DNA of 33,209 nucleotides. Origin: Octopus bimaculoides (Eukaryota). Shown one piece after another: positions 1 through 33,209 of this stretch (position 1 is the first letter of the stretch; each line of letters starts with the position of its first letter). The position numbers and the translations under genes were made by a program. Below the pieces are notes generated by a model. That model was not told where the DNA came from, did not search any database, and saw only the letters and a program-made list of their open reading frames with translations. Where the stretch lies: contig NC_069003.1 of assembly GCF_001194135.2 (NCBI RefSeq), forward strand, positions 18,282,502-18,315,710, in the 5' to 3' direction.

Positions 1-213
1 CCTGTGTTCTTTGCCTGTGAGGAACCTTGCAGAACCTCCTCTCCATCTTACTTCCTGGATGCAGCACATATCTACGCATCTCCGTTCAAGCATCTCAACA
101 ATTTCACCAGATCTACCTTTCAGCGTGCCGACGTTGAGAGTGCCAATCCTAACAGTATGGGTGTTGGGGGTGTGGGCCTGTAGCCTGGGAAGGGGAAAAG
201 CAGTGTCGTGTAC
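1..213 (-). mobile_element. RTE-clade non-LTR retrotransposon, N-terminus of ORF (APE endonuclease); runs off window edge
   Basis: Minus-strand frame 213->1 is open and reads VHDTAFPLPRLQAHTPNTHTVRIGTLNVGTLKGRSGEIVEMLERRCVDMCCIQEVRWRGGSARFLTGKEHR. GTLNV and IQEVRW are APE endonuclease motifs typical of RTE LINEs. Missed by the ORF track because there is no ATG. Confidence 0.85.
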
Positions 214-253
214 CTGAAAAGAAAACTTAATAATAATAATAATAATAATAATA

Positions 254-1040
254 GATGCAGTACCAGGCAGTGGCTCTCATGGTTTCTTATCTTGACTGAT
301 TGGAAGTGTTATCATTTTACTCTCTTTTACTCTTTTACTTGTTTTAGTTATTTGACTGCGGCCATGCTGGAGCACCACCTTTAGTCGAGCAAATCGACCC
401 CAGGACTTATTCTTTGGATGCCTAGTACTTATTCTATCAGTCTCTTTTGCCGAACCACTAAGTTATGGAGACCTAAACACACTACCATTGGTTGTCAAGC
501 GATGTTGGGGGACACAGCTACTTACCACATAGCCACTCCTGTGCCTATGTACATTGTTTGTCTTGGTATAAAAGATGGGCTACAGCAAATATTCTGCTCA
601 ATACCACAGATTTGCTTGTCAGTTGTTTGACCTTAAACAGTTGAGCATGTCCCTTGGTGGCTTACGATATGTCCATTTCTGATCAGGAGCAGAAGTAGTG
701 GGGAGCATCATAGCCATGTGTTGAAAAGAGTTCTTTGGGATTTGAATAATTCACCTTTGGAAACATGGGTGTTTTGCTCAACATCCTTAAACAAACCTTA
801 TTCGGGGACCTTTTGAACGGGAAGGGCTACTCGACCTGAAGAAAATTCTAACTGGGCCCCACCTGCAAGGTCATGTGGTTTATCCTGATATGATATCACC
901 ATGTCGTGCACATATGGTTGTGATGCATGAGCCTAGTACACCTTTATCAGATGTGTAGTCATGATCGGTGTATTGGGCTTTATAAATGTGTACCCTAGTG
1001 TCACTTAGATGGCATGTGCTGCTTTCTCATTCAACAATAG
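254..1040 (-). repeat. Non-coding interspersed repeat (LINE 5'UTR-like or non-autonomous derivative), interrupted by a SINE
   Basis: Sequence resumes after the SINE (GGAAGTGTTATC / ATGTACATTG) and ends in an (ATT)n run on the minus strand. Family recognition is from memory only. Confidence 0.4.
312..543 (-). mobile_element. tRNA-derived SINE family B, internally deleted copy
   Basis: Near-identical to both ends of the full-length copy at 12566-12956; the middle ~190 bp is missing (GGGGACACA joined to GCTACTTACC). Confidence 0.75.
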
Positions 1041-1244
1041 TAATAATCCTTCCTACTAAAGGCAGAAGGCTTGAAATTTGGCGGGAGGAGATTGGTCAAT
1101 TACATTGACCCCAGTGTTTCACTTGTGCTTAATTTATTGATCCTAAAAAGATTAAAGGCAAAGTTGACCTCAGAGGAATTTGAATTCAGAACATAAAGAC
1201 AGATGAAATACCACTAAGCATTTTGCCTGACATGCTAATGTTTC
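1041..1244 (-). mobile_element. tRNA-derived SINE family A (central GTCGACTTTGCCTTTCATCC...GTACCAG domain, Meta-domain-like)
   Basis: Homologous to more than 10 copies in the window; (ATT)n tail; CpG-depleted. Confidence 0.75.
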
Positions 1245-1470
1245 TTATTTCTTTATTGCCCACAAGGGGCTAAACATAGAGGGGACAAACAAGGACAGAC
1301 AAAGGGGTTACGTTGATTACATCGACTCCAGTGCGTAACTGGTACTTAATTTATCGACCCCGAAAGGATGAAAGGCAAAGTCGACCTTAGCGGAATTTGA
1401 ACTCATATCAGAAGGACGGACGAAATGCCGCTAAACATTTCGATCGGCGTGCTAACGATTCTGCCAGCTC
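1245..1470 (-). mobile_element. SINE family A, variant 3' tail, CpG-rich copy
   Basis: Head GAGCTGGCAGAATCGTTAGC, B-box-like GAGTTCAAATTCC and central domain present; tail differs from the other copies. Confidence 0.8.
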
Positions 1471-2085
1471 AAATAAAATGTCATGTTTTGGTACCTGACT
1501 TTTGGATCGCCCTGTATGTATGTACGTGTGAGTGTGTGTGCGTGTGAGTGTGTGTGTGCCTGCGAGTGTGTGTGTCTATGCGCGCGTGCGTGCGTGTTTA
1601 TTTTCCTGTATGCTGTGTATAAATGTGAGAAAGACAGACATCAGTATAATAAAAATTAAAGGGAGGCTACTTTCAACTGAAATTTAATGCTCATCATATA
1701 TCTGTAATGCAAGTAGTCTTTCCTTAGTTACTATGGGAGATTATTGAATCAAGGGAAATAATCCGGAGAATGACACGAATTTCATGTAACTGTCGTAAAT
1801 CTTGTATCGATTGAAAATAGACATCGTCGTCTAAAAAAGATATTCCCAAATTTCGTGGAATTATCTTTCTCATAATCTATGGCCGGGTTTGATCTATATG
1901 ATCATCGTTCTAGATTTATCCGATCTCTATAGGAGAATTCAGGTTCCCATTGCGCACCTCGATATGTTGAATGTATCCAAAAGAAGAGAGGGGAGCAATC
2001 ATCAGTTTTTTTGTAGTCTTCAAAAATAGTGATAAAACTTAAGCTTTCACTCGTAAGCAAATTGAGTACGACATGTTTCAGGAAT

Positions 2086-2302
2086 GCGGTGAGCTGGCAG
2101 AATCATTAGCACGTCTGGCAAAATGCTTAGTGGAATTTCGTTCGTCTTTACATCCTGAGTTAAAATTCCGCTGGAGTTGACTTTGCCATTCATCCTTTTG
2201 GAGTCGATAAAATAAGTACCAGATGGACATCTGGTTCAATGTAATCGACTTAGCTCCTGCCCCGAACCTGCTGGCCTTGAGCCAAAATTTGATATCATTA
2301 TT
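2086..2302 (+). mobile_element. SINE family A
   Basis: GCGGTGAGCTGGCAGAATCATTAGC head, GAGTTAAAATTCC B-box-like motif, central domain. Confidence 0.8.
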
Positions 2303-2536
2303 AATTGTTTCAGGAGTCTATGCTTAGATGCGAACAAACAAGTTAGCCTCTTGGCCTAGCTCCTCTCATCAAATTTTTCAGTTTCATTTGGAGATGAAAG
2401 TGAGAATGGAGAGGAAAGTATTCACCTCCAGTGAATTCGTCAACAAGTGAGTGAAAATAATAAGAGTGAATGAAGCTACTATAAGATTACGTCTTTAGGT
2501 CAGAGAATAACAATTGGGTGAAATATGCTGTTGATG

Positions 2537-2933
2537 GTCTGAATGTTTAGTGGCATTTTGTCTGTTCTGAGTTCAAGTTCTGCTGAAGTTGACTTTGCCT
2601 TTCATCCTTTTGGGATCAATAAATTAAGTACCAGCTATGTACTGGGATTGATGTAATCGACTAGTCTACTCCCCCAAAATTTCAGGCCTTGTGTTATAAA
2701 GAGAAAAGATCATTATTATTATTATCAAGGCAGTGAGTTAGCTGAATTGTTAGCACACTGGGCAAAAAGCTTAGCGGAATTTCATCTGTCTTTATCTTCT
2801 GAGTTCAAATTCTGCCAAGGTCAACTTTGCCTTTCAGGGTTTATAAATTAAGTAGCAGTGAAACACTGGGGGTCAATGTAATCAACTAGTCCCGTTCCCT
2901 TAAAATTCAGACCTTGTGTCTTTAGTAGAAAGG

Positions 2934-3001
<68 letters not shown>
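2537..3001 (+). mobile_element. Two tandem SINE family A copies, the second with a long (ATT)n tail
   Basis: GAGTTCAAGTTC and GAGTTCAAATTC boxes, central domain and AGGCC/AGACCTTGTG tails; (ATT)n at about 2934-3000. Confidence 0.75.
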
Positions 3002-3002
<1 letters not shown>

Positions 3003-3119
3003 ATAGAAAGGATTGAGGGAACTCCTCCTGAAGATATTGAGTTAAAATTAAAAGAAGAGTGCCATTGNNNNNNNNNNNNNNNNNNNNNNNNNNNNNNNNN
3101 NNNNNNNNNNNNNNNCATT

Positions 3120-3223
3120 GTTATGTAGTGAACGATATTTCGACATCTTGTGTATTTTCAACTGGTTCAAAAAATAAATCTGTCAGTCTACTTCATTTTG
3201 GTTAATATCGTTCACTACATAAC
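3120..3223. repeat. Perfect 20-bp inverted repeat with 64-bp spacer (mini-MITE or hairpin)
   Basis: GTTATGTAGTGAACGATATT (3120-3139) is the exact reverse complement of AATATCGTTCACTACATAAC (3204-3223). Confidence 0.8.
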
Positions 3224-3254
3224 CCAAGATTCTGAGTTTGATTCCAAGCAGTGA

Positions 3255-3306
<52 letters not shown>

Positions 3307-3486
3307 GATGACGACGTTATTTCTTAGTATGTTCCTATAATGATTTGATAATGTTTCAGCATGTCTCCTGATTTTTAAGAATCACATTACTTCATATATA
3401 TGAAAACTGTGGATCAAACTTGTTTATAATCTATTAACTGGAAAAGATGTTTGTCTTTACACGATAATAATATCTAAGCTTTATAC

Positions 3487-3809
3487 CAGTGGTTATTAAC
3501 CCGAGTCTTGTTGTAACAAAAAAATTACAAAATAAAGGCAAATGTTAACGCTACAATTGAGAATTAGTGAGGGTTTTGAGGGATATGAAGGGAGGTCAAT
3601 AAGTACAGAAAATGGTAAGCAGCACTAAGATAGTAGAATGAGAAAATTAGAGGTACAAGGCGATACTTTTGCATTTTTTCATAATCTTCTTATTTGACCA
3701 TGCTCTCATTAAGAGAATAACAAATATAATACGAGAAATTCCTGCTTTTTTTCAAGGGCTCACACCTCACTTGGAAATTACTGACACCCCACCAGGTTAA
3801 GAACCACTG
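3487..3809. mobile_element. hAT (Charlie-like) MITE
   Basis: TIRs CAGTGGTTATTAACCC (3487-) and CAGGTTAAGAACCACTG (-3809); degenerate 8-bp TSD CTTTATAC / CTCTTTTC (5/8). Confidence 0.6.
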
Positions 3810-4069
3810 CTCTTTTCAAAAATGGCATTTGCAGTTTATCCATCGCATCATGTGTATGTATGTACGTCATTATTCAGTCTATTTCAAAATTTCTTGCCAA
3901 TAGAGAAAGAACCGGTTTCTAACCTACATCCAAGATTCCTTCATTCGAATTTCAACATCAACAACAGGGTATTTTTGTATGTATGTATGTATGTATGTAT
4001 GTATGTATGTATGTATGTATGTATGTGCAGATTATGCTGATAACTGTACAGAATAAATTTTTAAAATCG

Positions 4070-4653
4070 ATGTTACCATCTGGGGACTATCTCTTACCCA
4101 TTGATAATAAAAAGACTGAAAGGAGGTCTGCAACCAAATAACTTTACTCAAAATAACACTTTGCAACTGAATCAGTAGAGGCAAAGATGCCTCTCCTTTA
4201 CTTGATAATTTATGCACCACACTGCAGAAATCACAATCTAAGTATATCTCAAAGCAAACTCTTAAACTGTTGTACCATTGAATTACAAATAATGCTCATC
4301 TTTTATGCTCGGGTGACGCTACAGCTTCCAAGAGTACAACTGTATTCGTCTTGNNNNNNNNNNNNNNNNGATGTTACCATCTGGGGACTATCTCTTACCC
4401 ATTGATAATAAAAAGACTGAAAGGAGGTCTGCAACCAAATAACTTTACTCAAAATAACACTTTGCAACTGAATCAGTAGAGGCAAAGATGCCTCTCCTTT
4501 ACTTGATAATTTATGCACCACACTGCAGAAATCACAATCTAAGTATATCTCAAAGCAAACTCTTAAACTGTTGTACCATTGAATTACAAATAATGCTCAT
4601 CTTTTATGCTCGGGTGACGCTACAGCTTCCAAGAGTACAACTGTATTCGTCTT
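4070..4653. other. Identical ~284-bp duplication flanking a short N gap (probable scaffolding artefact)
   Basis: 4070-4353 and 4370-4653 look identical and are separated only by Ns. Confidence 0.85.
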
Positions 4654-4670
4654 GGCTGAGGAAAAATGAC

Positions 4671-5280
4671 TAAAATGTCTAGTTAGCAGTTTGACCAGGA
4701 GGAACAATTTCTGTGTAGGCAATTCCTTTTGCATCAATGAAACAAATCAGTATCATTTTGACATTAGACTTCACTTGACATACTTTTGGGGGGCATGGTG
4801 ACATGAAATGCTTCCATTAACTTGATTGCTGCTTCCTCTCCGGGTCATAGCCATAGCACCAGCTTTCATAACCAGAGATGATCTTTGGAAAAAGGTCTGG
4901 ATTAACTTCTAACTGTTCTTTTGGTTCATGACACACATTTAGCCATGACTTCTTTTGATCTTCCATGAGCAAGCAAAGCACAAATTTTGCTGCAACTCTT
5001 CTCATTTGCAATTCCTTGCTCAAAATTCGTTGGCAGGAGCTCCAGGATACACCAGTCATATCAACAAGTTTGTCAATTATTCAGCGATGGTTCCCCAAGA
5101 TCAGTTCATGAATTTTCATGATGTTTTCATTCATTTGGGAGGTTGACAGTTGCCCTGAACGAGGTTGGTCTTCAAGCCACAAGTGACCATTCTTAAAGCA
5201 TGAAAAACCATTCGTAAACTTGTGTTTTGCTCATGGTAGCATCATTGCAAGCTATTTGAAGCATCAGAACTGTTTCAGCC
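4671..5280 (-). pseudogene. Mariner (Tc1/mariner) transposase pseudogene; 5' end lost in gap, 3' truncated
   Basis: Frameshifted translation AETVLML..MSKTQVYEWF..FKNGHLWLEDQPRSG..ENIMKIHELI..MTGVSWSSCQRILSKELQMRRVAAKFVLCLL..IISGYESWCYGYDPERKQQSS*WKH..KSNVKMILICFIDAKG..VPPGQTAN. The first catalytic D (GDESW) is mutated to Y. Confidence 0.9.
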
Positions 5281-5675
5281 NNNNNNNNNNNNNNNNNNNN
5301 NNNNNNNNNNNNNNNNNNNNNNNNNNNNNNNNNNNNNNNNNNNNNNNNNNNNNNNNNNNNNNNNNNNNNNNNNNNNNNNNNNNNNNNNNNNNNNNNNNNN
5401 NNNNNNNNNNNNNNNNNNNNNNNNNNNNNNNNNNNNNNNNNNNNNNNNNNNNNNNNNNNNNNNNNNNNNNNNNNNNNNNNNNNNNNNNNNNNNNNNNNNN
5501 NNNNNNNNNNNNNNNNNNNNNNNNNNNNNNNNNNNNNNNNNNNNNNNNNNNNNNNNNNNNNNNNNNNNNNNNNNNNNNNNNNNNNNNNNNNNNNNNNNNN
5601 NNNNNNNNNNNNNNATTTACCATATATATGTATGTGTGTGTGTGTGTGTGTATACACACACGCACACACACACAC

Positions 5676-5729
<54 letters not shown>

Positions 5730-5779
5730 TTTGTATGTACATATACATACTGCACACTCTCACACACACACACACACAT

Positions 5780-5967
5780 GATGGGCTTTCTGTCAACTAG
5801 ACTCCACTCAGATACCATCAGTTGATCACAAAGTTAGATATTAGAAGACATCTGGCCAAAGTGCCAGGCAGTGGCATGGACCAAACCCCAAACCCTGTGG
5901 TTTACCAAGGGAACCTCCGTTTCTGACCACAGGGCCATTACTTGCACCTGTGTGTATTTTTTGCATT
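5780..5967 (-). mobile_element. Degenerate SINE family B
   Basis: Minus-strand head AGGTGCAAGTAATGGCCCTGTGG and body similar to 12566-12956. Confidence 0.5.
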
Positions 5968-6126
5968 TTTCTTCCTTTTTTCACAAAGGAATAAAACAGA
6001 ACAGAGAAGTCAGGCCACAACACCATATCTCCAGAGTTTTCTTGAAGATGGGGTTCTAATCCTGAAATATTGAAATATAAAGTTAAAGTACAAACCATCT
6101 ATTTGTATTAATTACTAATAAACTAT

Positions 6127-6765
6127 GGCAGCAAGCTAACAGGATCATTAGCATGCCAGACAAAGTGCTTTGTTGCATTTTTTGTGGTTTTATGTTCTGA
6201 GTTCAAATTCCACTGAGGCTAACTTTGCCTTTTATCATTTTAGGGCTAATAAACTAAGTTGAGCACTGGAGTTGATGTAATTGACTATCATCCCACTCTC
6301 TGAAAATTTCAGTTCTTATGCCTATAGTAGGAAGAATTATTTCTGATAAATTGAAGTAGAAAGCTGGCAGAACATTAGCACACCAGACAAAATGCTTTGC
6401 AGCATTTCGTCCAACTCTCTATGTTCTGAACTTAAATTCCCTCAAGGTTGACTATGCTTTCCATCTTTCAGAGTTGATAAAATAGGTACAGTTGAGTTTT
6501 GGGGTTGGGCCTATATTAGAAAAAAATTATTTCTAATAAATTGACATGGCAGGCTGGCAGAAACATTAGCATTCTGGACAAAATGCTTTGCAGAATTTCT
6601 TCCAGTTCTATATATTTCTGAGCTCAAAGTCTGTGAAAGTCAACTTTGCCATTCCTGCTTCTGGGGTTGATAATATAGGTACCAGTTGAGCACTAGGAAC
6701 CAATGTAATCGACTAGCCTATTCTCCCCAAATTTCAGGCCTTGTGCCTATAGTAAAAAAGATTAA
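6127..6765 (+). mobile_element. Three tandem SINE family A copies
   Basis: Heads at about 6127, 6358 and 6547, each followed by a B-box-like motif and the central domain. Confidence 0.75.
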
Positions 6766-7346
6766 TTTTCGTAACTTGCATTGTTTTGGCTTAGAAATAT
6801 TAAAAACATAATAAATAAATAGATAAATAAATAAATAAATTATCTGCTATGCTAAACTAACAATAAATATTGCAAGACACTGATCTGAACTTTTTGGCCA
6901 GCATTATTAACAAAATATGTATTGATTAATTAGTCCTATGACATAAAATGATCTCTCTCTTCCTACAGTTGGGGAGTCTAAGTATGAATGTTCATGTTTG
7001 AGGTTTTCGATAATTTGATAAATCTCTGCTAAGAAGCTTAGACAACAGCAGAGCAAATGATGTCATGCGTAATTAGCTTAACACATACAACTAGCTGCAC
7101 GTCTCACATGTACCATAGACACAAAAAGAAGCAGCGAAATTATTTCTTAGTGAGTCTCTTTGTGAGTACCAAATTAAATTGAAGAGCAGAACTGAGGTTA
7201 TTCAACCTGTGAGATAGAGTAACAGTAATAATAATAACAGTTGCTATTTTCTGTACTCCTGACAACATCATGTATGGAGGATCGAGCCGGCAATATGTAA
7301 GTCAGTCAGTTTTTTTCCTATCTGCATGTTATCATATTCAGACATC

Positions 7347-7397
<51 letters not shown>

Positions 7398-7970
7398 GTA
7401 TATATATATATGAAAGAAGGTTTGAAAATGCAATTTTAAAGATGTTTATTCACTTGACCGGTTTCACTTTTTTAGAAAAAGATTGTCAAAAGTACAATGT
7501 AAATCTTTGTATAAGCTTGGTTGTCACAAAAGTATAAAAATGCATATATACATTCTTTGATAATCATAAGAAAATGTTAAAAACAGTTTAAGTATTAGAA
7601 TACATATATACATTCTTTGATGATAATAAGAAGAATATGTTTAAAACAGTTTAAAAGAGAGTATTCAACGGAAAGTGTTTGGTAGTATATATATACTCCG
7701 AAGATATATTTAAGAATTTACAAAAATTTGGAGAGAAACTGACCTGTCTTTTTAAGATGTTTTAGCTACACACATTATGCCTGAACTATAATGTATATGT
7801 ACATATATATTTGTGTGTGTTGTATGTATGTATATACTCACACACACATACATATGTATGATATATACACACTCACCTATATATATGTATTTATATATGT
7901 ATAGACACACACACACATATACATGAATATGTTTGTGTAGGTATGTATGTATGTATATATATATATATAT

Positions 7971-8028
7971 ATCATCATCATCATCATCGTCATTTAACGT
8001 CCGCTTTCCATGCTAGCATGGGTTGGAC
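7971..8028 (-). mobile_element. RTE LINE/SINE 3' terminus running into a gap
   Basis: (CAT)n-CGTCATTTAACGTCCGCTTTCCATGCTAGCATGGGTTGGAC matches 11590-11635 and 13850-13890. Confidence 0.7.
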
Positions 8029-8986
8029 NNNNNNNNNNNNNNNNNNNNNNNNNNNNNNNNNNNNNNNNNNNNNNNNNNNNNNNNNNNNNNNNNNNNNNNN
8101 NNNNNNNNNNNNNNNNNNNNNNNNNNNNNNNNNNNNNNNNNNNNNNNNNNNNNNNNNNNNNNNNNNNNNNNNNNNNNNNNNNNNNNNNNNNNNNNNNNNN
8201 NNNNNNNNNNNNNNNNNNNNNNNNNNNNNNNNNNNNNNNNNNNNNNNNNNNNNNNNNNNNNNNNNNNNNNNNNNNNNNNNNNNNNNNNNNNNNNNNNNNN
8301 NNNNNNNNNNNNNNNNNNNNNNNNNNNNNNNNNNNNNNNNNNNNNNNNNNNNNNNNNNNNNNNNNNNNNNNNNNNNNNNNNNNNNNNNNNNNNNNNNNNN
8401 NNNNNNNNNNNNNNNNNNNNNNNNNNNNNNNNNNNNNNNNNNNNNNNNNNNNNNNNNNNNNNNNNNNNNNNNNNNNNNNNNNNNNNNNNNNNNNNNNNNN
8501 NNNNNNNNNNNNNNNNNNNNNNNNNNNNNNNNNNNNNNNNNNNNNNNNNNNNNNNNNNNNNNNNNNNNNNNNNNNNNNNNNNNNNNNNNNNNNNNNNNNN
8601 NNNNNNNNNNNNNNNNNNNNNNNNNNNNNNNNNNNNNNNNNNNNNNNNNNNNNNNNNNNNNNNNNNNNNNNNNNNNNNNNNNNNNNNNNNNNNNNNNNNN
8701 NNNNNNNNNNNNNNNNNNNNNNNNNNNNNNNNNNNNNNNNNNNNNNNNNNNNNNNNNNNNNNNNNNNNNNNNNNNNNNNNNNNNNNNNNNNNNNNNNNNN
8801 NNNNNNNNNNNNNNNNNNNNNNNNNNNNNNNNNNNNNNNNNNNNNNNNNNNNNNNNNNNNNNNNNNNNNNNNNNNNNNNNNNNNNNNNNNNNNNNNNNNN
8901 NNNNNNNNNNNNNNNNNNNNNNNNNNNNNNNNNNNNNNNNNNNNNNNNNNNNNNNNNNNNNNNNNNNNNNNNNNNNNNNNNNNNNN

Positions 8987-9020
<34 letters not shown>

Positions 9021-9212
9021 TATATATATAACAAATTAAAAGGGTGGCTTATTAGCAATTAGAACCTAAAGGCAAAATTAATAGCAGTCACAAAAGTAAT
9101 ACAGGGTGCTTACTAGCACTGCTTATGCTAGAATAAGAGCTAAATTAACTCCAAAGCCACTAAAGCACTAAACTTAATGACTGAGAAAGGGAGGTGAGTC
9201 CCTAGTGTCTAC

Positions 9213-9268
9213 AGCCATATTGCGATTTTGAATTTTGGTGGAGACCACCTTAATTTTCATCAGTAGCT
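9213..9268 (-). ncRNA. Minimal type I hammerhead ribozyme motif, degenerate (G12A)
   Basis: Minus strand: AGCTA-CTGATGA-AAATTAAGGTGG TCT CCACCAAAATTC-AAAA-T CGCA A-TA-TGGCT. Stem I AGCTA/TGGCT; stem II 9/12 pairs; GAAA core reads AAAA. Confidence 0.65.
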
Positions 9269-9304
9269 CTTAATGCCTACAGTTAAATTCAACTTCCTTT
9301 GTCA

Positions 9305-9346
<42 letters not shown>

Positions 9347-9414
9347 ATATATATATATATATAGATAGATAGATAGATATATACAATATATATATATATA
9401 TATATATATATCAT

Positions 9415-9535
9415 CATTAACATCTGTTTTCCTTGCTGTCATGGGTTAAATGGTTTGACTGGAACTGGTAAGCCAGAGAACTGCACCAGGTTCCAGTCTG
9501 TTTTGGCTTGGTTTCTGTGGTTGGATGCCCTTCAC
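9415..9535 (-). mobile_element. Degenerate RTE-type 3' tail
   Basis: Diverged homolog of 11590-11720 (CATGGGTT...GGTTTGACT...GGATGCCCTTC). Confidence 0.5.
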
Positions 9536-9547
9536 TCCATAAAGTGT

Positions 9548-9858
9548 ACTGACTCCTGTTAACTGACATTGCAAAACTAACTCTTGTCGGAAATTGAAGT
9601 CTCTTGATTTTAAAGGGCATGCCTGCTGGAATCAGTGGAATTCTTGGAACAAACACAATTTCTCCCTTTCCTTGTTGAGTGTGGACTGTTGCTTCCAAAA
9701 GATGCAGATGAATTTGCCTGACAATCAGTCTTGTCCATTGTACAGCTTTGGGGGATCTAGATTTCTCAAAAGCATAATTGGAACTCTTTCTTCAATGCCA
9801 ATTTGTGAGAAGGCATTCCAGGAGAATCTAAAGAGTTAAGAAAGTCAGTAGTTATTAC
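9548..9858 (-). mobile_element. Helitron RepHel fragment (PIF1-like helicase C-terminal motifs)
   Basis: Frameshifted translation DFLNSLDSPGMPSHKLALK..VPIMLLRNLDPPKLYNG..RLIV..EATVHTQQGKGEIVFVPRIPLIPAGMPFKIKRLQFPTRVSFAMSVNRSQ; classic Helitron helicase motifs (MLLRNL, RLQFP, FAMSxNKSQ). Confidence 0.85.
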
Positions 9859-10843
9859 TGTAGAAGATGATGATGATAATATACATACATACATACATAC
9901 ATACATACATACATACATACATACATACANNNNNNNNNNNNNNNNNNNNNNNNNNNNNNNNNNNNNNNNNNNNNNNNNNNNNNNNNNNNNNNNNNNNNNN
10001 NNNNNNNNNNNNNNNNNNNNNNNNNNNNNNNNNNNNNNNNNNNNNNNNNNNNNNNNNNNNNNNNNNNNNNNNNNNNNNNNNNNNNNNNNNNNNNNNNNNN
10101 NNNNNNNNNNNNNNNNNNNNNNNNNNNNNNNNNNNNNNNNNNNNNNNNNNNNNNNNNNNNNNNNNNNNNNNNNNNNNNNNNNNNNNNNNNNNNNNNNNNN
10201 NNNNNNNNNNNNNNNNNNNNNNNNNNNNNNNNNNNNNNNNNNNNNNNNNNNNNNNNNNNNNNNNNNNNNNNNNNNNNNNNNNNNNNNNNNNNNNNNNNNN
10301 NNNNNNNNNNNNNNNNNNNNNNNNNNNNNNNNNNNNNNNNNNNNNNNNNNNNNNNNNNNNNNNNNNNNNNNNNNNNNNNNNNNNNNNNNNNNNNNNNNNN
10401 NNNNNNNNNNNNNNNNNNNNNNNNNNNNNNNNNNNNNNNNNNNNNNNNNNNNNNNNNNNNNNNNNNNNNNNNNNNNNNNNNNNNNNNNNNNNNNNNNNNN
10501 NNNNNNNNNNNNNNNNNNNNNNATATATATATATATAAAGTATGGGGCTTTAGTTCACAGGTGATCTAAATGACTAGGTATGCTAGGTAAGTGCTGTTAT
10601 TGAACGTTGATATGTTCACATCTTTTTTCTGGATGTTTACAATATCAGGACTTTAGCCCACATGGATTTACACAGGATTGCACCTAGGACTTGTGGACTT
10701 ATATCTACAACATCGGAAAGTTGAACTGTGAACTTTTATACTTTTATGCTTCTTTTTTCTTGTCTCTCTTCATCTCCTTATTCTTTTACTCCTGTCCTTT
10801 GTTGTCATTTCATTAATCTATACCCTTCTCATTTTCCCTATAT

Positions 10844-10899
10844 GTCTCTGATGATGGAATATCCTATTCTCTGGGATATCCCTGAAACAGTAGTAAGAC
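10844..10899 (+). ncRNA. Minimal type I hammerhead ribozyme motif with intact catalytic core
   Basis: GTCT-CTGATGA-TGGAATATCC TATTCTCTG GGATATCCCT-GAAA-C AGTA G-TA-AGAC. Stem I GTCT/AGAC; stem II 8/10 pairs; GUA cleavage triplet at 10893-10895. Confidence 0.8.
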
Positions 10900-11016
10900 T
10901 TTGAATTTTTTCCAATAATAATAATATATATGACTTGAAATGTTTGCCTTGTCTTAATGTTTATTGTCCTCTTTAACAATTATATATATATATGTATATA
11001 TATATATAAATATGGG

Positions 11017-11290
11017 GGAATGTACGAAAAAAAACAACAGATGAGGACAGGTGGTGTAAACAACAAAAGGATGTATTAGTTTGACACTCGGGAATACAGA
11101 AAGTCTTTAACGTTTCGAGCTACGCTCTTCAACAGAAAGAATACGGAGAAAACAAGGAGAAAAACACGGAGAAAAAAAATTGAATGGTCTTTGGTCAACA
11201 ATCTATCATGGCTTCTGCAGACAGGAAGTTTAGAAAGTTCACGCAGGAGAGCTAAGAAAAAGGGGAGATTATATATTCACACACACACAC

Positions 11291-11329
<39 letters not shown>

Positions 11330-11345
11330 CATATGTACACACATA

Positions 11346-11383
<38 letters not shown>

Positions 11384-11446
11384 NNNNNNNNNNNNNNNNN
11401 NNNNNNNNNNNNNNNNNNNNNNNNNNNNNNNNNNNNNNNNNNNNNN

Positions 11447-11485
<39 letters not shown>

Positions 11486-11585
11486 TAAAAGACTCTCTCA
11501 CTTACCAAGCGTTAAACTAATACATCTGTTTGTTGTTTACACACCCATCTTTGTCATTTGTTTTGTGTGTTTTTTTGTAAATTCC
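11017..11585. mobile_element. Non-autonomous element bounded by ~80-bp imperfect inverted repeats (Penelope pseudo-LTR-like)
   Basis: 11017-11094 and 11501-11585 are inverted homologs (GTGTAAACAACAAA..GATGTATTAGTTT.AC.CT.GG). The interior holds a hammerhead-like motif and (CA)n/(TA)n. Confidence 0.5.
11104..11140 (-). ncRNA. Atypical ultra-minimal hammerhead-like motif
   Basis: Minus strand: TCTTT-CTGTTGA-A-GAGC GTA GCTC-GAAA-CG-TT-AAAGA. Stem I TCTTT/AAAGA; loopless palindromic stem III ACGT; core variant A6U. Confidence 0.5.
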
Positions 11586-11589
11586 AACT

Positions 11590-12260
11590 ATCATCATCGT
11601 TTAACGTCCGCTTTCCATGCTGGCATAGGCTGGACGGTTTGACTGGGGACTTGTGAGCCAGATGGCTGCACCAGACTCCAATCTGATCTGGCAGGGTTTC
11701 TACAGCTGGATGCCCTTCCTAACGCCAACCACCATGAGAGCGTAGTGGGTGCTTTTACGTGCTACCGACAGGAGGGCCAGTAATGCGGTACTGGCAATGG
11801 CTACGCTCAAATGGTGTTTTTATGCGTCACCTGCACAGGAGCCAGTCCAGCGGCACTGGCAACGCCCTCGCTCGAATGTTGCTCTCCACGTACCACCGGC
11901 ACAAGTACTAGTAAGGCAACACTGGCAACGATCATGCTTGAATGGTGCTTTATACGTGCCACTAGCACGGGCGCCAGTCAGTGGCCCTGGCGATGATCAC
12001 ACTCAAATGGTGCTCTTAGCGCTCCACTAGCACAGATGCCAGTCATGCAGTGCTGTCAATGAATTTGATTTCGATTTCAATTTCCCTTCCCTCAACAGGT
12101 TTAGTGTCCAATGAAAGAAAGGTATGCCTAAGTGGGCTGGTTACACCACTAGCATAGGCCACAAGTTATGGTCTCACTTGGCTTGCCGGGTCTTCTCAAG
12201 CACAGCATATTTCCAAAGGTCTTGGTCACTAGTCATTGCCTCGGTGAGGCCTAATGTTTG
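11590..12260 (-). mobile_element. RTE LINE 3' end: ORF C-terminus, 3'UTR with ~62-bp tandem repeats, (GAT)n tail
   Basis: 12258->12174 reads TLGLTEAMTSDQDLWKYAVLEKTRQAK*. About 5 degenerate units at 11752-12050; GCGTTAGGAAGGGCATCCAGCTGTAGAAA box; ends GGACGTTAAACGATGATGAT. Confidence 0.85.
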
Positions 12261-12261
12261 A

Positions 12262-12465
12262 TGAGCCTAGAAGATGAGTACAGCTCAATGAGGATGTCCT
12301 GAAAACCCTGGTGAAATAAAATCCCATTGTAACTATTAAGGAACTAGTAGAGAAGCTTGGATTTGGTCATTCAACCAGTCATTCAAGTCAGTGTTAGAAG
12401 AAAAACGACCATCTCTGGTTTCAAGATGAAAGGTGTTCTTCCATCAGGAAAATGCTCAGCCACAT
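12262..12465 (+). pseudogene. Internally deleted mariner transposase fragment (second family)
   Basis: SLEDE..LNEDVLKTLVK*NPIVTIKELVEKLGFGHST joined to EEKRPSLVSR*KVFFHQENAQPH (HQDNARPH motif carrying the second catalytic D). Confidence 0.7.
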
Positions 12466-12565
12466 AAATTTGTTGGCAGGACACACCAGTCATATCAAGT
12501 TCATCAGTTGTTTGGTGACAGTCCTCCACAATCAATTCATGAATTTTCATCATGTTTTCATTCAT
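12466..12565 (-). pseudogene. Mariner transposase fragment, same family as 4671-5280
   Basis: MNENMMKIHELIVEDCHQTTDELDMTGVSCQQI; the DNA matches 5030-5135. Confidence 0.75.
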
Positions 12566-12956
12566 CTTTACTCTTTTACTTGTTTCAGTCATTTGACTGT
12601 GGCCATGCTGGAGCACTGCCTTTAGTCGGGCAAATCGCCCCCAGGACTTATTCTATGTTAGCCTAGTACTGATTCTATCAGTCTCTTTTGCCGAACTGCT
12701 AGCTTACAGGGACGTAAACACACCAGCATCAGTTGTCAAGTGATGTTGGGGGGACAAACACAGACACACAAAAATACACACACACACATATACGACAGGC
12801 TTCTTGCAGTTTCTGTCTACCAAATCCACTCACAAGGCTTTGGTTGGCCCGAGGCTATAGTAGAAGACACTTACCCAAGGTGCCACGCAGTAGGACTGAA
12901 CCCAGAACCATGTGGTTTGTAAGCAAGCTACTTACCACACAGCCACTCCTGCACCT
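12566..12956 (-). mobile_element. tRNA-derived SINE family B, full length
   Basis: Minus-strand head AGGTGCAGGAGTGGCTGTGTGG (A box) ... GGGTTCAGTCC (B box), internal (TG)n, tail AGTAAAAGAGTAAAG. Confidence 0.85.
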
Positions 12957-13365
12957 ATATATATATATATATATATATNNNNNNNNNNNNNNNNNNNNNN
13001 NNNNNNNNNNNNNNNNNNNNNNNNNNNNNNNNNNNNNNNNNNNNNNNNNNNNNNNNNNNNNNNNNNNNNNNNNNNNNNNNNNNNNNNNNNNNNNNNNNNN
13101 NNNNNNNNNNNNNNNNNNNNNNNNNNNNNNNNNNNNNNNNNNNNNNNNNNNNNNNNNNNNNNNNNNNNNNNNNNNNNNNNNNNNNNNNNNNNNNNNNNNN
13201 NNNNNNNNNNNNNNNNNNNNNNNNNNNNNNNNNNNNNNNNTATATATAATCTAATTTAATTAGGGTGTGAACTGTTGAATTCCTTGTGGGAGTGCTTACT
13301 GTGGGTCTGCTTGATTTACTGAATCTAATTTTCTATTTTATTTGTGTGTGTGTGTGTATTGGTTT

Positions 13366-13570
13366 CCAATTTTGGCACAAGGCCAGCAATTTCAGGGGAG
13401 GAGTTAAGTCAATTACATCGATCCCAGTACTTGACTGGTACTTATTTTATTAACCCCAAAAGGATGGAAGCCAAAGTCGACCTTGGCAGAATTTGAACTC
13501 AGAGTGTAAAGACGTATAAAATGCTGCTAGACATTTTGCCTGGCATGCTAATGATTCTGCCAGCTTGCCA
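13366..13570 (-). mobile_element. SINE family A
   Basis: Full head-to-tail homology with the other copies. Confidence 0.8.
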
Positions 13571-13824
13571 CCATGTATGTACATATACACTAATGGGACC
13601 ATTTTAACCTAAACATACACCTGGACAAACACACACACACACACACACACACATGTATGTGCAAATGCAAAACCACGCACATATACAGATGTGTGCAAAC
13701 CCAAACTTGCACACATATCTCCCATGGGCTGATGAGTGCACAACCTCAACTGTTCCCAATAATTTGAAGTCCTCATTTTCAGCTGAGAACTCTGTGAAGT
13801 TTAATTAGAAGTGTTGCCTTACCT

Positions 13825-14078
13825 ATCATCATCATCATCATCATCATCATCATCGTTTAACGTCCGCTTTCCATGCTAGCATGGGTTGGACAATTTGACT
13901 GAGGACTGGTGAAACAAGATGGCTACACCAGGCTCCAGTCTGATTTGGCAGAGTTTCTACAGCTGGATGCCCTTCCTAACGCCAACCACTCCGAGAGTGT
14001 AGTGGGTGCTTTTACGTGCCACCGGCATGAAGGCCAGTCAGGCGGTACTGGCAACGGCCACGCTCAAAATGGTGTATT
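13825..14078 (-). mobile_element. RTE LINE/SINE 3' terminus with long (GAT)n tail, running into a gap
   Basis: High similarity to 11590-11820. Confidence 0.8.
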
Positions 14079-14821
14079 NNNNNNNNNNNNNNNNNNNNNN
14101 NNNNNNNNNNNNNNNNNNNNNNNNNNNNNNNNNNNNNNNNNNNNNNNNNNNNNNNNNNNNNNNNNNNNNNNNNNNNNNNNNNNNNNNNNNNNNNNNNNNN
14201 NNNNNNNNNNNNNNNNNNNNNNNNNNNNNNNNNNNNNNNNNNNNNNNNNNNNNNNNNNNNNNNNNNNNNNNNNNNNNNNNNNNNNNNNNNNNNNNNNNNN
14301 NNNNNNNNNNNNNNNNNNNNNNNNNNNNNNNNNNNNNNNNNNNNNNNNNNNNNNNNNNNNNNNNNNNNNNNNNNNNNNNNNNNNNNNNNNNNNNNNNNNN
14401 NNNNNNNNNNNNNNNNNNNNNNNNNNNNNNNNNNNNNNNNNNNNNNNNNNNNNNNNNNNNNNNNNNNNNNNNNNNNNNNNNNNNNNNNNNNNNNNNNNNN
14501 NNNNNNNNNNNNNNNNNNNNNNNNNNNNNNNNNNNNNNNNNNNNNNNNNNNNNNNNNNNNNNNNNNNNNNNNNNNNNNNNNNNNNNNNNNNNNNNNNNNN
14601 NNNNNNNNNNNNNNNNNNNNNNNNNNNNNNNNNNNNNNNNNNNNNNNNNNNNNNNNNNNNNNNNNNNNNNNNNNNNNNNNNNNNNNNNNNNNNNNNNNNN
14701 NNNNNNNNNNNNNNNNNNNNNNNNNNNNNNNNNNNNNNNNNNNNNNNNNNNNNNNNNNNNNNNNNNNNNNNGGGGGGGGGGGAGGTGTCTCAAAACACAA
14801 GGACTTAGAATCATACAATAT

Positions 14822-15031
14822 TTAACCCTTTTGTTACCACATTTTTGATTTTGTTTTGATTAATTTTGAAAATAATGAAGTATTTTGTAAAACTAGTTTG
14901 TCCTTGGGTTTGGAACATAAATTGGCATGAAATTTTGATGGAAGGTTTTTATTTAGATCACATTAAAACAAGAAGTTTGTATCATAGAACCAGGGAGCAG
15001 TTTCAGGCAGGTTGATAATTGAAATGGTTAA
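14822..15031. mobile_element. piggyBac-like MITE (TTAA-flanked)
   Basis: TTAA|CCCTTTTGTTACC left end; degenerate right end GTTGATAATTGAAATGG|TTAA. Confidence 0.45.
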
Positions 15032-15670
15032 AATTTGTTTAAGCATATTTTGTAAGATTCTTTCATTTATGTCAAATTCTCTGTTATTTTTCTGTTAATA
15101 ATAGAATAATAAATACATACAAATATCACAATTCTTCCATTTTTGTGGAAAAAGATCCATTAGCATTGTTATTTATTCATTAATTTTCCCATTTTGTGAA
15201 TTACTTGTCATAAAGAAACAAATCAGTTTCCCAAAAGCAATTCAGTTTTCCCTTTTAAATAATTCAAAACAAAGTTTGTCTAAAATAGACGTTTTTGGGA
15301 ATACTTTCAAAGTATTTTGTGCTTTTTTTCCTCCATAAAATAACTTGTGAAAGAAAAATATAATAAAAATGGTCGTCTATTGCTTGAAAATTCCCACAGA
15401 CAGGAGAAGACATTTTTTTTGTTTTTGAGAAGATTATTTCCAATGTAGGCAATGTACTTGCAGAAAGGTTTACCTCTCCAGACCTACAGATTCTTTATAT
15501 TTTTTACTGTCAACATTCAAGTGTCTAAACTTCTATTATCCATTCTGCCATACATCTAAAGTATTGCTGCTGCTACTGTTGTTGTTGTCATTGTTGTTTA
15601 GCCACCATGTCAGCACTTATGAAGCAGACCACATTATCCTATTTCTACATGATTCTACTTTCTAAATTAA

Positions 15671-15893
15671 TTAACTCTTTAGCATTCAAGCTGGCCATAT
15701 CCAACCAAAATATTCTGCCTGTTTTATGTTCAGACTGGCCAGACCTGGTCTCTGCCATCTATCCTATAATTTCATTCTAAAAATAAACAATCATATCATC
15801 AAGATCTCAGATCTGTCATATAATGCATGATTAATTCAAAACAAGATGAATAGATAAGCATTACATTAGACAGAATAATTTGAATGTTAAAGT
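15671..15893. mobile_element. Second piggyBac-like MITE, degenerate
   Basis: TTAA|CTCTTTAGCATTCA left end and TGAATGTTAAAG right end form imperfect TIRs. Confidence 0.45.
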
Positions 15894-15947
15894 AAAGGAA
15901 CCTCAACATGAAGCTTTTGGAAACCATAAATGAAAAAAAAAAGAATT

Positions 15948-16161
15948 GTTTCAAACTTTGGCACAAGGCCAGCAATTTTAGCGGGAGTTGGTGTTAGTTG
16001 ATTACAGTGACCCCAGTACTTGACCTGTACTTTATTTTATTGACCTTGGTGGGCTGAAAGGCAAAGTTAACCTTGGTGGAATTTGAATTCAGAACATGAT
16101 GAGGAACAAGTGCTGCTAACTATTTTGCTCAACTAGCAAACAATTCTGTCACTTCATTGCC
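15948..16161 (-). mobile_element. SINE family A
   Basis: Head-to-tail homology with the other copies. Confidence 0.75.
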
Positions 16162-16855
16162 TGAGTGCAGGGAGAATATAAGAAAGGGGGGCACGACCAA
16201 GTTGTGAAAGGTTTACACTGGAAACTCTGTCAGAAATGAGGATTTGAAGCTGGAGGTACATGGTATGATCATCAGGTTGAAAGAGTACAACTGCAGACAT
16301 GACAAGGTAGCCCAAAACCTTCACTGGCTTACTATGCTGGAAGTATAGATATGAGGTAATGGGTGCTTGATACCAACATACACCAGAAAAGGTAATGGAC
16401 GAAAATTGGAAGGCAAAGATCCTCTGGGACTTCGACTTTCAGATAGACAAGGTGTTAGAGCACTGACGGCGAAATATATAGTAATCTTTAGGAGGGACAA
16501 ACCAGAGTGCCTAATAATCGATGTGAGAGTGCCAGGAGATCACCATATTATTATGAAAGAAAGAGTAAAGGTTAACAAATATGGAGACGTGACAGATGTG
16601 AAAGTCAAATGTAAAGTTTGTTCCTGTTGTCATCGGAGCATTGGGTTCAATACCACCCGACCTGAAGAAATATCTGGAAACTTTAAAAATACCCTACAAC
16701 CTAGGTGTATTGCAAAAATTGGCTTTACTTGGAACTGCACACATAGTGAGTAAAGTACTGTTTGTCTGAGGTCCTTGTGACTTGACGGACAGTACAAACA
16801 ATAACTTCAATCTACATCACAATATTGGATATTGTGCGATGTTGTCAATAATAAT
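16162..16855 (+). mobile_element. R4/Dong-like non-LTR retrotransposon 3' end (RHD motif plus restriction-like endonuclease), degenerate
   Basis: EYNCRHDKVAQNLHW..YQHTPEKVMDENWKAKILWDFDFQIDK..ECLIIDVRVPGD..KERVKVNKYGD..VPVVIGALGSIPPDLKKYL..LALLGTAHIVSKVL; short 3'UTR and (AAT)n tail. Confidence 0.85.
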
Positions 16856-16997
16856 CTTTTCTACTATAGGCACAAGACCTGAAATTTTGGGGGAGGGGTA
16901 AAGTCAATTACATTGACCCCAGTGCATAACTGGTACGTGTTTCATCGACCCCAAAAGGATGAAAGGCAAAGTTGACCTTGGGAGAATTTGAATTCAG
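16856..16997 (-). mobile_element. SINE family A, 5'-truncated
   Basis: Tail and central domain present. Confidence 0.75.
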
Positions 16998-17471
16998 GGG
17001 TGGAAATGGAGGTGGAAACCTTTCAGAGTTATTTACTTTGAGTTGTTATTATCTCATATCTGATTAGTCTGTTATTATGTAACATGCTTCACGATTTTAG
17101 TATACATACCTTATTAGTATTTCCTCCTATGTTCTATATATTCTGGGAACGAATCAAAGTCCTTTTCAGGGCTATTTTATTTGAATTCTTGTTATTGGGT
17201 AAATAATTTCATGTTATTACATGACTTCACAATTTGGGTATTCATAACTTATTGGGAATTCCTAAAAACAAAATCCTGTATAAGACAGTTCAGTATTCTC
17301 TGTAAATACACAAAAGGCATTTTAAGGGCTACATTCTTTGTATTGTTGTTATTGGATTAGTGAAACGATTATGAGAAGGGAACCAAGGGATAAGCCCCAC
17401 TTTCCTGGGAATTACTGGGTATGTCAGCTAGTATATATATATATATATATNNNNNNNNNNNNNTGTGTGCA

Positions 17472-18402
17472 TGTGTTAAAACTCATAATTTATGCACTTT
17501 TTCTCCCAAAACAAAAATCAACTTTAGGGGGTTCGTAAATTGCATGAGTAGATCATTTCTAGAATTTTTTTACAATTTTTTTTGTTGGAAAATGACGTAC
17601 AAATGTAAACATTTGTACCACAAGTTGACTCATTTAATGTCAGAATAGGTTTTTACAGAAAAAATATAATGAAGTTGACTTTTATTTATGCTGGGTGGTA
17701 TAATGCTTACTTTTTCTGTATAAATTTACTAAAACCATTAAATGGTTAACTACTTTTTGAAGTTTGAGGCCAATAAAAAGAATAAGTATGTAGTAAAAAA
17801 AAAAGAAAAAGAAAGAAAAGAAAAGAATAAGCAGAAAATCAGAGCTTGAGACAAGAAGACACTTTCGACCAATCAGAATTCTGTTCACATAATCAGTTTG
17901 ATCGGTTACCTTCCTGTGTCAGTTGAGTAAAGAGTCATTCAAGCTGATGTTTATTGGAAATTAAACTTATTTTGCAACACTTGTGCACATTTATCAGCTT
18001 TGTTTTTGTTGATAAGAATTATCAACAACTTTTCCTGTGATTTGAGAAGACATACAGTAGCATGCTAAAGATCGGATATAATCTCTTGTGGGCAAGAAAT
18101 GTAAAATAAAATTTATTATAAACAACACAAACACTTCATAATTTAATAGCTTTCAATGTGATACCTGTTAAACAGAAATTATTTTTATTCAATGAAAATT
18201 TAATAAAATCTAATCATAAGTAAGTGAAATTATGCTAAATATAATTAATTAAAAACCTTTCCCCACTGGCCATATCGGCAATTTTGAAAACTTTTGGATG
18301 CAAATTCTACACGAGTAGAAGCTTTTTTTTCAAACAATTTTTATCCTAAAAATCACCTGCATAAATTACACAGGTGCACAATTTATATGGGTTTTTACGG
18401 TA
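17472..18402. mobile_element. Non-autonomous Tc1/mariner-pogo-like DNA element (TA-flanked)
   Basis: Right end GTGCACAATTTATATGGGTTTTTACGG|TA; imperfect left match TGTTAAAACTCATAATTTATGCAC; repeated subterminal AAATT.CA.GAGTAG motifs. Confidence 0.4.
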
Positions 18403-18419
18403 TATATATATTTATATGA

Positions 18420-18580
18420 CTACTACAGATGAGGTCTTCACAGCTGCATAAAGTGATGGGAGAAGTGCATTACCATTGGTGCAGGCTATGTAGAGAAGGA
18501 CAAATAATCATGCCAAGTTTCGTTTATCCCAGTCCTTGGGAAGTGGGTCAAGGAAATCTTTAATGAACACCCTTGTGTGT
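18420..18580 (+). pseudogene. Mariner 3' terminal fragment
   Basis: IK*WEKCITIGAGYVEKDK* (RWxKCI..G.YVEK C-terminal motif) followed by a TIR-like end ending AATGAACACCCTTG. Confidence 0.6.
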
Positions 18581-19139
18581 ATGTGTGTGTGTGTGTATGT
18601 ATATATGTATAATATGCATACATAAACAAATATACACAAATATAACCTCCACCACCACTGAAAATAGTTGTATGTCTAGATATACATACATTTATACATA
18701 CATACATACATATTTGCATGCACTCACACATACATAAATATATACATAGACACATATATACATATACATATACATATACACACACATACGTGTGTGTGTG
18801 TGTGTGTGAGTATACTTGTGTGAAAGATGAGTATATGTGAGAATATGTATATGCATGTTGTGTATGTATGCTAACATGTAATTTAATAGGATTTACAAAA
18901 CAATATTTTCAGTTATTATTTTCTTGAAAACATAATAAATTTTATTGAATTACATTTTATGTTCAACAGGGAAAACTTAAATTTCTCAGCGTTAGACACA
19001 GGAATATTGAAGTTACAATACAATTTGTAATGTTGGCCTAATCATTACAGAGTGCTGTGGCATTCTGAATATATTAGTCCCAAGTTAGTTCTGGTTTTCT
19101 ATGCAAACTAATATACAATGTTGTGTACAACATTACACA

Positions 19140-19985
19140 AGTGTAAGTATGGCTGTGGAGTTAAGAAATGCTCTTTGCAACCATGTTGCTTTGAGTTCAG
19201 TTCCAGTGATGGCACTTTGAGCTTATGCCTCCTATTCTAGATTTGGGTCGATGAATGCCTTCTTCACTGTCATCATCACCACCACCACCATCATCATCAT
19301 CATTACCATTTAATGTTCATTTTCTATGCTGGCATGGGTTGGATGGTTTCTGCAGCTGTGCAGTTAAGAAGTCTTTTTTGAAATCTTGTGGCTTTGGGTT
19401 CAGTTCCAGTGCACAGCACTTTGAACTGCCACCCCCATTCTAGATTCGCAACAACCAATGTCTCCTCCTCCTTTATCATCATCATCACCACCGTCACCAT
19501 TTGATGTTCATTTTCCATGATGGTATGGGTTGGATGGTTTCTACAGCTGGATGACCTTCTTAATGCCAACCAATTTACAGGCTGCACTGAATGCATCAGC
19601 ATCAGCAAGGGCAACAAGTAACTTGCAAAATAAGAATCTTCAACTGTGTATTGAGGAATGTGGCCTTATGCCAGGTGATGGGAGATGATGGTGAGTGAAT
19701 TAGAAATGATGTGAGGAACCTCAAAATCTATCTACCTGCCTGCCTGTCTGTCTGTCTATCTATCTAACTAACAGCATCACTCATATGACAGTGATACTCA
19801 TTTACAACCATCACATCATGTCTAGACAAAAGTACATACAAACACACACACGTAGCATTAGGAGGGCATCCAAATGTAGAAACCATACCAAAGCAGACAT
19901 TGGAACACAATGAAGTCATTGAAAGCAGTAGATCCAGTAAAACTGTCCAACCAATGACTGCATAGAACTGGGACATTAAACGATG
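19140..19985. mobile_element. Cluster of degenerate SINE B heads and RTE-type tails
   Basis: SINE heads at about 19140-19240 and 19350-19430 (+); RTE tails at about 19260-19345 and 19485-19740 (-) and 19800-19985 (+). Confidence 0.5.
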
Positions 19986-20002
19986 GTGTAAATATATATA
20001 CC

Positions 20003-20280
20003 TCTTATCTTTTACTTGCTTCAGTCATTGCACTATGGCCATGCTGGGGCACTGCCATGAAAGTTATTAGGTTTTTCAATCAAAAAAATTGATCCTAGTA
20101 CTTATTTTCAAAGCCTAGTACTTATTCTATTGGTCTCTTATGCCAAACTGCTAAGTTATAGGGATGTAAACAAACCAATACCAGTTGTCAATACTTTGGT
20201 TGGCCCAGGGCTATTGTAGAAGACATGTGCCCAAGGTGCACTGCATGGTTGGGAAGCAAATTTCTTCACCACACAGCCAC
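20003..20280 (-). mobile_element. SINE family B, internally deleted
   Basis: Homologous to 12566-12956 with deletions. Confidence 0.65.
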
Positions 20281-20399
20281 AAGATGAAATATTGCCCTCT
20301 CATCTTCCTTCTCAGTGACACCCTCCTATTATCCCACCATCCACCCTTCTATCCATATTACGATGCAGTTAGAGGCAGTAGGCATTTGTCGATCTCCCT

Positions 20400-20900
20400 G
20401 CACCCAGTGGTGTAGGCAGGCTGTGATGGAACAGCATCAAACTGGCTGAGGGCTGCCCAGCTTGAGGCAGGCAGTAGACGTCCATTGAGGCACAATGGCT
20501 TCTCCTTCCATTGAAAGCAGCCTTTAGTACCTTGCTTTTATGCCAATCATGTGCAGGCTTATAACTGGTAGACTACTGCTGTCCATGTTTTACCATGACA
20601 CTGGAGTGTCCTCTTCAGGGCACAGTTTTTCATGGGGGATTGGCAGTTGCCCATCCTACATGTCTCCCCTCTCCACCATCACCACCACCACCACCACCAC
20701 CACCACCACCACCACCACCACTAGTGTTATCTAAGGAAAAGGAAGGGGCTAATATGACTTAGCACCAGTGGGGCCACAGGAGTTGCCAGGATGAGGTTGT
20801 CTACAGCATCGACCTATTGTAGGGATTCTGGCTCTGGATTTATCCTTGGGGTTTACTCCTGAAACTTTTCACTTAAGTGGGTATTGCTACAAGGCAGTGA
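20400..20900 (+). mobile_element. Possible RTE/BovB-like LINE 5'UTR remnant, split by (ACC)n
   Basis: Motifs GGAGTGTCCTCT, CAGTTGCCCAT, GGGGTTTACTCC and AGTGGGTAT..CAAGGCAG resemble RTE-1 5' regions as I recall them; not verified. Confidence 0.35.
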
Positions 20901-21071
20901 AGTTTTCATTATCACTGCTGTCTTAAGTGGGTAAGGGCTTAATAAGCAGCACAGCTAATGATGAGAGTTGCTTATTTGGATGGCTGTTGACTCTTCAGAG
21001 TTCATCCACCCTTTGACAGGTCTTGTATTTAATCTTGCAAGATGACCAAACCTGTGATTTGATGGTTGGAA

Positions 21072-21130
<59 letters not shown>

Positions 21131-21139
21131 GGAGGGAGA

Positions 21140-21208
21140 GAGAAGGGTCTGCAAGAGAAGGGTCTGCAAGAGAAAGGTCTGCAAGAGAAGGGTCTGCAAG
21201 AGAAGGGT
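21140..21208. repeat. 15-bp minisatellite (GAGAAGGGTCTGCAA), about 4.6 copies
   Basis: Directly visible; arises at the end of a (GA)n tract. Confidence 0.95.
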
Positions 21209-21625
21209 ACAGAAAGGGAACACAACAGACTTTGGTAGTAGTTCAGTTATAGAAGCTGAAAGGCTTAAATATATTGAAGGGCAGCATGGGAGTTATAGCT
21301 GCTTATTACTAGGGTTGTTGTTATTTTATTTTTATTTTAGAGGTAGGATATGAACATTAGAATATCAGAACAACTGTAGTGATATTTCACAAGAGAGAAC
21401 AAGAAAAATGTTAGACACTGTTCATTATCTCTGATTATGTTAATGAGTAAGCTTAATGTTTACGATGAATTTATCATCTTTGGTGGGTTGTGCAGCACAC
21501 ATTTAGCACATCCAGAATATACGCCCTTGGTAATAAAATAATATAGTGCATATAGATTATAGCAACGAAGCATATGAACAACTTTGTGCTGAGGTAACAT
21601 AACATTATTTTATAACAACAACAAC

Positions 21626-21685
<60 letters not shown>

Positions 21686-21688
<3 letters not shown>

Positions 21689-21775
21689 CCTTCCTACTAT
21701 AGGCACAAGGCTTGAAATTTGGGAGAGAGGCTATAGTCGATTACATCAACTCTAGTACTCAAATAGTACTTCTAC
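21686..21775 (-). mobile_element. SINE family A 3' fragment with long (ATT)n tail
   Basis: CCTTCCTACTATAGGCACAAGGCTTGAAATTT tail next to (AAT)n at 21625-21688. Confidence 0.65.
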
Positions 21776-21838
21776 TTCTCATTATCTTCTTTGCCCACTG
21801 TTTTCACCAATCACTTCTTTTCTGTACCTTCAGTCATT

Positions 21839-21898
<60 letters not shown>

Positions 21899-22295
21899 AA
21901 CTGCTATACTCCATTCTTAGCACTTCTCTTCTCTGCTATCATTCTCAATGCCCTCACATATCTACTATAGCACCCTACCTCATGAGTTATTCCTATATCT
22001 CCCATCATCACTTGCTACAGTTACCTGTACCTCATTCATCTCTTGCTATCTCTTCTCACACGCTTTTGAAACTTCTCTCTCTAACCTCCCACCCATTCAC
22101 CTCCAACCCACTCACCCAGTCCAATCCTCTGTACCACTTCAAGAGTGGCTGTATGGTAAGAAGTTTGCTTCACAATTACATGGTCAGTGGATTTGGTAGA
22201 TAAAGACTGGTCAGTGGATTTGATAGATAGAAACTGAANNNNNNNNNNNNNNNNNNNNNNNNNNNNNNNNNNNNNNNNNNNNNNNNNNNNNNNNA

Positions 22296-22505
22296 AGGTG
22301 TTTATAAGCCATTTAAAAACACACAAAAAATGTTAGATTCACTTCAACATTTAAGTTTAATTTGTCAAAATTTCGTGCAGCACGAAATTTTGTCAGTGAA
22401 CAAGTGACGGTTTCATAGCAACAAAAGTATTTTGACAAATTAAACTTAAATGTTGAAGTGAATCTAATAGTTTTTGTGTGTTTTTAAATGGCTTATAAAT
22501 ACCTT
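22296..22505. mobile_element. Palindromic (foldback) MITE
   Basis: ~78-bp near-perfect TIRs (AAGGTGTTTATAAGCCATTTAAAAACACAC... / ...GTGTGTTTTTAAATGGCTTATAAATACCTT) and an internal hairpin CAAAATTTCGTG CAG CACGAAATTTTG. Confidence 0.8.
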
Positions 22506-22789
22506 CCATGCTGCAATTGTTTTTGTTTCAGCACACAATCTCAGATCAGATCACCTGCTATGCAGGTACATCTCCATTATATATATATTTTTCTCCCATT
22601 CTCCCCTTTCTTTTCCAACTTGGTTAGCCATATATCTCTTCTACAGCAAGACACCAAACTCAAAACTGCATCTCTATTTTACCTTTTAGTCTCTCATCAA
22701 CTAGCACAAAGACACCTACCTCAATACTGCTGCCCCTCCCAGTCAAGGGGTCTTTATTTTGCAAGTTACTTAGTGACCCTGTCTGTGTT

Positions 22790-22925
22790 GGTGCAACCTA
22801 AAAAGCATACAGTAGACTCTGTAAAGTAGTCATCATTGGAAAAGGCATCCAGCCTGGCACAGGCCTCTGGCTTGCCAGCTCCTGTCATACTGTCCAACCC
22901 ATGCCAGCATGGAAAATGATGATAC
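22790..22925 (+). mobile_element. RTE-type 3' tail, degenerate
   Basis: AAGGCATCCAGC ... GTCCAACCCATGCCAGCATGGAAAATGATGAT. Confidence 0.65.
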
Positions 22926-22937
22926 ATATATACATAT

Positions 22938-22978
<41 letters not shown>

Positions 22979-23191
22979 CATAAATATACATATATATCTA
23001 ATGAATCTTACTAAAAAATAGTAACATACTTCATAATATATCTTATTAAAAAGTAGTAACAGTTAAACATTGGCACAAAATCCTAGAAAAACAAGGATAT
23101 TAACACAAATATGCAGTAATTACTAAGTATTAAGGCAGATTAGTTAATCTTTCAACTACAATAATCTGGTATATATATGTCTGTTAATCCA

Positions 23192-23245
<54 letters not shown>

Positions 23246-23627
23246 ATGGATGTACTTATGTTATTAATGTGGTTGCTAAAATCAATTTGTTTTCCAATAT
23301 GGCTGAGACAGTTTGGCAGGAACCTCAGTTACGTCTTGTGCATTGTGAGATGATATATATATATATATATATATATGTATTTATAATGTTTATAAAGAAC
23401 CTATTAAAGTGCACAGCATTTAATTGATGAGTTAGTACTGCATATGTTTCATTACACTCCAAAACAGATGCCTGGGAAACGAATTAATGTTATTACACAG
23501 ATAATTGTGTTACGAGTTTGTTGGGTATAATGGTCACAGAGTACAGATAATACATAATCGTTATGTAATTGTCACTGAAACACATGTAAAAATGTTATGT
23601 GCAAATAATTTCGTACTGTATTCTATA

Positions 23628-23831
23628 CAGGTGTAAGCATGGCTGTACGGTTGAGAACTTTGCTTCCTAACTATATAGTATCAGGTTCAGTCCCACAGCA
23701 CAACACCTTGGGCAAGTATCTTTTCTTATAGCCCTGGGCTGACCAATAATTTGAGTGGATTTGGTTGATGAAAACTGAAAGAAGACTGTTGTATATATAT
23801 ATATATATGAATATATATGTATGTGTGTGTA

Positions 23832-23876
<45 letters not shown>

Positions 23877-24100
23877 CCTTGTCTTAAAATCATGTCATGG
23901 TTGTAAGCAAGCATCACTGTCATATAAGATGTCTTCAGTAGAAAACATGTCTGGCAATGGGGAAAATATTACCTTAGACAGAAACATGGACGCATGAAGA
24001 CGCATGACAAGAAGAGCATCCAACTGTAGAAAACCTGCCTCAACAAGTTCCATTTGTTCTATGGAAGCATGGAAATGTGGATGTTAAATGATAATGATGA
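23628..24100 (+). mobile_element. Composite SINE: family B tRNA head plus RTE-type tail
   Basis: Head AGGTGTAAGCATGGCTGTACGG..AGGTTCAGTCCC, internal (TG)n, tail AGAGCATCCAACTGTAGAAA..GCATGGAAATGTGGATGTTAAATGATAATGATGA. Confidence 0.65.
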
Positions 24101-24419
24101 GGCGGAAGAGGAGGAGGATTCTTGTGTGTGTGTGTGTGTGTGTGTGTGTGCATGCGTGTGAGAGTGTACTTTTTGTTTTGAAATCAAACATAAGTGAGGC
24201 AAATACTGTAATTTGTTACCCTGGGATTGTGGTTTCAAATGCAGCTGTATGTACTTTCTCTGCTGTAAAAACAAGAACAGTGTAAAAGTTCATTAAGATT
24301 TGTCAAAGCCCATTATTGTTAAGGTAATTTAACAGATAACAATGGAATGAAATAGAAGGCCTAATATATAAGATACACAACATCTAGATTACTAACAGGG
24401 AAAATAAATATTAAGTGTT

Positions 24420-24527
<108 letters not shown>

Positions 24528-24611
24528 ATCTGCCTATCTGATTGTCTGTCTGTCTTTCTCTTTCTCTATCTATCTATATACATGTACACACACACACACA
24601 AGCTGTTCAAG

Positions 24612-24770
24612 CTAAATTTGACAACTTTTTAGGCTGAGTTTAACGTTGCCTTTCAGGCTTGATAAAGTAAGCAGCAGCTCAGCTCTGGATAGTCAGTGTA
24701 ATTGACTAACTTGTCCCAATAAAATTTCAGGCCTTGTGCCTATATACCTATAGAAGAAAGAATTACTATT
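24612..24770 (+). mobile_element. SINE family A, degenerate and 5'-truncated
   Basis: Tail AATTTCAGGCCTTGTGCCTATA present. Confidence 0.6.
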
Positions 24771-24953
24771 ATTGTTATTAGAGTGGTGGATAGGAAGAGA
24801 TATTAGACCATTGGGTGAAATACAGAGGGTTTGGGCTAAATTTGATGATTTTTTTATATGAACTTTTTTTCAGGAACAGCTTTATGTATTATTTATGTAC
24901 TAGTGTTGGAGAGTATAAAGGTTAAAGTTGTAGTTGAGAAAAAGTTAGATGGC

Positions 24954-25229
24954 ATGGAGAACTGGAAGCCATCAGAATATTGGAAAAGAGTAACCTGTAT
25001 CACGATGACTTGTGCTGGGTGTCAAAATGATGATATCATAACTGCTGCTCGATGTTCTGTGAACACTTTAAAGGCAGTAAGACATGACATGGACAGCTTC
25101 AACAGAGACTATAAAGCTGTGGCCAGCAGGAAGGGATACAGCAGGTGTTCTGACTGTATCTGCACACTGGAATTCATCCAACAACTGCAGAACAGGGTGA
25201 TGGAAAATCAAAGCAAGGAAACCAAGGTG
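24954..25229 (+). pseudogene. Tc1/mariner (maT/DD37D-like) transposase, N-terminal part
   Basis: MENWKPSEYWKRVTCITMTCAG..CSVNTLKAVR..RKGYSRCSDCICTLEFIQQLQNRVMENQSK resembles the HTH region (RxxRTPEF..V.ENP motif) that precedes the segment at 25862. Confidence 0.55.
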
Positions 25230-25861
25230 TAGTAGAAGTGATTTACACTGTCATTGTGGGAGATGTTTTCATTTTGACTCATTTAGGCTTAAATACCCCA
25301 ATATCAGCTCCACAAGGCCTTTTGTTCCAGCAGTCACATGACTTTGTGATTAAACGAACCTGTTGTTTGTATTGGTCAGCTTCCAACTGTCCAATCGTGT
25401 TGGTGCAACAGTTTATTTTTCCTTACGTGGGAAATTAACCACCAGCTATGGGAGTCTATTATTCCCTATTAGTACCACAGTTCTTGACTGTTCTAGGTCT
25501 TTGGCACTCACCACTGACCACATGCAACTTGTCTCCAGCAACAATGTTTTGACTCCAGCCAGTCTCTGCTTTCAATTCCACCAGACACCTGTCTACATCA
25601 TTGCTTATGAAGACTACACGACCAACAGACCAACAGCTGCCTCTACACTACCAAACAGTACGTCAATTATGTCTACTACATCAACAGTCCAACCGAACTA
25701 CAAAGTTCTCTCACACATCCTTGTATTATAACCTGTTATGTTATGTTAATTTATGTATGGCAATCATTATATTCTATAATGAAGAATAAAATGTCACTTA
25801 CAATTTCAGTTGCAGTTTCAAGTTGTATATACATCATTCACATCATCCTCATTTACTCATC

Positions 25862-26278
25862 TTCATTATAAAGGCTTTGGTGAGAGAGATGGGTGTTGGA
25901 ATAGCCACCATGAAACTGGTCTTAATGGGGACCTTCACAACCACTTCTACAAGATGTTCAAGGGACACATTCTGAAAGCTTAGGCCAAAGAGAGTTACTT
26001 GTTGAAGGAAAAGAAGCTCCTGAAAATGCTGACGCATCCTGTTGAGCCAGGAATGATCTGGTTCTTCTCAGATGAAAAGAATTTCTATCAGGGCCAGTTG
26101 CACAACTCCCAAAATAACATACAGCCTGCATACAATCAGTGTGAAGTCTCATGTATCGTGAAAACCAAGTTGCCCCAAACTGTGATGTCTTTAGGTGTAT
26201 CTCCAGTAAGGGTGATGGTATGTCGCCTCATGTCTTTGAACAGGGTCTTAAGCTCAGGCTATGTGAAACTGGTATTAA
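25862..26278 (+). pseudogene. Tc1/mariner (maT/DD37D-like) transposase, central part with first catalytic D
   Basis: IKALVREMGVG..KLLKMLTHPVEPGMIWFFSDEKNFYQGQLHNSQNN..KTKLPQTVMSLGVS..EGDGMSPHVFEQGL; the WFSDEK, HNxQN and PxxVM motifs are present. Frameshifted. Confidence 0.8.
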
Positions 26279-26521
26279 GGGTAGTAAACTGGTGCATGAT
26301 AGGAGACTTGACAGTGAGTGACGTTGCTGGAGGTAAATAAGCAATGCTGCTAATAACAACAATGATGATCAAATGTATACCGGTTTCAATTGGCTGGCAG
26401 AGACGGAGTAAGAGATGATAAGATGGGAGTAAAATTCAATGATACACATAGAAGAAAACAGGAATAGAAATCATAACAACTGGTGTGTAGAATAAAATGG
26501 TTAAAATAATATTGCTATATC

Positions 26522-26566
26522 ATCTATGGCCATATCACGTTAAAAACATCGGTTCTTGTATTTGAT
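26522..26566 (+). pseudogene. 5S rRNA 5' fragment (about nt 1-45)
   Basis: ATCTATGGCCATATCACGTTAAAAACATCGGTTCTTGT aligns to the 5' end of metazoan 5S rRNA. Confidence 0.75.
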
Positions 26567-26832
26567 AGTATGAGTACCGTTGTGAAACTTGTAGTATAAA
26601 ACTAGCAGGCAGTGGTGGTTAGGATTGAATGACAAAGTAAATGTTGGCAACAGTTATTTCATTTTCTAATATAATCATTTGCAACTGCAGTTGCAGAGAG
26701 TCATTGAAATTTGTGCATGCAAATATCTATATAGAAGTGTGTGTGTAGGAAAACACAGACAAGACACACACTTAAACTAAAGCTAACTGCAATAATAAAA
26801 CGATTAGTTCGCATGCTTGTTAATTATGCAAT

Positions 26833-26860
26833 AAAAAACCTAAATAAAAAGGGATAAAAG
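26833..26860 (-). terminator. Pol III oligo-T terminator of the 5S copy
   Basis: CTTTTATCCCTTTTTATTTAGGTTTTTT follows the 5S 3' end directly on the minus strand. Confidence 0.55.
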
Positions 26861-26979
26861 ATGCTTATAGCACCTAGGTTTCCCAAGTGGTCACCCATCT
26901 AAGTACTAAATAGAATCAACATTGCTTAATTTTGGTGATCGGATGAGGACCAGTTTTTATATGTGATATGGCCATAAAC
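26861..26979 (-). pseudogene. Full-length degenerate 5S rRNA gene (119 nt)
   Basis: Minus strand GTTTATGGCCATATCAC...CCGATCACCAAAATTAAGCAATG...TTAGTACTTAGATGGGTGACCACTTGGGAAACCTAGGTGCTATAAGCAT. Box A- and box C-like elements are present, with many CpG-type transitions. Confidence 0.9.
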
Positions 26980-27069
26980 AATACTTCAAAATTATTTTAA
27001 CCATTTTATTCTACACACCAACTGAATATAGTAAACCATTCTCTGGTTCTGACTTCTATCTCTGTTTTC

Positions 27070-27848
27070 GGATCTAGTCTTTCTCATTTGCAAAATGAGC
27101 CTCCCCTTAATTTTTCTCAGAATGCTTTCAATTTTCGTGTATCGATACAACTCTGAATTTTGATTACAATCAACCAATTACTTTATCTCGTAAATTAAAG
27201 AATCTGATGTTATTTGGAATTAAAGTTGAGGTAATTTTGGCCAATCAACAGACAGCGTAGCATTAGCAGCTTGTTACCATGATAACCGTATGCTGTGTTG
27301 TGGTTCAATGTTGTCTGTGCCACTGTTGTCTATGTTGATTCTTCACACCACGAGATTCTTTTTACCTGTGTGTTTTGCTTTAATTTTTCTGTGTCTTAGT
27401 ATATTACATATTTTTCTATGCTTCTGTGTATTAGTATTTTTCTGTGTTAGTATTTTTACATATTTTTCATTTCATATATTTTTGGGACTCATTGACTCAG
27501 ATAGCTGGATTTATGATTTCACTAGGTTAATTTTATCCATAAAAATTTAAATAAGGAGTATTTCTTAAACCGTTAGCTTCACATTTCAACAGCTTGACTG
27601 AAATTTAGCCCACGTAACAGGAACTGAGAGGAATATTGTGGAACAGAGAAACTGTGGTGATACAGATAATTTGACATCATTTTTGAATTCTGCAAACAAA
27701 AACATGTAAGATACAGGTATTCTTTTTCCTAGGACAAATTATTTGTTGATGAGTGTTATTCTTATCATAGTTTACAAATCCAAGCATGAAAACGTTACTC
27801 AACTTTGGAGTTTTGGAGACAGACACTCCCTTTTCACACACACTCCCT

Positions 27849-27883
<35 letters not shown>

Positions 27884-28362
27884 TGCACTTATATATTAAT
27901 GATGTACACAAATACATGACAGGTATACATAATACTGAAATACGCATAAAGTAAACACATACACACAAATATATTAATATAAGTGATTAAAAAAGTAATT
28001 AAAAATACAATCAATGAAGAAACAAAAGAAACAGTAACATGATACATATTGATTTTATTAGGTATTTCTGTTTATTTAGAAACCTACAAGGAACAGGTCA
28101 GACACTGAACTATAAATTTCACAGGGTACAACCTTAAAGTTGACACCACTTTGCTAAACACAGAAAATTTGTCTCTATTTGCTAAAAATACTCAGTTGTT
28201 TTCGATTTTTAAACCTCTCTAACATTTTTCTCCAATTTTTTTCTCCACAACATCAAACCTTCAAAGCAATGAGACTGGAAGGCTACATTATTATAGCTGA
28301 TTTTCAGATTTTTTACTTCCTTTTAAAAAATGCATATTTTGAAAATGAGAATAACTAGATCC
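27070..28362. mobile_element. 1293-bp non-autonomous DNA transposon with 31-bp TIRs and perfect 8-bp TSD (Merlin-like or hAT)
   Basis: TIRs GGATCTAGTCTTTCTCATTTGCAAAATGAGC versus reverse complement GGATCTAGTTATTCTCATTTTCAAAATATGC (26/31); TSD CTGTTTTC at 27062-27069 and 28363-28370. Confidence 0.85.
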
Positions 28363-28828
28363 CTGTTTTCTTATATGTGTATTACTTTACTCACATTTCA
28401 TCATTTCTTACTTCGTCCAATTGAAATTGGTATACATCTGATCATCATTATTGATATTAGCAGCATTGCTTATTTACCTCTGACAACATCGCTCACTGTC
28501 AAGTTTCTTATGATGCACCAGTTTACTACACTTTATAATGGCTTTAGTAATGTGTGGCTATTGATGCATTTTCACAAGCACAATTTCCACAGAAGTGAAC
28601 TGAAACAGCTAGAAGCAAGCAAGCAAATGGTGAAATTTTCCTAAATGCTGTCATTGTTGTTAGAGTGTTTTTTTTTCTGTTTCCTTTTTTCATTCTATGT
28701 GCCAAAGAGTGTAAGCTCAAAACGCTAAAGACTTTTCCATTTTTACTGAGCATCAACAAACTGAGCCTTGTTTGTTGTTCTTTCACCTATCTCTGTCTTT
28801 TGTTTCTTGTTTTTTTGTGCATTTTGAA

Positions 28829-28872
<44 letters not shown>

Positions 28873-28994
28873 ACAACATTTATTAATTTCTTTGCTGACC
28901 AAAGCCTTGTGAGTGGATTTGGTAGATGGAAACTGAAAGTATCCCATCATGTGTGTGTGTGTGTATGTGTGTGTGTGTATATGTGTGAGAATGC

Positions 28995-29270
28995 ATGCGG
29001 TCTAGTGGCTAGGCTGTTGCACTCACAATCGCTAGATTGTGGGTTCAGTTTCTGGACTGAATGTCATGTTTTTTTAAGCAAAACACTTCATTTCACATTG
29101 CTCCAGTTCACTTGATTGTAAATGGGTAAACCTGCATCACAGTAGCCTTCTGGTTGGGGAGAATATTGGCCTGTTCACTCACCTAGGCATCATTCAAAAG
29201 CTAAAATGATGCAAAGTGCATTGTGACTAACAACAAATAACAACATCCAATAGTCTGGCTGATCATGCGA
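28995..29270 (+). mobile_element. tRNA-derived SINE, third variant
   Basis: A-box-like GGTCTAGTGG, B-box-like GGGTTCAGTT, CORE-like AGCAAAACACTTCATTTCACATTGCTCCAGTTCAC; followed by (TACA)n. Confidence 0.5.
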
Positions 29271-29735
29271 TACATACATACATACATACATACATACATA
29301 CATACATACATACATACATACATACATACATACATACAATGGATGGATTCTCTTGTCGTGAACAACAAGTGAGAGTTCAGTAAAATAAAGCATTGGTCAT
29401 GTTCTATGGACATGAGCGTGTCTCTTGAGGCCTGCTGGTGCCTTGCAAACCTTTAGGCAAATGGAACAAGTTGAGGACTCAGTTTTCTTGAGTGTTTGTG
29501 GATCATTTACTTTGTGTTTTCTTGAGTGGACAGCTCAAGGAATGATTACTTCACAATGTCCCTTGAAAAGCTAATTTAAATAGCAATAACCATAAAATAT
29601 GTATATATATTTTTTATAAAACGATATTAAAACTATGTGAAATGAAGGCATTTCTCTTTTTATATGTTTTCTACATATTTTCACTTCATAATTTTGCCAC
29701 GTGGTGTATACTGACCACCAGCATTTTTGCTCCTT

Positions 29736-29782
<47 letters not shown>

Positions 29783-30507
29783 TACATACATATATACATA
29801 TATNNNNNNNNNNNNNNNNNNNNNNNNNNNNNNNNNNNNNNNNNNNNNNNNNNNNNNNNNNNNNNNNNNNNNNNNNNNNNNNNNNNNNNNNNNNNNNNNN
29901 NNNNNNNNNNNNNNNNNNNNNNNNNNNNNNNNNNNNNNNNNNNNNNNNNNNNNNNNNNNNNNNNNNNNNNNNNNNNNNNNNNNNNNNNNNNNNNNNNNNN
30001 ATATATATATATATATATACTTATATACATACATATTATACACACTTACACCCAACCACCCACATACACTCATCTATATATCATTCTTTTTTCAAATGGT
30101 GGATCTTGAAGCATTTAAAGTGCTAAATAGTAGTGTATAACTATTGGGTTAAAAGGAAAACCTTTGGATAGAAAAGGTCAAAGGTTGTTGATAGGACATA
30201 GAATCCAAATCTGCAACCATGATAAGCATTCTACTACTATTTTAGTATGGAAACAAAATGCATGTTTCTCCAGCAGTTGATAAAATAGGAGTAAAAAGTA
30301 TATTATGGGAGGTGAAAATAACAGGAATGGGTTAAATATAAAGTGAAAAAGATAAAAGAAAACTTCTGAGCCAATGAGATCTGTTAAGGAGATTAAGAGA
30401 TTATTGAAAATCTAGTTTTTGTTGTGATGATTAGTATCACGTTATAGGTCATTGATTGTGTGTAATTGGGGTGGGGAGAGAAAGAGAGAGAGAGCGAGAG
30501 AGAAAAA

Positions 30508-30558
<51 letters not shown>

Positions 30559-30886
30559 GGAGAGAAAAAAGGAGAAAGAGAGTGAGAGAGAGAGGAAGGG
30601 AGAGATTATATATGCACCTCCATCTTGCCTGTTTACTGATAGCTGCCAGCATTAATAACTTCTTTGTTTGATTGGTTGATAACTGGTTACTTACATACAC
30701 TACTGTATGTTATATGTAATATTTGGTATAAAGTATGTTCTACTATCACCACACATGAGCATACATGTACATGCATACACATACACGTACATCCATATGT
30801 TACAAGTATTTCATATGCATCTTTGGCAATTGCATGTTGCTTGGATTTAACTAATTATCAATCTACCTATTCATATATATGAAATT

Positions 30887-31268
30887 GTGCAAGAAGGAGA
30901 CCTAGGAAGACATGGGATGAAATATTGAAGGCTGATCTCAAAACACTGAACGTTATGAAAGAGATGATTGAAGAGCAAGATACATGGTGCATTGCTGTAC
31001 TTGAGAAGACCTGGTACAACTGAGACCTGGTACACTGGGAGGCCGCACCAGGCCCCAATCTGATCTGGCAAGGTTTCTACAGCTGGATGCTCTTCCTAAC
31101 GCTAACCAGAGTGTAGTGGGTGCTTTTTACGTGCCACCATCACAGATAACAGTCAGGCATCACTGGCATTGGTCATGCTCGAATGGTACATTTTACATGC
31201 CGCTGGCATGGGTGCCATTTGGTACTGGCATTATCCATGCTTGAATGATGCTTTTTACGTGCCACTAG
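30887..31268. mobile_element. Rearranged RTE 3' end: ORF C-terminus on +, 3'UTR segment on -
   Basis: 30887-31023 (+) reads CARRRPRKTWDEILKADLKTLNVMKEMIEEQDTWCIAVLEKTWYN*. 31040-31268 matches the 3'UTR at 11660-11950 in the opposite sense relative to the ORF. Confidence 0.75.
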
Positions 31269-31435
31269 CAAACAATCATGTGTGTAATAAACAAACTTAC
31301 AGTTGTTTTTTAGAAGCATCGAATGTGTATTGTATGATACAAATAAGAAGGTGATATTTTGAACATGGTATTGCTGTTAAAACAGCTGAAAAACTGGGTA
31401 TTATTACCCTTCCAAAGTGGAAAAAGTTGTCAACA

Positions 31436-31507
31436 AACAGCCTAGGGAGTTGAACCCACATTCCTCGAGACACCGGCTGAGTGCTTTACTGTTAAGCTAA
31501 ACTGCCC
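31436..31507 (-). other. tRNA-like cloverleaf (tRNA pseudogene or isolated SINE head)
   Basis: GGGCAGTTTAGCTTAACAGTAAAGCACTCAGCCGGTGTCTCGAGGAATGTGGGTTCAACTCCCTAGGCTGTT has D stem GCTT/AAGC, B box GGTTCAACTCC and TTTTT about 10 nt downstream. Confidence 0.45.
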
Positions 31508-31860
31508 ACTGACAGCATTTCTGCTGATTTTAAGCACTAAAAAGATAGCTTTTTGAAATGTAACAACCACATATATATATAAAGAAACATTTGTTTTATA
31601 TATATATATAGGTATAAGTTAGAGGTGTTTAAAACCTCTAAGGGATGGTTAAATCCAAAGACGCTCATGGTGATTAGCTGTGTAGGTACAGTCCTTGGTA
31701 AGGGTAAACAGAAACGATGGTAGCAGGTAATTCAGTGGGTAAACCGTAGTTTAAATTACATGCAAGAAGAAAATATAGGAAAAATAACAGGAAGAAGTTG
31801 GTCGTTTGTGCTAGTAAGCCATTAATTTAATTAATTAATAAAGAATAGTGGTAGTAATAG

Positions 31861-31916
31861 TACATTTACGATCGTTTTTGTGTACTGGTTGTAGTGGTAG
31901 ACATCATCAGAATGCA
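31861..31916 (-). ncRNA. Minimal type I hammerhead motif in the PLE pseudo-LTR (G12A)
   Basis: TGCATT-CTGATGA-TGTCTAC CACTACAACCA GTACACA-AAAA-C GATC G-TA-AATGTA. Stem I 6 bp, stem II 6/7, palindromic stem III ACGATCGT. Confidence 0.7.
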
Positions 31917-32372
31917 TAGTCATTTGTAGAAGGATATATTGGTAATGAGAATAAAGACAAAGAATGGTGAGTCTTACATTATAGTAGATTTCACAGTTGA
32001 TAATTCTGCTGCGAAGTGGATGTAGGATGGAGGTTATTTTGATCTGTAGCCCGAGTTTAAGTAAGCACATATTTTCCACGTGTTTATTCTGGCTAGACTT
32101 TTCACTAATGGTGTAAAGAAAGTAGGTTAACTCTAACTCATTGTGAAAAGGGGACTAATTCTATCCGGATAGCTCAGTCTGGGGCGAGTAAGGTATTTAT
32201 GTGTCTTTTGGACTTAAAGTTGTAGGAAGTTCATAGTAATGGAGGAAACCCTGTGTAAGTGTAAAATAATTTAATATGGGGTGTGTAAAGCGAGTGAGAG
32301 TTGGGATGTGAATGTTTATGTGTAAGTAGTTTAAATGGTTCTCAGCTAAATGGCATTATTTAGATGATGAAA

Positions 32373-32926
32373 CTAGCGTAGGATTTGTACAGGGTCAAGC
32401 GGGTTTACCAATACTTGGAAAAGACAAAGAGGACTATATGTAGACAAAAAACTGTTCTCATATTTTCTATTAAGAAGAAGCGGTTTAGCCGTTAGAATTT
32501 CCAGGTGTTCAGTTAAACAGAGATCACACCGTCTATTTGTAGAGTTGTAAGTTGTTTTTGCGAGTATGCGCCATTTTAATCTATATTCTATTTTTTTTTG
32601 TCCTTAAGCTCCCAGATATAGCTACTAAGCCCTGTTGAATTTGCCTTACTCCTATTTCTGAAGCTAGATTGGTGTGCATTGTACCGAAGTATCATTTGGT
32701 TTTTCGTGGCTCCTATATAGGATTTTATATGACTATTTGTGTGTATGTCACATTGGTAAACTACGTTTTTAGTCTTACATCTATTAGAGAATTGGCACTT
32801 ACTTCTATCCCTACAACCACATAAATTATTAAGTATATCTGTGTTCGTGTTATGTTGTGATGAAAAGTCTAGCCAGGATATTAAATAATTTTTTTTGGTT
32901 GCTGGACTGAAAGTTAGGGAAGCCAT
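32373..32926 (-). pseudogene. Penelope GIY-YIG endonuclease domain, frameshifted
   Basis: CGCRDRSKCQFSNRCKTKNVVYQC..SYIGATK..RYNAHQSSF..STGLSSYIWELKDKK; after a frameshift in the A9 run (32591-32599) it continues IEYRLKWRILAKTTYNSTNRRCDLCLTEHLEIL..LLNRK. Confidence 0.85.
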
Positions 32927-33038
32927 TTAGGAATCATAATGAGTTTTGGAAGCTGATTTCTCCCAGAATAATATTGTGTTGGCAGCACATCACACCACCC
33001 ATTTGGTGTTAAAAGGCTTTTAGACTTATATTATTTCC

Positions 33039-33082
<44 letters not shown>

Positions 33083-33209
33083 GTCTATATGTCTGTCTAT
33101 CTGTCTGTCTGTCTGTCTATCTCTCCCTGCCCCTCTCTCTTTACATGTACACTCACATACATAAACCCACATCTGTGTGTGTGTGTGTATATATACATAT
33201 ATGCATATA

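What the first reader, a model, noticed from the sequence alone, without database searches (positions are those of the whole stretch)
26281..28529. Hidden inverted duplication: two convergent 5S rRNA units with shared ~240-bp upstream spacer
Seen: removing the MITE (27070-28362 plus one TSD) shows the left arm 26281-26566 (+) is the inverted homolog of 28529->28363 plus 27061->26935. Exact anchors are GTAGTAAACTGGTGCAT (26281-26297 / 28513-28529), a 26-mer (26330-26355 / 28455-28480) and a 30-mer (26481-26510 / 26991-27020), each arm running into a 5S 5' end. The right copy is full length with an oligo-T terminator; the left stops at about nt 45. The shared upstream flank and terminator argue against retroposition (SINE3). 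Inference: either an orphon pair from a 5S array, or a ~950-bp long-TIR/foldback element whose arms carry Pol III 5S promoters pointing inward, a possible route for 5S dispersal or dsRNA production. I do not know such an element to be described in cephalopods.
Basis: partly seen in the sequence, partly recalled or inferred. Interest (0 to 1): 0.75.

Follow-up and report, generated by a model that had tools for sequence, protein, structure and literature searches.

The report
Inverted duplication around a 5S pseudogene
An old, decayed copy of the 5S ribosomal RNA gene next to a dead transposon was partly duplicated in mirror image and later hit by another transposon; it looks like ordinary genomic debris in an octopus-type genome, not a new mobile element or a working gene pair.

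Summary
After removing a 1,293-bp non-autonomous DNA transposon (27070-28362; 8-bp target-site duplication (TSD), 27-nt terminal inverted repeats), 26273-26568 (+) is the inverted homologue of 28537->28371 plus 27069->26933. That is 277 aligned nt at 84.8% identity. All three exact anchors are real.

Only one Rfam-detectable 5S exists (26862-26979, minus strand, 82 bits). It is a decayed pseudogene: 38% GC, one CpG, about 14 broken pairs. The left "unit" is a ~47-nt 5' stub.

Identity is uniform across outer flank, spacer and 5S head. The exact 30- and 26-mers are within chance for 85% identity, so nothing points to constraint.

The left arm abuts a frameshifted Tc1/mariner-type (DDE_3) transposase relic (24972-26271) and probably continues it in frame to 26337. 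The relic does not resume beyond the right arm. I found no TSD and no further copy.

Best reading: one old, local inversion-with-duplication (staggered breaks or template switch) of a 5S orphon pseudogene beside a transposon relic, later hit by a transposon. A mobile 5S-carrying foldback element is not supported, but it cannot be excluded without a whole-genome search. Low interest.

The parts
24972..25229 (+). N-terminal (helix-turn-helix) part of a Tc1/mariner-type (DDE_3) transposase relic
   Evidence: tblastn with full-length relatives (P0028 aa 3-79, P0092 aa 8-96) and an HMM of 16 full-length relatives, positions 4-82, i-E 1.9e-7
25921..26271 (+). Middle part of the same transposase relic, with the first catalytic-D region IWFFSDEKNF. 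It is frameshifted near 26200-26255. About 690 bp of unrelated sequence separates it from the N-terminal part.
   Evidence: the search for homologous proteins E 6.7e-25 to 9e-16, with relatives carrying PF13358; alignment; tblastn 26035-26295/26337; HMM positions 98-208, i-E 4.6e-19. The C-terminal third (HMM 209-338) is absent from the whole window.
26273..26521 (+). Left arm, upstream-flank part. The first 25-65 bp (to 26295/26337) probably still belong to the transposase reading frame (VLRVVNWC...VAGGK). The AT-rich AATAAAA lies about -31 to -25 from the 5S start.
   Evidence: Inverted homology. Same open frame as the relic, with VV in register with relatives, but the stand-alone test gives only p~0.06.
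26522..26568 (+). Left 5S remnant (5S nt 1 to ~47). A weak, collinear resemblance of 26570-26600 to 5S nt 81-115 suggests it may be an internally deleted copy.
   Evidence: Alignment to the right copy. Tail similarity 12/500 shuffles. No Rfam hit at E<=10.
26569..26861 (-). Single-copy middle segment, which is the downstream flank of the right 5S. It contains T4/T5/T6 runs at 26833-26859, a (GT)n/(AC)n hairpin near 26727-26770, and a perfect 16-nt palindrome at 26680-26695.
   Evidence: No significant similarity to the arms or the relic in either orientation. T runs and palindrome read directly.
26862..26979 (-). Full-length but decayed 5S rRNA pseudogene
   Evidence: Rfam RF00001 82.3 bits (gathering score 38), model 1-120, about 14 non-standard pairs. 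GC 38%, one CpG. MFE z-score only -2.1.
26980..27069 (-). Right arm, 5S-proximal part of the upstream flank (includes TSD copy 27062-27069)
27070..28362 (.). 1,293-bp non-autonomous DNA transposon (MITE-like) inserted into the right arm after the duplication. 27-nt TIRs GGATCTAGT..., 8-bp TSD CTGTTTTC, internal tandem repeats and (CA)14.
   Evidence: TIR pair I14; TSD and the empty-site paralogue in the left arm; tandem repeats; no coding homology
28363..28537 (-). Right arm, distal part of the upstream flank (first 8 nt are the second TSD copy). Homology to the left arm ends at 28537.
   Evidence: The flank 28538+ is unrelated to the sequence upstream of the left arm.

Best explanation
This is a single-locus, old, neutral rearrangement with no evident function.

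Inferred ancestral state: one 5S rRNA orphon pseudogene, with about 185 bp of its own upstream sequence and T-run terminators, lay directly after the broken 3' edge of a Tc1/mariner-type transposase relic.

One rearrangement inverted the segment running from inside the relic's last recognisable codons (a = 26273) to about 295 bp beyond the 5S (c). It left a second, uninverted copy of the ~290-bp stretch a-b, where b is about 5S nt 47. The product is relic-[a..b]-rc(b..c)-rc(a..b)-flank, which is exactly the observed order. This is the signature of an inversion made by staggered breaks at one end (Ranz et al. 2007) or, equivalently, of a replication template switch.

Both copies then decayed at the same rate, to about 15% divergence with CpG loss and indels. 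A 1.3-kb non-autonomous DNA transposon then inserted into the right arm, making an 8-bp TSD.

Shown: the duplication, its extent and divergence, the insertion, the pseudogene state, and the adjoining transposase relic.

Inferred: the one-step mechanism, the ancestral order, and the lack of function.
For: - The arm alignment and exact anchors are real.
- Identity is uniform in the outer part (0.85), inner spacer (0.86) and 5S head (0.81). That fits one event followed by neutral decay, with no extra conservation of the 5S.
- The longest exact runs are within expectation for 85% identity.
- Only two novel junctions are needed. The left copy keeps ancestral continuity outward: the transposase relic runs 24972-26271 and in the same open frame to 26337. 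The right copy keeps continuity inward: full 5S plus terminators.
- The right outer flank is unrelated to the relic, and the relic's C-terminal third is nowhere in the window.
- There is no TSD at the outer ends (direct reading).
- No other copy appears in the window, in 20.6 kb of Octopus bimaculoides, among 5.8 billion proteins using arm-derived peptides, or in five exact-pattern scans of the metagenome, prokaryote-genome and viral contig collections.
- Duplicate size and identity match published inversion-associated inverted duplications: median 321 bp, ~88% identity, often at one breakpoint only (PMC1885836).
- Pseudogene state: 38% GC, one CpG, ~14 broken consensus pairs. The left stub is not recognised by Rfam.
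Against: - The ancestral, uninverted arrangement was not observed because no outgroup locus was available.
- Taken alone, the in-arm continuation of the transposase frame is only suggestive (p~0.06 left arm, not significant right arm). The arm boundary could therefore coincide with the end of the relic, as an insertion would predict.
- No cephalopod genome could be searched, so 'no other copy' rests on tiny samples.
- Cephalopod genomes can hold very many 5S-derived loci (~24,000 in the giant squid, PMC6962438), so a dispersed family is plausible a priori.
- A possible 5S 3' tail in the left copy (p~0.02) would move breakpoint b and imply uneven decay.
Confidence: 0.65

Rival explanations
1. 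The two arms are copies, or the two long terminal inverted repeats, of a dispersed repeat family. One candidate is a ~965-bp Tc1/mariner-derived non-autonomous long-TIR or foldback element that carries a 5S gene and its upstream promoter. It would have inserted at the edge of an older transposase relic.
For: Robust transposase homology stops within a few codons of the arm boundary, and the in-arm extension is not independently significant. Both arms begin with TA, the Tc1/mariner target dinucleotide. 5S-derived loci are extremely abundant in at least one cephalopod. DNA transposons and other transposable elements carrying rDNA-derived sequence are known (PMC10946416).
Against: The relic does not resume after the right arm. 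A terminal TA is expected by chance in AT-rich DNA. The arms are 15% diverged with large indels. The left arm stays in the relic's open reading frame with VV in register. No third copy turned up anywhere searched. The arms end asymmetrically inside the 5S.
Confidence: 0.17
2. This is a remnant of a genuine 5S rDNA array, an orphon pair. Two neighbouring units in opposite orientation have decayed in place, with a Tc1/mariner element once inserted in the spacer.
For: The right copy is full length with Pol III-type T runs and an AT-rich AATAAAA at about -30. Tc1/mariner insertions in 5S spacers are reported in fish (PMC10946416).
Against: There is no tandem organisation. The 295 bp downstream of the right 5S shows no similarity to the upstream arm, so any unit would exceed ~650 bp with no neighbouring unit in 33 kb. 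The two copies share derived changes relative to the 5S consensus (TATGG, CATATCAC, TAAAAAC), so they descend from one already-diverged copy. One copy is cut at nt ~47.
Confidence: 0.13
3. This is an assembly artefact: a chimeric palindrome in a gap-rich draft assembly.
For: The window has 11 runs of N.
Against: The arms differ by 15% plus indels, and one arm carries a clean transposon insertion with a TSD. There is no N run between 22295 and 29803.
Confidence: 0.02

Closest known systems
Inversion-associated inverted duplications from staggered breaks (Ranz et al. 2007, Drosophila; PMC1885836)
   Same: An inverted pair of formerly single-copy sequence flanks an inverted unique segment. The duplicate is ~290 bp (published median 321 bp) at ~85% identity (published ~88%). 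Duplication occurs at one breakpoint only, and the copies decay by substitutions and small deletions.
   Different: Here the inverted segment is tiny (~0.37 kb unique, ~0.66 kb in all) rather than a chromosomal inversion. The ancestral order was not verified in an outgroup. A replication template switch would leave the same product.
5S rRNA orphons and dispersed 5S pseudogenes (Rfam RF00001 hits outside arrays; ~24,000 5S-derived loci in Architeuthis dux, PMC6962438)
   Same: A solitary, mutated 5S copy outside any array, recognisable by the covariance model, with CpG depletion.
   Different: It retains upstream flank and T-run terminators and has been partly duplicated in inverted orientation.
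SINE3 / 5S-derived SINEs
   Same: 5S-derived sequence dispersed in an animal genome.
   Different: T4-T6 runs follow the 5S immediately. No LINE-derived body or tail and no TSD around the 5S are evident on reading the sequence. The second copy shares 250 bp of upstream sequence, which shows DNA-level copying.
Cassandra (plants) and Ajax (nemerteans) TRIM retrotransposons with 5S in both terminal repeats (PMC10946416, PMC10886601)
   Same: 5S-derived sequence is present in both terminal repeats of a short unit.
   Different: Those repeats are direct LTRs with PBS/PPT and 5-bp TSDs and keep the box A/IE/box C promoter. Here the repeats are inverted, one lacks the promoter region entirely, and no PBS/PPT was sought or seen.
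Tc1/mariner (IS630-Tc1-mariner, Pfam DDE_3) transposons, including insertions in 5S spacers of fish
   Same: A transposase relic of this superfamily lies immediately upstream of the 5S flank.
   Different: Only the N-terminal and middle parts survive, with frameshifts and a ~690-bp interruption. No TIRs were found, and the C-terminal third, where the later catalytic residues would lie, is missing.

Membership tests
5S rRNA gene (Rfam RF00001) | Covariance-model score at or above the gathering threshold over the full model | tested here: met
   Right copy 26862-26979 (minus strand): 82.3 bits against 38, model 1-120. Left stub: no hit at E<=10.
5S rRNA gene (functional) | Intact helices and an internal control region (box A, intermediate element, box C) able to bind TFIIIA | tested here: not met
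   About 14 consensus pairs are non-standard. GC is 38% with one CpG. The intermediate element reads CTATTT, and the box A and C regions carry several changes. The left copy lacks nt ~48 onward. Binding itself was not assayed.
SINE3 / 5S-derived SINE | 5S-derived head that reads through into a LINE-related body or tail, flanked by TSDs, in many copies | tested here: not met
   T4, T5 and T6 runs start 3 nt after the 5S 3' end. The downstream 295 bp has no repeat or tail features. Copy number is not testable here.
Cassandra/Ajax-type TRIM | Direct long terminal repeats carrying the 5S promoter | tested here: not met
   The repeats are inverted, not direct.
Long-TIR / foldback DNA transposon | Defined termini flanked by a target-site duplication | tested here: inconclusive
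   There is no direct repeat at 26265-72 against 28538-45. Only a shared terminal TA, which is uninformative (direct reading).
Long-TIR / foldback DNA transposon | The interrupted host sequence resumes on the far side of the element | tested here: not met
   The C-terminal third of the transposase relic is absent right of 28537 and everywhere in the window.
Long-TIR / foldback DNA transposon | Multiple genomic copies with the same ends | not testable with these tools
   No cephalopod genome is searchable. There were zero further copies in the window, in L001 (20.6 kb of O. bimaculoides), in the protein database and in three DNA collections.
Tc1/mariner DDE_3 transposase | Significant homology to family members across the catalytic domain | tested here: met
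   E 6.7e-25 to 9e-16 against P0001-P0004, two of which carry PF13358. HMM of 16 full-length relatives, i-E 4.6e-19. Pfam itself does not call the degraded translation.
Tc1/mariner DDE_3 transposase | Complete reading frame with the full catalytic domain, plus TIRs | tested here: not met
   Frameshifts, a ~690-bp interruption, a missing C-terminal third and no TIR partner.
Inversion with staggered-break duplication | The duplicated stretch is single-copy and the segment uninverted in the ancestral or outgroup arrangement | not testable with these tools
   This needs the orthologous locus from related octopus genomes.
Inversion with staggered-break duplication | Layout flank-[a..b]-rc(b..c)-rc(a..b)-flank with only two novel junctions | tested here: met
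Non-autonomous cut-and-paste DNA transposon (MITE-like) | TIRs, a TSD and an empty site | tested here: met
   27-nt TIRs (24/27), perfect 8-bp TSD, paralogous empty site in the left arm. Superfamily is not assigned. An 8-bp TSD fits hAT, Merlin or P; this rests on my own knowledge and was not tested.

The most novel reading that the evidence does not exclude
The ~965-bp unit (26273-28537 without the later insertion) is one old copy of an undescribed octopod non-autonomous DNA transposon. It would have ~290-bp inverted arms derived from a Tc1/mariner element, each arm carrying a 5S gene start with its upstream promoter. On this reading, 5S copies are spread by cut-and-paste transposition rather than by retroposition.
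Probability: 0.08. Interest if true: 0.6.

Novelty: new member of a known kind. Interest (0 to 1): 0.12.

Why it matters
It matters little for biology. The locus shows no sign of selection, no intact Pol III gene and no evidence of mobility.

It has two modest uses. First, it is a clean worked example of a micro-inversion with an inverted duplication whose second arm serves as an internal empty site for a later transposon insertion. Second, it is a caution for rRNA annotation in cephalopod genomes: the right copy passes Rfam's threshold comfortably although it is a pseudogene.

Only the low-probability mobile reading would be of wider interest, as a DNA-transposon route of 5S dispersal in genomes known to hold very many 5S-derived loci.

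Tried and rejected
- **Third arm copy after the left stub.** I suspected a diverged direct copy because of the repeat TGTGAAACTGGTATTA (26262 and 26581). The score is at shuffle level, so I rejected it.
- **Inverted symmetry through the middle segment.** Only a (GT)n/(AC)n hairpin scores. The downstream flanks give z=1.7, not significant.
- **Remnants of the transposase C-terminus.** I looked in the inner spacer, the middle segment and right of the right arm and found none.
- **TIR partner of the relic.** I compared the region upstream of 24972 with the spacer, middle and right flank. Only microsatellite matches appeared.
- **Constraint on the exact 30-mer at -12 to -41.** It is not beyond chance.
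- **Pfam on the relic translation and on ten window ORFs.** Nothing was found.
- **tRNA scan.** None found.
- **Exact-protein look-ups.** ORFs 25999-26340 and 28330-28644 are not on record.
- **Exact-pattern scans.** Two scans of metagenome contigs, two of prokaryote genome contigs and one of viral contigs gave 0 hits. These collections probably hold no cephalopod DNA, so the negative is weak.
- **Profile search with arm-derived peptides.** No hit against 5.8 billion proteins.
- **Published squid 5S sequence.** I tried to read it (PMC326244) for a proper reference; the paper is not held.
Full report
**1. The observation**

The sequence was read directly. The repeat finder reports inverted pairs 26273-26393/28417-28537 (121 nt, 88%) and 26481-26546/26955-27020 (66 nt, 85%). 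It also reports a 27-nt TIR pair at 27070-27096/28336-28362. A sensitive self-BLAST of 26000-28700 against the whole window finds these pairs and nothing else apart from microsatellites.

The 8-mer CTGTTTTC flanks 27070-28362 on both sides. The left arm carries its complement once (26454). Deleting the insertion plus one TSD gives a gap-free join in the arm alignment. The left arm is therefore a paralogous empty site, and the insertion post-dates the duplication.

A global alignment of 26273-26568 with the reconstructed right arm gives 277 aligned positions at 84.8% identity, ts:tv 32:10 and K2P 0.174, with indels including runs of 9, 5 and 22 nt.

**2. The 5S copies**

Rfam finds one 5S in the window: 26862-26979 on the minus strand, 82.3 bits (gathering score 38), covering model positions 1-120. 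It has about 14 non-standard pairs, 38% GC and a single CpG. Its fold is only marginally better than shuffles (z -2.1). T4, T5 and T6 runs follow within 30 nt (26833-26859).

The left copy matches 5S nt 1 to ~47. Rfam does not recognise it even at E<=10 on a 121-nt slice. A collinear resemblance of 26570-26600 to 5S nt 81-115 reaches only 12/500 shuffles, so the left copy may be an internally deleted 5S rather than a clean truncation. I leave this open.

Both copies share departures from the 5S consensus (TATGG, CATATCAC, TAAAAAC). They therefore descend from one already-diverged copy.

**3. No sign of constraint**

Arm identity is 0.85 in the outer 65 nt, 0.86 in the inner spacer and 0.81 in the 5S head. 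A run of 30 or more identical bases is expected in 25% of simulations at 85% identity. A 30-mer plus a 26-mer together occur in 7%. The perfectly conserved 30-mer at -12 to -41, which contains an AT-rich AATAAAA near -30, is therefore not evidence of selection.

**4. What the 'spacer' abuts**

The open frame 25999-26340 and its upstream continuation resemble Tc1/mariner-type transposases. Four database proteins match at E 6.7e-25 to 9e-16, and two of them carry Pfam DDE_3 (PF13358). A profile search returned thousands of relatives.

I built an HMM from 16 full-length relatives (338 positions). It places positions 4-82 at about 24987-25229 and positions 98-208 at 25921-26255, with frameshifts and about 690 bp of unrelated DNA in between. 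Several tblastn alignments run on in the same frame to 26286-26337 (VLRVVNWC...VAGGK against VLxxVVxPWC..VAGGR), which is 15-65 nt into the left arm.

Taken alone, this in-arm peptide is only suggestive: p~0.06 for the left arm and not significant for the right. So robust homology ends at, or just inside, the arm boundary.

The C-terminal third of the transposase is absent from the inner spacer, the middle segment, the region right of the right arm and the rest of the window. No TIR partner of the relic was found. The right outer flank is unrelated to the sequence upstream of the left arm, and the middle segment is unrelated to the arms.

**5. Source organism**

The only database relative of ORF 32588-32926 (minus strand) is an Octopus bimaculoides protein at 64% identity. 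I fetched its 20.6-kb locus (GCA_001194135.2, CM046613.1). It shares many interspersed repeats with the window at 70-98% identity. The window therefore comes from this species or a close relative.

None of those shared repeats fall in the arms, the middle segment or the insertion. L001 holds no 5S.

**6. Mechanism**

The left copy preserves ancestral continuity outward, into the transposase relic. The right copy preserves it inward, through the whole 5S, its terminators and ~295 bp downstream. Only two junctions are new: ~26568/9 and 28537/8.

The layout relic-[a..b]-rc(b..c)-rc(a..b)-flank is what a small inversion with staggered breaks at one end produces. The sequence between the staggered nicks is filled in and ends up at both ends of the inverted segment, in opposite orientation. 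Ranz et al. found this at 59% of Drosophila inversions, often at one breakpoint only, with a median duplicate of 321 bp and ~88% identity (PMC1885836). A replication template switch would give the same product. I cannot separate the two, and the ancestral order is inferred rather than observed.

**7. Rivals**

A mobile long-TIR/foldback element carrying 5S would need TSDs, resumption of the interrupted relic and further copies. None was found. There is only a trivial terminal TA. The relic does not resume. No third copy appears in the window, in L001, in a profile search of 5.8 billion proteins with arm-derived peptides or in five exact-pattern scans.

These negatives are weak because no cephalopod genome could be searched. 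The giant squid has about 24,000 5S-derived loci (PMC6962438), so I keep this rival at roughly 0.17.

An array remnant is unlikely. There is no tandem structure, there is no similarity between the downstream and upstream flanks, and one copy is cut inside the gene.

An assembly artefact is excluded by the 15% divergence, the indels and the clean insertion in one arm only.

**8. Comparison with known systems**

The known 5S-bearing mobile elements are SINE3-type SINEs and the Cassandra/Ajax TRIMs, which carry 5S promoters in direct LTRs (PMC10946416; PMC10886601). The present structure fails their defining features. T runs follow the 5S directly, no tail is present, and the repeats are inverted rather than direct.

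Tc1/mariner insertions in 5S spacers are reported in fish, so the neighbourhood itself is unremarkable.

**9. Verdict**

Its interpretation as a pair of inward-pointing Pol III units or as a new mobile element is not supported. It is best read as decayed debris: a 5S orphon pseudogene beside a dead transposon, partly duplicated by a local inversion and later hit by a non-autonomous DNA transposon. Interest is low. The one test that could raise it is a whole-genome search for further copies.

Noticed in passing
window 24972-26337 (+): Degraded Tc1/mariner-type (DDE_3) transposase relic. The N-terminal part lies at 24972-25229 and the middle part at 25921-26271(-26337). About 690 bp of unrelated DNA sits between them. 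It has frameshifts, no C-terminal third and no identifiable TIRs.
   Followed up: yes
window 27070-28362: 1,293-bp non-autonomous DNA transposon with 27-nt TIRs (GGATCTAGT...) and a perfect 8-bp TSD. Inside are a 26-nt tandem repeat (27383-27468), a 17-nt repeat (27819-27860) and (CA)14. The superfamily is not assigned, and the window holds no other copy.
   Followed up: partly
window 26680-26695 and 26727-26770: A perfect 16-nt palindrome, TGCAACTGCAGTTGCA, and a (GT)n/(AC)n hairpin lie in the single-copy segment between the two 5S copies. Both are close to the centre of the inverted structure. They could have favoured a fold-back or template switch; this was not tested.
   Followed up: no
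window 32588-32926 (-): A 112-aa ORF whose only database relative is an uncharacterised Octopus bimaculoides protein (64% identity). It is probably part of a repeat family. I used it to place the window in an octopus-type genome.
   Followed up: partly
window 28894-28984, 12566-12978, 13827-14078, 11590-12123, 327-514, 19989-20191, 23637-23840 and others; L001 several sites: Short interspersed repeats shared with a 20.6-kb O. bimaculoides locus at 70-98% identity, several in multiple copies per locus and so SINE-like. One lies about 360 bp right of the right arm.
   Followed up: no
window 3068-3115, 4354-4369, 5281-5614, 8029-8986, 9930-10522, 11384-11446, 12979-13240, 14079-14771, 17451-17463, 22239-22294, 29804-30000: Eleven runs of N (assembly gaps), most of them bordered by microsatellites. 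None falls inside the feature studied.
   Followed up: yes
window 29267-29348 (-): Sub-threshold Rfam matches to mir-297 and mir-1277 fall on an (ATAC)17 microsatellite. They are low-complexity artefacts, not microRNA genes.
   Followed up: yes
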